This document shows, one piece after another, positions 1 through 64,000 of a DNA stretch of 64,000 bases. Below the pieces are notes generated by a model. It searched no databases. It saw only the letters and a list, made by a program, of their open reading frames with translations, and had not been told where the DNA came from. The DNA is from an uncultured Nitrososphaerales archaeon (lineage in GTDB: Archaea > Thermoproteota > Nitrososphaeria > Nitrososphaerales > Nitrososphaeraceae). Numbering within the stretch: position 1 is the stretch's first letter; every line of letters starts with the position of its first letter. The position numbers and the translations under genes were made by a program. Where the stretch lies: NCBI GenBank assembly GCA_963695855.1, contig CAVOHZ010000010.1:160001-224000 (forward strand). Reading direction: 5' to 3'.

Positions 1-42
1 CATTCGTAACATTATTTTCAAATTATATGGCTAATTTTGATT

Positions 43-2397
43 TCATTTTGTTGGAAGCTCATTTCTAGATTTTAGAACATTTAAAGCAGAACCAGCATAA
101 AACCACGTTATCTGGTGCTTGTTGTATGAATGTTTAAGTTTTATTATTTCTTCTTCCATTCCTCTTTTTCGGTCTTTCATCTCTTTGATATCTTTATGAA
201 TAATTTTACACTCAACTGCCTTTCCGGGTTCTAATTTATCCAAACCAATAATGCTTATTCTGTCATCCTCGCCTATCTTTTCGTAGTCTAAACTGTTTTC
301 AAATGTCAATGCCAAAATTCCTTGCTTTTTCAGGTTCGTTTCATGAATTCTGGCAAAACTTTTTGAAATAACTGCAACACATCCCAGATAACGAGGAGTC
401 ATAGCTGCTTGTTCCCTGCTACTCCCTTCACCATAATTATTATCCCCGATAATGACCCATCCTATTCTTTGTTTTTTATATTCACGTGCGATATGGGGAT
501 AGGATTCCATCTTTGCATTTAGAATATTTTTTCCTATTCCTACCTGATCATCATGAAAGAAATTAACTGCCCCAAGCAACAAATTATCACTGAGTCGATC
601 AAGATGTCCTCGATATCGCAACCATGGGCCTGCAGGAGAAATATGATCGGTTGTACATTTACCCTTTACCTTTGCAAGAACAGGTATATTTTCAAAATCT
701 TTTCCATTCCATTCTGAAAATGGTTCTAATTTTTGGAGCCTATCACTTTTTTCATCTATTATCACCTGCACTCTATCAGGGTTCAGCGAGGGAGGAGTAT
801 AGATGTCTTTAACACGAACAAAACCAAAAGCCGGTACTTCAGGAGCAATTTTCGGTGGTCTTAATTTAATTTTCTGGCCATCTTTCCCGCTTATTTCATC
901 TGTTAATGGATTGAATGATAAACTACCACCTAGAGCAAGAGCAGTGACAATTTCTGGACTCGCAATAAAATTCATAGTTTCTCTTGTACCATCATTACGT
1001 CCTGGGAAGTTTCTATTATACGAGGTTACAATTGTATTAGGTTCTCCCTTTTTTAACTCTGGTCTACTCCATTGACCTATGCAGGGACCACATGCATTTG
1101 CCAGAACTGTTGCCCCAATCCTTTGAAGAGATTCCATCTGGCCATCTCTATCAATGGTAGCTCTTATCATTTCGGATCCCGGTGTTACCAATAAGGAGGT
1201 TTTTACTTGCAGACCGTTTTTATAAGCCTGTTCTGCCACATTCGATGCCCTTGACATATCTTCATAGGACGAATTCGTACATGACCCGATAAGTGCTACA
1301 GAAATATCATCAATATAGTTATTTTTCAGAACATCTTCCTTCATATGGGAGATCGGTCTAGCCAAATCAGGTGTGTGAGGTCCGACGATATGAGGTTCAA
1401 GACCAGTAAGATCTAGTCTAATTACGTTATCAAAATATTTCTCGGGTTCTTTTGCAATTTCAGGGTCCTGTATCAAAAGATCTCTGTTTGTGTTTGCCAA
1501 GTCTGCAATCTCCCCCCTACTTGTTGCCCTTAAATATGTCTCCATTCTTACATCATATTCAAACACCGAACAAGTAGCGCCTATCTCAGCACCCATATTT
1601 GTTATCGTCGCTTTTCCAGTACAACTAATAGATTTTGCACCCGGTCCAAAATATTCAATAATAGCATTTGTTCCTCCTGATACAGTCAGTTTAGATGCAA
1701 CAAAAAGAATAATATCTTTTGGGGCGGTCCAGCCGTTTAACTCTCCAGTTAGGTAGACACCGATCCTTTTGGGATAAAGAACTTCCCAAGGCATTCCAGC
1801 CATTGTTTCTGCAGCATCCAATCCACCTACACCCACCGCCAACATACCCAATCCACCTGCATTTGGTGTATGAGAATCAGTACCGATCATCAATCCTCCC
1901 GGGAAGGCATAGTTTTCCAATACTACCTGATGAATAATTCCTGCTCCGGGTTTCCAAAATCCAACGCCAAATTTACTTGAAGCAGATTCTAAAAATTTGT
2001 AAACTTCATCATTTTCATATAAAGCAGTCTTTGTGTCTAAAATACCATTAATTCTTGCTTGAATGAGATGATCACAATGAACTGTCGTTGGTACAGTAGT
2101 TTTCTTTAAACCAGACTGCATAAATTGTAAAAGTGTCATTTGACCAGTTACGTCTTGTAAAGCAACACGATCGGGACGTAAGAGAACATAGCTCTTGCCC
2201 ATTACGAGATTTTTATTTTCATCATCACCTACAATATCATCGAGGTGACCAATCAAGATCTTTTCACTGAGTGAAAGTGGCTGATTTTTTTGTATTTTTT
2301 CTTTATACATAGAGATATTTTTTCTAGATTTTTCGTATATTCTTTTAACCATCTCGGCAGTAGTTTCTACATGATTGTCTGCAATTTTGCCATTCAT
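43..2397 (-). CDS. acn: Aconitate hydratase (mitochondrial-type aconitase)
   Basis: 784 aa; motifs HCDH, GTDSHTPN, IGSCTNSS, ANACGPCIG, TTDHISPAG, YGEGSSRE. Confidence 0.95.
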   Translation of the reverse strand: MNGKIADNHVETTAEMVKRIYEKSRKNISMYKEKIQKNQPLSLSEKILIGHLDDIVGDDENKNLVMGKSYVLLRPDRVALQDVTGQMTLLQFMQSGLKKTTVPTTVHCDHLIQARINGILDTKTALYENDEVYKFLESASSKFGVGFWKPGAGIIHQVVLENYAFPGGLMIGTDSHTPNAGGLGMLAVGVGGLDAAETMAGMPWEVLYPKRIGVYLTGELNGWTAPKDIILFVASKLTVSGGTNAIIEYFGPGAKSISCTGKATITNMGAEIGATCSVFEYDVRMETYLRATSRGEIADLANTNRDLLIQDPEIAKEPEKYFDNVIRLDLTGLEPHIVGPHTPDLARPISHMKEDVLKNNYIDDISVALIGSCTNSSYEDMSRASNVAEQAYKNGLQVKTSLLVTPGSEMIRATIDRDGQMESLQRIGATVLANACGPCIGQWSRPELKKGEPNTIVTSYNRNFPGRNDGTRETMNFIASPEIVTALALGGSLSFNPLTDEISGKDGQKIKLRPPKIAPEVPAFGFVRVKDIYTPPSLNPDRVQVIIDEKSDRLQKLEPFSEWNGKDFENIPVLAKVKGKCTTDHISPAGPWLRYRGHLDRLSDNLLLGAVNFFHDDQVGIGKNILNAKMESYPHIAREYKKQRIGWVIIGDNNYGEGSSREQAAMTPRYLGCVAVISKSFARIHETNLKKQGILALTFENSLDYEKIGEDDRISIIGLDKLEPGKAVECKIIHKDIKEMKDRKRGMEEEIIKLKHSYNKHQITWFYAGSALNVLKSRNELPTK

Positions 2398-2566
2398 ATC
2401 TTTATATCATATATTAAATGAACTGGGATATATAGAATATCCATATAACATGGAACTCGTTTAAGCTAAAAAATTAGATAATTTCTTTACATTTAATATT
2501 CCAGAATTCTCATCCAAAAGAAAATTGTATTAATAGATCATACTGATTATATAATATTTCAATAGC

Positions 2567-3092
2567 ATGTGCCACCATTCTAAAAAAGATTCGAAAGACA
2601 TAGGTAAAATTTTAGGTTTTCTGGAACCTGAGAAACATGTTATATTAGTTGCAAAGGGATCAGAAACACTATTTTTAACGGATAGACGTCTATTGATCAG
2701 ATAAAATTCAGTTTTAAGGAAAAAATAATTAAGGCTATTTATGAAAAATTGTCAATGCACAATTAAAAAAAGGAATTATATCATCAAAAATATTAATATC
2801 CACATCTGAACATGCTATTAAGATTAGATCTTTAAAGCATGAATTAGTGTAAGGTATTTTAGAACATATTAATGAAATTTTAAGCCAGTCAAGATCTAGT
2901 AATGATCATAATAATAAAGAAATAAAATATTTACCAGAAAAACTAGATATAGATTCAGATTCAAAAAAGTGTAAAAAAATATTGACCTCCATATTGGATG
3001 AATTAGAAAGATTATCAAAATTAAGGAACGATGGAGTACTTACTGAAGACGAATTTCAATTGATAAAAAAAGATATATTAAACAAAATTTGA
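2567..3092 (+). pseudogene. Decayed PH-domain + SHOCT-domain gene
   Basis: ATG at 2567 reads ..LEPEKHVILVAKGSETLFLTDRRLLIR* (bacterial PH-like LTDRR motif); the 3' end reads SILDELERLSKLRNDGVLTEDEFQLIKKDILNKI* (SHOCT consensus); stops and frameshifts in between. Confidence 0.6.
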
Positions 3093-3188
3093 AGATAATT
3101 ATAGCTTTTTTATAAATATAGATTACAAAGGAACTTTTTTAAAAATTAATCTGTAAATTGTTATTAATTAGCGATTTAAATATTTTAT

Positions 3189-3902
3189 ATGAGAGATAAA
3201 GGTGTATTTATTATAGGAACCGATACAGAAATAGGAAAAACCACAATAGCTGCAGGATTAGGAAATTTATTAATCAAAAATGGATTTAGAGTCGGAGTGA
3301 TGAAGCCATTTGCTGCTGACTCCAAGCAATATTCAAAAGAATTTCTATCGAGGGACACAAAAATATTGAAAGAAGCTACTAAAAGCCAAGAACATAATGA
3401 TATCATAAATCCATTTTTTTATAACATCCCTAGTGCTCCATATTTAGTATCAAAAATTCAGAAAAATTGCAAAGAAATAGATCCAAAAAAAATTCTAGAT
3501 ATATTTCATGAACTTGCAAAAAAAAATGAATTCGTTATAGTCGAGGGAATGGGTGGTTTGATGGTTCCTTTGACAAAGAATCTGTATATTGCAGATGTTG
3601 TTAAGATGTTAAATATTCCCGTTATTTTGATAATGTCTAATAAAATTGGAACTATAAATCATATAGTGATGACCTCTTTTATGTGTAGACATTATAAGTT
3701 AAATGTTATAGGTATAATAGTTAATAATCTATTTAATTTTAAAGAAAGAAAATTTAGAATGGTTAACGCAGTATTACCTGAAACGGTCAAAGAACTGACC
3801 GGATATCCAATTCTGGCGGTTATTCCTTACATAAAAAGTCCTAATAAAGATAAAATAACCAAAATCTTAAAAAATACAAATATGGATAAACTATTTTTTT
3901 AA
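3189..3902 (+). CDS. bioD: Dethiobiotin synthase
   Basis: GTDTEIGKT P-loop, MKP, VEGMGG, GTINH motifs. Confidence 0.92.
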   Translation: MRDKGVFIIGTDTEIGKTTIAAGLGNLLIKNGFRVGVMKPFAADSKQYSKEFLSRDTKILKEATKSQEHNDIINPFFYNIPSAPYLVSKIQKNCKEIDPKKILDIFHELAKKNEFVIVEGMGGLMVPLTKNLYIADVVKMLNIPVILIMSNKIGTINHIVMTSFMCRHYKLNVIGIIVNNLFNFKERKFRMVNAVLPETVKELTGYPILAVIPYIKSPNKDKITKILKNTNMDKLFF

Positions 3903-4577
3903 GATTGCCTAAATTTCTTTACTTGAATCTGAATTATTATTTTGTGTTTTACCCATAATTCTTTATCCACATGAAAATAAAGAAAATAGCAATTTTTACT
4001 GTTTTTATCTTGACAATTTTTATTAATAAAGGCGAAATCAAATACGTTATATTATTTGTAAGTGATCAGTGTTTTCTTGAAGATATCTTTGTCAATGTAG
4101 AACCTGAAAAATACAATTGTATTGCTTAGAAGATGTACTTTTAAGATGCTCTTTTGCTCCTATAGACAATTGTAGCTCTGAGTTATAGTCATATCGGTAA
4201 ATCCAGATCTATTTATTTATGGTTTAAAGTTATGTTCAACAATTTATTCTATTTTTGAAAATCAACGTATTAGTAAAAAAGAAAATTATTATTTTTCAAT
4301 TGTTGTAAAATTTCTTTTGTTCACATTTTTATTTATTGATATGTATAAATTAGAAGATGCAGGTGGGGTGAAAGTTTTTCTAATTCATATATTTTACTAT
4401 GGAAAATTACACTATAATAAATAAAATTCAATATAAATCAATCAGACAATAATCAAAAAATTGTATATGATATTTTTTTAAAAAAAATTGGAACCCAACT
4501 AACTTAATTTAGTTTAAAGATACAATTAGTTGAGTAATTAAAAAAAAATGGTATTGTTTGGTTCCTAGTTTATAGTA

Positions 4578-6149
4578 CTAGGGATAGGGAATTGGCAATA
4601 TGAATGGTACTTGTGATGTCGGATTTATTGGTGACTCAGTAGAAGGACGTTGTTCATTAGCAGAACTTAATATTCTAGTATCTTGTTGTTGTTGTTCTTG
4701 TTGTTGTTTTAATTGTTGTTGTTCTTGTTGTTGTTTTAATTGTTGTTGTTGCTTTAGTTTTTGTTGTAGGTGTAATTGTTTAAATTGTTGTTGTTCTTGT
4801 TGTTGTTTCAATTGTTGTTGTTGTTTTAGTTTTTGTTGTAGGTGTAATTGTTTAAATTGTTGTTGTTCTTGTTGTTGTTTTACAGGTTGTTCTTGTTGTT
4901 TTTGTTGCATTATTGCACTACCAGAATTCAATAGTCTAGTATCTTTTTGTTGTTGTTGTTGTTCTTGTTGTTGTTTCAATTGTTGTTGTTGTTTTAGTTT
5001 TTGTTGTAGGTGTAATTGTTTAAATTGTTGTTGTTCTTGTTGTTGTTTTACAGGTTGTTCTTGTTGTTTTTGTTGCATTATTGCACTACCAGAATTCAAT
5101 AGTCTAGTATCTTTTTGTTGTTGTTGTTCTTGTTGTTGTTTTACAGGTTGTTCTTGTTGTTTTTGTTGCATTATTGCACTACCAGAATTCAATAGTCTAG
5201 TATCTTTTTGTTGTTGTTGTTCTTGTTGTTGTTTTACAGGTTGTTCTTGTTGTTTTTGTTGCATTATTGCACTACCAGAATTCAATAGTCTAGTATCTTT
5301 TTGTTGTTGTTGTTGTTCTTGTTGTTGTTTTAATTGTTGTTGTTGTTTTATTTTTTCTTGTAGTTGTTGTAGAGGTTGTTCTTGTTGTTGTTTTAATTGT
5401 TGTTGTTGTTTTATTTTTTCTTGTAGTTGTTGTAGAGGTTGTTCTTGTTGTTGTTGCATTACTGCTGAAGTACTATCTGTAGATTTTATATCAGATTGAC
5501 TTACTTCTTTTGCATCATTAGTTACATCAGCACTGTCATTGCCAAGTACTTCTGTTGTATTAATATTGTCATTTGTGAAAGTCTCTGAATCAGTATCGTG
5601 GGATGGACTAAGATAGTGGTTCTCATTATTACATTTAACTATTATTTTTGTGTCTGATCCTAAATAGTATACTTGAGTATTTCCAGGATTGCTATTGAAT
5701 TCTTCAGATGAAATTAATTGCGTAGCCTCATCATTAGCCTTTTTTAAAGCTAATGCATTATCTAAAATAGGTTTAATGGTATCAATATCTTCTATTCCAT
5801 CAGCATTGATATTTCGATTGTTGCAGTTTACTATTTTTACTATTTTTACCTTTTTAATTGGTTTATCGTAATCTTCTTCATATTTTGTGTATGAACCATA
5901 TTTGTCTGATTCTTCCATGTAATCATCATATTTCTCTTTATCTTTTCCTTCATGTTTTTTATAATCTATACTAGAATCATAGCCATAATCATCATATCGT
6001 TTTTCTTTGTATTTTCCATCATCTCTTTCCTGATACTTATCCTTTTCTTCCTTGGCATCTGCGTCAATAACTGATATTGATGCTGTCGTAATAGTGCCAG
6101 TCAATAAGATCGCTATTAAAAGTACGGTAGTAAACGTCGACTTTTGCAT
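4578..6149 (-). CDS. Secreted Gln-rich repetitive protein, two-Cys family member
   Basis: Probable start MQKST at 6149 (ORF is open to 6191); signal peptide, D/K/E/Y-rich segment, VNCNNRNIN...VKCNNEN core, about 260 aa of Q-rich repeats, C-terminal PFILPIPYP. Confidence 0.8.
   Translation of the reverse strand: MQKSTFTTVLLIAILLTGTITTASISVIDADAKEEKDKYQERDDGKYKEKRYDDYGYDSSIDYKKHEGKDKEKYDDYMEESDKYGSYTKYEEDYDKPIKKVKIVKIVNCNNRNINADGIEDIDTIKPILDNALALKKANDEATQLISSEEFNSNPGNTQVYYLGSDTKIIVKCNNENHYLSPSHDTDSETFTNDNINTTEVLGNDSADVTNDAKEVSQSDIKSTDSTSAVMQQQQEQPLQQLQEKIKQQQQLKQQQEQPLQQLQEKIKQQQQLKQQQEQQQQQKDTRLLNSGSAIMQQKQQEQPVKQQQEQQQQKDTRLLNSGSAIMQQKQQEQPVKQQQEQQQQKDTRLLNSGSAIMQQKQQEQPVKQQQEQQQFKQLHLQQKLKQQQQLKQQQEQQQQQKDTRLLNSGSAIMQQKQQEQPVKQQQEQQQFKQLHLQQKLKQQQQLKQQQEQQQFKQLHLQQKLKQQQQLKQQQEQQQLKQQQEQQQQDTRILSSANEQRPSTESPINPTSQVPFILPIPYP
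4681..5460 (-). repeat. Composite CAA-rich coding tandem repeat
   Basis: Near-identical DNA modules: DTRLLNSGSAIMQQKQQEQPVKQQQEQQQ x4, FKQLHLQQKLKQQQQLKQQQEQQQ x3, QPLQQLQEKIKQQQQLKQQQ x2. Confidence 0.95.
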
Positions 6150-7344
6150 ATTGACAGTAGGATTATCACATTTATTTAGAGTGTGCATCATTGTAATATT
6201 ATTTTACTCTATTTCTTGCCATCAGTTAATTGTTATTATTTATTGTTTCAAGATTATGATGAATAACAATCTTTATTTTAAAGCATAATTTTTAAAATAA
6301 TACTGTTAGAAAGGTTTTTTTGGCCCTGTTAACTTAAGGATTAAAGTAGTTCTACATTCTACTTTTCTATTATGTTCTGTGCTCAATTTTTCATAGGTTT
6401 TTCGATTTATTTAATTAACTTTCCTTAAATCAACATCCATGAAAATCTATCTGTATGCTGGTTATCTTTTTTATCCTGTTTAGCCATATTTTGTTGCGTT
6501 TTTCTATCTATTAAGCATTGTTAACAATAGCCTCCGCTATATATGGCATCCTTGTTCTCTGATGTAGTCGTATTGTTGTTTTTGTTGTCTAATTATCTTT
6601 CTTTTTCTTGAGATCCAATCTTGTTCAGTCTCTCCAGTTTCTGTTCATATCTAGTCCTGTTCATGTATCTATACGATTGGTGTCTTGTTAGCATGTACCA
6701 TATTATAACAAGCACCTCCTTTGCTGTTGCAACTATTGCTTTCCCATGTCCCTTTCTCTGTTTGATTCTTTCATAGAATGTTCTCATGTGACGGTCATGT
6801 CTTACTGCGGATAATGAACACTGTACCAGTATCCATCTCAATAGTGGTGATCCCTGTTTGGTTATTCTACCTGTTTTTGTTTTTCCAGATGATTCTCTTG
6901 TTGATGGAGATAATCCTGCATAACTAACAAGTTTCCATGGTGTTGCAAATCTTTTGATATCCACTATTTCTGTTGATATCAGCATTGCAGAAAATACGTC
7001 TATTCCTGTCATGCTGAGAAGTATCTTTACATCTTGACTATCCTTCCATGCGTATTTTGCTATCTCTTTTGATACTATTTCTATCTGGTTATCTATCGAT
7101 TCTATGGATGTTAGTGTTGTATTCAGTATTATCCTGTCTATTGGTGAAACTGAGAGTGATTTTAGCCACTCAGTTCCCGATCTACCGAATATGTCTGTCA
7201 GCTCTGTTCTGTACTCATATTTGTCTAAAATAGCATGTACCTTGTTTGCAAGTTTTGTCTTGGTTCTAGACAAGACTATTCTATGTCTGACCAGACTTCT
7301 TTTTTCTCTGAATTCCTTTCTTTACAGGTACATATGACTCGTAT

Positions 7345-8373
7345 GCTCTGTTGCATGATTCATTAATTTATTGATAATAATTCTGTGGTTGTAGTCTTTT
7401 ATGTTGTGGATATAAACAAATTGTATAATGATGCTTTCAACATTATCTCTTTTACCATGTTTGGATATTTAACAGCAGATACATATTCACCAAACATTCT
7501 CTTCATAGAGGAAAAGACAGATTCTACAACCCATCTCTTGCCATAGCTAACGCTATCCTTCCATTTATTAAAATCAGTTTTCTGTTCTACTACTCCAAGA
7601 TTTCTTTTATAGTGATTGTCATTTCTGATTCTAGCATTCTTTCTTACCTTTATTGCTGGTTTAATATTGTTGAATGAAAGAAATTGGAATATCTTGTTGT
7701 TATCGTATGAACCATCTGCTATCACAGTATTTACATCGATATTCTGTTTTCTGACTATATCATGTACGAGTATAGGTAATACTTTTGAATCATGTACTTT
7801 TTCTGTAGTAACGTTTAGAGATAGAATCTTTGCTTTCTTCTCATTCTTTTTTCTACCGCTTATATCTACTGCTACATGAATCTTGAGGTATCCTTTTCTT
7901 TTCTACTTTTACAGTGCCACTTCTTATGACGCATCCACTCTCCTCTATTTGTTACCTTTATTCCTGTAGAATCAATTGCTATAATAACATCATTACCTCC
8001 TAATTTGTTGTTGTTAACATGAATATCAAGTTTGTTTATTCTTCTATCTATTGTACTATAATCGGGAATTGATGGGATTTTATTTTCAGCATGAGCTCTT
8101 ACTATACCTTCAGTCTGCCTGAATGGAAGATGAAAATACACTCTTGCATATCCAAGTAATAAGAGAAATGAGTTGGGATAGTGATGTGGTTCTCCAACTT
8201 TACCTTTGTTCATTTCTTTCAATTCATTATCCCAATTATCTATAATATCAAATCCAAGCATAATTTCTCCACGCTTAACAAGAGATTGATTATATTGTCT
8301 CCAGTTTAACACATAATATGAATATAACAGGTTAGCTAAATAGATTAGCAGTAGTGAATCATGCAACAAACTA
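7345..8373 (-). mobile_element. IS5-family element inserted in the IS110 gene
   Basis: Target duplication gactcgta(t) at 7336-7344 and 8374-8382; terminal IRs share a perfect 14-bp core tgttgcatgattca. Confidence 0.92.
7399..8320 (-). pseudogene. IS5-family DDE transposase, frameshifted near 7893-7902
   Basis: NWRQYNQSLVKRG, IAIDSTGIK, RKGYLKIHVAVD, ADGSYD, RWVVESVFS; the frame is restored by deleting one copy of ctttt; start position approximate. Confidence 0.88.
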
Positions 8374-8749
8374 GACTCGTATACCAATCAATCCAGTTCT
8401 CAGCAGATCAGATAGTATACATGCGTCAAGTTTATCTGATTTTATCTTTGCTTGTGCTATTATCTTTGTTCTGTATGGATTTGCTAGTACTGTATCTATT
8501 CCATTATCTTCCAGCGTATCATGTATTCTCATCCACATGTTTCCTGTAGATTCCAGTACTGCATTACATTTTTTTGTTCCATGATTGTGTATCCTTTCAA
8601 TCAGTTCTAATATTCCATCAGAATTGTTACCAAAGAAGAATTCATTCAGTGTCTTGCCTTTATCATCTTTTAGTGCTGCCCTGCATTTTCTCTTTCCAAC
8701 ATCTATTCCAAGATGATTCAATTATTTTTATTCACCTTCTTTTTTTATT

Positions 8750-8874
8750 TGTTGGCTAACAGGTGGCAAACATCCATCCACCCTCGAAGGGTACTATGAT
8801 AGCCACTTCACAGATACGGTTCAGTCAGAGCCTCACTCTCATACGGAGTATGTTAATTTTGAACCTAGCCAACA
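8750..8874 (-). ncRNA. Putative IS110 bridge/seek RNA
   Basis: Outer stem tgttggcta/tagccaaca enclosing two hairpins with large internal loops; loops carry 9-nt exact matches to the insertion flank (ggctctgac) and to the element end (atggatgtt). Confidence 0.78.
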
Positions 8875-8889
8875 TACAGTAATGAAACA

Positions 8890-8906
8890 GACTAAAAGAT
8901 TTTCAT
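8890..8906 (-). promoter_or_regulatory. Candidate BRE/TATA promoter for the IS110 ncRNA and gene
   Basis: Minus strand atgaaaat-cttttagt; the TATA-like element begins about 24 nt upstream of the RNA outer stem and overlaps the subterminal IR. Confidence 0.45.
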
Positions 8907-9694
8907 ATCGTCAGAGCCCTAGAAAGACTAGTAAATTAATTTTTATATAAATAATTATTTCTCTTAATAAAATAAATTTGACTAGATGGCTATAACGGCC
9001 AACATATGCATGGATAATATAATGATATAGATTTTGAAAGATATCAAAGGTAGAAATAGTCTCAGATTATATGGTATATTTAATGGATAAAGGATGTGTA
9101 CTTTGTATTTTTAAACTGTGATCTTTTACTAACTTTGCAAAATTTATTTATTTATGAGAAGTGATCATAATATACAGTTCAAAAAAGGGTTTTGATAAAA
9201 ATTGATTAGAATCCAAGATTATTACTATTTTGAAATCAATTCATTATTATCTCATCATTCATAGTTAATATAATGAAAAAGAACAGGATAACATGATCTT
9301 TCTGGATATAATGTATATATAATATTTATATATCGAACCAAAAAATTTGTATAAATATTATTGTTAGAACAAAAAGATGAGATTACAGCAAGACAAATAT
9401 CCTCTATGACTACTAGATCACTTTTAAAAATTGAGATACATTACATCATATTTATTTTTCTCTATCCTTATTGTGTACCCATTTTGACGTAATAAATATT
9501 GTTTTAATGTGTGTACGCTATGTAATTTGAATACCAGAAAGTATAAGACAATAAATTTTTCAACCTATTCCAAAATTAGTAGCTTAATAAATAATTACTA
9601 CTAACTTGATAATAAAACTATGGAATATAAAAAAAGAAAAAAGAAAGATCCCTTCATAGTTCAATAATATTCTTTAGCCTACAGCCATTCCCGT

Positions 9695-10415
9695 CTAGAT
9701 TTTAAGTATTTTAGCTTTTAATAAACTAAGGAGAGCCTCTGCAACTTGATCTTGTTCTTCAGCATCTAAATTTTGCAATACATCGTTAATTGTTTTAATC
9801 GTTTCTATTAGCGTGGCAGGACCATCAGCTTTAACTACATCAATAATATTACATATATCACCTAGGGAAAAACTTTCAATTATATATATCTGTAAAGTCT
9901 AGCAAAACTCCACCAACTCGTATAAATGAGTCTGGTAAACTACCGGTGGATGTGATAAGCTGTTCCTCCAAATCTGCACTTAGTTTTTCAAGGCAGGCTT
10001 CACAACCTAATACTTCTTCTGGTTGCGGTGCTAAAGTTCTTTCATTTTGTTCTGGTTGTTTTACTCAATATTTCACAGGATCATTAAAGTTTGTACATAT
10101 AACTGTAAGCTGATCATCATCTGAAACCCAATTATTTCCTCCATCATTTTGGACATTATTTGATTCAGTTAGCTTTAATAGATCATTAGTTACCTCTGGT
10201 ATTATATCATCATTTAATATTTCAATATTGAAATTTCCGATATTACACTCATTTTTCTCCACTATCACTTTTTCTTTGTAATTGTCCATTCCATATTCTT
10301 GTTGTGCTTGCGATTCCATCATAAAAGATAGAGAAGATACAACAAATATTCCCGCAACTAAGACGGTTGACAAAAATACTGAACTATATTTTCTAATTAC
10401 GGATTTTTTCATCAT
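9695..10415 (-). pseudogene. Secreted two-Cys family paralog with internal stop and frameshift
   Basis: Signal peptide SSVFLSTVLVAG; NECNIGNFNI...VICTNFND; in-frame TGA at 10065-10067 followed by open VKQPEQ...GCEACLEK.. and then a shifted helical C-terminus ending at 9695. Confidence 0.7.
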
Positions 10416-10444
10416 TTAACTTTACCAATATAAAGTATATCTAG

Positions 10445-10457
10445 AATACGAATGATT
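10445..10457 (-). promoter_or_regulatory. Shared upstream motif AATCATTCGTATT
   Basis: Identical 13-mer, 32 nt before ATG 10412; same motif and spacing at 11274 and 14755. Confidence 0.65.
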
Positions 10458-10767
10458 GATAGAGAGAGATAAAGTATTACATTTTAATTTGTAAAAAGGA
10501 TAGAAGAATGTAGAATAATATTTTGAAATATCTTTAGATAACATTATACTCTGGAATTCACTAATTTTTTACTGTATAATTCAATTCAGATCATTTTCAA
10601 ATCCGTTAACTTCACTCATCTAAAAGTTAAACATCAAACAAATATTTAGCTGTAAAAAAATCTATTAGTATTAAAAAAATAAAAAAAAGTTAAGTTTTTT
10701 TTAAATTATTTAATTTTTAGGATGTTTGTTTGACTGGCACTGTTATTTACGTGGCATCAATCCTAGA

Positions 10768-11241
10768 CTAGTTTACGGATCCAGCGGTCACGGAATTTTC
10801 ATTTACGGATCCAACGGTCCCGAAATTTTCATTGTCGCCAAAGTTAATACATATATTTTCAATATCAAGTTCTAATCCACTGCCACCATTGCTCTCTATT
10901 CCTACATCATTACTCCCAATAGCAAATGATGCATCCATTTCTTCTCCTATTGAATTGATATTTTCATCACTTGATGCTGCTGAATTGGTATCTGCCTGTG
11001 TTAGCATAGAACTAAGTATTGAAGCCTCAAATTCTGAAAATTCGCCAATATTGTAATTGCTAACAGAACATTCGGCTTTATTGTATTTCCAACCTTGTTT
11101 CTCATACTTCATGTCTTTCTCATACTTCCTGTCTTCGTCTGCAAATGCAAGAGAGGGAGAAGCTATTGCAATAACTCCTGCCACTAATACAGCTGCTAAA
11201 AAAATTGAACTACTTTTGTGTAATTTGCTGTTGTTGTTCAT
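10768..11241 (-). CDS. Secreted two-Cys family protein
   Basis: Likely start MNNNSK at 11241; signal peptide ending in AFA; AECSVSNYNI...NICINFGDN; 30-bp C-terminal duplication. Confidence 0.8.
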   Translation of the reverse strand: MNNNSKLHKSSSIFLAAVLVAGVIAIASPSLAFADEDRKYEKDMKYEKQGWKYNKAECSVSNYNIGEFSEFEASILSSMLTQADTNSAASSDENINSIGEEMDASFAIGSNDVGIESNGGSGLELDIENICINFGDNENFGTVGSVNENSVTAGSVN

Positions 11242-11351
11242 TGTTAGATAAGAATGAACATACATATATTTGAAATACGAATGATTAGTAACTACTTTTT
11301 GAAGCTATTTTTCTAATTGTTGATTTTTCATAAATAAATTTGATAAGATAA
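11138..11351. repeat. Direct repeat copy 1: promoter + signal-peptide cassette
   Basis: About 214 bp with about 4 mismatches to 14619-14832. Confidence 0.93.
11274..11286 (-). promoter_or_regulatory. Shared upstream motif AATCATTCGTATT
   Basis: 32 nt before ATG 11241. Confidence 0.65.
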
Positions 11352-11827
11352 TCAGAGAAATTTATCTTTATTTTATTTTTAACAATTAAAAGTATTTAAT
11401 AAAAACCTGTAGCCAGAAAATAAAAAAGGAAAACTAGTAGAATGTTAGATTACATTCATCTTATAATCATTAAAGCTTAGTTATTTTGGATATATATAAT
11501 ATCATTCTTTCATTTTTTAATCAACTTCTTTAGAAAATATAGTATATATTTTCTATCTTTGTTATAAGCAATTTAATAGAGTTGAGTTCAACAACAAAAA
11601 CATGTTTAGATATATATCAGAAACACAGAACTTTGTTTTGTTTAGACAAATTCAAAATAGAAATGTTGACAACTACCAACTTGAATGACAGTTTCATATA
11701 TTAGGAATGCAATATTTTTTTATTTATAAACCGTATATTGTAGAAATCTTTGTATAATTTCCGTAGCCATCCATATTTTACTTTGACCTATAACGATTAT
11801 TGACGCATTGGAAATATCTTAAAATTT

Positions 11828-11898
11828 GGCCCTGTTAAGTTATGGATAAAGTAATAGATATGTTCTACTTTTTTTATATTATGTTCTGTGCTCAATTT
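11828..11898. mobile_element. Second copy of the IS6-like miniature element end
   Basis: ggccctgttaagttatgg...ttctactttt...tattatgttctgtgctcaattt, homologous to 6322-6389. Confidence 0.7.
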
Positions 11899-11909
11899 CA
11901 GAAGAATTT

Positions 11910-12200
11910 TGCCTTGTTGCACAAGTCATTTAGATAATCATTTATCTCTGTCTTGCAATACTAATTGATAATTATGTAATGACTATACTCTGGAACCAAT
12001 TATACAACGATACCTTCAGCATTACCTCCCTTACTATATTTTCAAATCTAATATAATAGTAGTAACATATTCTCCAAACATTCTCTTGATACAAGAGAAG
12101 ATAGTTTCTACAATCCATCTCTAGCGATAGCTAACGTTATCCTTCCATTGTTGTAGAACAGTTTTCTGTGATTGTACAGCCTTGTTTCTGAGATAGCTAA
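11910..12200 (-). pseudogene. IS5-family 3' remnant with terminal IR
   Basis: End tgccttgttgcacaagtca resembles the IS5 IR at 7344; translates YLRNKAV..QWKDNVSYR*RWIVETIFSCIKRMFGEYV. Confidence 0.8.
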
Positions 12201-12403
12201 GTTTAATAAGATTCACAAAATAAGCTCTATGTTTCATATGATTAGATATCTATAATAATTAGTTCATTTACGATCCATATCTTCTTAACTATATATATCA
12301 AATTAAAGTAGTATAACAGAATGCTAATGTATGAATATAATAATTCAATAAAATTTAAAATTCTTATCGAGTAGATCATATTATAATGTATAATTTAATC
12401 TAT

Positions 12404-12925
12404 TTAATTTGGCAAATATCGAGCTGCCACATATACTGGAATATGAATAGTAAATTTATCTAATTCTGAATCATAAATTGTATAAGTAGAGCTTAAATCA
12501 ATATCATCATAATTTAGATTAAATATTTGATTATTTACCTTGACATTCTTTGCTTGCATAATAGGAAAGTCTATTCTTAACTTATTTTTACCATTTTCAT
12601 AAATGTTCTCTAATTCTGTCTTTACTTTTATATCCGTTGCAAATATCTGAAAACCTAGTAAATTATATTCTAAAACAGGAATTAAATATTCTACTGGCTG
12701 ATTCGTATTTAATACCATATTCTTGATAGTATCGTTCGGAAAGATTTGATTGGAATTGATATCTATCATAAATTCCAAATTGCTAGTTGTTAATTTATTT
12801 TTTAAATTGTTGAGTATATTATCAAAAATGTTAGTATCAGTATTGAAGTATTGGGCATGTACGATAGATGTATTATTTGTACCCATTATTAATACAAATA
12901 AAAAAATTAAAATTATAATCTTCAT
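12404..12925 (-). CDS. Hypothetical secreted protein
   Basis: 173 aa; hydrophobic N-terminal signal ending VHA-Q. Confidence 0.7.
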   Translation of the reverse strand: MKIIILIFLFVLIMGTNNTSIVHAQYFNTDTNIFDNILNNLKNKLTTSNLEFMIDINSNQIFPNDTIKNMVLNTNQPVEYLIPVLEYNLLGFQIFATDIKVKTELENIYENGKNKLRIDFPIMQAKNVKVNNQIFNLNYDDIDLSSTYTIYDSELDKFTIHIPVYVAARYLPN

Positions 12926-13038
12926 ATATAATTGAGATGATGTTTTAATTTCTTATATATTCTTTTGATTTTTACCAGATGATAATTTTTGTTCAAAAAT
13001 CGAGTATTATAATAATCAATTACCTCGATATCTTCTAA

Positions 13039-13771
13039 GGTTCTTTTAAGTTAAGCAGCAAAAGCTATAGATAGGCATGTTCTCTTTATGGTATGAAAGT
13101 TAGATTTGAAAGAAAACAGAACAGAAGGTCCACTTTTATCACAGTGTATTTTCTTTATATCTATGCTTTCTTTATACTTGATCTAAGTTTAAGAAATATT
13201 TCCAAGGCATTAGTGATGTTTAGAGATGAGAAGAGAAGTTATGCTTCTGTTTGGAACTGGATTCAAAGGTTTTGATCCTCAGATCTATAAAAGAAAAACA
13301 GTGCCTGCTTTTATAATAGACGAATCACTTATTCAATCAGGTAAGCAGTATTTCTGGCTATGGATATATGTATCCAACCAATTCACAGTTCAGTGCTTAG
13401 AATATACATTCAAAGGGAAGAAATATTTGATGATTGCTGAAAAATTTATTGGATCTACTGTATGAAACCATGGAAAACATATTGTATACACAGAGATGGA
13501 GGTACATGACATGATGAAGCTTGTAATGTCTTGAGATTAAAACATTATTTAGATTCTGCGTTAGAGAAAAGTTATATGGAAATACTCAATCGGTAATTTA
13601 AGGACAGAATAGAGAGTTTTGATGACTAGTATCCACTTATGCAAGAGGAATGTAATCTATTACAGGTACATAACGAGATACAATACTTTGTATCCATGTG
13701 TAATGATACAATAACAAATAATAATGATTTTGAGTTAGAGGAAGTAAATATTGCCTTAAATTAACAGAGCT
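13039..13771 (+). mobile_element. Decayed IS6-family element
   Basis: Fragments LSLRNISKAL..RSYASVWNWIQRF, FIIDESLI..YFWLWI; imperfect IRs ggttcttttaagttaag and cttaaattaacagagc; many stops and frameshifts. Confidence 0.8.
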
Positions 13772-14101
13772 TAAAATTTAGATAAGATATTAAAATATAA
13801 GGAATAATAACAATAACTGTGAATGTTCTTTTTTTCATTCAAACTTGTTTTACATATTAGAAACATATTAGCAATATTATTTCCATAAATTAACATAAAC
13901 GTCATACCATTGATACTCTAAATTGGAATTAAATTTTTGATATATTATGAAAGAAATATGTAACATACTAGATTTATATAGAATCGATAAAGCAAGTGTA
14001 TTAAAAATTCGACAATAAGTAAGACTGGTTCAAGAAGATAATAACACTAAAATTATATTTAAAAATAAAAAGGAGGGAAAAATTGAGTCTTCATTTATAG
14101 T

Positions 14102-14722
14102 TTAGTCTTCTTCGCCTACGAATCCACCGAAGGTGTTATCAGCCCAGTTGATGCATATATTTTTGATGTGAATGCTTAATCCACCATCAGATAACGAACC
14201 TAACAACTGTGGTGAAGTTAGTTCTGAAGGTAAATCTAGTTGTTGAGCTGCTGCTGCACCAGGACCTTTCTGTATTTCCTTGGAATTGAATTTATTAATA
14301 TTGAAATTGTTGGCATCACACTTAAAGCCGTCATAATGTGAACTACCATCTCTCTTCTTTTCTTTGTATGGATCATAGGAGTGTTCCTTTTCTTTGTATC
14401 CATCATAGGAGTGTTCCTTTTCTTTGTATGGATCATAGGAGTGTTCCTTTTCTTTGTATCCATCATAGGAGTGTTCCTTTTCTTTGTATGGATCATAGGA
14501 GTGTTCCTTTTCTTTGTATCCATCATAGGAGTGTTCCTTTTCTTTGTATGGATCATAGGAGTGTCTCTTTTCTTTGTAGCCATCATAAGACTTGTATTCT
14601 TTTTCGTATTTTTCAGATTCTGCAAATGCAATAGAGGGAGAAGCTATTGCGATAACTCCTGCCACTAATACAGCTGCCAAAAAGATTGAACTACTTTTGT
14701 GTAATTTGCTGTTGTTGTTCAT
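14102..14722 (-). CDS. Secreted two-Cys family protein with KEKEHSYD(P/G)Y repeats
   Basis: Likely start at 14722; signal peptide nearly identical to the 10768 paralog; FKCDANNFNI...NICINWADN. Confidence 0.82.
   Translation of the reverse strand: MNNNSKLHKSSSIFLAAVLVAGVIAIASPSIAFAESEKYEKEYKSYDGYKEKRHSYDPYKEKEHSYDGYKEKEHSYDPYKEKEHSYDGYKEKEHSYDPYKEKEHSYDGYKEKEHSYDPYKEKKRDGSSHYDGFKCDANNFNINKFNSKEIQKGPGAAAAQQLDLPSELTSPQLLGSLSDGGLSIHIKNICINWADNTFGGFVGEED
14357..14592 (-). repeat. 30-bp coding tandem repeat with alternating 60-bp higher-order period
   Basis: About 8 units strictly alternating DPY and DGY. Confidence 0.95.
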
Positions 14723-14832
14723 TGTTAGATAAGAATGAACATACATATATTTGAAATACGAATGATTAGTAACTACTTTTTGAAGCTATTTTTCTAATTG
14801 TTGATTTTTCATAAATAAATTTGATAAGATAA
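14619..14832. repeat. Direct repeat copy 2: promoter + signal-peptide cassette
   Basis: Matches 11138-11351 (offset 3481); contains the AATCATTCGTATT motif at 14755-14767. Confidence 0.93.
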
Positions 14833-15031
14833 AAAGAAAAAATTTTATTTGTTGAGGAGTAGTGAGAACAAACAGAAAAAGATTATAAAAGTATATTATA
14901 AAGAAATTAGAGAGATAAAACAACTAGTACATAGATGCTAGAAAAGAGACATATATACATATTATGACTACAAATTCCCATCAACAACAGTAAGAGTAAC
15001 AATAACAAGCATGACTACTATTACTACCACT

Positions 15032-15210
15032 ACCAACACGACCACTACCAACACGACTACTACCAACACGACTACTACCAACACGACTACTACCAACACG
15101 ACTACTACCAACACGACTACTACCAACACGACTACTACCAACACGACTACTACCAACACGACTACTACCAACACGACTACTACCAACACGACTACTACCA
15201 ACACGACTAC
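15032..15210. repeat. 15-bp tandem repeat accaacacgactact, about 12 copies
   Basis: Near-perfect array without spacers; coding strand and frame unresolved. Confidence 0.95.
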
Positions 15211-15464
15211 GAGACTCCATTCACATTTTGTATATACAACAAAAATGGAGACAGCTATGGAATTAAAAAATAATACAAGAATTTGCAGTTAGATCTGAAT
15301 ATATTATTGTTTTGATAGAAATAAAATCTCCACAATAGTTGCAGGGAATTTGTGATTATAAATTAACAGTAAAAGTGATTAAACAATGGTAATATTGGCA
15401 TGATGGTATTAAATTAAATTATATGTCTGTCCATGACTTAGTCTAGAACTTTTCTGTTATATTG

Positions 15465-16697
15465 CTATTTATTATGTGAAGAGAATATTCTTGCTGCTGT
15501 ACTTATCATGAAATTCAATGAGGTTGATATCTGAGATATTGCGTCCTGTTCATATGCTAAACCAGACAGTCCTTTTCCCTTATTTCTTATTGCTGTAATA
15601 TAATTATCTATTAAAAAATCTTCTACATACTCGCATAAGGTTCCTTTAATAATTACACCATTCATTATTCCCATGCATTTTGTTCCCAAAGATAGTATGC
15701 TACCGTGTTGTTGATATTCAAATTCTACCGTTGATTCATCTCCGCCTTCAATTCTAATAATATTTTTAGCTACATTTCTCGCTTGTCTTACGGCAAATTG
15801 TGCAAGTTGGGGAGACACAAGAATATCATTGAGAGGAAAAGCCGAAATATCTCCCACTGCAAACGCATAATCATATCCTTCAATTTGTGAATATTTGTTT
15901 ACGATAATTCTATCGGATCGTGTCTTTTTTATTTCAGGTATTATCTTTATATCCCGTCCTTTTATTCCAGCTGTCCAAACAGAGACTGCAGAATCTACCT
16001 TTGTGTCATCTTTTAGGATAACGTAAGAGGTGCCTACTTCTTTTATTGGATTGTTAGTTACTATCCTGATTCCTCTTGTTATTAAGAAATTTTTAATTTC
16101 TGAAATGAGTTTGAGATCCCATCCTGGAAGGATATCTTTTTGTGCTTCAATTACTGTGACCTTGAATGAAGATATATATTCATCGGTCAGGGCACCTGCT
16201 AGACTGATTCCAGTTGCGCCTGCCCCACAGATAACAATATTTGATTGCGATGGGATCTCCTCTAATTTTTTACGCAAGGTTATAGCATCATCAAGTGACC
16301 TAAAAGAAAAAGCATTTTCCTGCGCACCTTTGATATTAAAATAAGCATTTGAAGATCCCAGAGCAATTATGATATAATCAAATTTGTATTCCTGCTTTCT
16401 TGAATTTTTTGGATTGTCACTCAGGGTTGTAATTACTTTATTATCAAGATTTATACTTGTTACACATTCATTGATAAAGGATATTTCGTTCTTCAATAAC
16501 TCGTTAATAGAAAAAGATATGTCCTCAGGTTTTTTAACACCCGCAGATACAAGATGTATTTGTTGTAGTAATTGATGATAAGGATTCTTATCAAAGACTG
16601 TGATGTCAAATTTCTTTTCTTCATTTCCACTAGCCAACAAATTGGCGGCTGAAAATAATCCTGCATATCCAGCTCCGGCAACCGCAACTTTTTTCAA
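15465..16697 (-). CDS. FAD-dependent pyridine nucleotide-disulfide oxidoreductase (NDH-2-like)
   Basis: GAGYAG, GAGATG, WTAG, AVGD, PQLAQFAVRQA. Confidence 0.85.
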   Translation of the reverse strand: MKKVAVAGAGYAGLFSAANLLASGNEEKKFDITVFDKNPYHQLLQQIHLVSAGVKKPEDISFSINELLKNEISFINECVTSINLDNKVITTLSDNPKNSRKQEYKFDYIIIALGSSNAYFNIKGAQENAFSFRSLDDAITLRKKLEEIPSQSNIVICGAGATGISLAGALTDEYISSFKVTVIEAQKDILPGWDLKLISEIKNFLITRGIRIVTNNPIKEVGTSYVILKDDTKVDSAVSVWTAGIKGRDIKIIPEIKKTRSDRIIVNKYSQIEGYDYAFAVGDISAFPLNDILVSPQLAQFAVRQARNVAKNIIRIEGGDESTVEFEYQQHGSILSLGTKCMGIMNGVIIKGTLCEYVEDFLIDNYITAIRNKGKGLSGLAYEQDAISQISTSLNFMISTAARIFSSHNK

Positions 16698-17190
16698 TCA
16701 GATCACATAAAATTATGTATTTATTATATTCCTTTTTATAATTTCAGATGAATTATTAGTACTATATATTTTGAAAGAATGAGATCCAATATTACATAAC
16801 ACAGATCCAGGTAAATATGATTATTATTATCTCTATTCTTCTTTTTTTACGAGATAATAGTACCAATAATAGTTATTTGTTATCAAAATATTTCGTAAAA
16901 CTGTAATAAGAATATGAAGATCGACTAAAATAAATTCAGATTTTTAGCAAATTCAAATATATATTATTACGTTAAAAGTTACAAACTATAATAGCTGTTG
17001 TTGTATATCGTTTCTTGTACAACCATGAAATTCAACACTATCACATAAAATGTTTACAACGAAAAATCAACAAAATGAATTTTCTATTACTGTCCATCAA
17101 AACAAACCAGTTGTATATATAATTCAACAAAGATCTGAATTTATTTTAGTCGATCTATGATTTTTTTAAAAGATTGATTTGATTATACCC

Positions 17191-17925
17191 TTAAATATGT
17201 ATAAATTTGAAACTTTTATTATTTGTCTCTTTTAAGAAGCTATAAATGTCAATCAGAATGTTACTAAAATCTTTTATATGTAATTCTGATGAAAAAGTAC
17301 CATCCTTGTTTTTATTTGGACCAACATTTTGAAACGCATTAATATTACGACCTTTCTCGTTCAAGTTATTATTTACAGGATAAAGAATATTGTTTTTTTC
17401 TGAATCACTATTTCTATATAAAACATAATTTGAATATTTAGTCAGGATGGGTATAGTGGAAACTATCCATACATTATTAGTATGTGGTTGTATTCTCTCA
17501 ATATTTTTCAAATCTTCTAAAGATGAAGACGCTTTGTAAAATTTTATTATCACAGAGTTATTTGGTTTGCTTTTCAATATACGTAGATCTGGAATCACTA
17601 TATCGATCTCCTGATTCTTTAATAAGATTTTTCGTTGTGATGGAAATGTCGAAGCAGTGAGTAGAAAATGAAGCAATGCTTCGCATAGAACAATTAGTTG
17701 ACCTTCTTCCTTTTTTTTTGCCTCATTGTTTTTATTTTTATTTTTATGATTAAACTCAAGGTAATCAAAGTTTTTTACTTTGGAATATTTGAATTTGAAT
17801 ATTACAGTTTGCAGTATGTTTAATATGATTTTTTTTGAATTAAAAATCTCTTTGTTTAGCTCTATATGAACTTTCTCTTTTCCGATTTGGTCCAAAGTAT
17901 CATACAGCATTTCCTTGATATCCAT
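17191..17925 (-). CDS. Hypothetical protein
   Basis: 244 aa ORF; LCEALLHFLLT..PSQRK..EIDIVIP core with N/K-rich inserts. Confidence 0.7.
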   Translation of the reverse strand: MDIKEMLYDTLDQIGKEKVHIELNKEIFNSKKIILNILQTVIFKFKYSKVKNFDYLEFNHKNKNKNNEAKKKEEGQLIVLCEALLHFLLTASTFPSQRKILLKNQEIDIVIPDLRILKSKPNNSVIIKFYKASSSLEDLKNIERIQPHTNNVWIVSTIPILTKYSNYVLYRNSDSEKNNILYPVNNNLNEKGRNINAFQNVGPNKNKDGTFSSELHIKDFSNILIDIYSFLKETNNKSFKFIHI

Positions 17926-17973
17926 AAAAGGATTTATTGATAAGTTTATTAAATATCTTGATCTAGAAAAAAT

Positions 17974-18393
17974 ATGAAGATAGCGGTAATATTATTATCT
18001 ATATCACTAGCTTTACTCATAGTATACGGCTTAGATACGCTTGTGGCTTCTTTGAAACAACCACCACCAGATGGGTCTCTAGCAACGGGATTTTTACCTA
18101 TGAGTTCGGCAGCTCGCGGAGCAATATTTGGCGCAGGAGCAGTAATTCTTTCTATAATCGGATTTGTAATCAGCAGAAAAGAACCCTCAAAAGAGATCTC
18201 TATCCTGTTGCTTGTCAACGGATTTCTTATCATCTTGGGATTGATAATGGTCGTGGCCACGAATACAGTTACAATTACTGCAGAGTCTATAAGAATAATT
18301 GGACCTACCATGTTGCTGGGGGGATTACTTATGGGACTAGGAGTAGCAAAGATTATTGTCGATAAGAGAAAAATGCAAATATCAAAATCATAA
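17974..18393 (+). CDS. Hypothetical membrane protein (about 4 TM)
   Basis: Four hydrophobic segments. Confidence 0.75.
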   Translation: MKIAVILLSISLALLIVYGLDTLVASLKQPPPDGSLATGFLPMSSAARGAIFGAGAVILSIIGFVISRKEPSKEISILLLVNGFLIILGLIMVVATNTVTITAESIRIIGPTMLLGGLLMGLGVAKIIVDKRKMQISKS

Positions 18394-18648
18394 ATTTTTT
18401 TTTATAATTTTTTACGTTTAGGAAACAAATTTCATCGTATTATTTTGATATGCCTTTTCTTCCCAAGAACTATCACATGTCTTTTGATGTATTTAATTTG
18501 GTCTCTTAGAGATGAAGGAAATCTCTAGAGATGGTGCAATTTAGATCGTATATAGAAAGAAAATAATTAATTTTTCGACCAATACTATATTTAATTTAAT
18601 TTAATTTAATTGGAATCTTACCAAGAAGACGGATAAAGAGAGATGTTT

Positions 18649-19011
18649 TTAATCGAATACGATAGCATCTAGTGAGATCGCATCAGCCAATAAATCCTGA
18701 TGACGAGACGAAACGATATATCCGTTTTTGATCTCGTTTGGAGATATCCACCTATTTGAGGAGGAATAATGTCTTTCTTTTTTTACCTTGTTTTCGAGTT
18801 CTTCGACATCGAGTTCGATTTCTTCAATTTCCTGAGTATCTAGGTGTTTTGAGATTAACATTATTTTTCTTACAAGAACCCGCCTTCCAAATCTTATTGA
18901 ATGATCCCGTGCATTTTCGTCAATATCGAGTAACCTGATTTTCATTTGATATCTATTGAGAGCATCTCTGCTTGTCAATATTCTTTCGTCGACAAATCTA
19001 TCGTTACTCAA
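18649..19011 (-). CDS. Hypothetical protein
   Basis: 120 aa ORF with normal globular composition; TTG start. Confidence 0.7.
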   Translation of the reverse strand: MSNDRFVDERILTSRDALNRYQMKIRLLDIDENARDHSIRFGRRVLVRKIMLISKHLDTQEIEEIELDVEELENKVKKERHYSSSNRWISPNEIKNGYIVSSRHQDLLADAISLDAIVFD

Positions 19012-19087
19012 ATCAATATCATGATAACTTTCTTTGATATATTAATTAAACTGTACTACGTGTCATTTCTTCTCTCCTTTTTTAATA

Positions 19088-19561
19088 TTACTTTTTGGCT
19101 GGTTTGAATTCATAGAATATTTTATTACCAGAAAAACCACATTTTTTGATTTTTACATAAATGATTTGCGAATCTTGTGATTTTTTCCCAAATTCTGTCA
19201 TATTCGTCTTTTTAGTCAAATTTTTTCTGTATGGATCGTCGTACTTTTTTATATCAACTGAGCCTAAAAGTTTTACCCCGTTGAATTCAACTAATACAAT
19301 AGTATCTACATAAGTGACATCTTTGTTAGAATTTACTTTTTTCATTTTTTCTATATTCATATATGAATGAAAAATGTCAATCAATTTCCCTTTTTCATTT
19401 TCAAGATTTATTAGTTCTACTTTATTGAAACATTTGTTACAATAGTCAGCAGGGGGCCAGATATTTTTTTTGCAATAGCAACAGAATGGTAATACAAAAT
19501 TTCCTTTTTTTATATTGTCAATAAATTGTTCGTAATTTCCAGAATTTTGATCGATGTAACT
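19088..19561 (-). CDS. DUF35-type Zn-ribbon/OB-fold thiolase partner (start unresolved)
   Basis: Frame is open to 19561 and encodes FIDNIKKGNFVLPFCCYCKKNIWPPADYCNKC; directly downstream of the thiolase; no ATG/GTG/TTG upstream of the Cys motif in frame. Confidence 0.7.
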   Translation of the reverse strand, partial: SYIDQNSGNYEQFIDNIKKGNFVLPFCCYCKKNIWPPADYCNKCFNKVELINLENEKGKLIDIFHSYMNIEKMKKVNSNKDVTYVDTIVLVEFNGVKLLGSVDIKKYDDPYRKNLTKKTNMTEFGKKSQDSQIIYVKIKKCGFSGNKIFYEFKPAKK

Positions 19562-19620
19562 TCAGGTCGTTGAAAGTAGTCTTCTCCACTTTCATTTTAT
19601 CTCTCTTTTTTTTAATAGCC

Positions 19621-21018
19621 TCATTTTTCTAGGATCAAAACTGACGCAGATGTTCCTGCGGCTGCCAGATTATGAATGAGACCAAATTTAATATCAGACC
19701 TTATTTGCCTGCTAATATTTTTTTGTTTCTTCACTTTTGGGGTATTGGAAGTATAACTATTGTCTCTAAAATCAGATTCATGCATATGGATTCTATTGTT
19801 ATAACTAATGTCAATATCATCATCAATTTGTGCGGATAACTGTTTAAAAATTTCTACAGTCTGTGCTATTCCTGTTGCACCCAGAGCGTGACCACATCCA
19901 ATTATTCCACCGCTTGGATTAACATACATATTCGATTCTTGTTTTTCAACAAACTTGCCTCCCTGACCTTTAGCAGCAAATCCAAGATCTTCATATGCCA
20001 TGATTTCAAGAATAGAAAAGGCATCATGTAATTCAACTACATCAATATGGTTTGGGGTAATTTTTGCCATGTCATAAGCATTTTGTGCCGCAATTTTGGC
20101 AGGACTCGATCTAAAATTCTCTTCAACAGCATTACTAAAGCTAGCAGAAGTAGTTTGTTGTCCTATCCCCCTTATAGATACTGGAATAAGAGTTTTTTTA
20201 GCAACTTTATTCTCTCTAATTTTATTTGAATTTTGGGAACTATTACCGCCAAAAAATGAGTTTCCAGTTCCCTGAAGGTTATCATCAGAAAAAAGTTTTG
20301 ATGTAAAAAGAGGTATTTTTTCATCTGCGACAAGCAATATCGAGGACGCACCTTCACATATCGAACAACATTCTAGTAATCGTAAAGGCTCTACAAGCAT
20401 TCTTGAATTCATCACCTCACTGAGAGTAATATCTTTTCCTCTGTTGAATGCATTGCTATTATATTTTGCTTTTGAATAGTTATTAACTGAAATCATACAA
20501 ATTTGTTCCTCTTTTGTTCCATATTTTTTCATATGCATTCTTTTAAAAATAGCCCCCCAGTATACTGGTAATGCAAATTGTCCTCTGGAGAAATCGCTCT
20601 GTAAAATCCTACCAGGTGAATCGGCCATTTCTGCACCAATAACAAGAGCAGAATCACATAATCCTGAACAGATATATGAAAAGGCTGAGATAATGGCGTT
20701 TGTCCCAGAGTTACAGAGATTATCTAACCTATGCGATATTTTCGGTCTGATTCCAAGAATTTCAGCAATGATGCTAGAAAGGTATTGACTTGGATCGCAA
20801 GATGAAAAGATTACTGCATCTATAAGATTTCTAGGAAATCCGGTATTTTTTAAAAGTTTGATAGTAGGTTCTAGTGCAATCTGAATTATATTTTTATGTG
20901 TATTTGTTGTATTATTATCTACATCATAGTTATATTTCAAATTTTTGTTTTTAATGTATCCCTTGCTAGGTCTCCTGAACTCCGATGTTTCACCAGCCAG
21001 AATTGAAACTTTTCTCAC
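19621..21018 (-). CDS. Thiolase family protein (acetyl-CoA C-acyltransferase, archaeal/SCP-x type)
   Basis: NLCNSG, VVELHDAF, VNPSGG..GHALGATG. Confidence 0.9.
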   Translation of the reverse strand: MRKVSILAGETSEFRRPSKGYIKNKNLKYNYDVDNNTTNTHKNIIQIALEPTIKLLKNTGFPRNLIDAVIFSSCDPSQYLSSIIAEILGIRPKISHRLDNLCNSGTNAIISAFSYICSGLCDSALVIGAEMADSPGRILQSDFSRGQFALPVYWGAIFKRMHMKKYGTKEEQICMISVNNYSKAKYNSNAFNRGKDITLSEVMNSRMLVEPLRLLECCSICEGASSILLVADEKIPLFTSKLFSDDNLQGTGNSFFGGNSSQNSNKIRENKVAKKTLIPVSIRGIGQQTTSASFSNAVEENFRSSPAKIAAQNAYDMAKITPNHIDVVELHDAFSILEIMAYEDLGFAAKGQGGKFVEKQESNMYVNPSGGIIGCGHALGATGIAQTVEIFKQLSAQIDDDIDISYNNRIHMHESDFRDNSYTSNTPKVKKQKNISRQIRSDIKFGLIHNLAAAGTSASVLILEK

Positions 21019-21020
21019 TA

Positions 21021-22097
21021 CTAAAAAGTTGATAACAATTCCATAATTGAACTTTCTGGATCTTTTCCTACCGGATTAATCTGAATTATAGGCAAGGTAA
21101 TTCCAGTATCTACAAACATTTGCAGAGATTTTCTACATTCTTCTTTAGTTCCACATATCGTTAGCGATTCGAGCATCCTATCAGATACAAATTTGTGGAT
21201 ATTTTCAATTCCATTCTTCTTTTTGAATTCCTCTGTAATATTATTAACTTCATATTCATAGCCCGTCTTTAGTAGAAACCTATTATAGTACTTACCCACG
21301 GCCACATAGAAGGCAAGAGTTTTTGCAGCTCTTTCTCTTGCTTTGTCTGGTTCTTTATCAGATACAGCAGTTATGAAAGCACAGCAAATCTCGAAATTTC
21401 TTTTCTGATTTGACTCATCATCTTCTTTATCTTTATTATTTTTTATACCATCTTCTCCCATTTTTTCATCATAATTACCAACATTTTCTTTCCCAGAAAT
21501 GTTATTTAAAATACGGTCTACTCCCTTTTTTAATTCGTTCTTCGGTCTGAGATACAACAATACTCCATCTGAAAGTTCACAAGATAAGTCTATCATACCA
21601 TTATTTACAGCAGCAGTATAAATGGGGATATTTTCTCTTTGAGGTTTAAAGAGTATTTTAAAATCATTTATTCTAAAGTATTTTCCTTCAAATTTTGCTT
21701 TTGAACCCTTCATTATCATTCTGATACATTCAATATATTCTCTCATTTTTTCTAAAGGATTGTCAAATTTAATTCCATGCCAATTTTCTACCAATGCAGG
21801 TGTGCTCACACCAAGTCCTAGAATGGACCTGTTATTAGACAATATATCAAGAGTAGAAATAGCCATTGCCACTGTGGCAGGGGTCCTAGAATGGATGTTA
21901 ACTATTCCAGTACCTAGTTTTACTTTATTTGTGACCTGGGATAGCGCGCCCAACGATACAAAAGCCTCGCGACCCCAAGATTCTGGAACCCATAATGAAT
22001 GCACATTTGTTTTTTCTTCAACTTTCTTTGCAAAACATAATATGGATTTAACAGAGAGAAGTGTTCCAATATTATAACCGATTTTATCAATCAACAT
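21021..22097 (-). CDS. LLM-class flavin/F420-dependent oxidoreductase
   Basis: WVPESWGRE, KLGTGIVNIHSRTPA, ILGLGVS; likely start at 22097. Confidence 0.88.
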   Translation of the reverse strand: MLIDKIGYNIGTLLSVKSILCFAKKVEEKTNVHSLWVPESWGREAFVSLGALSQVTNKVKLGTGIVNIHSRTPATVAMAISTLDILSNNRSILGLGVSTPALVENWHGIKFDNPLEKMREYIECIRMIMKGSKAKFEGKYFRINDFKILFKPQRENIPIYTAAVNNGMIDLSCELSDGVLLYLRPKNELKKGVDRILNNISGKENVGNYDEKMGEDGIKNNKDKEDDESNQKRNFEICCAFITAVSDKEPDKARERAAKTLAFYVAVGKYYNRFLLKTGYEYEVNNITEEFKKKNGIENIHKFVSDRMLESLTICGTKEECRKSLQMFVDTGITLPIIQINPVGKDPESSIMELLSTF

Positions 22098-22113
22098 AAA
22101 TAGATAAATTATC

Positions 22114-22800
22114 TTATATTGGATTATTATATAGCTCTTCCGCAGCCTCATCAATATCTTTATGGGAGTCAATAGATCTCCAAAATATATCGATAAACCG
22201 AATTCCTTTTAGTTTACCTTCCTTTGCCATAGTGGGTAAAGCAGTAGTTTCTATGTTTCCATTATCAGGTAAATATTGAAAAATTTCCTTTGTGAAATAA
22301 TATACTCCTGCATTTATCCACTTGTCAGGAATTTCCGGTTTTTCTTCAAATCCGATTACATCAGAAATTTCATTTATATTCACTACACCATAAGGACTTC
22401 TAAGGGGAACAAGAGCAATACTAGATTTATTTTCTTTACACAAACAATGTGGATCGAGATTTGTCAATATGTCTCCATTAGTCATAAAGAATCCATCATC
22501 AGTAGTACCGGTCAGCAAACTGGCAGTATTTTTTAGTGCTCCACCTGTTCCCAAAGGGGTATCTTCTACTACATAACCTATTTTGATCCCAAATTTGTTT
22601 CCACTACCTAGATAATCTATGATTGTTTCTTTGAGATATCCTAAACAAATAATTATTTCATCAATATTATGTTTTTTAAACCACATAATTTGCCATTCTA
22701 ATATAGGCTTATTAAGCACCTCTATCATCGGTTTAGGTCGGTCATTGGTCAGCGGTTTAAGTCGCTTTCCTAAACCTCCGGCTAGAATTACGGCCTTCAT
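22114..22800 (-). CDS. Sugar-phosphate nucleotidyltransferase
   Basis: ILAGGLGKRLKPLT..PKPM, PLGTGGA, NGD, FEEKP. Confidence 0.9.
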   Translation of the reverse strand: MKAVILAGGLGKRLKPLTNDRPKPMIEVLNKPILEWQIMWFKKHNIDEIIICLGYLKETIIDYLGSGNKFGIKIGYVVEDTPLGTGGALKNTASLLTGTTDDGFFMTNGDILTNLDPHCLCKENKSSIALVPLRSPYGVVNINEISDVIGFEEKPEIPDKWINAGVYYFTKEIFQYLPDNGNIETTALPTMAKEGKLKGIRFIDIFWRSIDSHKDIDEAAEELYNNPI

Positions 22801-23176
22801 TGCAATACAATCTTTTGTAGATTATAAAAGATTAACTGATTAATTCTATTATAATATTCTCTATAAAATGATAAATATATCCCTTTTCGTATTGTTTTAT
22901 ATAAATTTTATAATATAATATAAAATTTTTTGCAAAAATAAACTAAAAAACCAATTAAAATTCAAAAAATAAAATAATAATATAATATGAACAAATTTGA
23001 TTAGACACATATATGTTATACTTTTTTTTAAAGATAAATAAAAACACACAATAAAGAAAATAAAATTATTGGGTTATTTTACGATTTTAAGACACTTTCG
23101 AAGTAAAAACTCACCCCAATGTAAAAAATATTGAATTATAAAATGGTTAATAAAATTCAAATTCAAAAAAATTAAA

Positions 23177-23280
23177 CGCCGCTGATCAGACTCGAACTGA
23201 TGACCCACTGGTTAACAGCCAGTTAAGCTCCGGAACGAGAAACGCATCGGATTTGCTCTACCATGCTGAGCTACAGCGGC
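23177..23280 (-). tRNA. tRNA-Asn(GTT) with a 30-nt intron at about position 27/28 (23223-23252)
   Basis: Acceptor GCCGCTG/CAGCGGC; anticodon arm ACTGG-CTGTTAA-CCAGT after intron removal; TTCGAGT T-loop; BHB-like fold at the intron junctions. Confidence 0.92.
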
Positions 23281-23532
23281 ATTCAAATATTTTTTTTTAT
23301 ATCAGAATAAAAATGTTTTCTTATTTGTTGATTTTATTACTTTTTGAATTCTCCTAAGATTACACAATATTGAAAAGTTGGATTAGAATACTAGAAAATC
23401 AAATATTTATTTTTTGATCAAATTCATACAACTTTTATCCATTTTTTACAGGTTTTAAATATAACAAAATTTTTGGTCCTGAATATATTTAAAAAGAGTA
23501 TATTAGAATTCTTTTGGAACCAAGACAGAAAT

Positions 23533-24087
23533 TTAGTCCATTCCTTCTTCTTTTGAATAAAGATATACTCCATCCAGAAAAACACGTAAATCTTTGTTCT
23601 TTATCTTGGTTGAAGATTCAATATTTGAGGCAGTCTGAGAGACATTTTCAAGGCTGGGTCCTTTAACAATAACATCTTCGCCATTTACAGTTACTTGGGT
23701 AGTTTCACCGACAATTCTTGACACCCTTGAAGATCTCTCGCCAAAATAATTATCAACTATTACTTGTTTATCCTTGACTTTGACAGTTATTGGAAAGTGT
23801 GAAAATACTATTTTTAGTTTGTAAGTAAACCCTACCTCAACACCCTTTATCATGCTTGAAATTATACTTCTTACTGTATTGGCCAATGCAAGATCTTTTT
23901 TTCTTTTGCCAGGTGGTTGAATCACTATTTTGTTATCCTCAAAGACTAAAGTAGTAGGAATTTTTGTAAAATCCTTGCTTAGTCTTCCTTTCTTCCCTTC
24001 AACTATTAATACATTTCCTTCTTTAGTGACTTTGATATCTTGAGGAATAATTATCTCAGCAGATGGTTTATTTTCACTAGTAGACAT
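23533..24087 (-). CDS. rpl6: 50S ribosomal protein L6
   Basis: SHFPITV, KDLRVFLDGVY; operon position. Confidence 0.95.
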   Translation of the reverse strand: MSTSENKPSAEIIIPQDIKVTKEGNVLIVEGKKGRLSKDFTKIPTTLVFEDNKIVIQPPGKRKKDLALANTVRSIISSMIKGVEVGFTYKLKIVFSHFPITVKVKDKQVIVDNYFGERSSRVSRIVGETTQVTVNGEDVIVKGPSLENVSQTASNIESSTKIKNKDLRVFLDGVYLYSKEEGMD

Positions 24088-24469
24088 AACCTATCAAAAC
24101 ACCTCCCAACCCTTGAATTTGTGCATCATGATGGGACATGATTCCTTTGCTGGTAGACACAAGTAAAAGTCCAACGTTATATGCAGGTAAAAATTGTCTT
24201 TCCCAGTTTAGATATTCATCTTTTTTAAGATTATATCTGGGAGTTATTATGCCGCATTTGTTTATCTTAGCAAGCAACTGAATCCTAAATTTACCCATTC
24301 TATTGTCGTCGATTTGTTCAAACTCTCCAATAAATCGATACTTTTGTAATACGCGTAAAATCTCGCTAGCAAATTTTGAAGACGGAGAGACAAGACACTC
24401 TTTTTTTCTTCTTGTCTCATTGTTATATAGAGTGGTAAACAAATTCGAAACAACGTTTAATGCTGGCAT
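24077..24469 (-). CDS. rps8: 30S ribosomal protein S8
   Basis: INKCGIITPR, VSTSKGIMSH. Confidence 0.95.
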   Translation of the reverse strand: MPALNVVSNLFTTLYNNETRRKKECLVSPSSKFASEILRVLQKYRFIGEFEQIDDNRMGKFRIQLLAKINKCGIITPRYNLKKDEYLNWERQFLPAYNVGLLLVSTSKGIMSHHDAQIQGLGGVLIGYVY

Positions 24470-24578
24470 TTAGACGAATTCATCTCCAGTTAAGGATATT
24501 ACGTTATATTTCAGCATGTTCTTTTTATTTATAAATAGATTATTTCTTGAAATCATATCTAGATCATTATCACCAAAA

Positions 24579-24758
24579 TCATTCATATTTTTTGAAACCT
24601 ATACCATTAGCAACATCTCTGAAGCATTGCCTACACAACATGATATCATATTTTTGTATTAATCCATTATATGAACCACATTTTTTACACCATCTGTTTC
24701 CTTTTCCATGAGGAACCTTTTTTCTACCCGTTTCCGCATAATCACGAGGTTTTGGCAT
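24579..24758 (-). CDS. rps14: 30S ribosomal protein S14 (missing from the ORF track, 59 aa)
   Basis: MPKPRDY..GKGNRWCKKCG..IQKYDIMLCRQCFRDVANGIGFKKYE; lies between L5 and S8. Confidence 0.93.
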   Translation of the reverse strand: MPKPRDYAETGRKKVPHGKGNRWCKKCGSYNGLIQKYDIMLCRQCFRDVANGIGFKKYE

Positions 24759-24759
24759 C

Positions 24760-25332
24760 TTAAATTACTTCAACTCCAAATTTTTGTTGAAAGAATAATA
24801 GAGATTCTTGTGGAGTAATTCGGTGAAACTTACCTATCTTGTCTGGATTTCTTCTTTTACTTATTCTGTAACCAGGTCTTTTTAACGAGACACACACATC
24901 CATTCCAAAAATGCCAATATCGGGATTATATTTTGTACCTGGAATATCGATATGTTCTTTAATTCCTATGGAGATATTTCCGTTTGTATCAATTGATGAT
25001 CTCTTAATTGTATTTGATTTCGAAGAGAATATCCTTTTTATGAATTCTATAGCATTATCCTGTCTTAATGTAACCATGGTTCCGATTGGTTCTCCTTTAT
25101 GTATTCCAAAATCTCTAACAGATTTTTTTGCACCTCGAACACTGGGTTTTTGTCCAGTCAATTCTTCTAGGGCCATTTTAGCTCTTTCTATAGGATCACC
25201 AGACTTGCCTACCCCAATATTAATCACAACTTTCTCTATCTCAATCACTCTCATGTCGATCGTTTTTTTTGATTTTGAATTCGTAATATTCAGCTGTTCA
25301 CTATTTTCTTTATTATCTAATGTTTCAGTCAT
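24760..25332 (-). CDS. rpl5: 50S ribosomal protein L5
   Basis: IEKVVINIGVG, GIKEHIDIPG, GIFGMD. Confidence 0.95.
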   Translation of the reverse strand: MTETLDNKENSEQLNITNSKSKKTIDMRVIEIEKVVINIGVGKSGDPIERAKMALEELTGQKPSVRGAKKSVRDFGIHKGEPIGTMVTLRQDNAIEFIKRIFSSKSNTIKRSSIDTNGNISIGIKEHIDIPGTKYNPDIGIFGMDVCVSLKRPGYRISKRRNPDKIGKFHRITPQESLLFFQQKFGVEVI

Positions 25333-25342
25333 TTTTTTCCAC

Positions 25343-26065
25343 CTAACTCACCTTGATTCTAGGATTTTCATTCTCATTTCCAATAACCATAATCATGTCT
25401 ATCGGTATTTCCAAATTTTTCGATTCAAAAGATGCTATAACACGTTTTGGCAGTGAAAATGTTCCTTCTTTTATTTCTTGCACCCTTCCTATTTTTCCAG
25501 CGTTGTCGCCACGAGTAATCAATATTAGAGAATTATTGGATAATTTCAAGTGTTCAGCAATCTCGAGCTCGGGTGTCTTTAAAAGACATGAATCACCAAC
25601 TTGTAGCATATTCTCTGAAATTTTAGTCTTGCCATCATGAAAACCGTACTGGATCTTATTTCCCTTTACAATATTCTTTTGAATTATTTTTACTAGTTTG
25701 AAATGTTTTTCATCTTCATTGATCTCGATTGGATATAACAAGGAAGAATCCTTTGGAACCAATCTAAATACTTGTTTTAAGGGAATCAATTCTAATGTAT
25801 CCATCAATCCTACTGCAAAATTTGGATTATATCTTGGAACATTATCTATCCTTATTTTGCCATCATTGAGGATATTTTTTACTTCATTGCTATTTTGAAC
25901 TACTTTCAGTACATCCCTCAGTAAGACACTAAGGGCATAAGCATGATCTTTTGAATGCGTGCCGGGATGAATTTTTGGAATAAAACGTCCTTCTTTTCTT
26001 TTTATATCCCAAAACAAGGGAGCTGATTGTCTCTTGATGGTTGTTTGTCCCCCTTTCTTACCCAT
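25343..26065 (-). CDS. rps4e: 30S ribosomal protein S4e
   Basis: KRQSAP..W, VGLMD, GFHDG, GDNAGKIG. Confidence 0.95.
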   Translation of the reverse strand: MGKKGGQTTIKRQSAPLFWDIKRKEGRFIPKIHPGTHSKDHAYALSVLLRDVLKVVQNSNEVKNILNDGKIRIDNVPRYNPNFAVGLMDTLELIPLKQVFRLVPKDSSLLYPIEINEDEKHFKLVKIIQKNIVKGNKIQYGFHDGKTKISENMLQVGDSCLLKTPELEIAEHLKLSNNSLILITRGDNAGKIGRVQEIKEGTFSLPKRVIASFESKNLEIPIDMIMVIGNENENPRIKVS

Positions 26066-26187
26066 GAATTATCTCAAACCTCCTAGAAATAATTTGTTAA
26101 CTTTATCTAATCTATTTATTCTCATTACTAGTATTTTTTCATTGATACAGTTATTACGTAAATGATACATAAGTGATCTCATTATAA

Positions 26188-26718
26188 TCATCGTTCTTTC
26201 TGATTGCCTCCTTTATTATCTTCTTCGATTTCAGGAGTCGTTAATTTTTTATCATTTACTTTTAGCAAACTTTTAACCCTTAAACCTTTCTTGAGCTTGT
26301 TCATACCTCGACTTCTGAATTTGCTAGATTTATCTTTAGATACTGATTGTCCTGCTCTATCTGAGGAAGATAATTTGGTATGTTTAATTTTCTTTATTAC
26401 GTTTTCTCTTTTTTTATCTTGCGTATTTAATGAAGTAATCATTACATTGGAAGAATGGATTTGTACTTTTACCTTTCCTCCCTTTGCTACTTCTTTCTGA
26501 ACGCCTTCGATTATCAAAGTACTCCTTTCTGTATTGACCTTTTCCACCTTTCCCTCAACATTTTTGTATTCTCCTCTCATTATCTTTACTGTATCTCCCT
26601 TTATTACCCGGGCATTTCTTTTTTCATATTCTTTCTTTAGATTTTCTGATAATTTGGAACGGATATTCGCAAAACGTCTGTGTTTTCTCAAAAGCATATT
26701 TGCGTTAATTTCTAACAT
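26188..26718 (-). CDS. rpl24: 50S ribosomal protein L24 with basic C-terminal extension
   Basis: KGDTVKIMRG KOW motif, IHSSNV. Confidence 0.93.
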   Translation of the reverse strand: MLEINANMLLRKHRRFANIRSKLSENLKKEYEKRNARVIKGDTVKIMRGEYKNVEGKVEKVNTERSTLIIEGVQKEVAKGGKVKVQIHSSNVMITSLNTQDKKRENVIKKIKHTKLSSSDRAGQSVSKDKSSKFRSRGMNKLKKGLRVKSLLKVNDKKLTTPEIEEDNKGGNQKER

Positions 26719-26750
26719 TTTTCATTTATCACCAAATCACTATAAAATAG

Positions 26751-27185
26751 CTAAATTATTACAGGTGCAAGATTTGCAATTCTTGGCCATTTCTCTGCCG
26801 CCTCAGCTGCTACAGGTCCTTTAATATCGGTTCCCTTGATCTCTCCTTCAGGAGTAACTAAAACTGCCGCGTTATCTTCAAAAGTAACTCGTAATCCATT
26901 CAATCGTCTTATTGGGTATTTCTGTCTAATTATAACTGCACCAAAGATCTGTTTCCTAAGTTGCGCTGGACCTTTTTTTACAGTTACAGTTACAAGGTCT
27001 CCTACAGCACAAGATGGTTGCCGTGAATGTCTTCCTTTATACCTTGTTACCTGAACTATCTTGAGGATTTTTGCTCCAGTATTGTCTGCACAGACAATTT
27101 GAGCAGAGACTGGTAATGCTTTTGTAACATATGGTCGGAATTCCGCTGCCCCCTTGGCAGAAACTGCTCTCGATTTAGATGCCAT
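26751..27185 (-). CDS. rpl14: 50S ribosomal protein L14
   Basis: CADNTGAK, FEDNAAV, IKGPVA; likely start at 27185. Confidence 0.95.
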   Translation of the reverse strand: MASKSRAVSAKGAAEFRPYVTKALPVSAQIVCADNTGAKILKIVQVTRYKGRHSRQPSCAVGDLVTVTVKKGPAQLRKQIFGAVIIRQKYPIRRLNGLRVTFEDNAAVLVTPEGEIKGTDIKGPVAAEAAEKWPRIANLAPVII

Positions 27186-27513
27186 CTTTGTTATTTTCAG
27201 CCTCCACAACAACAAAAGATATAGATTTTGAAATAGGTCTACACTCAGCTATCTTCACTTTTTCGCCTTCCTTGACACTAATGCAATCTGGGAGAAATGC
27301 ATGAACCTTAGATTTGCTTCTTTCATATCTTTTATATTTTGTAACCAACCTATTGTATTCTCTGGAAACTACAACCATTCTAGTGGCTTTGTTGCTTTCT
27401 ACTGTGCCTGTAAACAATCTTCCCCTTAAAGAAAGGGTACCATGAAATGGGCATAATTCATTTTGACATGTTTTTCTTGGAAGTCCAACCATAATACCAA
27501 TATTTCTAACCAT
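27175..27513 (-). CDS. rps17: 30S ribosomal protein S17
   Basis: CPFHG, KYKRYE, ECRPISK. Confidence 0.95.
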   Translation of the reverse strand: MVRNIGIMVGLPRKTCQNELCPFHGTLSLRGRLFTGTVESNKATRMVVVSREYNRLVTKYKRYERSKSKVHAFLPDCISVKEGEKVKIAECRPISKSISFVVVEAENNKDGI

Positions 27514-27521
27514 TCACACAA

Positions 27522-27794
27522 TCATCTCTTTATCTTTAAAATCCTATCTTCTGGTCTTCCTATCATATTATTACCACTTATAAAGCAAACGTTTGATGGT
27601 AAATAAACAGCGCATTTTTCTATTGTCTTTTTTGGAATTTTTTTAATTCCGTTTGATGTTCTTAATATTAACATATTCTTTGTTTCAAAAATAATACTGC
27701 CTAGTAAATTTTTCATATTATTTTGAGTGCTCAACAGGATTTTTATTTTTAAACCAACAAGCTCATGATAGACGAGATTTTCAATGGAAATCAT
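27522..27794 (-). CDS. rnp1: Ribonuclease P protein subunit Rpp29
   Basis: HELVGL, ETKNML, GRPEDR; lies between L29 and S17. Confidence 0.9.
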   Translation of the reverse strand: MISIENLVYHELVGLKIKILLSTQNNMKNLLGSIIFETKNMLILRTSNGIKKIPKKTIEKCAVYLPSNVCFISGNNMIGRPEDRILKIKR

Positions 27795-27843
27795 ACGTTT
27801 GCTCGTCCATGTTCAATTGTATTTGTCTGAAAAAAGTGAATTT

Positions 27844-28050
27844 TCATTTATTATGGCTTCTCTCATTAATGAGTGTAAGTATTCTTGCAATATCCCTTCT
27901 GGCCCATCTAATACTGGAGCTTTCCTTTTTCAGTGTACCCTTTGCACCCTCTGACCTCAGTTTTGCAAGATCGACTTTAAATTCAAGTAACTTATCTTGA
28001 AGATCTTCATCGTTCATTTCTTTAAGAGTATTTAGTTTAATTCTGCCCAT
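27844..28050 (-). CDS. rpl29: 50S ribosomal protein L29
   Basis: RRDIARILT motif; operon position. Confidence 0.93.
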   Translation of the reverse strand: MGRIKLNTLKEMNDEDLQDKLLEFKVDLAKLRSEGAKGTLKKESSSIRWARRDIARILTLINERSHNK

Positions 28051-28059
28051 TTCTACGTT

Positions 28060-28998
28060 CTACGCTCCCACACCTTCACTTTTTTTTCTACGTGATTCTT
28101 GTAACGGATTTTGTTGTTGTTTGATTACTTCCTCGGTTTTATTTTCTCTTCTGGGAGCATCTCTCTGAGTATTATTATTCCCAGTATATTTTCCTTCATT
28201 TGAATAAGAGTCTTTTCTAGGTCTTGATCCAATCGATGGATTTATTTTCTCCTTTATCGGTGATTCGCTTCTAGTATTAGCACTTTTTTGACTGCTTGGG
28301 GTTAGTAAGGTTTTTTCCGTATTTTCTTTTTCTGGTGAAGCCACAGATGAAGATGAAGATGTTGCTGTACTCTCCGCTTCTTTGGTGGATTCGCTATCTT
28401 TTTTTGATTCAATATTTAACTGGAATTCAGATGGCATTTCATTCTTTAATGCAATTTTCAATTGTATTCCCATAAGTCCCATCTTCGTTAAAACGTTAGT
28501 CACTCCAACTTTTACAACTCGATCTGCGACATTTCCGCTTTTTGGAATTATTCCAGAAGTATGTTTTTCAAAATGAGCTCTTTCACTTCTAAGTTTTCCG
28601 GCTATAGTTACTTCTGTACCAAGGGCACCGGCGTTCATTACTGTATTTAAAGTCCACATAGCCGCTCTTCTAAAAGCAGTACCTCTCTCGATAAGCTGCG
28701 CAATTCTATTTGCCATTATTTTTGGATTTAACTCGGGAACCTCGATCTCCATTACAGAAACTTGTGGGTTACTTAATCCAAAATTTGATTCTAATTTTGC
28801 TGTAAGATCTTTGATACCGACACCCTTTCTTCCAATAACCAAGCCTGGTCTTGTTACATATAATGTAATTCTAGTTCCAATCGGTGTTTTTTGTATCTCT
28901 ACCCCGCCATAACCAGTTTCCTTCAATGTTTCTTTCAGGTAACTATCTAGTTCCATATTCTTGTAATTATTTATCATTACATTTTTTGCAGCGTTCAT
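28060..28998 (-). CDS. rps3: 30S ribosomal protein S3 with long low-complexity C-terminal tail
   Basis: RPGLVIGRKG KH domain, AFRRA, GKLRSERA. Confidence 0.95.
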   Translation of the reverse strand: MNAAKNVMINNYKNMELDSYLKETLKETGYGGVEIQKTPIGTRITLYVTRPGLVIGRKGVGIKDLTAKLESNFGLSNPQVSVMEIEVPELNPKIMANRIAQLIERGTAFRRAAMWTLNTVMNAGALGTEVTIAGKLRSERAHFEKHTSGIIPKSGNVADRVVKVGVTNVLTKMGLMGIQLKIALKNEMPSEFQLNIESKKDSESTKEAESTATSSSSSVASPEKENTEKTLLTPSSQKSANTRSESPIKEKINPSIGSRPRKDSYSNEGKYTGNNNTQRDAPRRENKTEEVIKQQQNPLQESRRKKSEGVGA

Positions 28999-29471
28999 TC
29001 TGTTACGGTCCTCTCCTGAGCAACCATTTCTACATGTACTAGCGTGTCGAATTTGGGACTAGCTCTTCCCATGGCTCTGGGAGTAAATCTTTTTAATTTG
29101 GTGCCTTTATGCACAACAATATTTACTATCCTTAGTCTATCTAGATCCATTCCCTTATACTCTGCATTGCTTTCCAAGTTATCTAAGAGTTTTAGGAATT
29201 CCTGACTAGCCTTGGACGGAAATCTTCCTGCACTAAAACCATCTTTTATGTTAGATCTATGAGCTACTTCATTATTGTATCGCCTAAAAGGAACCGCAAT
29301 TTCTTTATTTAAAACTGCCTCAAGAAAAATTCGCGCTTTTTCAATCGACATATTTTTTATTGCAACGGCAATTTCTCTTGCGTGTTTATGGGAAATATCC
29401 ATCTCCCTAAGGGCAGATCTTACTTGTCTTGTTTTGTCAAAATTTTTATATGCATAAATATAATGAGGCAT
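28995..29471 (-). CDS. rpl22: 50S ribosomal protein L22
   Basis: ISHKHAREI, GRFP, PRAMGRA. Confidence 0.95.
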   Translation of the reverse strand: MPHYIYAYKNFDKTRQVRSALREMDISHKHAREIAVAIKNMSIEKARIFLEAVLNKEIAVPFRRYNNEVAHRSNIKDGFSAGRFPSKASQEFLKLLDNLESNAEYKGMDLDRLRIVNIVVHKGTKLKRFTPRAMGRASPKFDTLVHVEMVAQERTVTE

Positions 29472-29500
29472 TTTTTATTATCACACTTTCCATAAATTAA

Positions 29501-29908
29501 TTATTTTAACGGTACGTATAAACTGGATCTTGACGATCCTACACCAGGTGAGCCATGTTGAACCCTTTTATTTGTAATAGAATATTCACCAAGATAGTGT
29601 CCTACCATTTCCGCTTTTATATTAATATCGAAAAACTCTTTTCCATTATGAACACTAATTGCAAGTCCAATCATATCTGGTAGTATAATCATGTCCCTGA
29701 CATGAGTTTTCAGTTTATTTTTTAAAGTGCCACTTCTAGCAAGCTTGATTTCAGATCTCAGTTTTCGTTTTTGGTCATTCATATACACACCAACTCGTTT
29801 GTTTAAGGAACGTCTTTGCCTCGCATTAAGCAAAGGCAACAGAGACTCTATAGATATGGACTTTAATTGTTCTTGATTATATCCTCGAAATTTAAATTCT
29901 CTAACCAA
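29501..29908 (-). CDS. rps19: 30S ribosomal protein S19
   Basis: KTHVRDMIILP, HNGK, GHYLGEY. Confidence 0.95.
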   Translation of the reverse strand: MVREFKFRGYNQEQLKSISIESLLPLLNARQRRSLNKRVGVYMNDQKRKLRSEIKLARSGTLKNKLKTHVRDMIILPDMIGLAISVHNGKEFFDINIKAEMVGHYLGEYSITNKRVQHGSPGVGSSRSSLYVPLK

Positions 29909-30023
29909 TCTTATACTGTACCTCTGGAGTCTTATTTTTAAATCTAACTGGAATTGTTCGACGCGATGATAGTAATTTAACTGGATTCGTTTTAGGATCC
30001 CATACTACTAAATTCAAGAAACT

Positions 30024-30404
30024 TTACACCAATCCCAGTTTTGTTGCAAGATCTCGTGCTGAATCTAGATCCTTGAACTTTGCAAAAGCTTTCTTCCCGT
30101 CTATGGTTCTTGCCGTGTTAACCTCTACAATATCTGCTTCATAAAGTTCTTTTAATTCTCGCTTTATAGAAATCTTATCTGCATTTTCATCCACTATAAA
30201 CGTCAATTTTTTTTCTTTTTCAATCAAATTAAATGACTTTTCGGTCATATATGGCGTGATGATAACAGGTTTTTCATGCAGTTCCCTGACACCATTTTCT
30301 GACTCGATAATCTTCTTACCTTTCTTCCTGGTTGCTATCCTTGAAGATTTCAAAGACAGAAGTTTCTTTTTCATTTTTTTACCATCTCCATTAATACATT
30401 GCAA
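30024..30404 (-). CDS. rpl23: 50S ribosomal protein L23
   Basis: PYMTEK, VNT, KKAF, LATKLGL; true start uncertain. Confidence 0.92.
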   Translation of the reverse strand: MQCINGDGKKMKKKLLSLKSSRIATRKKGKKIIESENGVRELHEKPVIITPYMTEKSFNLIEKEKKLTFIVDENADKISIKRELKELYEADIVEVNTARTIDGKKAFAKFKDLDSARDLATKLGLV

Positions 30405-31177
30405 ATTGATTTGATATTTTTTAATTCCTCTATAGCTTTTTCAGAAAATACAGTAAGCCTTATAGGTCGAGACCCCGGAGCTAGATCTAGGACGCTCACA
30501 TTCTTTACAGCCTTTATCGAAATCCCTGGAAGCGAATTATTTAACCGTCCAATCTTCTCTTCATCACTAACTAGAATTAAAGCGGACAATCCGGATCTCC
30601 TGTTGGAAGAGTACTTTCTATTGTTCTTGTTTCTTTTGATATGCGTCCTCATGAGATCTTCTTTTAATCCTATTTTTTCCAGAAACTTTTCTAGATCTTT
30701 AGATTTTAATAATGATTCTATTTCTCCAGAAACTACAATTGGTAAGGAGATGTCATCACCTAATAAATGCCCTCTCTGTTTTACAAGATCTCGATTTGAA
30801 GTCGCTGCAATTGCAGAGCATAACGCTAATTTTTTTTCTTTCTTGTTTATTTTCTTATAGATATTTTTCCAAGAAACAGGCGGATGAGCAACCCTTCCCT
30901 TTCTTACCCCAGCTACACCAGCAGCTTGGCCTGCCCTGGGAAAACCCTCACCTCTTGCCCTAGCGATTCTAGCAATTCCTAAACCGGTATTTCGTGATTC
31001 AGCACTCACCATCTGTCCAGCTCCTGGATATCTTCCCTGGATTTGAAAGGAATGAGAGTTTAAATGATTGTAAACTCTTTGAATTACTCTTGGTTTATAA
31101 GGAGTGGAGAAGACTGATGGAAGTTCAATATTCTCTTTTTCCTTTCCATCCATACCCAAAACTTTAACTGTATTCAT
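30371..31177 (-). CDS. rpl4: 50S ribosomal protein L4
   Basis: SAES..G.GIARI, GRVAHPP, LAPG. Confidence 0.95.
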   Translation of the reverse strand: MNTVKVLGMDGKEKENIELPSVFSTPYKPRVIQRVYNHLNSHSFQIQGRYPGAGQMVSAESRNTGLGIARIARARGEGFPRAGQAAGVAGVRKGRVAHPPVSWKNIYKKINKKEKKLALCSAIAATSNRDLVKQRGHLLGDDISLPIVVSGEIESLLKSKDLEKFLEKIGLKEDLMRTHIKRNKNNRKYSSNRRSGLSALILVSDEEKIGRLNNSLPGISIKAVKNVSVLDLAPGSRPIRLTVFSEKAIEELKNIKSICNVLMEMVKK

Positions 31178-32196
31178 CTAACAATTACCTCCAATACTTT
31201 TGGTTCAATAACCTTCTTTACCGGATTTCTTATGGGTTGTCTCATTTTAACTAATCTCTTCGGAACCCCTGGAACCGACCCTCTAACAACTATATAGTCA
31301 GATTTTACCAAACCAAAATGCTTGAAGCCGCCCTTTGGATTTATCCTAGCTAATGATGAATCTGATGACATTGTTGAACCCGCAACGTCAGTGGAAGAAA
31401 TAATCAATATTCTTTTGTTATATTCTGTTCTTTGGTGAAATCCCATTTGACCCTGTCTTGGTACAGAGTACATAACAACCGCAGGAGAAATGGGCCCCAG
31501 GGTTCCTAATGCCCTGACACTCTTTCTAGACTTGTGCTGTTTTCTTTTGACACCAAAACGAGTAATAGGTCCTTCAATACCTTTTCCTCGAGTAATTCCT
31601 AAAACGTCAATATATTGACCATTTTGAAATACGTCTGAAATTCTAAGCTCCTTACCGAGTATGCTTTTAAGATATTCATATTTGGATTTTACATCTTTAC
31701 CTGATACTCCTACTTCAAAAACAAATGGTTTTTTCTGAGAGAGATTCACTTTTTTTGGAGAAACAGAGACTATGGCAAGGACCGAAGATATTGAATCAAA
31801 AGAAGATTCTATATTTTTAAATAACTCTTCATTGTATTTGGTTTTAAATTTTCTTTCTAATTCTTTTGGTAATTCTTTAGAATAAGCATCAAAAAGTACC
31901 TTTTCACCATAGGCGTCTTTTTTGTAACAACGAATTGCAATAACAGTAATCGGAGGTGTGGCTATAACAGTAGATGAGTTTTCAAGTTGTTTGCCAAAAT
32001 TTGGAGTTTTTTCTTTATCATCTAATGTCATTATTTGAATTTGACCTGCTTTAAAACCAGCAAAACCCAAAAGAGAATTCTTCTCTGTGTGTTGTTCTGG
32101 CCATGTTCTAATTCTTGCTTCAAGACTTTTAGCTCTTACTCTAGGATAAAACGCTAGACTACCACGCCTTGGAGCACTGTACTTTCTATGACCCAT
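31174..32196 (-). CDS. rpl3: 50S ribosomal protein L3
   Basis: HRKYSAPRRGSL, GFKAG, GQMGFHQRTEYNK. Confidence 0.96.
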   Translation of the reverse strand: MGHRKYSAPRRGSLAFYPRVRAKSLEARIRTWPEQHTEKNSLLGFAGFKAGQIQIMTLDDKEKTPNFGKQLENSSTVIATPPITVIAIRCYKKDAYGEKVLFDAYSKELPKELERKFKTKYNEELFKNIESSFDSISSVLAIVSVSPKKVNLSQKKPFVFEVGVSGKDVKSKYEYLKSILGKELRISDVFQNGQYIDVLGITRGKGIEGPITRFGVKRKQHKSRKSVRALGTLGPISPAVVMYSVPRQGQMGFHQRTEYNKRILIISSTDVAGSTMSSDSSLARINPKGGFKHFGLVKSDYIVVRGSVPGVPKRLVKMRQPIRNPVKKVIEPKVLEVIVR

Positions 32197-32341
32197 GGAT
32201 ACAGCAAAAAACCTCCCGATCCCATTAATAAATTTATATCCCGATGTCAGTCAAAAAGAGTATTTAATTTAGATTTCCACCAAGTTCTTAACTAGGTTAT
32301 ATTTTTATTTTAATTAATTAATAGGATTCAGATTTATCATA

Positions 32342-33397
32342 TCATTTTAAAAGATAATTCAGGATGGATAAAGAGCCCAAAACTGCTTCTTCTAATCTTA
32401 CCGTCTCAGTATGTTGATTTGGAAAGAGATTAGAATAAATGCAAGACTTTCTTGTAGCTAATTGTTCAATATTAGGATAAATTTCATCTAAACCTTTAGT
32501 AGGAGAGCCGAAAACAATCAAGAGATTATCATAATGCGTTATTAATTCTTTGAATCTTGCCTCATTATCTTTAAAACGTCCTCCTTTTCTAGAGGTCAAG
32601 AGAATGAATGTATTTTTATCTTCTTGTCTGAAAATGTGATTTAAAGAGGGAACAATTGAAACTTTATAACCCCAATAGATATTTTCCAAATCTTCCTTGA
32701 AAGCTTGTACGGCCTTAATATTTGGGTACTTTCCAATAATCTTTATATCAACTCTCTGTCCAAGAAGATCATTATTGCCATAAAAAGGAATTAAATAATC
32801 TAATCCAATATCAACATACATATCGGTTTGATTATTATTTTTATTGTGCCAAAATTTCACCGTTCTAAAATCATTAGGAAATTCAAATGAGAGATCTGTT
32901 CTTATTCTTTTATTAAATGAATTATTATCCATTTTTCTGTCTATACGTTTTGAGAAATCTTTACGATCCGCTTTATTTACTAGAAACCCGATTCTCAATT
33001 CGCCTTCTTTAATCTGCTCCAGAGGAATTTTTTTCTTATGATGAGGAGACTTTATGGGATCTAATAGTCCAGCAAATTTTAATTCATTGCAAATCGGATA
33101 TAAAGCCTTCCGCAAATACTGAGGCGTATCTAAATATTCTAAAATTAATTTCAAAATGTTAGATTCATCCCCAATTACGTGTATATCATTTTCATGTCTA
33201 TTTTTCTTAAATTTATTTACACTATATTGTCTCAGTTTATTGTCTTTATAGATAAATATTTTTTTTACCCCAAAAATAGAGAACGCCCGTGCAAACCTTG
33301 ATATCTTAATAGTTTTATCTCGTAATGTTTCTTCATCGATAAGCGATGAGCTTGGAATTGCAACATTAATATTTATACATCTATTATGGAAATTCAT
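32342..33397 (-). CDS. SPOUT-class RNA methyltransferase (DUF171 / C9orf114-like)
   Basis: TPQYLRK, AGLL.P, YWGY, FPNQ.TETVRLEEA; typical location upstream of rpl3. Confidence 0.88.
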   Translation of the reverse strand: MNFHNRCININVAIPSSSLIDEETLRDKTIKISRFARAFSIFGVKKIFIYKDNKLRQYSVNKFKKNRHENDIHVIGDESNILKLILEYLDTPQYLRKALYPICNELKFAGLLDPIKSPHHKKKIPLEQIKEGELRIGFLVNKADRKDFSKRIDRKMDNNSFNKRIRTDLSFEFPNDFRTVKFWHNKNNNQTDMYVDIGLDYLIPFYGNNDLLGQRVDIKIIGKYPNIKAVQAFKEDLENIYWGYKVSIVPSLNHIFRQEDKNTFILLTSRKGGRFKDNEARFKELITHYDNLLIVFGSPTKGLDEIYPNIEQLATRKSCIYSNLFPNQHTETVRLEEAVLGSLSILNYLLK

Positions 33398-34056
33398 TCA
33401 TTTACGAGCTTATCTATAAGATCATGCAGAATATTGTTTGTTCCAAACGATACATTTCTCAAGATGCCTTTTCTATCTACGAGAATCACAGAAGGAGTTC
33501 CCTGTAACTTGTATGTTTCAAAAGTCATAGCAGAATATTCTTTATTTCGTAAATAATGTTTAACCCTTTCAAAAAGAATCTTTTTATCCGAATCATGATA
33601 GGAATTGTAATTTTCAATGTTTGCTTCCATAAAATCTATGACATAATTATCAGAGAAATTTCGCTCCATTCTTTTTAGAATATCCATACCCACAGGAAAG
33701 GGAATCTTATATTGTAGTTTGTTACTTTCTATCAATTGTCCATACTGTCTCAAGGCATTCAGAGTGTCGCCAATAACCTCGCCAGAACTCAATAACAATC
33801 TTAGATTGTCAAGAGTATTTTTATCGTAGTCTTCGAAAGCAGTAGCTAATCCTAGAACAATAACGTCGTCTCTAGAATATTTTTTGTATATTTGTATTGA
33901 ACTTGGGAGAGCGTACATAAAACATCCCGGACAATTGACCTGAAATACCTCTACTAGAATTACTTTTCCGATATTTTTGTCGATATTGGTAGATAAACCT
34001 TGAACCCATTCAGAGACATGAATATTTGGAGCCTTTACTCCAATTTGCACAGTCAA
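33394..34056 (-). CDS. Thioredoxin-like (TlpA/redoxin) protein
   Basis: FQVNCPGC, TAFED, LQGTPS..VDRKG. Confidence 0.85.
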   Translation of the reverse strand: MTVQIGVKAPNIHVSEWVQGLSTNIDKNIGKVILVEVFQVNCPGCFMYALPSSIQIYKKYSRDDVIVLGLATAFEDYDKNTLDNLRLLLSSGEVIGDTLNALRQYGQLIESNKLQYKIPFPVGMDILKRMERNFSDNYVIDFMEANIENYNSYHDSDKKILFERVKHYLRNKEYSAMTFETYKLQGTPSVILVDRKGILRNVSFGTNNILHDLIDKLVNE

Positions 34057-34111
34057 TGTAAATCAAATAATTGTATAATAATAATAAAAATGATCGGTTA
34101 AATAAAATTTA

Positions 34112-34861
34112 TTATGGCGATGGTTTATCCTTAGGATTTGTTGGATTTTCTTTAGCTAATTTTGAAAATTTCTCAATCTCTTGATCCGTTACTTTTCTCA
34201 TTATTTTGCTATCTTTTTCTATAATTGACATTTTCACATGAGAAATTCCAACCTTTTCATCGCTTACCATATTGATAGATTCTAAAGCCAATTTTCCGAC
34301 TTCGTCAAGAGATAGATTGTGTTTATAGGCTTTTTCAAGAAACTCGTTTACTTCATCACTTCCTTGTCCAATTGCGATGGCTTCATATCCTATAAAAGTA
34401 CCACTTGGGTCTGTCAGGAATAATTCTCCTCCTACTTCATCAACTCCTGCTATGATCAATGCTACACCATATGGACGAACTCCCGCATATTGCGTCAATT
34501 GTTGAGACATATCTGCGATATTCTTTGCTACTACTTCAACGTCCACCGGTTCATCATATATTAATTTATTACTTTGAGCGAAAAATCTGGCATGATCTAC
34601 TTGAGCCCTTGCATCAGGAATATATCCTGCGGCAGCAACCCCAATATGATCATCAATTTGAAAAATCTTCTGTGTGACGTCAGAAACCTGCAATTTACGA
34701 GTTTTTTCTTCGACTGCCAAGAGAACACCCTCTTTACATTTTATTCCGATAGCTAGTGTTCCTCTTCTGACTGTTTCAATTGCATATTCAACCTGATACA
34801 ATCTCCCATCAGGAGAAAATACCGTTATAGCTCTATCATATCCTGCTGCTGCTGGTAACAA
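34112..34861 (-). CDS. psmA: Proteasome alpha subunit
   Basis: GYDRAITVFSPDGRLYQVEYA signature. Confidence 0.97.
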   Translation of the reverse strand: MLPAAAGYDRAITVFSPDGRLYQVEYAIETVRRGTLAIGIKCKEGVLLAVEEKTRKLQVSDVTQKIFQIDDHIGVAAAGYIPDARAQVDHARFFAQSNKLIYDEPVDVEVVAKNIADMSQQLTQYAGVRPYGVALIIAGVDEVGGELFLTDPSGTFIGYEAIAIGQGSDEVNEFLEKAYKHNLSLDEVGKLALESINMVSDEKVGISHVKMSIIEKDSKIMRKVTDQEIEKFSKLAKENPTNPKDKPSP

Positions 34862-34924
34862 TGCGATATTACTACTTTGTAGTGTTTAATTTAAATTTAC
34901 CTTATTGACCGATTCTAGTCTGTA

Positions 34925-35350
34925 ATGATATCTGATGAGATAATTTATTATGGGCATCCAAATGTCTTGGGATTGCATCCGAGGGCAATAGAGATAACAA
35001 AAGACACTTACCTTACTAAAAGCGGCGACTGTATAATAGGAATTAATTCTAACAAAGGTTGCAGTGATATCGATACAAAGTTAAAAAAATTAATGCAAGA
35101 TGACGAGATAAAAATAAAATTTGAATTCATAGTAGAGGGTTCATCTTTCGAGGTCTTCGGTCGTGGAAATAGAAATCTAACATTAGAAAATAAAAATGAT
35201 ATTGTAATCAGAACAACTAATTTTGTGTGTCCCAGGACGATATCAGTAAGATGCGATAGAGGTTCAAATAATATACCACGAGAGATTATTTCATATTTGC
35301 AAAAAAAAAATACTAAAGGAATTTTAACGATATCCGTAGATGATTACTAA
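34925..35350 (+). CDS. DUF371 family protein
   Basis: GHPNV..H..IEITKD..LT..GDCIIG. Confidence 0.85.
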   Translation: MISDEIIYYGHPNVLGLHPRAIEITKDTYLTKSGDCIIGINSNKGCSDIDTKLKKLMQDDEIKIKFEFIVEGSSFEVFGRGNRNLTLENKNDIVIRTTNFVCPRTISVRCDRGSNNIPREIISYLQKKNTKGILTISVDDY

Positions 35351-35373
35351 AATCTTAAAAAAGGATTTTATTG

Positions 35374-36276
35374 TCAATAATCAGAAGTGGGCAACTGATC
35401 ATTATATTTCTGTCCTGTTAATTTTTCATAAGCAAAAATGTATCTTTGCGAAATCTTATTGATTAGATCACCTGGAAGTATAGGAGGTTCCGGTTTTTTT
35501 CCCTTGATAGCAAATTCATCAACTTGCTTTTTATAACCTATTTGGATTAACCAATCTCTTAACAATTGTTTATCATAGCTATCTTGGGTCCGTCCTTCCT
35601 GATACAGATCTTTTTTCCATAATCTAAATTCATCAGGCCCTACTGAATCTCCAAGAATGATATCTCCACGCTTATTAAATCCAAACTCGAATTTCACATC
35701 AGAAATAATGAAACCTGAATTTTCGATAATTTTATTCATCTGATTGTACAATGAAATTGATTTATCCTTAACGTACTCAAAATCTTTTTCAGAAAGGATA
35801 TTAGAGGAAATAATCTGTTTTTTTGAAATCTCAACATCATGATCATGAGATTTAGTACTTGGATCAAAAATCGGATAAGGTAATTTCGATGCCAATACAG
35901 GATTAAAATTGGGAGGTAGTATGGACCTCGCGTGGTTTGATTTTGTTTTATTGGGATTATTAAACCTCTCAACTATACTTCCATAGAAATATCCTCTTAC
36001 TATGCATTCAATGGGTATCATGGTAAGTTTTTCCACAAGTAATTTGTTTTTATCTATTACACTTATCATATGATTGCTAACATTCAAGTGTTTAAACCAA
36101 AAATCTGTAAATTTACACAAAATATTTCCTTTTTCAGGAATCTCTTGATTCATTATTACATCAAATGCAGAAATTCTGTCTGAAAAAACAAAAATTAATC
36201 TTTCTTTGCTATTAGGGTCTTCAGAGTCTGATCCTTCGTATACATCCTTTACCTTACCCTTATGAATTAATTTCAA
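35374..36276 (-). CDS. purC: SAICAR synthetase
   Basis: GKVKDVY, SDRISAFD, ECIVRGY, DVKFEFG, SYDKQ. Confidence 0.95.
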   Translation of the reverse strand: MKLIHKGKVKDVYEGSDSEDPNSKERLIFVFSDRISAFDVIMNQEIPEKGNILCKFTDFWFKHLNVSNHMISVIDKNKLLVEKLTMIPIECIVRGYFYGSIVERFNNPNKTKSNHARSILPPNFNPVLASKLPYPIFDPSTKSHDHDVEISKKQIISSNILSEKDFEYVKDKSISLYNQMNKIIENSGFIISDVKFEFGFNKRGDIILGDSVGPDEFRLWKKDLYQEGRTQDSYDKQLLRDWLIQIGYKKQVDEFAIKGKKPEPPILPGDLINKISQRYIFAYEKLTGQKYNDQLPTSDY

Positions 36277-36342
36277 TGTACATGATATGATGAGAAAATA
36301 TCTTTTTATAAATATCTATAATCACACATACTATCTATTATA

Positions 36343-37140
36343 ATGGATTCTTCAAGAAACCTGGACCTTAATCAAAACGAGAGAAAAAGTAGAATAAGAT
36401 TAAAGTATTTTTTCGTCTACCAGATTTTCTTAATAGCATATCTAACTGGAGTTCTATGGTTAAGGAGAAATCCTCTCTCCCTAGTTTTTTCTGCTATTAC
36501 ACCATTTTCAATACTATTTGTATTGTTAGTAATTAGTGACGGACAATATTCAAAATATGCGGTTTCTGGAAGTCTAGTCATGGCATTAGTAGGATATGGA
36601 CTTGCATTGGGTCAGGATATCTCATATTACAAGACAGAATACAAAATTCAAGAAGTTTTTGTTGCCTCTCCAGTTTCATCTCTGACATATATGACAGGAC
36701 TTGCGTTATCTGAAATACTTTTTGGACTTCCAGCTCTTGTAATTTTAATATTAATGCTATTTTATTTTGGTCTCTCTATATCTTTTCTTCCTTTGTTGAT
36801 TTTTACGGTCCTAGTAATATGGATATCAACATCTGCGATGGGGTTCTTTTTATCCTCAAGAATGCTGTATATGAAAAATGCAACTCAGATCATATCGTTT
36901 GTAAATGTACTTCTTGCAGTTCTTCCGCCAGTATTCTATTCAATAGAAAAATTGCCTGACTGGCTTCAAACTTTTGCATATATAGTACCCACCACACATG
37001 CATCATTGATGATCCAGTATTCAATGGGTTTAAAAATACCAGAAGAATGGAGCATTTGGACTGGGATTTTTGTTGAGATTGTATATGCAACTGCCTTCAT
37101 ATTTTTAGCAAAAACTAAAGCAATTTGGAGAGACTCATGA
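36343..37140 (+). CDS. ABC-2 type transporter permease
   Basis: Six TM segments; PVFYSIEKLPDWLQ..PTTH. Confidence 0.85.
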   Translation: MDSSRNLDLNQNERKSRIRLKYFFVYQIFLIAYLTGVLWLRRNPLSLVFSAITPFSILFVLLVISDGQYSKYAVSGSLVMALVGYGLALGQDISYYKTEYKIQEVFVASPVSSLTYMTGLALSEILFGLPALVILILMLFYFGLSISFLPLLIFTVLVIWISTSAMGFFLSSRMLYMKNATQIISFVNVLLAVLPPVFYSIEKLPDWLQTFAYIVPTTHASLMIQYSMGLKIPEEWSIWTGIFVEIVYATAFIFLAKTKAIWRDS

Positions 37141-37199
37141 GCTTATAGATTATGTTGTATGATAGCAATTTTGATCTTTTAGGTAAGTGGAGCCGTGAG

Positions 37200-37274
37200 A
37201 GGTCATGGTGGGATTTGGACCCACGACCTAAGGTTTACAAAACCTTCGCTCTAGCCAGGCTGAGCTACATGACC
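37200..37274 (-). tRNA. tRNA-Thr(TGT)
   Basis: GGTCATG/CATGACC acceptor; AAGGT-TTTGTAA-ACCTT anticodon arm; U discriminator. Confidence 0.9.
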
Positions 37275-37359
37275 AGAAATTCTTTCGAATTTTTATAACA
37301 ACTATATTTAAATCTTTAATAATTAAAACGTATTTAAGTAAAAGATTTTAAGATATTAG

Positions 37360-37629
37360 TTGTCAGTGGGAAAAGATTATACAGTTTTAGTCACTATTGA
37401 AAATAAAAAATTTATAAATGATCCTGAAGGAAAGACAATACTCCAAGATCTTATTTTAAAAAGTCAATATCTACAGATTAAATCCGTTAGAACTGCAAAA
37501 GTTTTAAAGTTGACGGTAGACGCAGAAACAGCCAATGAAGCTACTGAAATCGTAAAAAAAATGTGTGACGATCTCAGAATATTCAATCCAATAGTAAGCG
37601 ACTGCAAAGTTTCAATTTCGGATCAATAA
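37360..37629 (+). CDS. purS: FGAM synthase subunit PurS
   Basis: DPEGKTI, VRTAK, NPIV. Confidence 0.92.
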   Translation: MSVGKDYTVLVTIENKKFINDPEGKTILQDLILKSQYLQIKSVRTAKVLKLTVDAETANEATEIVKKMCDDLRIFNPIVSDCKVSISDQ

Positions 37630-37772
37630 AAGTAAAAATAATAAAAAAATAGAATCTTACATCTCAATCAGATTTTATTAAAAATCAACCAAGATAGCAT
37701 TTCAATCTTTTAGATAAGATCTTTAGATTCCTATGTAACATATTTAAAAAATTTTTTTATTTGATAGCACAT

Positions 37773-38183
37773 TCAGTATGAAGAAAGGGCTCCATTTAAG
37801 AGCAAAATTGTTCTCAGATGTTTGGCCAAGTCTGTAACGGTAACTATTCCAACTAATTTACCACCATCTATTATGGGAAGTCTTCTTATCCTATTATTTA
37901 TCATTCTTTGAACAGCTACTTCTATAGATGTATCAGGTGTTGCATAAGTTCTGATTTTTGACATGATGTGCCCTATCTGAACTTCTGATAATTGTAGTTC
38001 TTTAAGACAAATCTTTTTGATAAAATCTCTTTCCGTTACAATACCAACTGGTTGATCTCCAGATAAAACTATTAGAGAACTTACTCCCTTGTCTGTCATT
38101 ATCTTGGCAGCGTCTAACGCAGAACGTTCTTTTGAGATAGTAACAAGATCTTTGCTCATGATATCCTTTACTTGTTCAGCCAC
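37773..38183 (-). CDS. CBS domain pair protein
   Basis: VKDIMS, VGIVTERD, IRRLPI..VGIVT. Confidence 0.9.
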   Translation of the reverse strand: MAEQVKDIMSKDLVTISKERSALDAAKIMTDKGVSSLIVLSGDQPVGIVTERDFIKKICLKELQLSEVQIGHIMSKIRTYATPDTSIEVAVQRMINNRIRRLPIIDGGKLVGIVTVTDLAKHLRTILLLNGALSSY

Positions 38184-38359
38184 AGACAGTCAATGATAGA
38201 ATAGAAGAAAATCCTTATAATTCTATCAATTCCTATCTAAATTAGAGATTCATTCTCATATTTTACAATGTCATCATAAATAGTGCCACAATAGCTCCAA
38301 ATAAAATAGGGATACGCAAAAATATTAATTATTATCGAATAGCTATTTTACACATTCAT

Positions 38360-39043
38360 ATGCTTAAAATTGGCATCGCTGTCTTCCCTGGTAGTAATTG
38401 TGATAAAGATGTTTATCATGTTATTTCAAATATCTTCAAAATAGAGACTGATTTTATTTGGCATGCCAAGGAGAAAATAACAGGTTATGATGCCATAATA
38501 ATCCCAGGCGGTTTTACATATGGAGATAGACTACGAGCTGGAATTATTGCTGCACACAGTCCCATAATTAGAGAAGTAAAAAGACTAGGAAAAGAAGGTA
38601 CTTTGATTCTAGGTATTTGTAATGGATTTCAAATATTGGTAGAATCAGAATTATTACCTGGAGCCCTTATAACGAATGAATCACTCAAATTCGTGTGCAA
38701 GTGGGCAGACATTCAAGTAAAGAATAGTACTACTCCTTTTACTAATGAATTTACGAAGGGACAAGTTTTTAAAATTCCTCTGGCTCATGGGGAGGGCCGT
38801 TATGTTATTTCAGAAGAGAGATTGAAGGAATTGAAAAAGAAGAACCAAATAGTATTCAGTTACCAGCAAGATAATCCTAACGGATCGTTTGAGTCTATAG
38901 CAGGAGTTTGTAATGAGGTTGGAAATATCATGGGAATGATGCCACATCCTGAAAGATCATGTCAGAGAGAGGTAAGAGGATTTGGACTTGGTAACGAGGC
39001 AATGAAAATTTTTGAATCTTTAATAAAATATTTAAAAAAATAA
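38360..39043 (+). CDS. purQ: FGAM synthase glutaminase subunit
   Basis: FPGSNCD, GICNGFQ, AHGEG, MMPHPER. Confidence 0.96.
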   Translation: MLKIGIAVFPGSNCDKDVYHVISNIFKIETDFIWHAKEKITGYDAIIIPGGFTYGDRLRAGIIAAHSPIIREVKRLGKEGTLILGICNGFQILVESELLPGALITNESLKFVCKWADIQVKNSTTPFTNEFTKGQVFKIPLAHGEGRYVISEERLKELKKKNQIVFSYQQDNPNGSFESIAGVCNEVGNIMGMMPHPERSCQREVRGFGLGNEAMKIFESLIKYLKK

Positions 39044-39079
39044 GCTCATAAATGGTAAATTATATGTATTTTATTCTAC

Positions 39080-41322
39080 TTGAATATATTATCAAACTCA
39101 GAATTTAGATACCTTCAAAAAAAATTAGGTAGAAAACCAAACGATCTTGAAAAGGAGATGGTAGGTGCGCAATGGTCCGAACATTGTTCTTATAAATCTT
39201 CTAAAAAATACATCAGGTTACTTCCTAACAAAGGAGAGAGAATTATTGTTGGTCCTGGTTATGACGCAGGTGTAATCGATGTAGGAGACAATCAGGTAAT
39301 TACAATCCATATAGAAAGTCATAACCATCCATCTGCCGTCGAGCCTTATGGAGGAGCTGCCACAGGAGTCGGCGGAGTGATTCGGGACATTATTTCTTTG
39401 GGTACTATGCCGATAGACTCTTTTGAATTCCTTGAGATTTGGTGACATTGATAATGGCCCTAATGTTTTTAAAAGAAATATAGGAAAAAAAAATAATGAT
39501 AAATTTTCTCATTCAAGATGGTTGTTAAAAAATGTTGTTCGTGGAATAGCTGATTACGGAAATTGTATAGGAATACCTACTATTTCTGGGGAGGTAGAGT
39601 TTGATAATTCATTTGAAAATTATTGTTTGGTGGATGTAGCTTCAATCGGTTTTGGAACGAAGGAAAAGATAATTCAAAATAAAGTTGAGGAGAACGATCT
39701 TATTATTTTGGCAGGCGGTTTAACTGGAAGAGATGGAATTCATGGGGCGTCTTTCGCTTCAAAAGAACTAGAAAATGAGGAGGACAAATCTGCAGGTACA
39801 GATTCCAGATCCGTTTCTAGAAAAATTAATTATGGAAGTGACGCGAGAGGCTATTGAAGATAATTTAATCAAGGCAGTAAAAGATCTAGGAGGAGGCGGA
39901 TTATCATGCTGTCTTTCAGAGACATCCAGTAATTTGGAAAAGGGATTCGAAATTGAATTGGAGAATATTCCTACTAAACATCCAGAAATGATTCCGGCTG
40001 AACTAATGATTTCTGAATCACAAGAGAGAATGCTCTTCATCACTAATAATCAAAAGTTAAAGAAATTAGAAAAGATATTTGAAAAATATGAAATCACGTT
40101 TGCAATAATAGGTAAAGTAAAAGGTCACAATGACCTTGTTATATCAAAAGATGGACAACAACTAGCAAAGATGCCTTCTGCTTTGATCGCACATGCACCT
40201 TTATTGAACAGAAGGAGTAGAAAGCCGTCTTATTTAGAAGTAAAAGAAAAGATAAAAAATAAAGTGAGGATCCCTAAAGATCTTGGCTCGGTCCTTTTAA
40301 CTCTACTTTCAAATCCCACGATAGCCTCAAAACAGTGGATATACCAACAATATGACCAAGAAATAGGATTAAGAACAATTTTAAAACCAGGATTTACAGA
40401 TTCTGGAGTTCTAAAATTAAGTGAAGATAAGTTCCTGGCATCGAAACTGGATGGAAATTCGAAGATATGTTACCTTGATCCTTATCATGGAACACTATCA
40501 TGTCTTTCAGAGGCTAAAAGAAATATTATATGTTCTGGTGCAAATCCAATTGGAATAGTTGATCATCTTCAGTTTGGCAATCCAACAAATCCTGAAATAT
40601 TTTGGACATTTAAGAAGAGCATTCAAGCAATAATAAAATTTAGCAAATTTAATAAAATTCCCGTAGTAGGAGGAAAGGTTAGTTTTTATAATGAAACAAA
40701 AAAAGGAGCTATAAAACCATCCCCGGTTATTGGAATGATAGGATTAATAGAAAATAGAAAATATATTACGAAATCCACTCCGGAAGAGGAAGATGTTCTC
40801 TTTATCATAGGAAATACAACTGAAGATATGGGCGGATCAGAATATTATGAATATGTTCATAGAATAACAGGAGGAAAAGTTCCAACTGTGGATCTAAAAA
40901 CAGATTTGTTAAATTCAAAAACAGTTTTAGAAGGAATTAAGAAGGGATTGATTAGCTGTGCACACGATTGCTCTAAAGGTGGTCTTGCCATAGCATTGTC
41001 TGAAATGGCGATTGGAAGTGGACGCACCATTCAAATAGATTTAGATAGTATTCCTAATAGCTGCAAAAGGTTAGATAATATGCTCTTCTCTGAAAACCCT
41101 TCAAGATTTATTATTGGTACCGGAAACCCTGAGAAATTAGAAAATTATCTTGAAAAGATAAAAAATCTTAGATTTTCAAAAATAGGAACATCTGGTGCAT
41201 CAAAGATTAGAACCGAAAAAATCATTTTCAAAAGTAGAAATAAAAAAGTCTTAGATATCCAGATTGTAAAGGCACAGAAAAGTTATCAAAGTATATCGGG
41301 TATAATGGATAAAGGAAAATAA
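39080..41322 (+). CDS. purL: FGAM synthase subunit PurL, split by two +1 insertions (near 39417 and 39795)
   Basis: WSEHCSYKS, ESHNHPS, TGRDGIHGA, DLGGGG, SESQERM across three ORFs; total length 2243 = 3n+2. Confidence 0.9.
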
Positions 41323-41436
41323 ATAATATACCAAAATTGATTTTTCATATTTCAATGTAAAATCATTGAGACTGTGATCCTCAATTATATGGTAGCCTCG
41401 GATTTTTTGTTAAAAACCGATAGTTAAAATATTTTA

Positions 41437-42909
41437 TTGATCCTACTTATTTTGTCTGTCTACATGTTGAGAGAAAATTGTGGAGTTGTTGGCGCGTTCT
41501 CTCTTGACCAACACAATGTCATTCCAATTATAATTGATTGTTTGAGATCATTACAGCATAGAGGACAAGAAGCCTGGGGAATAGCTATACCAAAAAAGGA
41601 ACCGTTTAAACAACTAGGTCTGGTTTCAAGCTATGCTGACCATTTTAATAATGTCGTTAGAAAATATGCATCTCATGCTGCAATAGGTCATGTAAGATAT
41701 TCTACCTTTGGTAAAAGCAGTATTGAAAATGCACAACCTTTGAAAGTAAAAGATCTGTGTGTTGCTCATAATGGAACTATAGCAAATGTTGAGGAACTTT
41801 CAAACATGGTGGGAGGGTGTACGTTTACACCTCAAACAATGAGTGATACATTAGTTGCTGCCAAGCGACTTGTTGAACACCTCTCGAATAAAATGAACTT
41901 ATTTGAATCAATCAAGATCTTGAAACAAGAAATGATAGGTTCATTCTGTTTTACTTTTTTGACAGATAAAGGTGATGTATACGCTGCAAGGGACACAAAA
42001 GGATTTAGACCTATGGTCCTAGGTTACCACAAAGAAACCAAAACATACATAGTGGCATCAGAATCATGTGCGTTTTCTGCAGTGGGAGCATTTCTTGTTA
42101 GAGATGTAGAACCCGGGGAGTTGATTAAATTAAGTTTTGATGGATTAGAAACTCAGATCTTTTCTTCTGAAAAACCCCATGCACATTGTGCGTTTGAATA
42201 TACATATTTCGCCCATCCGTCTAGCATAATGGAAGGTATCAACATCTATGCAGCAAGAAAGAGAATTGGACACTATCTAGGTAAGAAATTTCCTGTACAA
42301 TCTGCTGACGTAGTGATTCCTGTTCCAGATTCTGCCAGACCTGCAGCCCTCGGTTATGCACAAGAAACAGGATTACCATTTGAAGAAGGATTAGTAAAAG
42401 ATAGACATTCGAGTAAGGGAGTTCTACGTAGTTTTATCGAACCATATCAAGCGGACCGTGTAGAAATTAATGAAGGAATTTTACCAATCGAAGATATAAT
42501 AAAAGGTAAAAATGTTGTCGTTATTGATGACAGCATTATTAGAGGCACCAGCTCAGCAGCTATAATTCAGACCTTAAGAAGCGCAGGGGCAAAAAAGATT
42601 ATAATGATAATAACATATCCTCCTGTTAGGTATCCTTGTTATGCTGGTATTGATTTTCCTTCTATGGAAGAGCTTTTAGCTAATCATAAATTTGACGATA
42701 GGCCAAATGAGAAAAAAATAGATTTGAACATAAAAATCGCAAAGTTAATCGATGCGGACAAGGTATTTTATAACGATACTTCCAATCTTGCAAAAGCAAT
42801 AGGAATTCCAGAAAGAGAATTGTGTTTTACCTGTTCTACTGGAGACTACACATCTTTAGGAATAAAGCCAAAATTTAGATCCAGAGAAGAAGTGAAGGGA
42901 GAAGACTAG
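41437..42909 (+). CDS. purF: Amidophosphoribosyltransferase
   Basis: ENCGV, LQHRGQE, GHVRYST, HNG, DDSIIRG. Confidence 0.96.
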   Translation: MILLILSVYMLRENCGVVGAFSLDQHNVIPIIIDCLRSLQHRGQEAWGIAIPKKEPFKQLGLVSSYADHFNNVVRKYASHAAIGHVRYSTFGKSSIENAQPLKVKDLCVAHNGTIANVEELSNMVGGCTFTPQTMSDTLVAAKRLVEHLSNKMNLFESIKILKQEMIGSFCFTFLTDKGDVYAARDTKGFRPMVLGYHKETKTYIVASESCAFSAVGAFLVRDVEPGELIKLSFDGLETQIFSSEKPHAHCAFEYTYFAHPSSIMEGINIYAARKRIGHYLGKKFPVQSADVVIPVPDSARPAALGYAQETGLPFEEGLVKDRHSSKGVLRSFIEPYQADRVEINEGILPIEDIIKGKNVVVIDDSIIRGTSSAAIIQTLRSAGAKKIIMIITYPPVRYPCYAGIDFPSMEELLANHKFDDRPNEKKIDLNIKIAKLIDADKVFYNDTSNLAKAIGIPERELCFTCSTGDYTSLGIKPKFRSREEVKGED

Positions 42910-43195
42910 GATTTCTTATAAAAAAATGTTACGCCCACCGGTCAATAAATCCGAACAAAACCGCTTAAAAATTACTGCTCCGTCTAACCGTGTTTAGACG
43001 TATCTCTTTATACATAAATAGAAAAAGGTTATTTCCCAGACAATTTGTTAATAATCAATTTGAATTAGAAAACCAGATGTATGAAAAATAGTTCCTGTAC
43101 AATTATAAAAATAATTGATGAGATTTTTTTTCGAATTTAATCCTACAAATGATTTAAAAGAAATTTATATCTTTAAGAAATTTATTTCTTCCTGA

Positions 43196-43900
43196 TTGGA
43201 TGCAATTAAAGTCTTTGCAATAGATATTGATGGTACTTTGACCGAAAATGGTGAAGGAATGTTACACTTACCTGCAATTCAAAATTTCAGAACTCTAGAG
43301 AAATTAGGGTACAAAATAGTATATGTGACGGGACGTTCCTCAGTCGAAGCATTAGTGTTAGCTGTTTTTGGAGGCACTACTAGAGTTGCAGTCGGAGAGA
43401 ACGGTGGAGTAGTTACCACTGGTCCGACCGAACATATAATATTAGGAAATAAAGAGGAATGTGTAAGAGGTTATAATATTCTTAAAAAATCTCTAAATGG
43501 GGTAAGAATGAAAAGAGTATTTAATAGACTCTCAGAAGTGGTCTTGGAAAGATCTTTTGATCTTAAAACTGCCCAAAAGGTTTTTGATCAGAATAATCTT
43601 GATCTTAATTTAATAGATAGTAAATTTGCTTTTCACATCAACAGTAAAAATGTAAACAAGGCATATGGATTCAGAATAGCATTACAAATAATGAATGTCA
43701 AACCTTCGGAAACCATAGCTATCGGAGATAGTGAAACAGACATTCCGTTATTTGACTACTGCGGTTATAGTATAGCTCTTAACCACTCAGACGACTATGT
43801 TAAATCAAAGGCAGATTATGTAGTTAAGGGCTATAGTGGCGCTGGCCTGGTTGAAGCATTGGATCATATTGCATTAAAATTTCTTGGTGAGATAAAATAA
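43196..43900 (+). CDS. Phosphoglycolate phosphatase-like HAD IIB hydrolase
   Basis: DIDGTLT, VTGR, ENGG, GDSETD. Confidence 0.88.
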   Translation: MDAIKVFAIDIDGTLTENGEGMLHLPAIQNFRTLEKLGYKIVYVTGRSSVEALVLAVFGGTTRVAVGENGGVVTTGPTEHIILGNKEECVRGYNILKKSLNGVRMKRVFNRLSEVVLERSFDLKTAQKVFDQNNLDLNLIDSKFAFHINSKNVNKAYGFRIALQIMNVKPSETIAIGDSETDIPLFDYCGYSIALNHSDDYVKSKADYVVKGYSGAGLVEALDHIALKFLGEIK

Positions 43901-45934
43901 ATGACATTTTCAAAAGTTATTGAGGAAATTAAAAATTTGTTATCGTTATCATTTTCGGAATTGAATTATCCGCCTATTGAATATGACGTTACAGAACCTC
44001 CATTAAAGGAATTTGGGGATTTAACATCTAACATAGCTTTTTTGCTTGGAAAGAAATTAAAAAGAAAACCTAGCTCTATAGCATATGAGATTGTTGAAAA
44101 AGTATTACTTCCAAGAATCGATACTAATAGTAACGACAGGAGATCTCTTGTTCTTTCTGTACAAGCGCATATTGCAGGACATATAAATTTTAAAATTAAT
44201 TACGAGTTATTCAGCAAGTTCCTACTAGAGATATTAGATGAAGAAAAAGTGCAATTTTTAAATGTAGGTAAAGGACAAAGAATTACTATAGAACACACAA
44301 GTGTCAATCCAAATAAGGCTATTCATATTGGACACTTGAGAAATATGGTTATTGGCGACACTCTTTACAGGATTTTTAAATCTACCAATCATCATGTTAC
44401 AGTCCTCAACTATATCGATGATTCAGGTGTGCAGTTTGCAGATATTATTGTCGCTTTTCGATTTGGAGGATTTGAAATTGATCCTCCAGATAAAAATATC
44501 AAATTTGATCACTATTGCGGAGACATATATGTAAAGATGAATGAAATCTATCAGAATAATCCGAATCTAGTAGAGAAAAGAACATGGATAATCAAAGAAA
44601 TTGAAAAAGGAAATAATGAGATATCTACGTTTACATGGAATATTGTGAAGAAAGTTATCTTAGAACAGTTAAAAACATGTTGGAGAATGAAAGCAAGATA
44701 TGATATCTTAAACATAGAATCACAGATATTAGTTTCTGGATTATGGGAACAAACTTTTAATTTGTTGAAAGAAAGAGAAATAATTAGATATATCAGAGAG
44801 GGAAGAAATAAAGACTGCTGGGTAATTCAGCCAGAAAATGAAGAAGAAAAAGTTATAGTTAGAAGTGATGGTACTGCTACTTATATTGCCAAAGATATCC
44901 CTTATGCTACTTGGAAGTTGGGTCTAGTCATAGACCCGTTTGTATATACGGTATTTGCCGAACAATGGGATGGAACTAAATTATTCAAGACCGACATTCT
45001 AGACCACATAAACAATTTTCATGATAACAGCGAATTAAATGAAAAAAAAGACAACGATGACGACAAGACCAATAACAATAAAAAAAATAGTAAAAATGGT
45101 AATATAATAGGAATAGAGGAGGACCATCAAATTTTTTCTCAATTACCTAACAAGGTAATTACACTAATAGACTCAAGACAAGCACGTTTACAAAACATTA
45201 TTTCTCAGATAATTCGAAAGCTAGACACAAATTCTCAAAGATATTACTATTTAGGATATGAAACAGTTGCTTTAAGCCATCAAACGGTTGAAGAGATGGG
45301 CATACAAACGCAAAATAAAGACAAACGTATAATTCACATGTCAGGAAGAAAAGGAATTTTCGTAAATGCAGACAACATCATCGATGAATTGAGTAAAAAA
45401 GCGTTCGTAGAAATAAAGTCTAGAAATTCACATTTGATTGATTCTGACATTGAAGTTATTGCTGAAGGGATAGCAGTATCAGCGTTAAGATATAGTTTAA
45501 TTAAACAGGACCTAGAAAAAATGATTACTTTTGACATCAAAGATGCGCTAAATCTTGATGGAGATACGTCCCTGTACTTACAGTATTCATATGCCAGAGC
45601 TATTAGAATTATAGAAAAAGCAGAAAATATTGAAAAAGAGGAGGAGGTAAAATTACATTTGTTAAATCAAGATATCGAGAAAGAATTGATAAAGGATATC
45701 CTCAAATATGAGATGATGGTTGGAGATGCTCTTAGAACCCTTAGTCCCAAAGTTATCGCACGGTATTCCAACAGAATAGCTACAAAGTTCAACATATTCT
45801 ATGAAAGTATTCCTGTACTCAATGAACAAAACAAAGAAATCATGATCGCGAGACTGACATTGGTAAATTCATTTGCTATTGTATTGAAAGCACTATTTTT
45901 ACTATTAGGTATCGAACCATTCAAAAGAATATAG
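43901..45934 (+). CDS. argS: Arginine--tRNA ligase
   Basis: EHTSVNPNKAIHIGHLRN, RSDGTATY, MSGRKG, YLQYSYAR. Confidence 0.96.
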   Translation: MTFSKVIEEIKNLLSLSFSELNYPPIEYDVTEPPLKEFGDLTSNIAFLLGKKLKRKPSSIAYEIVEKVLLPRIDTNSNDRRSLVLSVQAHIAGHINFKINYELFSKFLLEILDEEKVQFLNVGKGQRITIEHTSVNPNKAIHIGHLRNMVIGDTLYRIFKSTNHHVTVLNYIDDSGVQFADIIVAFRFGGFEIDPPDKNIKFDHYCGDIYVKMNEIYQNNPNLVEKRTWIIKEIEKGNNEISTFTWNIVKKVILEQLKTCWRMKARYDILNIESQILVSGLWEQTFNLLKEREIIRYIREGRNKDCWVIQPENEEEKVIVRSDGTATYIAKDIPYATWKLGLVIDPFVYTVFAEQWDGTKLFKTDILDHINNFHDNSELNEKKDNDDDKTNNNKKNSKNGNIIGIEEDHQIFSQLPNKVITLIDSRQARLQNIISQIIRKLDTNSQRYYYLGYETVALSHQTVEEMGIQTQNKDKRIIHMSGRKGIFVNADNIIDELSKKAFVEIKSRNSHLIDSDIEVIAEGIAVSALRYSLIKQDLEKMITFDIKDALNLDGDTSLYLQYSYARAIRIIEKAENIEKEEEVKLHLLNQDIEKELIKDILKYEMMVGDALRTLSPKVIARYSNRIATKFNIFYESIPVLNEQNKEIMIARLTLVNSFAIVLKALFLLLGIEPFKRI

Positions 45935-46013
45935 AAAATCAAACAAATTATTAGTCGCTAGAAATTTATCATTTATAACAAATATTAATTGAAAAAAAAG
46001 ATCATAGAAAAAT

Positions 46014-46826
46014 ATGAAGATAACAGAAGGAAGTTACGTTCTACTATTCCATAGTCCGAGAAAAAAATGGTTAGTAAAAGCAGAACAAGATAAAAAGATG
46101 CATACCCATCTTGGAATAATAGATCTGTCTTTAATATTGGGGATGGAGTATGGAGCGACCGTAATGACGAGTTTAGAAAAAAAGATCTATTTGATAGAGC
46201 CAACTATTCATGACTTTGTTATGAAATCTGAGAGAAATACTCAGATAGTTTATCCCAAAGACCTTGGTTTCATTGCCATAAGAACAGGAATCCAGAATGG
46301 TTCCAAAGTATTAGAGATTGGAACAGGGAGTGGGGCTTTAACTACTTTTCTTGCTAGCATAGTTAAACCAAATGGCCATATATTTACCTACGATGTCAAC
46401 CCTGAATTTATGAAAATTGCCAAGAAAAACATGATCAAATCAAAAATCGATGGATTTGTAACAATGCATCAATACGATGTCCATGAGGGTCTTGATTTAA
46501 CAGATATGGATGTCGCAATTGTAGATCTGGGAGATCCTTGGACACTAGTAGAAGAGGTATACAAAGCATTGAAAGGGAGTGGGGCTTTTCTAGCAATATG
46601 TCCTACTATGAATCAAGCTGAAAAGACAGCTATTGCTTTAAAAGAAAATAATTTTACAGACATAGAATGTGTAGAGATCTTAATTAGAAATATAGAGGCA
46701 AGAGAAGGGATGTCAAGACCATCTATGAGAATGATAGGTCATACGACATATCTGATATTTGCAAGAAAGATCTTTCCGATGGTTAAGCCAGATAACATAT
46801 TGAAATTGAATGAAAAACGAGAATGA
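46014..46826 (+). CDS. trmI: tRNA m1A57/58 methyltransferase
   Basis: TQIVYPKD, EIGTGSGALT, DLGDPW, HTTYL. Confidence 0.93.
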   Translation: MKITEGSYVLLFHSPRKKWLVKAEQDKKMHTHLGIIDLSLILGMEYGATVMTSLEKKIYLIEPTIHDFVMKSERNTQIVYPKDLGFIAIRTGIQNGSKVLEIGTGSGALTTFLASIVKPNGHIFTYDVNPEFMKIAKKNMIKSKIDGFVTMHQYDVHEGLDLTDMDVAIVDLGDPWTLVEEVYKALKGSGAFLAICPTMNQAEKTAIALKENNFTDIECVEILIRNIEAREGMSRPSMRMIGHTTYLIFARKIFPMVKPDNILKLNEKRE

Positions 46827-46909
46827 CAGTTAAATAACAATATTTTCAGAAGATAAGTTTTGTAATTATTATTATATTGTTTTCCGATCAAAAAAAGAAG
46901 TGAATCAGG

Positions 46910-47383
46910 CTATTTTTCCATTGGACCCATCATGCCCATTTGACCAGGCATTGATTTCAAACCAGAATGGACCTTGTGCATGAATTCCTCTATTGTCATC
47001 TGGCTAGTTTCCAATATCTGTCCATGTCCCGCGTCAGTTACTACCTTTGTAACGTGATTATTTTCATCTATAACATACGTAATGTAAACTAGGTATCCAT
47101 TTACTGGATGAATAAATGAGGCTATTGCAGATGATTTTTCACCGACATACTGTTGTGCAGTAGATGTAGCATTAGATAGAGTGACATGGATAAGAGGGTC
47201 AAAAGCATTTCTGATTACTGATACTATATCTATAGAACCTGTCCAATTTGCTTGTGGAGTACTAGTCATATTGTTCATTGGTTGGCCATTTGCATTAGAG
47301 ACTATGCTGCTACCAGCTGCTAAGAATGAGATGGCAACAATAGAAGCCATCATTAAGATTCCTAAATTCCTTTTGCGTTGCAT
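46910..47383 (-). CDS. Secreted PepSY-like protein
   Basis: Signal peptide; NGYLVY..VVTDAGHGQIL; Met-rich tail. Confidence 0.7.
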   Translation of the reverse strand: MQRKRNLGILMMASIVAISFLAAGSSIVSNANGQPMNNMTSTPQANWTGSIDIVSVIRNAFDPLIHVTLSNATSTAQQYVGEKSSAIASFIHPVNGYLVYITYVIDENNHVTKVVTDAGHGQILETSQMTIEEFMHKVHSGLKSMPGQMGMMGPMEK

Positions 47384-47532
47384 AATTAAATATTAGAAAA
47401 CTTTACTAAAAAATATTTCTAAAGGTTTAATAAATAAGATGATGACGGATATACTTTTGTAAAAAAGTCATACGATGCGGAATAAAAATAAAAAATACAA
47501 AAAAAGAAAGATATCTTTATAGAAATAAGAAA

Positions 47533-48036
47533 TTAGGATTCCAGAAAAGATCTGAGCATCCAAGCCATCTTTTCATGTTCTTCCATTATTCCGGTCAAGA
47601 AATCTGTAGTTCCTGCGTCACCAAGTTTATCACAAGTTTCTAAATCTTTTCTCAGTTGTCGTACAATAGTTTCATGATCATTTAACAAATTTTCAAGCAT
47701 TCTGTCTGCACTGGTAAAAATATTTGGATATTCAGCGGGATTTTCTTTTAATCTAGTTATTTGTAAAAATTCTGTCATAGTTGCTATAGTTTTTCCCCCG
47801 ATCGATCTCACTCTCTCCGCTACTTCATCTACAATTTCAGATATTTGACCATATTGTTCGTCAAAAAATTTGTGTAGATCGTTAAATCGTGGATCGACTA
47901 CATTCCAATGATAATTCTTTGTCTTGGTTAATAGCAAATATTCATCGGCTAGAATAGCATTCAATATCCCAATTATCTTTTCAACTGATCCATCATCTAG
48001 TCCTATCTTGATTTTTTTAGAAATAATATCACTCAT
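47533..48036 (-). CDS. dps: Dps / DNA starvation protection protein
   Basis: KNYHWNV, LHKFFDEQY, DEVAER, HEKMAWML; likely start at 48036. Confidence 0.93.
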   Translation of the reverse strand: MSDIISKKIKIGLDDGSVEKIIGILNAILADEYLLLTKTKNYHWNVVDPRFNDLHKFFDEQYGQISEIVDEVAERVRSIGGKTIATMTEFLQITRLKENPAEYPNIFTSADRMLENLLNDHETIVRQLRKDLETCDKLGDAGTTDFLTGIMEEHEKMAWMLRSFLES

Positions 48037-48114
48037 AATTATAAAAAAGGTCAGACCACTAATAAGCATTTGTTAAAAGTTAAATATCCTTATTGTATCA
48101 AGGCTCTAACATTA

Positions 48115-49188
48115 TTATGGAATAAGACTTAGAGAAATCAGTGTTCTCCATGATCTATTTTCAAAAACACGAGGATTTAGCCCTCTGATATTTACCTTAT
48201 GAGACATTCTTTTTGATAAATATAGGCCTAATGAACCTAATAGTCTCCACAATCGACTGTTTGGATTTGATAGAAATGAATTCAATGCCAATTTTATAAT
48301 AGAATATGTTGATCTATGATTTTCTGATACATAATCTAACAGTGAATCCTTTGAGGATGACAAAATGTAATGTGCATGTTCAAAAAGTTCTTTTTTGAGA
48401 GCATAATCACTTCTTTGAATTTTTACAGATCCCTTCAACATGCCTTCTAAAATTGAATCAAGGTTGTTTTCGGACTCAATAGTATTGATACAACGTCCAA
48501 GGGTGGAATCAATGTGAGAATCACTTCCCGCAACTGATATCATGTTTTTTTCTTCGGCAAATTTAGCAGCAGCGATATTAGAATAACTATCGATATTGTT
48601 ACTGTTAAAAGATTCGATCAGATCGCATTCCATTGCTTTCTCTCTTATTCCATTCGATACAGCAAAAGGGTGAGCTGCACATGAAACTCCGTTTTGTCTC
48701 TTTATTTCATCGAGAGTTTCATCTATTGTCATTCCTGGTTTTACTGTTTTATTAATTCCATAAGCTAAAATATGACCTTTTGTATCAACTGTAATCTCTT
48801 CTGCAGGATAAATAGTTAAGTTCTTATATTTTTTGTGGTTTTCTTTGTAATCGCATATTTGTTTGTAACCATTAAGGGTGTTGTGATTGGTAACAAACAA
48901 TATGTCTATATTCTTCTCATAAGCCAATTCTAGCTGCTTTTCCATAGTTACACCACAATCATATGGTATTCGAGTTGAACAGTTCATAAAATTAGAGAAA
49001 GTGTTATGACAATGTAATTCCATTCTTAATAACCGAGTCGTATCTAGTAACCAGTAATCCTTAAATGGAATCTCTAATATATCATTATCTGAACCCAATT
49101 TTTTAAATATTATTAATTTTTGATTATCAGAGATAGATTTTTCTGTATATTGAAATAGCACGATCGCTCGAAAATCAAGAATGTTCAA
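48115..49188 (-). CDS. PHP-domain metal-dependent phosphoesterase
   Basis: ELHCH, TNHN, EEIT, GH, AHP, GSDSH; start uncertain. Confidence 0.85.
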   Translation of the reverse strand: MNILDFRAIVLFQYTEKSISDNQKLIIFKKLGSDNDILEIPFKDYWLLDTTRLLRMELHCHNTFSNFMNCSTRIPYDCGVTMEKQLELAYEKNIDILFVTNHNTLNGYKQICDYKENHKKYKNLTIYPAEEITVDTKGHILAYGINKTVKPGMTIDETLDEIKRQNGVSCAAHPFAVSNGIREKAMECDLIESFNSNNIDSYSNIAAAKFAEEKNMISVAGSDSHIDSTLGRCINTIESENNLDSILEGMLKGSVKIQRSDYALKKELFEHAHYILSSSKDSLLDYVSENHRSTYSIIKLALNSFLSNPNSRLWRLLGSLGLYLSKRMSHKVNIRGLNPRVFENRSWRTLISLSLIP

Positions 49189-49769
49189 GGTTTGTAGGAA
49201 AATGCTATTGTATTTTTACTATTCTTCTTTCCAGTTTTATTAGATTTTTCTTAAATTATTATAAATAATATTTCTTCCTTTATTTTTTATATTAATTTTT
49301 TATTGTATCTTCTTTTGAGCAAACTGGTATCTCTATATAAATGATGTCTATATAAAATATAATTACATGTTTAATATTTACTTCTCAAATTTTGAGATTC
49401 TTCTTCGAATATCTTAAGTGTCTTTTAAGATAAACATATATTTGTTATTTGTCAATAGTGCTAACTTAGCTGCAATTTAAATTTATTTATTTTCTTTTCC
49501 ACATCAAATATAATAATTTTAATTTTTATAACAATATAACTTAAATTTGAAATCTGAGATTCTTATTAATTATCCTAGTTTTCCCTATTGTATTTTAGAT
49601 ATTTTCTGTGATTCCATAAATCTTGCCTTTAGTGGTTTTTTGTCTTATTATTTCATTTTTTTTAAATATATGTGTTAAATAAAAGCACATTTTGTTGAAG
49701 ATATGGCAATATATTATAAAATGGTATAAATAACTAGAAATATTGATAAACCGCTGAATTTTTATCTAT

Positions 49770-50807
49770 CTATACAGTATTTTTGGCTAGAAACTTTACT
49801 AGATCCACTAGTCTGCATGCAAAACTCCATTCGTTATCGTACCATGAAAGAATCTTGACGTATTTTCCCTTATTGTTTATTACCATTGTACTTAATCCAT
49901 CAACTATTGATGAATGACTATCTCCTATGATATCAGAGGAAACAATAGGTTCCTCTGTATAAGATAATATTTCCTTTAGATCCTCTTTAGATGCTTTCTT
50001 TAGCTCATTATTAATTTCATCTCTTGTGACTTCCTTTTTTAAGTTTAGAACCATATCAGATATAGAACCGTTATTGACTGGAACTCGTAATGCCAGTCCA
50101 TCAATTTTTCCTTCGAGTTCGGGAATTACTGTTCCTATTGCCCTAGCTGCTCCAGTAGTCGTAGGAATAATCGACATCATCGCAGATCGCGAACGCCGAA
50201 GGTCTTTATGATAAGAATCTAAAAGTCTTTGATCGTTAGTATAAGCATGAGTAGTTGTCATGTAACCATTTTCTATTCCAAATTTATCATTTATAACTTT
50301 GATCACTGGGGCTATACAATTTGTAGTACATGACGCCATCGAAATAATATTATGTTTTTGATTCTCATAAATTTGATTATTAACGCCCATAATTAGTGTC
50401 GCATCTGGATTTTTGGCAGGAGCCGAAATAATTACTTTTTTTGCGCCAGAGAGTAAATGCTTCTGCGCGTTCTCATTATCGTTGAACTTTCCGGTTGATT
50501 CCAAGACAAAAAAAATGTTTAAATCCTTCCATGGAAGCTTAGAGGGATCCCTTTCAGAAATAATATTTATCCTTTTTTCTTTATTTATTATCAAGATCTT
50601 TTCAGTTTCGTCTATTTCAATATCTCCTTCAAATTTACCAAATGTAGAATCATACTTGAAGAGATGAGATAGTTCCTTTAAATTTGTCAGATCGTTGATC
50701 GCCTTTACTTCAATGATATTGTTAAATTCTTTGTCAAGAAGAGATGATTTTAGAAAAGTACGTCCTATTCTTCCAAAACCATTGATAGCTAGGTTAAACT
50801 TTGCCAT
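49770..50807 (-). CDS. gap: Class I (bacterial-type) glyceraldehyde-3-phosphate dehydrogenase
   Basis: INGFGRIGR, ESTG, ASCTTNC, HAYTNDQ, PTTTGAA, WYDNE. Confidence 0.95.
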   Translation of the reverse strand: MAKFNLAINGFGRIGRTFLKSSLLDKEFNNIIEVKAINDLTNLKELSHLFKYDSTFGKFEGDIEIDETEKILIINKEKRINIISERDPSKLPWKDLNIFFVLESTGKFNDNENAQKHLLSGAKKVIISAPAKNPDATLIMGVNNQIYENQKHNIISMASCTTNCIAPVIKVINDKFGIENGYMTTTHAYTNDQRLLDSYHKDLRRSRSAMMSIIPTTTGAARAIGTVIPELEGKIDGLALRVPVNNGSISDMVLNLKKEVTRDEINNELKKASKEDLKEILSYTEEPIVSSDIIGDSHSSIVDGLSTMVINNKGKYVKILSWYDNEWSFACRLVDLVKFLAKNTV

Positions 50808-50897
50808 ATTATGATTACTAGTTTTTATTCTCTATTAAGGCATTTTCTAATTCAATCAATAAATATAATTTATTTACTAGATTATCACAAGAGCAGT

Positions 50898-51368
50898 ATG
50901 AATGAAAATAAAAGGTTTTCAAAAATTTTAGTTCCCATTGATGGTTCTGAACATTCATTTCATGCATCTCAAGTTGCCCTCAAGATAGCAGAAAAATTCA
51001 GTGCCAAAGTCATTTGTTTATATGTTATTGTATCTCCATCGCCGCAAGAATATGTCAACTTGACAGGACTTGTTACCCCAAAACAAATCGAAAGGATAAT
51101 TGATAACGCAAAGGAAGAATCCAGGGAGTGGTTTGAAAGGATCAGCAAATATGCAAAGGAAGACAAGGTACAAATTGAGATAACAACAGAAGTTATTTTG
51201 ACTGGTTTGGCTGCATATGGTGAAATAATCCAATTTGCTGAAAAGGAAAAAATAGATTTGATAGTTATTGGGACAAGAGGTACAACTGGATTTAAAAAGT
51301 TACTCTTGGGTAGTACTGCATCAGGAGTAGTAACTTATGCTCATTGTCCAGTCATGGTGGTAAAATAA
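50898..51368 (+). CDS. Universal stress protein
   Basis: ILVPIDGS, DLIVIGTRG..LLGS, HCPVMVV; likely start at 50898. Confidence 0.92.
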   Translation: MNENKRFSKILVPIDGSEHSFHASQVALKIAEKFSAKVICLYVIVSPSPQEYVNLTGLVTPKQIERIIDNAKEESREWFERISKYAKEDKVQIEITTEVILTGLAAYGEIIQFAEKEKIDLIVIGTRGTTGFKKLLLGSTASGVVTYAHCPVMVVK

Positions 51369-51847
51369 AGAATATTCCCTGCCTACATCCTCATTTCCAC
51401 ACTGACCTAGTTTTCACGTACCTTGGATTAGATTGTGCTGGTTGTAATTTTGTTTCGTCTACCGTTATAAATTAAGATAAATTTGTAAAGCTAATAACAA
51501 ATTCGCATTTTTTTTGTTGAATTATTTTGTTTGATGTTGATAAAAGATACCAGTTTGTTTTTTTGGAAACATATTCAACATATATATTTTTGTTATATAT
51601 GAGAATTATCAAAAAAAGATAATGATTTGTTTCCATTCAAATAATACAGGTATATTGACCATCAGTTTCCCTTTCAGATAGTGGCTTTGTTCCGTTCAAA
51701 TTTAGAATGAAAAGTAAAGCATCATTCTATAAGGATTCCCAGACGTATTTTTTTGGTTATTTGTGTATTAATAATGGTAAGTATTTCAATTAAATTCTTA
51801 AATTTAAAATAAAATGTAAAAGATAATAATAAATGTAAAAGATAATA

Positions 51848-52327
51848 ATGATAGCTTTACTAATCAAACATATGGATAAATTTACAAAAATACTAGCACC
51901 GATTGATGGGTCAGAACCTTCTATGCATGCTGCAAAATATGCCATATCGTTCGCAAAAAAATTTTCGTCCGAAATATATATCGTATCAGTAGTACCGTCT
52001 AAGATAAAATATGGAGATTCTTCTGGTTTTTTCGGCATGGTTCCTCCTAAATACTTTGACAATTATAAAAAGGAAGCTGAAATATGGTTTGATAAGGTAA
52101 AAAAAGGATTAGAAAATAGTGAAAGTAAAAATATAAAGATAAATACAGAAGTAATAACAAGTCCACTTTCTATCTCTGGCACTATTTTGCAATATGCCGA
52201 AAATTTGAACATCGATCTTATCGTCATGGGAACCAAAGGTAGAACAGGATTCAAAAAATTATTAATCGGAAGTACTGCACAAGAAATAATAACTTATGCA
52301 GATTGTGCAGTATTAGTGATTAGATAA
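51848..52327 (+). CDS. Universal stress protein
   Basis: ILAPIDGS, DLIVMGTKG..LIGS. Confidence 0.92.
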   Translation: MIALLIKHMDKFTKILAPIDGSEPSMHAAKYAISFAKKFSSEIYIVSVVPSKIKYGDSSGFFGMVPPKYFDNYKKEAEIWFDKVKKGLENSESKNIKINTEVITSPLSISGTILQYAENLNIDLIVMGTKGRTGFKKLLIGSTAQEIITYADCAVLVIR

Positions 52328-52537
52328 ACCCTTTTTAATTATTTTATTAATAGATTCAAAACTATCTACGAAAATAACAAAAGATAACTATCAATTCTTT
52401 TGAAGCATTTTTCATATAAATTAGAAGTGTCGATGTCTACTATAGTTGGTAGGATATTCACTATTATTTTCCATTATACAAATATCAAGAGATGACGGAT
52501 TAAATCATTATATGTGACAAAGTTAACAATTATCTAA

Positions 52538-53380
52538 ATGGACGAGAAAGAAGAAGTAATTGCGGAGATGAGGCATGATATAAACCTTAGATCAAATGAT
52601 GGTAAAACTCTTGTATATTCGACTCCCGAATTTAAGAACATTGTATTAAAAAATCCTATTTTAATTGCAGGATTTCCTGGTCCTGGACTGGTGGGTTCTA
52701 TATCTGTAAATTATATGATAGAAAAATTGCAGATCAGACAGATTGGATGTGTAGAATCTGAGTTTATCATTCCTGGAGTTATATATTATGATGGAAGATT
52801 GAGACATCCATTTAGACTCTATTCAAATCATGAAGGCTCTTTATGTGTACTAGTATGTGAAGCGCCAATTTTGATAAGAGGAATAAGTTCCGTGTTAAAT
52901 CTTGTAATGAAATGGTGTAATAATAATAATGTACAGGAAGTTCTGGTGCTAGGAGGATATTCTAGACCCGGTCTGGATGATTCAAAGAGAGAACCTTATA
53001 TATTTTCAAGTATAAATGAAGATAACGTACAAAAAACAAGTTTTGACAGAAAAATAATCAAGACTTATCTAGAACCGACTACTTTTATCGGAGGAATACC
53101 GGGGGGTTTATTATCATCCTCTCTTGCAAACAACATTCCATGTACTGCATTATTCATTCCAACACGAGATGACCTACCAGACGCGGAAGGTGCTGCTATC
53201 ATAATAGAAGAAATTAATAGAATAACTAAGGATGAAAAGCTAAGGGTCGATACAGCTCAATTAAGAGAAGAAGGAGAAAATTTGAAAAAAAGAATGTTAG
53301 AATTTATTGAATCTCTCCGCAAAGAAGTTTCTAGAGTACAGAAGGCATCGGGGGAGGCAGAGCCAATTATTTATGGATAA
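52538..53380 (+). CDS. PAC2 (proteasome assembly chaperone) family protein
   Basis: GFPGPGLVGSI, HPFRLY, PDAEGAA. Confidence 0.88.
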   Translation: MDEKEEVIAEMRHDINLRSNDGKTLVYSTPEFKNIVLKNPILIAGFPGPGLVGSISVNYMIEKLQIRQIGCVESEFIIPGVIYYDGRLRHPFRLYSNHEGSLCVLVCEAPILIRGISSVLNLVMKWCNNNNVQEVLVLGGYSRPGLDDSKREPYIFSSINEDNVQKTSFDRKIIKTYLEPTTFIGGIPGGLLSSSLANNIPCTALFIPTRDDLPDAEGAAIIIEEINRITKDEKLRVDTAQLREEGENLKKRMLEFIESLRKEVSRVQKASGEAEPIIYG

Positions 53381-53874
53381 GCAGAAAAAAGTATCGATAT
53401 TTTCTAGCCACATATCCAATAGATTGTGTTAATTTACAGACTGGATGATTATTCAAAAAATGGCACAGGATATTAGTAGTTATAAATCGATTAAATTATT
53501 TTTTAAAGTAAAAATGGGCCAAAATGGATACAAATTATATGATTAATCAAATATTTGGTTTTATTTTTTGCGAGAAGATTTAAAGAAATGAAATTACAGA
53601 ATGTAAGTTAAATTAAATCCAGTCATATCCAGAGCTTCAAATAAATAAATTATAAGGAAGAACATATCTTGCGATCTGTACATTACGATGTCTCTTCCTG
53701 ATTAACTTATGTACTAGTAAAATAGCAATATTAATTTAATGATATGATTTTAATGGTTTTTTGTATGCTTTTGGTTTTCTATAGTTTTTTTGCCAATTAC
53801 AATTTTTTTCTTTTGTTGAATTATGTTTTGCATTTTTATCTTTTAATTATAAGAGATTAAAAAAATAAAATACA

Positions 53875-55101
53875 TCATGTGGAATCAGAATCTATTTTAT
53901 TAATTTTTTTATTAGCGCTCTCCAAGAATCCTCGGCGCTTTCTAGTATACTTTAAGATCTCATCATAATCAGCTCTTTCTTGCGCCGCATTTAGTATGTC
54001 TGTTTTACTCACGAGACCTATCAGTTTGAAATCATCATCAACTACAAATATTCTATTCATCCTTTTTCGAACTAATTGTTCTAAAGCATTATTAACTTGC
54101 ATGTCTGATTTCATAACTATCAAACTTGATAGTGGTTGCATGATATCCATAGTTTTTTTTTCAAAAAGTGATTCTCCTTTCTCTAAAATATCATCTGTTG
54201 TAACCATTCCGAGTAGCACGGATCGATCATCAATGACCGGGAATGATCCCTTTCTATATACATCAAAGTAATCAGAAATCAAATTTCTTATTGATAAATC
54301 AGGTTTTACTGAGACAAAACTTGTATTCATTATATCCTTTAACCTCATATCTTTGAGGAGATTTGACAATTCAAACTGTTGCAGATATGCTTTCGCCCCA
54401 CTTTGAATAAACCATCCTATGAGTATCAACCATAAACCCCCAATCGGAGAGGCCCTAATAAGCACTACAATGCCTAATCCAATTAGAACAAATGAGATGA
54501 TTATTCCAACTTGCACAGATATTTTCGTTGCACGCTGATAATCCAGCCATCTAACCAAGGCAGCCCTTAACATCCTTCCACCATCCATAGGAAAAGCGGG
54601 AAGCAGATTAAAAGCACCTAACAGCATATTCACAATAAAACCATAAAGTAAAACTCCTTTCAATACTTGAAGGTATGATGGTCCTGCTTCTGTTATTTCG
54701 GGACTAATGAAGGTAATTAAAAGAAAAAATGATAAAAAAATGCCCCCCACACCAAAACTTGTTAACGGTCCTATTACAGCAATTTTGAATTCTTTTCTGA
54801 AATCCCGTGTTTCCTCTTTAATCTCAGAAATGCCTCCAAATATAAATAGAATTATTTGATCTACTTTTACTCCATATTTGGTTGATAAAATAGAATGTGC
54901 TAATTCATGGACCAATACAGAAACAAACAATATAATCGCGCCAGTGACTCCCATCACAACATACTCTGTTCTCGTCAAGTTAGGATAGTAATGTGGCATA
55001 AATCCGACTGATAAGGTCCAAGTTAGAAAAACAAAGATAAAGATCAATGTAAAATGTAATTTTATCGGAATATTTTTAATTTTTAATATCTGAAATGACA
55101 T
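53875..55101 (-). CDS. Site-2 protease (M50) with C-terminal CBS pair
   Basis: HELAH, FNLLPAFPMDGGR, two CBS domains. Confidence 0.93.
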   Translation of the reverse strand: MSFQILKIKNIPIKLHFTLIFIFVFLTWTLSVGFMPHYYPNLTRTEYVVMGVTGAIILFVSVLVHELAHSILSTKYGVKVDQIILFIFGGISEIKEETRDFRKEFKIAVIGPLTSFGVGGIFLSFFLLITFISPEITEAGPSYLQVLKGVLLYGFIVNMLLGAFNLLPAFPMDGGRMLRAALVRWLDYQRATKISVQVGIIISFVLIGLGIVVLIRASPIGGLWLILIGWFIQSGAKAYLQQFELSNLLKDMRLKDIMNTSFVSVKPDLSIRNLISDYFDVYRKGSFPVIDDRSVLLGMVTTDDILEKGESLFEKKTMDIMQPLSSLIVMKSDMQVNNALEQLVRKRMNRIFVVDDDFKLIGLVSKTDILNAAQERADYDEILKYTRKRRGFLESANKKINKIDSDST

Positions 55102-56328
55102 AACCTGATATAGTAAGGTTATAGAATTTAAGGAATTTGTTCTTTATCAAATATGCCTAGATATTTAATTTGTATATCAATATATGAGAGCTGAAAAATT
55201 AGTATTAAAGTTTAAATATATTCAAGACTTTTAGAATGAAAATCCAAAATCAGTGTTCTGGTATTGAATGGTGAGGAATAGTTTGTTGGTGACTGGTATC
55301 GCTAGAGATAAGTGAAGCCTGATGTCAACACAAAATGACTACTTGATGAATTTCTTGAGTCCGGTTTTACTTGTAGGAGATCGGATATAGATAGTGCAAG
55401 TCATTTACAGTATGTAACAAATAAAGACTATTCAGATAAGTGTTTTTGATAGCGCAACTCATGAAGTAAAACAACAATTCCTGTTGGAACCATCATACAG
55501 ACTATTTCTGATTATCCAAGTGAAAATAAGACGCATATCGCTTATGTTGACAAGCGTTATGTTGACAAGCCGGATATAATTAGAATTCACCGTATAAATC
55601 AACGCGATGGAGACAATAAATGAAAGTGGTTTTAATTCAATTGAGAGGTATGTTATGAAGATAATGACAGACTATACGGATCAATAAAATTTGAGAATAG
55701 TATCTTCGTTTTAGGTTCCAATTTATAATCGTGGAGGCTTCTGATCTTCAATTGGCTACGATTTCTAATGAAATTCCTGGTACTGTCAAATTTTATCTAC
55801 TACAGATTACTTTATCGCAAGCTATTATTGAATAATAGACTGCAGGTGTAAACATGAAGGTTAATTCAAATAACCATGGAAAACCAAATATCAAGATAGC
55901 TAGTTGGACTCTTGACGGATGTGATCTTTTTGATCATGGATCAAAATTTTTGATATGTATACAGAAAATTATAAGATGATATCATGAGATCATGATGACA
56001 GTTAACTTAAGGAGTATTTGTTGCTAAACAAAAAAATAATATTGATTTCCATAAATTGCAAGTTGATGGGAAGATAAGAGATTACAAGAAATTCATAATA
56101 ATTTATGGTAAAAATATTGATGTATTTGTTATTAAAAGTGTGAGATCTTAGTAATTGGAAATAGTTAATCAAATCAACGAATTAATACTAGAAAACATGA
56201 AAGATTTTTGTTGTAATAATAGATATGCCTACAAAAAATAACGAGTCCGTGTTGTAAAGTTAAAATCAAGAATTCAAAAGAAAATTAAAAGTATTTATGG
56301 TAATATGTTATAAAATATTCAAACAAAT

Positions 56329-56748
56329 TTGAGCGAATCTAAGGATATTTCAGCCAGTTATGACACTATATTAAAAGAAAGTGCTTTATTAACAACGTTC
56401 TCTGGAATTTTATTTGGATTCATATTAAATATTTCCATTAATCCTCCGATATCTTTTTCATACATTGATAAGGTTCTATTACTTATTGCATTGTATTCAA
56501 TCACCGTTGCGGCATGTCTTTTTGTCATGCCGATTATTTATCATCATATTCAATATCCATACTATGACATTGAGAAAATTAGAAAAAGAAGTCATAGATT
56601 TATATTCACTGGACTTATTCCAGCCGGGATAACACTGGTATTAGGTTTAGATATTGCAAGCTCAGCGTTGATTAACAGACCCGAGGCTTTTATTCTGTCT
56701 ATGATACCAATCATAATGGTTCTGATATTATATATTAAAAGAAAATGA
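56329..56748 (+). CDS. Small membrane protein (DUF6328-like)
   Basis: Four TM segments; GILFGF, MP..YH. Confidence 0.65.
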   Translation: MSESKDISASYDTILKESALLTTFSGILFGFILNISINPPISFSYIDKVLLLIALYSITVAACLFVMPIIYHHIQYPYYDIEKIRKRSHRFIFTGLIPAGITLVLGLDIASSALINRPEAFILSMIPIIMVLILYIKRK

Positions 56749-56945
56749 TATCTTGTTGACAAATATATAGTAAAAAATTTTTTTTAACGTCGTCAATTCT
56801 AAATATGATTTATGCAGGTAGGAATTGCTAGAGTCATATTAATAAATAATAATATAAATAATAAAAAAAACTTTGCATAATAAAGATTTTATAATAACAA
56901 AAATATGATGCTATAAATACACTATATATATATCAATTTAAAGAA

Positions 56946-58730
56946 ATGAAAACAAATATTGAATTATCTAAATTATTTCGTAAAATAGCTTATTTAATGC
57001 AAGTAGATCATGATACCGAAAAAGATCCAAATGCGAGGTTTAAAATCAGAGCATATCTTAGAGCGGCAGAAACAATTGAAAATTTATCTGCAGATTTGGA
57101 AGAAATATACCAAAAAAATGGTATTAAGGGATTAGTAAGCATCCCTTCTATAGGAAAAGCAATCGCTTTAAAAATCGAAGAATATATTAAAAATGGAAAA
57201 ATTCAGTTTTTTGAAGAATTAACAACAAGAATTCCCATAAATATAGATGAATTCTATGATCTGGAAGGAATTGGCATAGGTCCAAAAACCGTGAAAATAC
57301 TTTATGAGAATTTGAATGTGAGAACGTTAGAAGATTTGGAGCATTATGCCAAATATGGAGAGTTGAGAAAAGTAAAGGGCTTTTCTATTAAAAAGGAAGA
57401 ATCAATTTTGAAAAAAATTAAAGCACTAAAAAATGTCAACAAAAAGAGATACCTTCTTGGAGATATTTATCCCGTTGCAAAAACTATCGAGAAGCTCCTG
57501 GAAAAATGTAAAGATGTAAAAAAAGTAGCAATTACAGGTTCATTTAGAAGAATGAAAGAAACTGTAGGTGATATCGATTTTCTAGTAGAATCTGATAATC
57601 CTGATCATGTTATTAAATATTTTATCTCTCTGCCACAAATGGAGCAAATAATCGCAAAAGGTGAAACGAAGGTATTCGGAAGACTGGTTAACGGGATAGA
57701 TACCGACCTATTGGTGGTGCAAAAGAGCAGTTTTGGATCTGCATTACAATATTTTACTGGAAATAAAGAACATAACATAGAGTTAAGAAAAATTGCACTA
57801 ACAAAAAAATATAGACTTAATGAATGGGGTCTTTTTAAAAGCAGTGGAGAAAAAATAGCCGGTACAAATGAAGAAGAAATTTACAATGAGCTGGGACTTA
57901 CCTGGATTCCCCCAGAATTGAGAGAAAACCATGGAGAGATTGAAATTTCTTCTGATTATTTCTCCAGAAAGGAATTCATCTCAAATCTGGTAGAATATGG
58001 ATCTCTAAAAGGCGATCTACAAGTTCATACAATATCATCTGATGGTACAAAATCTATAGAAGAGATGGGTGCCTCAGCCAGAGATGAATTTGGATTAAAC
58101 TACATAGCAATTACAGATCATACTAAGAGCTTAAAGATAGCAAACGGATTAGATGAAAATAGATTAATAAATCAAATAGAAGAGATAAATGAAATTAATG
58201 ATAATCTAAAAGAAAAAAATTCAAAAAATAATTTTAAGATTCTTTCATCTGCTGAAGTAGAAATATTAAAGGATGGAACATTAGACATGAAAAACAACAT
58301 CCTAGAAAACCTAGATATAGTTGGTGCATCGATTCATTCTAATTTCAGTCTTCCCTCCGAAGATCAAACAAAGAGAGTAATTGCTGCATTAAAAAATCCT
58401 CATGTAGATATATTATTCCATCCAACCGGCCGTATAATCAATAAGAGAGAGGGGTATGATATTGACATAGATAAAGTGATAGAAGTTGCTAAAGATACAA
58501 AAACTGTACTTGAGATTAACGCCCACTATAATAGACTTGATTTAAAGGATGAATACGTTAGAAAGGCTATCAATTATAATGTTAAACTTGCCATTAATTC
58601 AGATGCACATCATCCACTTCATTTTTCATTTTTAGTCTTCGGAATAGGACAGGCAAGGAGAGGATGGGCAAAACAATCTGACATAATTAATACATTACCA
58701 GTACATGAAATGCTTCGAAATTTAAAATGA
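56946..58730 (+). CDS. polX: DNA polymerase X with PHP domain
   Basis: RAYLRAA, GSFRR, GDIDFL, YFTG; PHP motifs VHT..SDG, TDH, NSDAH. Confidence 0.94.
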   Translation: MKTNIELSKLFRKIAYLMQVDHDTEKDPNARFKIRAYLRAAETIENLSADLEEIYQKNGIKGLVSIPSIGKAIALKIEEYIKNGKIQFFEELTTRIPINIDEFYDLEGIGIGPKTVKILYENLNVRTLEDLEHYAKYGELRKVKGFSIKKEESILKKIKALKNVNKKRYLLGDIYPVAKTIEKLLEKCKDVKKVAITGSFRRMKETVGDIDFLVESDNPDHVIKYFISLPQMEQIIAKGETKVFGRLVNGIDTDLLVVQKSSFGSALQYFTGNKEHNIELRKIALTKKYRLNEWGLFKSSGEKIAGTNEEEIYNELGLTWIPPELRENHGEIEISSDYFSRKEFISNLVEYGSLKGDLQVHTISSDGTKSIEEMGASARDEFGLNYIAITDHTKSLKIANGLDENRLINQIEEINEINDNLKEKNSKNNFKILSSAEVEILKDGTLDMKNNILENLDIVGASIHSNFSLPSEDQTKRVIAALKNPHVDILFHPTGRIINKREGYDIDIDKVIEVAKDTKTVLEINAHYNRLDLKDEYVRKAINYNVKLAINSDAHHPLHFSFLVFGIGQARRGWAKQSDIINTLPVHEMLRNLK

Positions 58731-58793
58731 AAGATATCGATTTTTATTTCAAAATTTCCTGTTAATAAAAATAATATAGATCTAGAAATTTAT

Positions 58794-59754
58794 TGTATTA
58801 TCCCATGACATATGTTACACTGTTTTACTTGGTAAGAGTAAGGAGTGTTGTTACACCAGATGCAGTATAAAAGAGATTTAGAAAAGATAAGAAGATGGTG
58901 TATAAGACGTAAACTGGAAGGAGGATGGAAAGTAACCGACATCTGTAAACATGTACACATATCAAGAATGAGTTTCTACAGATACTGGAACAGTTACAAC
59001 AAGGAAGGATTGGATGGACTAAAAGATAGATCTAAAAGACCACATAGAATTCATAGAACAGATAAAAAGATAGAAAATAAAATAGTGCAGTTAAGAAAGA
59101 AATACCATTACTGTCCACACAAGATACAGGGAACTCTTGCTAATCAATACAACTTAAAGGTTGGACATATGACAGTATACAGAATTTTATGCAAAAGCGG
59201 ATTGAACAATAATCCTATCACAAAACCCAGGAAGAAGAGAAAATACTTACGATTTGAGCGTAAATTTCCAAATGAATTATGGCAGATTGACCTAAAAGTT
59301 ATTGAAAAGGAAGGAATTTGGTTGATATCCATTTTTGACGATCATAGCAGATATGTGTTATCATCTATCAAATGTATAGAAGGTACATCAGATAGGATCA
59401 TCTCTCTATTGAAACGAACAATCAGAAAGTATGGAAAACCATTACAGATACTGACAGACCATGGTTCACAATTCTATAATTCACGTTCTAAATTGAAATC
59501 AGATTTTGATTCTTTCTGCAAGGAACATGACATACAACATGTTATGGGTGGTATAGGAAAACCTACTACATTGGGAAAGATAGTGGGAAAGATAGAGAGA
59601 TGGCATCGCACATATGATGTAGAGAGACCCAGATTCAAAAGACATGAGCAATTCATTAAATACTATAATAATAAAAGAGTACATATGTCATTGAACTACA
59701 TAACACCAGTACAAGTGTATAATAGGAGTGTAACACATGTGGTGGGATAATACA
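58794..59754 (+). mobile_element. IS481-like element, 961 bp, 16-bp target duplication
   Basis: 27-bp imperfect TIR tgtattatccca..tgttacac; flanking agatctagaaatttat at 58778-58793 and 59755-59770. Confidence 0.92.
58845..59750 (+). CDS. IS481-family transposase (HTH + rve integrase core)
   Basis: WQIDLK, DDHSR, TDHGSQF, GKIERWH; carries a 12-bp in-frame duplication. Confidence 0.9.
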   Translation: MLLHQMQYKRDLEKIRRWCIRRKLEGGWKVTDICKHVHISRMSFYRYWNSYNKEGLDGLKDRSKRPHRIHRTDKKIENKIVQLRKKYHYCPHKIQGTLANQYNLKVGHMTVYRILCKSGLNNNPITKPRKKRKYLRFERKFPNELWQIDLKVIEKEGIWLISIFDDHSRYVLSSIKCIEGTSDRIISLLKRTIRKYGKPLQILTDHGSQFYNSRSKLKSDFDSFCKEHDIQHVMGGIGKPTTLGKIVGKIERWHRTYDVERPRFKRHEQFIKYYNNKRVHMSLNYITPVQVYNRSVTHVVG

Positions 59755-59939
59755 AGATCTAGAAATTTATAAATTGAAAAATATATTCTTCGTTCTAGTA
59801 TTTCGAATTTTGTACTGAATGACAATTAAGGAGGGAAAATATTTTTCAAAATATTGATTTTATTGACTACTAGAAAGAAAGAAATAAAAATAATCTTAAA
59901 GTATTTAAATACAAATTACAATATTAACAAATATAATAA

Positions 59940-60416
59940 ATGACACAGGATAAAGAGACTATAGGAACCATTTTAGTTCCGCATGATGGAACAGAGATGT
60001 CTGATAAGGCCCTAAAGAAAGCCGAATTACTTGCAAGAGCTTCGGATTCTCAGATTATTCTTATACATGTTATTGATGACAGATTTATAGCTTCTAGTGA
60101 TGCAATGAAATTTATCAAGGACAAGACGTCATTAGAAAATGCAAAAGTACAATTAATAAAAAGTTTGAGGGAAGGAGCTGAATCAATGTTGAAAAGTAAA
60201 GTAGAATATTTCAAGGAAAGAAACACACCTATAACATCTGTTTTGACTGTTGGATCACCAGCTGATCAAATTCTACAGACAGCAAAGGAAAAAAATGTAG
60301 GTCTAATTATCATTGGTAGTAGAAGATTTGAAGGGAATGATAAGGTAAAAATGTTAGGTAGTGTTGCAAGGAAAGTATCGGAATTATCTTCATGTCCTGT
60401 ATTAATAGTTCATTAA
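59940..60416 (+). CDS. Universal stress protein
   Basis: ILVPHDGT, GSPADQI, LGSVARKV..CPVLIV. Confidence 0.92.
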   Translation: MTQDKETIGTILVPHDGTEMSDKALKKAELLARASDSQIILIHVIDDRFIASSDAMKFIKDKTSLENAKVQLIKSLREGAESMLKSKVEYFKERNTPITSVLTVGSPADQILQTAKEKNVGLIIIGSRRFEGNDKVKMLGSVARKVSELSSCPVLIVH

Positions 60417-60515
60417 TGTTTTTGAGAACAGGAACATGATTGTCATCTATTTTAGTGAGATGAATTTGGGTTTCAACCTACTGAAAAGAATATTATAATG
60501 AATATTTGAAATTAA

Positions 60516-61916
60516 TTATACAAACTTTGAGAGATTAGATGCTATAATATTTAATGGCTCCCACACCGGTGAAATTGGTGGTACGTAACAGGCATCATAA
60601 CTCCAAAGATCGTTAATAGTGGCTTTTTTTAATAGAGCTAATGCAACAATATCTAACCTTCCCTTTACTCCTTCGCCGCCAATAATTTGAGCTCCTAAAA
60701 TTTGTTGAGTCTTTTTATCCGCTAGAATTTTAATCGAAATTGATTTGCTATCAGGATAATATCCGGCTCTGGTAATACTGTTTATATCCGTTTCAATAGG
60801 ATCAAAACCATTTTTTCTAGCTTCTTCTGTGCTAAGACCTGTTTTTCCTATAAATAAATCAAATGTCTTTGTGATAGCACTGCCTGCAATTCCCCTAAAA
60901 ATTGCTTGGCCGCCTGCCGAGTTCTCGCCAGCTACTCGTCCCTGTTTGTTAGCAGTAGTTCCCAAGGGCAGATAAGTGTCTTTACCCGTCACATAATTTT
61001 CAGCAGTAGCGCAGTCACCTGCGGCAAAAATATTTGAAATGTTTGTGTGCATATACTTATCAACCTTTATTGCGTGACTAATTCCAAGTTTTATCCCTGC
61101 ATCGAAAGCTATTTCACTATTTGGTTTAACACCAGTTCCAAAAACTAAAAAATCTGAAAGTATGGTTTTCCCTTTATTTGTTACTACCCCTTCGAATTTT
61201 TGATCTCCTAAAATTTTTTCAACTCTTTCTCCTAGTACTATTTTTATTCCATTATTTTCCAATTCCTGTTTAACAATTAATGACATGTCTGTGTCTATTA
61301 TTTTAGGTAATATTGAATTACCCGATCCAACAAGAGTCACTTCCAAACCTTGTTTTTTAAATGCTTCAACTATTTCAACCCCTATTAGACCAGCTCCGAC
61401 TACCACACAAGAATTTGGACGGTTATTTTCTAAAAAACTTTTTATCGCGATCCCATCGTTTAAAGTTCGTAAGGTAAACATCCCGTTATTGATGTTTTCT
61501 ATTCCTTGTAACGCTGGTATAACAGCACCCGCTCCAGTTGCGATAACGAGAGAGTCATAACTTATTATTTTATTAATGTTTTTTTCTTTATAAACAGAAT
61601 CACTAACAATTATTTGCTTTTTAGAGGGTATTATTTTCAATGCCGACGTGTTTAGCAAAATATCAATGCCATATTTACTTTGAAATTCGTCTGCGGTTCT
61701 AGCAATCAGTTCTGAAAAATCACCGATTAATCCTTCAAGAACGTAAGGAAGCCCACAAGAGCCATAAGATACAGTTGATTCCTGTTGTATTATGGTAACA
61801 TTAGCATCAGGATTGATTCTTTTTGCTTTTGATGCTGCACTAGTTCCTGCAGCAACACCACCTATAATGACTATATCTTTTGGTTTCTTATTCGCGTCAG
61901 CAGAAAATTTGGTCAT
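60516..61916 (-). CDS. CoA-disulfide reductase / NADH oxidase-like flavoprotein
   Basis: GGVAAG, SYGSCGLPY, GAGLIG, AAGD, ANKQGR, YVPP. Confidence 0.88.
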   Translation of the reverse strand: MTKFSADANKKPKDIVIIGGVAAGTSAASKAKRINPDANVTIIQQESTVSYGSCGLPYVLEGLIGDFSELIARTADEFQSKYGIDILLNTSALKIIPSKKQIIVSDSVYKEKNINKIISYDSLVIATGAGAVIPALQGIENINNGMFTLRTLNDGIAIKSFLENNRPNSCVVVGAGLIGVEIVEAFKKQGLEVTLVGSGNSILPKIIDTDMSLIVKQELENNGIKIVLGERVEKILGDQKFEGVVTNKGKTILSDFLVFGTGVKPNSEIAFDAGIKLGISHAIKVDKYMHTNISNIFAAGDCATAENYVTGKDTYLPLGTTANKQGRVAGENSAGGQAIFRGIAGSAITKTFDLFIGKTGLSTEEARKNGFDPIETDINSITRAGYYPDSKSISIKILADKKTQQILGAQIIGGEGVKGRLDIVALALLKKATINDLWSYDACYVPPISPVWEPLNIIASNLSKFV

Positions 61917-61961
61917 AGAGGCATTAATATTTTAACATATAAAAGAATAGATCTATTACGT

Positions 61962-62033
61962 GATTGATTCTTTTTGCTTTTGATGCTGCACTAGTTCCTG
62001 CAGCAACACCACCTATAATCACTATATCTTTTG
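61962..62033 (-). repeat. 72-bp duplicate of the 5' coding part (61811-61882) of the adjacent flavoprotein gene
   Basis: One mismatch; offset 151. Confidence 0.92.
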
Positions 62034-62326
62034 AATTTGAAGAGAATCAAAATATCAAAAGAATTAAAGTAATTATAAAAGTTTTATAAATTTGGAACTA
62101 TTATTTTCTAGAAGCTAGGTTCTTGTAAAAATCTACACACTTACAAATTACGCAATAAAAATATCTTTGAAACACTCACATAGTAAAGATTTTTTATATC
62201 TTAAAAAATACGTAGCTGTCAACACATTAAATGATAAAATATATAATTATTAAGTGACATCAAAAAAAGATTGTATTATCAGATAAATCAGAATCGTCAT
62301 TAACAAAAAGAAAATACGTTACGTTA

Positions 62327-62782
62327 CTACTGATTTTCTAGTAACATATATCTTGACATCGCCATTAAGACAGGATCCTTTGGTTCTTTTTCGCACATTT
62401 TTCTTCCAATGTCTCCAGAGGTAACTATACCGTATAAGGTATTATCCCTTACTACAGGAAGTCTTCTAATTCGATATTTTGTCATAATCCTTGCAATTTG
62501 ATCCAAGTATGTTTCGGGTGCTATCGTAATTAATGGTTGTGACATTACTTCCTGTGCGCTCGTAGTTTTAGGATCTTTATTTTTACTCACTACCCTTCTG
62601 ACTATATCTCTTTCTGTAATTATTCCTACAGGACGATCTTTTTCTGTTATTATTATACAACCAACGTTCTTTAGAGTCATTTTTTCAGCGATATCATAAA
62701 TATTGTTTGTTACATCTGCAGTTTCTAGTGGAATTGGTGTCATTGCTGACTCGATAGCTACTTTGTTATAGTTATTGCTCAT
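62327..62782 (-). CDS. CBS domain pair protein
   Basis: VGIITERDIV, VMSQPL, IRRLPV..GIVT; likely start at 62782. Confidence 0.9.
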   Translation of the reverse strand: MSNNYNKVAIESAMTPIPLETADVTNNIYDIAEKMTLKNVGCIIITEKDRPVGIITERDIVRRVVSKNKDPKTTSAQEVMSQPLITIAPETYLDQIARIMTKYRIRRLPVVRDNTLYGIVTSGDIGRKMCEKEPKDPVLMAMSRYMLLENQ

Positions 62783-62896
62783 ATGTGGTTTAAAAAAAAT
62801 TATTGCTTTTATATGATTGGTGTGCAATGCATTACAGAGTATCATGTAAAAATACCAAAGAGGACAGACATTTTAGCATAATACAATATTCCTAGA

Positions 62897-63951
62897 TGTT
62901 GTACTTACCAACATAGGTTACAATTTCATTTACCAACATAGGTAACACTTTCTAGTCTGCTAGGAAGTGTATGAAAAATAGAATTAGAATTACAAACAAA
63001 ATATAACTTAATTCATGAGAAAGAATGGACTGGCGATTCAGTAACTAACATTTGTATACGATATCAGATATCCAGAAAATCTTACTACAAGTGGAAGAAG
63101 AGGTACCTAAAGTATGGAATAGACGGTCTACATAATAGAAGTAGAAAACCACACAATATACAACCAGGAAAAGTAACAAAAGAGATAGAACAGGAAATAA
63201 TCAATTTACGTACAACAAAAAAATTTGGATGCAATCGTATCAGATTCAGGTTAAAGCGTTTAAATCAGATATCACTCAGTACTAAGACGATATACAAAAT
63301 ACTGAAAAGACACGGATTGAATATCCTAAAATGTAAAATCAGAAATAGACAGTACAAAAGATTTGCAATGGAAAAACCCAATCAAATGCTACAGATTGAT
63401 ATCTTGGGACCGTTTTATCTTGAGAATTGTGCTCAAAAGAATTATTTTATCAGTTGTGAAGATGATTGTTCAAGAAAGGTATCAAGTGAATGGTCTGAAA
63501 GAAAAAGAAGTGTAGATGTACTGCAGGTACTGTAAGACTACATAGTAGAGAATGGTAAACCAGAAAAGGTAATGCATGATAATGGTAAACAGTTTACATC
63601 CAAGATATTCAGACGTTTTCTACAACGTAACAACATTAAAGATAAATCCATACCTGCCAGATATCCGCAACTACAAGGAAAGATAGAAGCATATAACAAG
63701 ATACTAAAAAATGAGTCTCTAGCAGTAGAAAACATTCCAAATGTAGAAGATGGAAAGAGAATGTATGCCATGTTTGTAAAAGCATACAATGAAGAAAGAG
63801 AACATGGTGGAATCAATGGTCACACACCATCTGAAATGTTTCTCATGAAAGGAAGATTAAATAGTTGTAAGAATATCAAGACAGTCAAGCAGATAAAAAG
63901 TGTTACCCATGTTGGTAAGTGAATCTGTTACCTATCTGTGTAAGTACAACA
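62897..63951 (+). mobile_element. IS481-family element, 1055 bp, 6-bp CCTAGA target duplication
   Basis: TIR tgttgtacttac / gtaagtacaaca; TSD at 62891-62896 and 63952-63957; two ttaccaacataggt-like repeats at each end. Confidence 0.93.
62971..63922 (+). pseudogene. IS481-family transposase with 4-bp frameshift and internal TAA
   Basis: HTH ISRKSYYKWKKRY; LQIDIL, DDCSR, HDNGKQF, GKIEAYN; acaa duplication at 62992-62999; stop at 63533-63535. Confidence 0.9.
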
Positions 63952-64000
63952 CCTAGATATGCTCAAACCTGAATAGTATTATCTTCTGTTATCCTATACA

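Follow-up and report, generated by a model that had tools for sequence, protein, structure and literature searches.

Four open reading frames on the minus strand of the window, the 64,000-nucleotide stretch of archaeal DNA analysed here, encode proteins (A, B, C, and D) that are, on the evidence of sequence comparison, divergent members of a large modular secreted family limited to one genus of soil Nitrososphaeraceae. The four share a signal-peptide-like N-terminus, a Tyr/Asp/Lys-rich spacer, and a core of approximately 70 residues. Our preferred explanation, offered tentatively but as a serious possibility, is that this core acts as a disulfide-locked assembly module of an extracellular layer or matrix.

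The sequence-only reading had placed four ORFs with one layout on the minus strand; all were found at those sites, and every motif that it quoted was confirmed in the translations. The core signature, C-x3-N-x-N ... C-x-N, is present in A, B, C, and D, each with two core cysteines, which are separated by 64, 50, 73, and 55 residues, respectively. Each protein starts with a hydrophobic segment (mean Kyte-Doolittle value of 2.3-3.0 over 15 residues) followed by a D/E/K/Y-rich stretch; it should be noted that signal peptides were called by this hydropathy rule and not by a trained predictor. Paralog A (537 aa; 4578-6191, minus strand, as are all features given below) consists of a signal peptide, a K/E/D/Y spacer, a core (VNCNNRNIN ... 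VKCNNEN; 5607..5840 in the core alignment), and a long Gln-rich tail, whose tandem repeats, with periods of 63-261 nt, were located by repeat search at 4681..5456. Judging from the start of its ortholog, A likely begins at Met15 (6149), which would leave two cysteines in the mature protein. Paralog C (165 aa; 10768-11265) has a signal peptide, a short K/E/Y spacer, the core with the longest linker (AECSVSNYNI ... NICINFGDN; 10822..11085 in the core alignment), and a short tail. Paralog D (214 aa; 14102-14746) has a signal peptide, a spacer of HSYD(G/P)YKEKE decamers, a core (FKCDANNFNI ... NICINWADN; aligned at 14126..14335), and a very short tail. Its end had been set at 14722, which is indeed a methionine, the second of D, but the ORF reaches 14746. 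Likewise, the His/Tyr-rich decamers expected in D exist, encoded together with lysine by 30/60-nt tandem repeats at 14357..14587 (period 60, 3.8 copies, 98% matches), but they come after the signal peptide and ahead of the core, not behind it.

Paralog B (116 aa; 10065-10415) comprises a signal peptide, a short spacer, and the core. The CxxC helical domain that had been assigned to it as cargo has to be withdrawn: the ORF stops at a real TGA (10065-10067) directly after the core. Such a four-cysteine helical domain (CxxC ... C ... C, 80-100 aa) occurs in no intact ORF of A-D, and 13 other ORFs of the same genome match its HMM. The sequence behind the stop (9698..10064), which contains an in-frame '...PQPEEVLGCEACLEKLS...' and a frameshift before '...LGDICNII...', is probably a decayed remnant of a linker and a four-cysteine helical domain. 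In the closest ortholog of B, the frame is open where B has the TGA, and the best phmmer E-value of the candidate remnant against helical domains is 0.0046 (179 sequences), a weak and collinear match; the HMM of the domain gave no match to this region at E <= 10.

Several comparisons indicate that the four belong together. The cores of C and D are 30% identical (BLASTP E 6e-07), and an HMM that had only the four cores as input retrieved 19 further paralogs among the 9,354 ORFs of the genome, 18 of which outrank the first non-member. When the search of this genome was iterated, it yielded 30 family ORFs and 38-39 six-frame matches, and alignment of 24 cores left C, N, N ... C, N, and no other columns, invariant. 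The motifs had been expected to align significantly in a profile search, and they do so with enriched profiles: a profile of A-D and their orthologs (13 rows) matched a profile of 73 canonical cores over 69 columns with an hhalign probability of 96.0% (E 4.2e-09). With A-D as four rows only, the corresponding values were 62.7% and 7.2e-05. When the HMM was built solely from 24 canonical cores, A-D were missed (the best, B, had an E-value of 5.1 with filters off), and we therefore regard the four as divergent members, which could have drifted to another role.

A count of paralogs across Nitrososphaerales, as the sequence-only reading had proposed, showed many copies, but the family is confined to one genus. 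Within it, 18 of 24 other genomes match, with copy numbers ranging from 0 to 24 among the genomes of the genus, and 129 genomes that represent 17 further genera of the same family, together with 16 that represent other families of the order, gave no match. Among 1,835,955,588 representative proteins, 153 match the core profile at E <= 1e-3. As anticipated, the core corresponds to no named domain, with no match in Pfam, NCBIfam, PDB sequences, or the ESM Atlas; the Pfam scans covered A-D and four canonical paralogs at E <= 1 and 150 representatives at E <= 1e-3.

The family as a whole is well supported as extracellular and modular, in agreement with the proposal that A-D are secreted and share one core with interchangeable modules. 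Of 141 proteins whose core is near-full, 92 have a hydrophobic N-terminal segment, and many of those without it are N-terminally cut metagenome fragments or have miscalled starts. The cysteine count is even in 89 of the 92 complete members with this segment. The core is always N-terminal (median start at residue 61), and 147 of 150 representatives have one matched stretch per protein among the matches listed. What follows it varies: there may be no tail, the four-cysteine helical domain, or FG-GAP, TSP3, SpaA-like, BNR, or phosphatase-type domains. In the 150 representatives, the cargo named by Pfam is entirely of extracellular type: TSP_3 in two proteins, FG-GAP_3 in five (three above the cut-off), SpaA-like in two (one above the cut-off), and BNR and Exo_endo_phos in one each. 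Modules also appear to move independently of the core. Thus, for example, 47 of the 53 N-terminal residues are identical between C and D, against 30% identity in the core, and a 235-nt module that comprises the upstream region and signal peptide of C (11138..11372) is 95% identical to a second copy ahead of D (14619..14853), as the comparison of repeat families revealed. The type of Gln-rich module seen in A is also found in a core-less secreted protein of 816 aa from the same genome (56% over 163 aa, E 2e-17), and the Y/D/K spacer likewise occurs in secreted proteins that have no core.

This organisation suggests how the proteins might be used. Each member consists, in order, of a Sec-type signal peptide, a low-complexity Tyr/Asp/Lys-rich spacer, often of tandem repeats, and one core of about 70 residues, followed by nothing or by a variable extracellular domain. 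As an assembly module, the core would pair its two Cys/Asn faces, the pair being locked by a disulfide, and cores from different paralogs would associate with one another. We propose that, through such association, abundant core-only and cargo-bearing proteins could become part of a single extracellular layer or matrix, in the manner of short and long chaplins. Within the window, B, C, and D would then be core-only or spacer-rich subunits, and A the bearer of a Gln-rich tail. A genus-limited secreted family with a core that has no relatives and with many surface-type domains may thus be a building block of a cell coat or matrix.

A single N-terminal core ahead of very different extracellular passengers is also what would be expected of a non-polymerising tether, which would bind envelope glycan, lipid, or a receptor protein and hold the passengers at the cell surface. 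SLH, LysM, and dockerin modules tether passengers in this manner in other organisms, and, as in the present family, the paralogs join one small module to a wide range of extracellular passengers; dockerin is also similar in size (about 70 aa) and contains a duplicated pair of Asp/Asn-rich segments. Consistent with a tether, more than 25 residues follow the core in 64 of the 92 complete members. However, the remaining 28 have 25 residues or fewer behind the core and include a short 'NLNFNN' subgroup that recurs among the representatives, and an anchor without a load would be odd. That such core-only proteins are conserved indirectly favours a structural subunit over a simple anchor. Furthermore, SLH, dockerin, and LysM modules are folded domains with known ligands, as binding modules usually are, whereas the core has no predicted fold, often stands alone, and matches none of the three in Pfam. 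Nor did the surroundings of the four other family clusters examined reveal a candidate receptor or scaffold gene. A tether appears doubtful, if still worth considering.

The core itself is highly conserved for a segment in which no fold is predicted. Both motifs are found in 122 of 134 full-length cores, 119 of which have exactly two cysteines, and among the representatives the strands are conserved far above the linker. The family consensus consists of two amphipathic strand-like segments, each carrying C-[VI]-N-x-N-x-N, separated by a variable linker rich in Ala, Gly, Asn, and Glu. N-x-S/T sequons are nearly absent from the strands (with no position exceeding 3 of 127), which argues that the conserved asparagines are not glycosylation sites. 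In a heptad comparison of the two strands, log-odds scores reached 1.2-2.1 at V and N columns, some of the N being fixed by the motif filter; when columns were permuted, the observed score for this seven-residue likeness was reached in 3,050 of 20,000 trials, and no register emerged from mutual information between the strands. Given a single alignment of 150 rows, AlphaFold predicted the helical cargo with pLDDT > 90 and the core with about 48-55 and no secondary structure; the core of D alone gave 42.5, and such low confidence may also reflect a shallow alignment. From these models we infer that the core would not be a free-standing globular domain, and its self-assembly is plausible. In a bolder version, which we consider unlikely, the core would be a new archaeal cross-beta unit, in which two disulfide-pinned strands with Asn ladders allow paralogs to stack into a coat fibre or sheet with swappable passengers.

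High conservation without predicted structure, directly behind a signal peptide and spacer, could also mark a processing or export element, that is, a pro-region or a motif recognised by a protease, a chaperone, or an enzyme that modifies it, which would be cleaved off or altered once the protein is secreted and would play no part in structure. This appears improbable, as core-only proteins would leave no product, and approximately 70 residues with two invariant cysteines would be long for a recognition motif. Moreover, the sequons for N-glycosylation are absent, and no conserved partner enzyme adjoins the clusters examined.

The genomic setting raises the question of whether the family has a function at all. 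Family clusters adjoin integrases, transposases, and a D5-type primase, and the cluster in the window contains insertion sequences: between A and B, a domain search identified an IS110-family transposase gene that lies outside the family (8371-8721 + 6593-7273, within 6593..8721) and into which a DDE (IS5-like) transposase gene, itself in pieces (7399-8387), is inserted. In such regions, rich in insertion sequences and integrases, the genes would evolve by module exchange, repeat expansion, truncation, and duplication. Many family fragments and broken copies exist, B is truncated, and copy number varies widely among genomes, all of which would also fit a family that is mostly evolutionary debris, duplicating and decaying quickly on mobile regions with little present function. 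Nonetheless, we hold this to be very improbable. The strands are strongly conserved among the representatives, cysteine parity is kept, no relative was found on viral contigs, and B has a dN/dS of 0.33 relative to an ortholog with 77% identity. In addition, four RNA libraries from soil yielded contigs over B (10000-10401), part of C, and D (14287-14696), with most intergenic bins empty, although these contigs may hold DNA or derive from relatives. Together with the dN/dS value, they argue for the family ORFs being real genes. It is most improbable of all that the small core-only members, which are secreted, have two cysteines, and form many fast-diverging paralogs in variable regions, are bioactive peptides of an archaeocin-like or signalling type with the core as their disulfide-stabilised active part, since the same core is joined to large adhesion-type domains, immunity, export, and maturation genes were not seen near the clusters examined, and no antimicrobial family in Pfam or NCBIfam is matched.

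The assembly reading has partial parallels in known systems. Streptomyces chaplins (PF03777/DUF320), as the cited source describes them, have short and long forms that co-assemble into a surface layer; both families consist of secreted paralogs around one small conserved two-cysteine domain, the short members being little more than the domain and the long ones carrying additions (PMC5618241). However, the chaplin domain is hydrophobic and has about 40-55 aa, whereas the core is Asn-rich, of about 70 residues, and includes a long polar linker. A sortase signal at the C-terminus holds long chaplins in place, whereas in the present family the core is N-terminal and it is the C-terminal parts that vary; amyloid formation is established for chaplins and would be conjectural for the core. 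PF03777 matched neither A-D and the four canonical paralogs (E <= 1) nor the 150 representatives (E <= 1e-3). The prion-forming domain of HET-s, a cytoplasmic fungal protein, is a two-rung beta-solenoid amyloid motif without cysteines. It resembles the core in having approximately 70 residues, two short strand segments with a flexible loop, stackable asparagines, and an unstructured monomer (predicted for the core), but the core is secreted, has two invariant cysteines and no Pfam match, and its internal likeness is only a heptad long. In curli, each CsgA protein contains five tandem repeats, and a csg operon is devoted to secretion and nucleation. Like CsgA and other Gln/Asn-ladder amyloids, the family is secreted, with a strand-loop-strand arrangement and regularly spaced Asn/Gln, and is a candidate for the extracellular matrix. 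Its members differ from CsgA in having a single strand pair each, and the neighbourhoods of the four other clusters inspected showed no gene dedicated to assembly, sorting, or disulfide formation; the Curlin repeat was absent from the Pfam scans of A-D, the four canonical paralogs, and the 150 representatives. Among archaea, the amyloid-like sheath proteins of methanogens (Methanothrix/Methanosaeta MspA, and Methanospirillum) are described as beta-assembled extracellular coats and offer, as far as these sources go, a precedent for archaeal protein coats other than S-layers; they are large single proteins, whereas the core family comprises 30-odd modular paralogs (PMC6242892, PMC10593813). No sequence relation between the two was found in the searches run.

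Soil ammonia-oxidising Nitrososphaeraceae drive nitrification, and to our knowledge few of their genera have a characterised envelope. For the related genus Nitrosocosmicus, the cited account reports a thick wall and hair-like filaments without a known protein component, S-layer genes not having been found (PMC11559005). Within this context, 20-40 secreted paralogs per genome in a single genus, with adhesion-type fusions, are concrete candidates for a coat, for adhesion to soil particles, or for a biofilm matrix. Should the core self-assemble, it would provide a display module that is compact, can be swapped genetically, and belongs to a new class of sequence. Without self-assembly, the family would still represent a clear lineage-specific expansion with module shuffling in the secreted proteome, an expansion that agrees with the growth of genomes by gene duplication that the cited preprint describes for this order (bioRxiv 10.1101/2020.04.28.065540).

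The four ORFs, all on the minus strand, lie at 4578-6191 (A, 537 aa), 10065-10415 (B, 116 aa), 10768-11265 (C, 165 aa), and 14102-14746 (D, 214 aa). The layout that the sequence-only reading had attributed to them, i.e., four paralogs built around two cysteines, holds, as all four ORFs and the quoted motifs are present. Signal-peptide-like starts are also in place: each protein begins with a hydrophobic segment of the Sec signal peptide type (15-aa Kyte-Doolittle mean 2.3-3.0), which is followed by a D/E/K/Y-rich stretch and then by the motifs. The invariant columns of the core (24-row alignment) are C, N, N, C, and N, giving C-x3-N-x-N ... C-x-N, and the Cys-Cys distance is 64, 50, 73, and 55 residues in A, B, C, and D, respectively. 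A Pfam scan of A-D at E <= 1 returned nothing beyond chance-level rows, in agreement with the earlier statement that no named domain is recognisable. The cores of C and D are similar by BLASTP (E 6e-07); the similarity of A and B to D resides mainly in the signal peptide and spacer.

An HMM of the four cores, which the sequence-only reading had proposed to build, recovered 19 further ORFs among the 9,354 ORFs of the genome, 18 of them above the first non-member, and iteration of the search converged at 30 ORFs. The core of the 19 additional ORFs is far better conserved ('IQKIKCVNSNINVNGIDITQIP ... INFDRNLVNICVNVNDNEQ'). An HMM of 24 such canonical cores misses A-D (the best was B, E 5.1 with filters off). 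Profile-profile comparison by hhalign aligned the four-row A-D profile with the canonical cores at 62.7% (E 7.2e-05); with orthologs added (13 rows), the A-D-type profile matched the canonical profile (73 rows) at 96.0% (E 4.2e-09, 69 columns) and two other subgroups at 95.7-97.6%, a comparison that is not blind, since the groups were set by motif among sequences collected with the family HMM. On these alignments, A-D are true yet divergent members of a single family.

The family appears to be confined to one genus. In six-frame profile searches, the genome of the window has 38-39 matches, and 18 of the 24 other genomes of the genus are positive, with between 0 and 24 matches per genome over the 24. 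Outside the genus, the searches came back empty for 17 further genera of the family (129 genomes) and for 16 further families of the order (16 genomes). Many paralogs are thus found, within this one genus and not across Nitrososphaerales as a whole. Of 1,835,955,588 representative proteins, 153 match the profile at E <= 1e-3, and 70 still do so at E <= 1e-10. Among the 150 matches listed, P0143 is taken as a false match, being a CBM6 protein that ends in a Por secretion tail. In none of the 150 is the core covered by a Pfam model, profile A2 had no match to PDB sequences at E <= 10, NCBIfam gave only chance-level rows far under the cut-offs, and the ESM Atlas yielded no usable match. A locus search with one canonical protein found nine loci, all from Nitrososphaeraceae or Nitrososphaerales, and none on viral contigs. 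A keyword-based literature search, which is a weak negative, found no description of the family.

The anatomy of the family was derived from 179 sequences (149 representatives and 30 genome ORFs), among which 134 have a full-length core; both motifs are present in 122 of these, and 119 of the 122 cores contain exactly two cysteines, spaced 50-73 residues apart (median 57). The consensus heptad C-[VI]-N-x-N-x-N is common to both cysteines, although part of its asparagines is imposed by the motif filter; positions free of the filter are rich in Asn (N+2 of strand 1, 83%; N+4 and N+6 of strand 2, 91% and 95%). In the consensus of both strands, Cys/Asn alternate with hydrophobic residues, and the residues that abound in the linker between them are Ala, Gly, Asn, Glu, and Thr. 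Column permutations scored as high as the real data in 3,050 of 20,000 trials, and a longer internal repeat is therefore unsupported. Mutual information between the strands (Neff 56) showed no diagonal. The conserved asparagines are not N-glycosylation sites, given that a sequon occurs in at most 3 of 127 cores at any strand position.

An N-terminal hydrophobic segment is found in 92 of 141 proteins with a near-full core. Within these 92, the core starts at residue 61 (median) and past residue 150 only once, the number of cysteines is even in 89, and the spacer contains 17% Tyr, 16% Asp, and 12% Lys, as compared with 4.0, 4.8, and 7.3% in all ORFs. The length after the core varies (<=25 aa in 28, 26-60 aa in 8, 61-130 aa in 38, and >130 aa in 18). 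Most often, the cargo is a four-Cys helical domain 80-100 aa long (34 sequences by pattern), whose HMM matches 13 ORFs of the genome. All Pfam-named cargo is of extracellular type; the 150 matches listed include TSP_3 (2), FG-GAP_3 (5, of which 3 pass the cut-off), SpaA-like (2, of which 1 passes it), BNR (1), and Exo_endo_phos (1).

The tail of A consists of Gln-rich repeats, where the sequence-only reading had noted poly-Q repeats. The same type of module occurs in an A-like paralog on another contig and in a core-less 816-aa secreted protein (56% identity over 163 aa, E 2e-17). The latter, encoded on the minus strand of locus L072 (1-2451) on the same contig approx. 51 kb before the window, combines a K/E/Y/D/N repeat spacer of 30-aa units, a four-Cys helical domain, and the Gln-rich repeats, and lacks the Asn/Cys core.

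For B, the CxxC helical cargo proposed earlier was not sustained. A TGA stop lies immediately behind the core; past it, the frame reads '...PQPEEVLGCEACLEKLS...' for 62 codons, after which a frameshift is required to reach '...LGDICNII...'. The stop is confirmed in two RNA-library contigs with 0 differences across it, which rules out a present B gene with this domain. A 77%-identical ortholog in another genome has no stop; its frame runs on into a Pro/Thr-rich linker and reads '...VIGC' where the contig ends. Because the stop follows the core, the continuation is decayed, and the frame of the ortholog is open, B is best read as descending, by truncation, from a gene that encoded the core plus the helical domain. 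What is left of the helical domain is too decayed to score: the HMM gave no match behind B at E <= 10 (3.2 and -0.5 bits when forced), and the best phmmer E value was 0.0046 among the 179 sequences. A dN/dS of 0.33 over 115 codons indicates that B is under purifying selection, independent short B-like genes (110-123 aa) occur in two other genomes, and B-like and A-like genes adjoin in a related genome. The stretch just upstream of B (10416-10560) is conserved at a B-like locus of another genome (L052:708-900), and since spurious ORFs at both loci read alike ('...YYSTFFY..L.KLK.NTLSLSIN.S.SRYTL'), this suggests a conserved promoter or leader.

The cores of C and D are only 30% identical, whereas their 235-nt upstream region and signal peptide share 95% identity, which points to a recent exchange of a 5' module between the two genes. 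The His/Tyr-rich decamers of D, HSYD(G/P)YKEKE, are encoded by 30/60-nt tandem repeats; they sit N-terminal to the core and are thus not part of the cargo behind it. Spacers similar to that of D also front core-less secreted proteins, one of which has a hexapeptide repeat (left-handed beta-helix). This 361-aa protein (L003:772-1857, minus strand, another contig) comprises the same kind of signal peptide and Tyr/Asp/Lys tandem-repeat spacer, followed by the hexapeptide-repeat domain; hence, secreted proteins here, this likely enzyme among them, use the Tyr/Asp/Lys spacer as a general N-terminal module. Between D and the oxidoreductase gene, positions 15029-15210 hold a near-perfect tandem repeat of a 15-nt unit, ACTACCAACACGACT (12 copies, 99% matches), which is open in several frames.

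The cluster is flanked by housekeeping genes (aconitase, a dethiobiotin-synthase-like protein, and a pyridine-nucleotide-disulfide oxidoreductase) and is split by a nested insertion-sequence pair. An IS110-family transposase gene between A and B (6593-8721) is in two parts, N-terminal (8371-8721, DEDD_Tnp_IS110) and C-terminal (6593-7273, Transposase_20), separated by an insert, a DDE (IS5-like) transposase gene that is likewise broken into two (7872-8387 and 7399-7725). The cluster is also split by the gene for an unrelated conserved 173-aa secreted protein (12404-12925, minus strand, between C and D), which has a signal-peptide-like start and no family match; it is found at approx. 48-79% identity in 15 of the 24 other genomes of the genus, with one paralog in the genome of the window. 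Six loci of this gene in six other genomes of the genus contain no family member and share no common neighbour. Four other family clusters in the genome adjoin integrases, transposases, and a D5-type primase, and no sorting, assembly, or disulfide-forming gene recurs at them. Elsewhere on the same contig, near-identical 224-aa members at L065 and L063 (near 320.7-323.5 kb and 1,778.8-1,781.6 kb) are each followed by equally spaced ORFs of 162 and 110 aa, an arrangement suggestive of a several-kb segmental duplication, close to integrase and transposase genes.

Contigs from four soil RNA libraries (four studies) cover B (10000-10401), D (14287-14696), and parts of C (10804-10948) and of the 173-aa gene, and such contigs may reflect DNA carry-over or relatives. 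Their depth, being that of contigs, cannot rank expression. Intergenic bins are mostly empty, and empty bins prove nothing.

The helical cargo of a canonical paralog is predicted by AlphaFold with pLDDT >90 (150-row alignment), and the core of the same protein has pLDDT of approx. 48-55 and no secondary structure; the D core alone (24-row alignment) gave 42.5 and no structure. Therefore, the strongly conserved core is not predicted to fold alone. A Foldseek search of PDB with the model of L015, a family member of which only the helical cargo is modelled with confidence, found no match at E <= 1e-3, a result that does not bear on the core, and a prediction of four copies of its core (residues 68-148, alignment A3) scored 0.01 and weighs neither way.

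Chaplins (PMC5618241) are the nearest working analogy, and a test of chaplin membership did not place the Asn/Cys family among them. With regard to cell envelopes, PMC11559005 describes Nitrosocosmicus as lacking S-layer genes and having an unexplained thick wall with hair-like filaments; it also reports a single ammonium transporter gene as a trait of this genus. One such gene is present in the genome of the window, but TH1177, the label on a related record, denotes a separate GTDB genus in other papers (PMC12625717). The family may thus be linked to the question of the Nitrosocosmicus coat by analogy only.

It is very probable that these proteins form an uncatalogued, genus-restricted secreted family in which a shared N-terminal Asn/Cys module is joined to spacers, cargo domains, and tails that are interchangeable. 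As to the role of the module, assembly is tentatively the preferred reading, without reaching the point of being probable: the module would join paralogs to one another, and core-only and cargo-bearing members would together build a common extracellular layer. Three observations favour this over a mere tether: members reduced to the core are both common and conserved, the core lacks a fold of its own, and its two strands are amphipathic and carry Cys/Asn. The tether, although less likely than assembly, is still a strong rival explanation.

Follow-up and report, generated by a model that had tools for sequence, protein, structure and literature searches.

IS621, of the IS110 group, is an element using an RNA with target and donor internal loops (Durrant et al. 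2024, Hiraizumi et al. 2024). As described in PMC11208158, the guides have their 3' ends toward the core, and in each loop the bottom-strand (left) guide lies 5' of the top-strand (right) guide. The IS110 group is presented as having only short subterminal inverted repeats of 2–3 bp (PMC11208160). For the IS1111 group, the published description of seekRNAs places the top-strand match 5' of the bottom-strand match and mentions exceptional IS1111-type elements, namely ISMtsp17, whose non-coding region (NCR) is upstream, and ISHvo10 and ISAcp5, which have a long NCR on either side (Siddiquee et al., PMC11187229). The bridge and seekRNA systems treated in these passages are bacterial, chiefly IS621 and a few IS1111/IS110 members.

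Here we describe an element in a 64,000-nt stretch of DNA (the window) from a soil ammonia-oxidising archaeon. Its sequence anatomy, boundaries and target are observed, as are the covariation within its fold and that between its guides and DNA. Positions 6436–8911 (minus strand) are very probably a degenerate copy of a DEDD-recombinase IS110/IS1111 element whose left non-coding end encodes a bispecific bridge (seek) RNA of ∼129 nt.

Ends of the Element and Its Core

The ends were set by comparing the window copy with four uninterrupted ones from its own genome and with others from relatives. Full-length copies measure 1,393–1,443 bp, with a single outlier of 1,210 bp.

6436–8911, minus strand: IS110/IS1111-type element, 2,476 bp (∼1,438 bp without the nested insertion)
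8912–8913, minus strand: left copy of the TG core
8897–8911, minus strand: left end, ACGAT (8907–8911) and then subterminal inverted repeat ATGAAAATCT (8897–8906)
6436–6448, minus strand: right end, subterminal repeat AGATTTTCAT (6439–6448) and then GGA (6436–6438)
6434–6435, minus strand: right copy of the TG core

Of the 94 copies in which the left subterminal repeat was found, 77 have TG in front of the element; of the 51 having the right repeat with at most one mismatch, 42 have TG after the right end. The 10-bp subterminal inverted repeats, already recognized in an earlier note on this DNA, are present 5 nt inside the left end and 3 nt inside the right end. In other copies the left junction is ...CTG-AC(G/T)AT and the right junction ...GATG-TTAA(G/C/T)TT; at left junctions conservation starts at GGCTCTG, and the DNA farther upstream is unrelated between copies. 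Since uninterrupted target repeats read GGCTCTG-TTAAGTTAAGG, comparison with these junctions assigns AC to the element and TT to the target and leaves only TG in common. The crossover core is read as TG and not as GAT, whose repeat in the window copy is a coincidence. The TG junctions and the empty target sites show site-specific insertion with a short core common to donor junction and target, as in the IS110 family.

The Apparent Target Is a MITE Terminal Repeat

8914–8918, minus strand: left half of the target, GGCTC, with which the interrupted MITE terminal repeat begins; copies are alike from here, and upstream flanks differ
6322–6433, minus strand: rest of the interrupted MITE, with the right target half TTGATTT at 6427–6433 and the far terminal repeat ending at 6322

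As judged from these sequences, the element targets the terminal inverted repeat (GGCTC-TG-TTAAGTT) of a MITE ∼117 bp long. Uninterrupted MITE ends read GGCTCTGTTAAG, and empty MITE ends GGCTCTGTTAAGTTAAGG; 67 such 19-mers were found in the genome at three or fewer mismatches, and the match in the window lies at 6322. The MITE nature of the target was absent from the earlier note.

Recombinase and Decay of the Window Copy

8383–8721, minus strand: N-terminal recombinase fragment, residues 1–113 of the intact 356-aa protein
6608–7336, minus strand: C-terminal recombinase fragment, residues 114–356, with one in-frame TAA
7345–8373, minus strand: nested IS5-like insertion of 1,029 bp that splits the recombinase gene, with a 9-bp duplication ATACGAGTC at 8374–8382 and 7336–7344

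The ORFs of the nested insertion match DDE_Tnp_1_5 and DDE_Tnp_1. With this insertion and the stop codon, the window copy is dead and unable to make recombinase. Intact 356-aa recombinase genes are present elsewhere in the same genome, so that the repair of the recombinase suggested in the earlier note is unnecessary. One intact copy of the element lies at G000:C10:929318–930828. One such intact homologue (L003:1714–2784, 356 aa) matches both Pfam domains of the IS110 family, DEDD_Tnp_IS110 (E = 1.5e-21) and Transposase_20 (E = 2.9e-22), and the window copy has both halves. The homologue aligns to the recombinases of IS621 (E = 6e-9) and ISCro4 (E = 9e-9); where the catalytic D, E, D and D and the Tnp-domain serine were sought, pairwise HMMER alignment places its GID, EStG, SDKLDA and RESSG opposite GID, EATG, TDTVDA and YESGS of IS621. 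The best plasmid matches of the recombinase are entries named "IS110 family transposase."

Fold and Conservation of the Predicted Bridge RNA

8750–8878, minus strand: predicted bridge RNA gene, 129 nt, with an outer stem formed by 8866–8874 and 8750–8758

When folded as a single sequence, this region forms an outer stem around two hairpins with internal loops (MFE −41.2 kcal/mol), recovering the two-hairpin non-coding end proposed in the earlier note. The excess over shuffled sequence is modest (z = −2.34; 3 of 200 shuffles fold equally well), and the antisense strand folds about equally (−39.6 kcal/mol, z = −4.1). The outer stem and both hairpins were also recovered in the consensus fold. Among 17 close copies, 93.7% of cells are paired, compared with at most 40% in a control in which the partners were slid, and compensatory changes occur in 4 of the 30 pairs. 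Among 94 distinct rows, whose alignment was fitted to the covariance model, such changes occur in 28 of the 30 pairs, a number reached in 0 of 500 shuffles. Counts of G·U versus A·C (143 and 180 over all rows; 16 and 70 over the 43 distinct best rows) do not favour the sense strand and are dominated by systematic helix-end mismatches and decayed copies. For the inner stem of hairpin 1, the earlier note has CAUAC/GUAUG; RNAalifold favours UACUCC with GAGAGUG, leaving CA free for core pairing, and neither stem shows covariation.

The covariance model (R1) gave 128 matches, located in 33 of 151 genomes of the same family (Nitrososphaeraceae) and in 8 of its 18 genera, and it also matches the RNA region of the window copy. 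It detects the region upstream of recombinases that are only 39–47% identical (L025, E = 7e-9; L048, E = 0.003; L028, E = 0.011). R1 gave no match on the right end (∼160 nt non-coding) and no significant match on the Natrinema and Rhizobium relatives (best E = 1.4). An Rfam scan of 6000–9400 at E up to 10 found no bridge-RNA family, only three matches at chance level. Contigs of relatives in soil metatranscriptomes, 90–95% alike, cover the left end and the gene and may be DNA; in one of them, 927 nt long, the match stops at 8918, and transcription, ends and strand are not deducible from such contigs. The predicted RNA lies directly upstream of a Shine-Dalgarno-like GGTGA and a TTG start.

Covariation of the Guides with DNA

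8818–8865, minus strand: target-binding hairpin, covarying with left and right flanks
8851–8859, minus strand: target 5' guide, AAAAUUAAC-A, pairing with the top strand of TG plus TTGATTT
8824–8832, minus strand: target 3' guide, GGCUC-UG-AC, equal to left flank, core and the element's first 2 nt
8763–8806, minus strand: donor-binding hairpin, covarying with right and left ends
8793–8801, minus strand: donor 5' guide, whose first four nt UAUC (8798–8801) pair with left-end positions 3–6 (GATA)
8769–8777, minus strand: donor 3' guide, AUGGA-UG-UU, equal to right end, core and the right flank's first 2 nt

Read in gene sense, the RNA has all four guides pointing with their 3' ends to the core. 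Each of the two long guides of 9 nt can be read as 5 nt of flank or end, the TG core and 2 nt of partner DNA, in a handshake-like arrangement. The earlier note had assigned hairpin 1 to the target and hairpin 2 to the element's ends and had proposed to examine family copies by a covariance model and loop covariation. The comparative data bear this out: in 100 aligned copies, each of the four loop halves follows the sequence of its own copy, at the two flanks for the target loop and at the two ends for the donor loop. At the level of DNA sequence, this four-segment covariation corresponds to the IS110-family pattern of a non-coding RNA whose two loops match target and donor, respectively.

The left flank and the target 3' guide agree at 5 of 5 positions in 40 of 77 copies and at 4 of 5 in 20. 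Thirty copies have a non-consensus target 3' guide, and 12 of these (8 distinct guides, 9 genomes) have a flank matching it at 5 of 5 positions; retargeted copies include the non-MITE sites AGTTG, TTATT, AGTTA and AGTCC. For distinct pairs of left flank and target 3' guide, the mean identity was 3.6 compared with 2.8 after shuffling, and 0 of 10,000 shuffles were as high; the same count of 0 of 10,000 was obtained for left-end positions 3–6 and the donor 5' guide (4 of 4 in 56 of 75 copies), and 53 of 10,000 for the right flank and the target 5' guide (7 of 7 in 19 of 41 copies), all of which overstate independence because the copies are related. In 12 of the 25 distinct pairs with a non-consensus target guide, the flank is nearer the consensus guide than its own, which is expected if guides decayed after insertion, though it is not proof of decay.

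The matched states of the right flank and target 5' guide number three (G/C, C/G and A/T at position 5), and four states of the donor 5' guide cover the five commonest left-end types. The right junction and the donor 3' guide agree at 9 of 9 positions in 32 of 42 copies, again with three states; position −3 is G/G in 27 copies, A/A in 12 and discordant in 3. The handshake pair of the donor loop is TT/TT in 35 copies, TA/TA in 4 and discordant in 3 (n = 42). In the target loop, 62 of 77 copies have AC both as the handshake and as the first two bases of the element (AC/AC); there is no second matched state and no covariation.

These data also refine individual matches listed in the earlier note. 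GGCTCTGAC occurs at 8824–8832 and 8910–8918, as claimed, and nowhere else in the 64-kb window (0.11 matches expected; 0 of 100 shuffles reach 2). ATGGATGTT does occur at 8769–8777 and 6432–6440, and it recurs at two unrelated places and is weak alone (4 matches in the 64-kb window versus 1.2 expected; 1 of 100 shuffles reaches 4). The ttaa match is replaced by a pairing of 7–8 nt with the right flank (8851–8859 with 6427–6434, including one G·U in the window copy), and the donor register tcata is replaced by UAUC with GATA, which covariation supports.

It is improbable that the hairpins act as folded single-stranded DNA bound by the recombinase, with internal guides pairing with cleavage sites in the manner of IS200/IS605. 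Loop-DNA covariation would be the same for an RNA and for the corresponding single strand of DNA, the G·U versus A·C counts give no RNA-strand signal, and the metatranscriptome contigs may be DNA; however, the protein is a DEDD/Transposase_20 recombinase homologous to that of IS621, in whose family the guide is reported in the published accounts to be an RNA co-purifying with the enzyme (PMC11187229; PMC11208158), and the four-guide, two-loop geometry with its 2-nt handshake position fits known bridge/seek RNA. Very improbable, and already contradicted by the retargeted copies, is a structure acting solely as a 5'-UTR regulatory element of the recombinase mRNA, with 9-nt matches that reflect constant residence in one repeat. 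Most copies do have the consensus GGCTC flank and guide in common, and the position just before GGTGA and the TTG start would suit such an element, but the twelve copies with changed guides and perfectly matching changed flanks come from 9 genomes and include non-MITE sites, the donor loop covaries with the element's own ends, and ∼330-bp derivatives keep the RNA without a gene to regulate. The anatomy of the earlier note, with a GAT core duplicated at 8907–8909 and 6429–6431, ends at 8909 and 6432 and guides that stop short of the core, is hardly tenable: GAT flanks the element in the window copy only, other copies have AC(G/T)AT on the left and TTAA(G/C/T) on the right and no GAT repeat, after GGCTCTG the empty target continues with TT and not with AC, TG is present at most junctions, comparison gives an element from 8911 to 6436, and both long guides include TG.

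Gene-less Derivatives, Paralogues and Relatives

The ∼330-bp derivatives have no gene, retain the predicted bridge RNA and have donor loops fitted to their own ends; where these ends have diverged, AUAGA is found with ...ATAGA and UAUA with ACTATA. Some of them have retargeted target loops. We propose tentatively, as a possibility just short of an even chance, both that these derivatives are "self-guided" MITEs, which encode their own bridge RNA and borrow only the recombinase in trans, and that the combination of an upstream RNA, an IS1111-type guide order and long subterminal repeats indicates that relocation of the RNA from one end to the other and guide-polarity inversion were separate steps in IS110/IS1111 evolution. 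If so, the derivatives would be a type of non-autonomous element defined by RNA and not by protein-binding ends.

The genome also contains a paralogue family of 42% aa identity, represented by two identical copies, which shares the two-hairpin arrangement upstream and likewise has a TG core. In this family the 3' target guide TTGTTGAAT is the sequence of the family's own left junction, and the donor guide ATAGATG is that of its own right end followed by TG; the donor handshake TT mismatches its own flanks (CC and CA). Another paralogue (36% identity, three copies) has a short left end, a long downstream non-coding region and the left boundary GGCTCTG. A haloarchaeal (Natrinema) relative with 40% identity appears to have the same layout as the element described here; this locus, a single copy with boundaries placed by analogy, was read by eye because R1 had no significant match to it.

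Proposed Mechanism

From homology with IS621 and ISEc11, we infer that the folded molecule is RNA, together with its production and the following chemistry. The element would be excised as a circle with the junction ...CATGGA-TG-ACGAT..., and the donor loop of the RNA-bound recombinase would pair with this junction: AUGGA-UG, its 3' guide, would bind the bottom strand across the right end and core, and UAUC, its 5' guide, the top strand at left-end positions 3–6. The target loop would pair with the MITE terminal repeat; here GGCUC-UG, the 3' guide, would bind the bottom strand across the left half and core, and AAANUUAA-CA, the 5' guide, the top strand across the core and right half. Strand exchange would then occur at the common TG. 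At the 3' end of each long guide, two further nt agree with the partner DNA (AC, the element start; UU, the right-flank start) and would pair only after strand exchange, like the handshake guides of IS621.

Significance and Comparison with Known Systems

The element appears to be a case of RNA-guided recombination of a known kind in an unusual layout, which leaves the known principle unchanged, widens its range and supplies testable material. We found no paper in the open literature describing archaeal or MITE-like bridge-RNA elements; Supplementary Fig. 2 of Siddiquee et al. and Supplementary Table 5 of Durrant et al. may list some. The locus offers a natural archaeal candidate system with a compact 356-aa recombinase and a predicted 129-nt RNA, and natural retargeting events. 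Guide rules can be read from its ∼100 copies: one side takes 5 nt and the TG core, the opposite side 7–8 nt and the core, and the handshake takes 2 nt. One mobile element here uses the end of another, the MITE, as a safe landing site, and the gene-less derivatives have their own predicted guide RNA.

The layout mixes features used for telling the IS110 group from the IS1111 group, and the placement discussed here is by layout and repeats. Like IS621, the element has a DEDD recombinase with RuvC-like and Tnp domains and a predicted RNA in the left end, upstream of the gene. Also alike are the target and donor internal loops with two opposite-strand guides each, whose 3' ends face a 2-nt core, the 2-nt extension 3' of one guide per loop that matches partner DNA, and a discontinuous guide for the start of the left end. 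In contrast to IS621, the core reads TG, with CA opposite, and not CT, the subterminal inverted repeats (ATGAAAATCT/AGATTTTCAT) are 10 bp long and not 2–3 bp, the protein similarity is remote (E = 6e-9), and the host is an archaeon. In each loop the guides stand, with respect to the gene strand, in the opposite order to those of IS621: the 5' guide complements the right-half top strand, and the 3' guide is identical to the left-half top strand. If the antisense strand is renamed "top," the layout becomes exactly that of IS621, which means that the RNA-gene module is inverted with respect to crossover polarity relative to IS621.

This inverted polarity is the order reported for the IS1111 seekRNAs of ISEc11, ISKpn4 and ISPa11 (Siddiquee et al. 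2024), in which the top-strand match also lies 5' of the bottom-strand match, provided that "top strand" in that paper denotes the transposase gene strand. The 10-bp repeats are within the 7–17 bp of the IS1111 group, and that group likewise inserts site-specifically into repeated sequence; its long non-coding region and RNA are downstream, whereas the RNA is upstream here. The mixed layout put forward in the earlier note, with an upstream RNA as in IS110/IS621 and with repeats and guide order as in the IS1111 elements described in PMC11187229, is thereby upheld. ISMtsp17, ISHvo10 and ISAcp5 resemble, by their published description, the present element (∼190 nt non-coding on the left, ∼160 nt on the right) in having subterminal repeats and an NCR upstream or on both sides, a likeness that implies no kinship. 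Other known elements, to go by the title of the paper on them, also take as their specific target the terminal inverted repeat of a different mobile element; here, that target is a ∼117-bp archaeal MITE.

Structure of the element and its recombinase gene

The recombinase gene of the minus-strand element is split by a nested insertion, and the element itself interrupts a miniature repeat (MITE) that served as its target. The features are as follows.

6322-6433 plus 8912-8918: MITE interrupted by the element (other copies of its terminal repeat at window positions 11828, 13039 and 13771)
6608-7336, minus strand: C-terminal part of the recombinase with one in-frame TAA, by match to an intact 356-aa homologue in the genome
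7345-8373, within the recombinase gene: IS5-like insertion of 1,029 bp with a 9-bp target duplication and ORFs matching DDE_Tnp_1_5 and DDE_Tnp_1
8383-8721, minus strand: N-terminal part of the recombinase, 113 codons, by match to the same homologue

The intact homologue (356 aa, locus L003:1714-2784) carries the Pfam domains DEDD_Tnp_IS110 and Transposase_20 and gave remote alignments with two recombinases of solved structure, those of IS621 (E 6e-9) and ISCro4 (E 9e-9). The IS5-like insertion is unrelated to the DEDD element; its ORFs sit in two frames, and ∼30 copies at ∼70% identity are dispersed in the genome. Besides the window copy, this genome contains four further full-length copies of the element that lack the nested insertion, along with fragments and several short derivatives. 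It carries an SSU rRNA and an AmoA gene that are both archaeal, which makes the host an ammonia-oxidising archaeon. A 537-aa ORF (4578-6191, minus strand) adjoins the MITE; it has a hydrophobic N-terminal segment and a long, strongly repetitive Q/E/K-rich region with units such as QQQEQPLQQLQEKIKQQQQLK.

Boundaries, core, and target site

At the left junctions of all copies, similarity begins with GGCTCTG and continues with AC(G/T)ATATGAAAATC; at the right junctions, copies finish with GATTTTCAT(G/A)GATG, followed by TTAA(G/C/T)TTAAGG. The right flank is a repeat, the ∼117-125-bp MITE, uninterrupted copies of which start with GGCTCTGTTAAGTTAAGGA and finish with its inverted repeat; the genome contains 67 MITE-end 19-mers at ≤3 mismatches. 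Comparison of the junctions with empty MITEs placed the insertion between GGCTCTG and TTAAG. The element thus starts with the dinucleotide AC and the right flank with TT, and TG comprises the only letters shared by donor junction and target. Among 100 copies, TG preceded the element in 77 of the 94 with a left repeat located and followed it in 42 of the 51 with a right repeat located. The element proper therefore spans 8911..6436, with 10-bp subterminal inverted repeats whose distance from the end is 5 nt on the left and 3 nt on the right. The earlier note, made from the window alone, had placed the ends at 8909/6432 around a GAT core. The comparison of copies moved those ends, and the GAT proved to be a coincidence of the window copy, the left one coming from the element's ACGAT and the right one from a variant MITE end, TTGATTTAAGG.

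Fold and distribution of the predicted RNA

The outer stem enclosing two hairpins, proposed for the upstream non-coding end, was recovered as the minimum free energy fold of 8750-8878 (−41.2 kcal/mol, z −2.34; 3 of 200 shuffles equally good). In 17 close copies from six genomes, 93.7% of cells at the proposed pairs were paired, compared with ≤40% in slid-partner controls, and 4 pairs had compensatory changes. RNAalifold independently recovered the outer stem, the outer stem of hairpin 1, and both stems of hairpin 2; in place of the small inner stem proposed for hairpin 1, it favoured an alternative that leaves CA unpaired.

A covariance model of the predicted RNA (R1), a check that the earlier note had suggested, yielded 128 matches in 33 of 151 same-family genomes (8 of 18 genera); one match, in the unpublished genome G081, was left out of further analysis. 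Across 100 R1-aligned matches (94 distinct rows), compensatory changes occurred in 28 of 30 pairs and no shuffle of 500 reached the observed values, in an alignment that was fitted to R1 and hence biased toward the structure. With filters off, R1 also detected regions upstream of recombinases 39-47% identical to that of the window (E 7e-9, 0.003, and 0.011). The strand of the RNA is inferred from gene orientation in homologous systems and because, on that strand alone, each of the four guides has its 3' end directed to the core; counts of G.U pairs gave no preference for it. Its promoter, its processing, and the chemistry at TG would follow by homology.

Loop guides track the flanks and ends of individual copies

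In the window, GGCTCTGAC has two occurrences against an expectation of 0.11, one within hairpin 1 and one at the left boundary; ATGGATGTT, with 4 occurrences against 1.2 expected, is weak alone. We compared guides with DNA across 100 copies, taking four loop segments per copy by alignment column and the junctions from flanking DNA.

The 3' side of the target loop (hairpin 1) was identical to the five bases left of TG at 5/5 positions in 40 of 77 copies, at 4/5 in 20, and at fewer in 17. Guides differed from the consensus GGCUC in 30 copies, and 12 of these (8 distinct guides, 9 genomes) had the same changes in the flank at 5/5, including sites unlike the MITE end (AGTTG, AGTTA, AGTCC, and TTATT). 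The first-five-base MITE variants GGTGC, GGTCC, GGCCC, and GGCTG likewise correspond to variant guides. Over 39 distinct pairs of guide and left flank, mean identity was 3.6 as opposed to 2.8 after shuffling (0 of 10,000 shuffles as high). As counter-evidence, among 25 distinct non-consensus pairs there are 12 whose flank agrees better with the consensus guide than with the copy's own guide; we read these exceptions, mostly low-scoring copies, as guides mutated after insertion. The 5' side of the target loop was complementary to the seven bases right of TG at 7/7 positions in 19 of 41 copies, with three states at position 5 (53 of 10,000 shuffles as high); in the window copy all seven positions pair, one as G.U.

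The 3' side of the donor loop (hairpin 2) matched the right junction at 9/9 positions in 32 of 42 copies, and three matching states were seen. Junction and guide, compared at the third base from the end, were G/G in 27 copies, A/A in 12, and discordant in 3. The first four bases of the donor loop's 5' side were complementary to left-end positions 3-6 at 4/4 in 56 of 75 copies (0 of 10,000 shuffles as high), most often as UAUC/GATA, UAUA/TATA, UGUC/GACA, and UGUA/TACA, and this covariation ruled out the 'tcata' register proposed earlier for this guide. Thus, as the earlier note had anticipated, the hairpin-1 loop tracks the flanks and the hairpin-2 loop tracks the right and left ends; its outline stood, and its core, ends, and one guide register did not. 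These results indicate that the archaeon carries a genuine bridge/seek-RNA element, of a kind already known, with a predicted RNA.

Each 9-nt match comprises 5 nt of flank or end, TG, and 2 nt of the other partner, so that TG lies inside guides that, in the earlier note, did not obviously cover a 3-nt core. The long guide of the target loop finishes in AC, with which the element starts, and that of the donor loop in UU, corresponding to the first two bases of the right flank. IS621 has what are called handshake guides: the two bases that follow the right-hand guide of each loop on its 3' side are described as pairing, once strands have been exchanged, with the other DNA (PMC11208158, PMC13626964). 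The donor-loop pair varied with the flank once (UA/TA in 4 copies from two genomes, UU/TT in 35, discordant in 3). A handshake role for these bases is suggested but not shown, since the target-loop AC is invariant across copies and, in a paralogous family of the same genome, the corresponding pair does not match.

Short derivatives carrying the RNA region

Among 41 copies with both ends mapped, 17 were full length (1,393-1,443 bp, plus one of 1,210 bp) and 24 measured 296-353 bp. The short copies retain the left end with the RNA region and ∼150 nt of the right end.

G000:C10:1354501, C10:1746459, C8:114019, and C10:1407610 (L006-L009), and others, in the genome of the window: gene-less ∼330-bp derivatives with the RNA region and both ends

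Three short copies at different sites in the genome are 99.7-100% identical, indicating recent movement. The ends of the short copies read ACTAT.../...ATAGA, as opposed to ACGAT.../...ATGGA in full-length copies of the same genome, and their own donor loops bear changes matching these ends; in one short copy (L012), a retargeted target loop matches its flank. On this sequence evidence, the simplest reading is that the short derivatives use their own RNA and borrow a recombinase. We found no description of gene-less, RNA-carrying elements of this type in the literature searched.

Within another short copy (L010, G000:C3:465558), the target-loop 3' guide region is tandemly duplicated over 23 nt. 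Two features of the right non-coding end (∼6449-6560) are conserved in full-length and ∼330-bp copies alike: a small palindromic hairpin (ATAGC-4 nt-GCTAT) and a ∼60-nt block beside the subterminal repeat. They may serve to bind a protein or as a promoter directed across the circle junction.

Relatives and comparison with known systems

The nearest relatives on plasmids are one haloarchaeal element, from Natrinema (40% identity), and elements of Rhizobium (37%). Relatives discussed here are as follows.

NZ_CP100757.1, 542538-544915 (L141): element on a Natrinema gelatinilyticum plasmid, 40% aa identity, at 7 places in the record
G000:C10:287645-288700 (+) and 289954-291009 (−): two identical copies of a 42%-aa-identity paralogue with its own predicted two-hairpin upstream RNA
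G000:C10:140732-141742, 267178-268188, and 1598725-1599735: three near-identical copies of a 36%-identity DEDD element

The Natrinema element has a 14-bp subterminal repeat, a 13-nt outer stem upstream, one 3' guide matching the inferred left junction and one the inferred right junction at 8/9 positions apiece, and TG at both inferred junctions. Read by eye from one copy with boundaries placed by analogy, it appears to show the layout of the archaeal family, with an RNA-like upstream stem. The 42% paralogous family repeats the pattern in different letters, again with a TG core; its two copies, in opposite orientation ∼1.25 kb apart, look like a composite arrangement. The 36% element, with a short left end starting GGCTCTG and ∼390 nt of downstream non-coding sequence, is IS1111-like in layout.

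Archaeal IS110 recombinases are already catalogued as proteins (n=662; bioRxiv 10.1101/2024.06.21.599552), and we found no description of the RNAs of archaeal IS110 elements in the open literature. In IS621, as described in PMC11208158, the 5' guide of each loop equals the top (gene) strand of the left side plus core, and the 3' guide complements that strand over the core and right side. Relative to the gene strand, the guide order of the archaeal element is the reverse; when its antisense strand is renamed top, it fits the IS621 scheme throughout, handshake position included. The same reversal separates IS1111 seekRNAs, with the top-strand match 5', from the IS110 member ISEc21 in the account of Siddiquee et al. 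(PMC11187229). In that account, IS1111 members carry subterminal repeats and their non-coding region generally lies downstream. A few depart from this: the region is upstream in ISMtsp17, and ISHvo10 and ISAcp5 are flanked by long non-coding regions at either end of the gene. Durrant et al. (PMC11208160) describe IS110 elements with a long left end containing the RNA and 2-3-bp repeats, and IS1111 elements with a long right end containing the RNA and 7-17-bp repeats, and suggest that the RNA shifted between ends during evolution. The mixed layout claimed earlier is borne out: the archaeal family combines IS1111-type repeats and guide order with an IS110-type RNA position, and it includes a noteworthy set of RNA-only derivatives.
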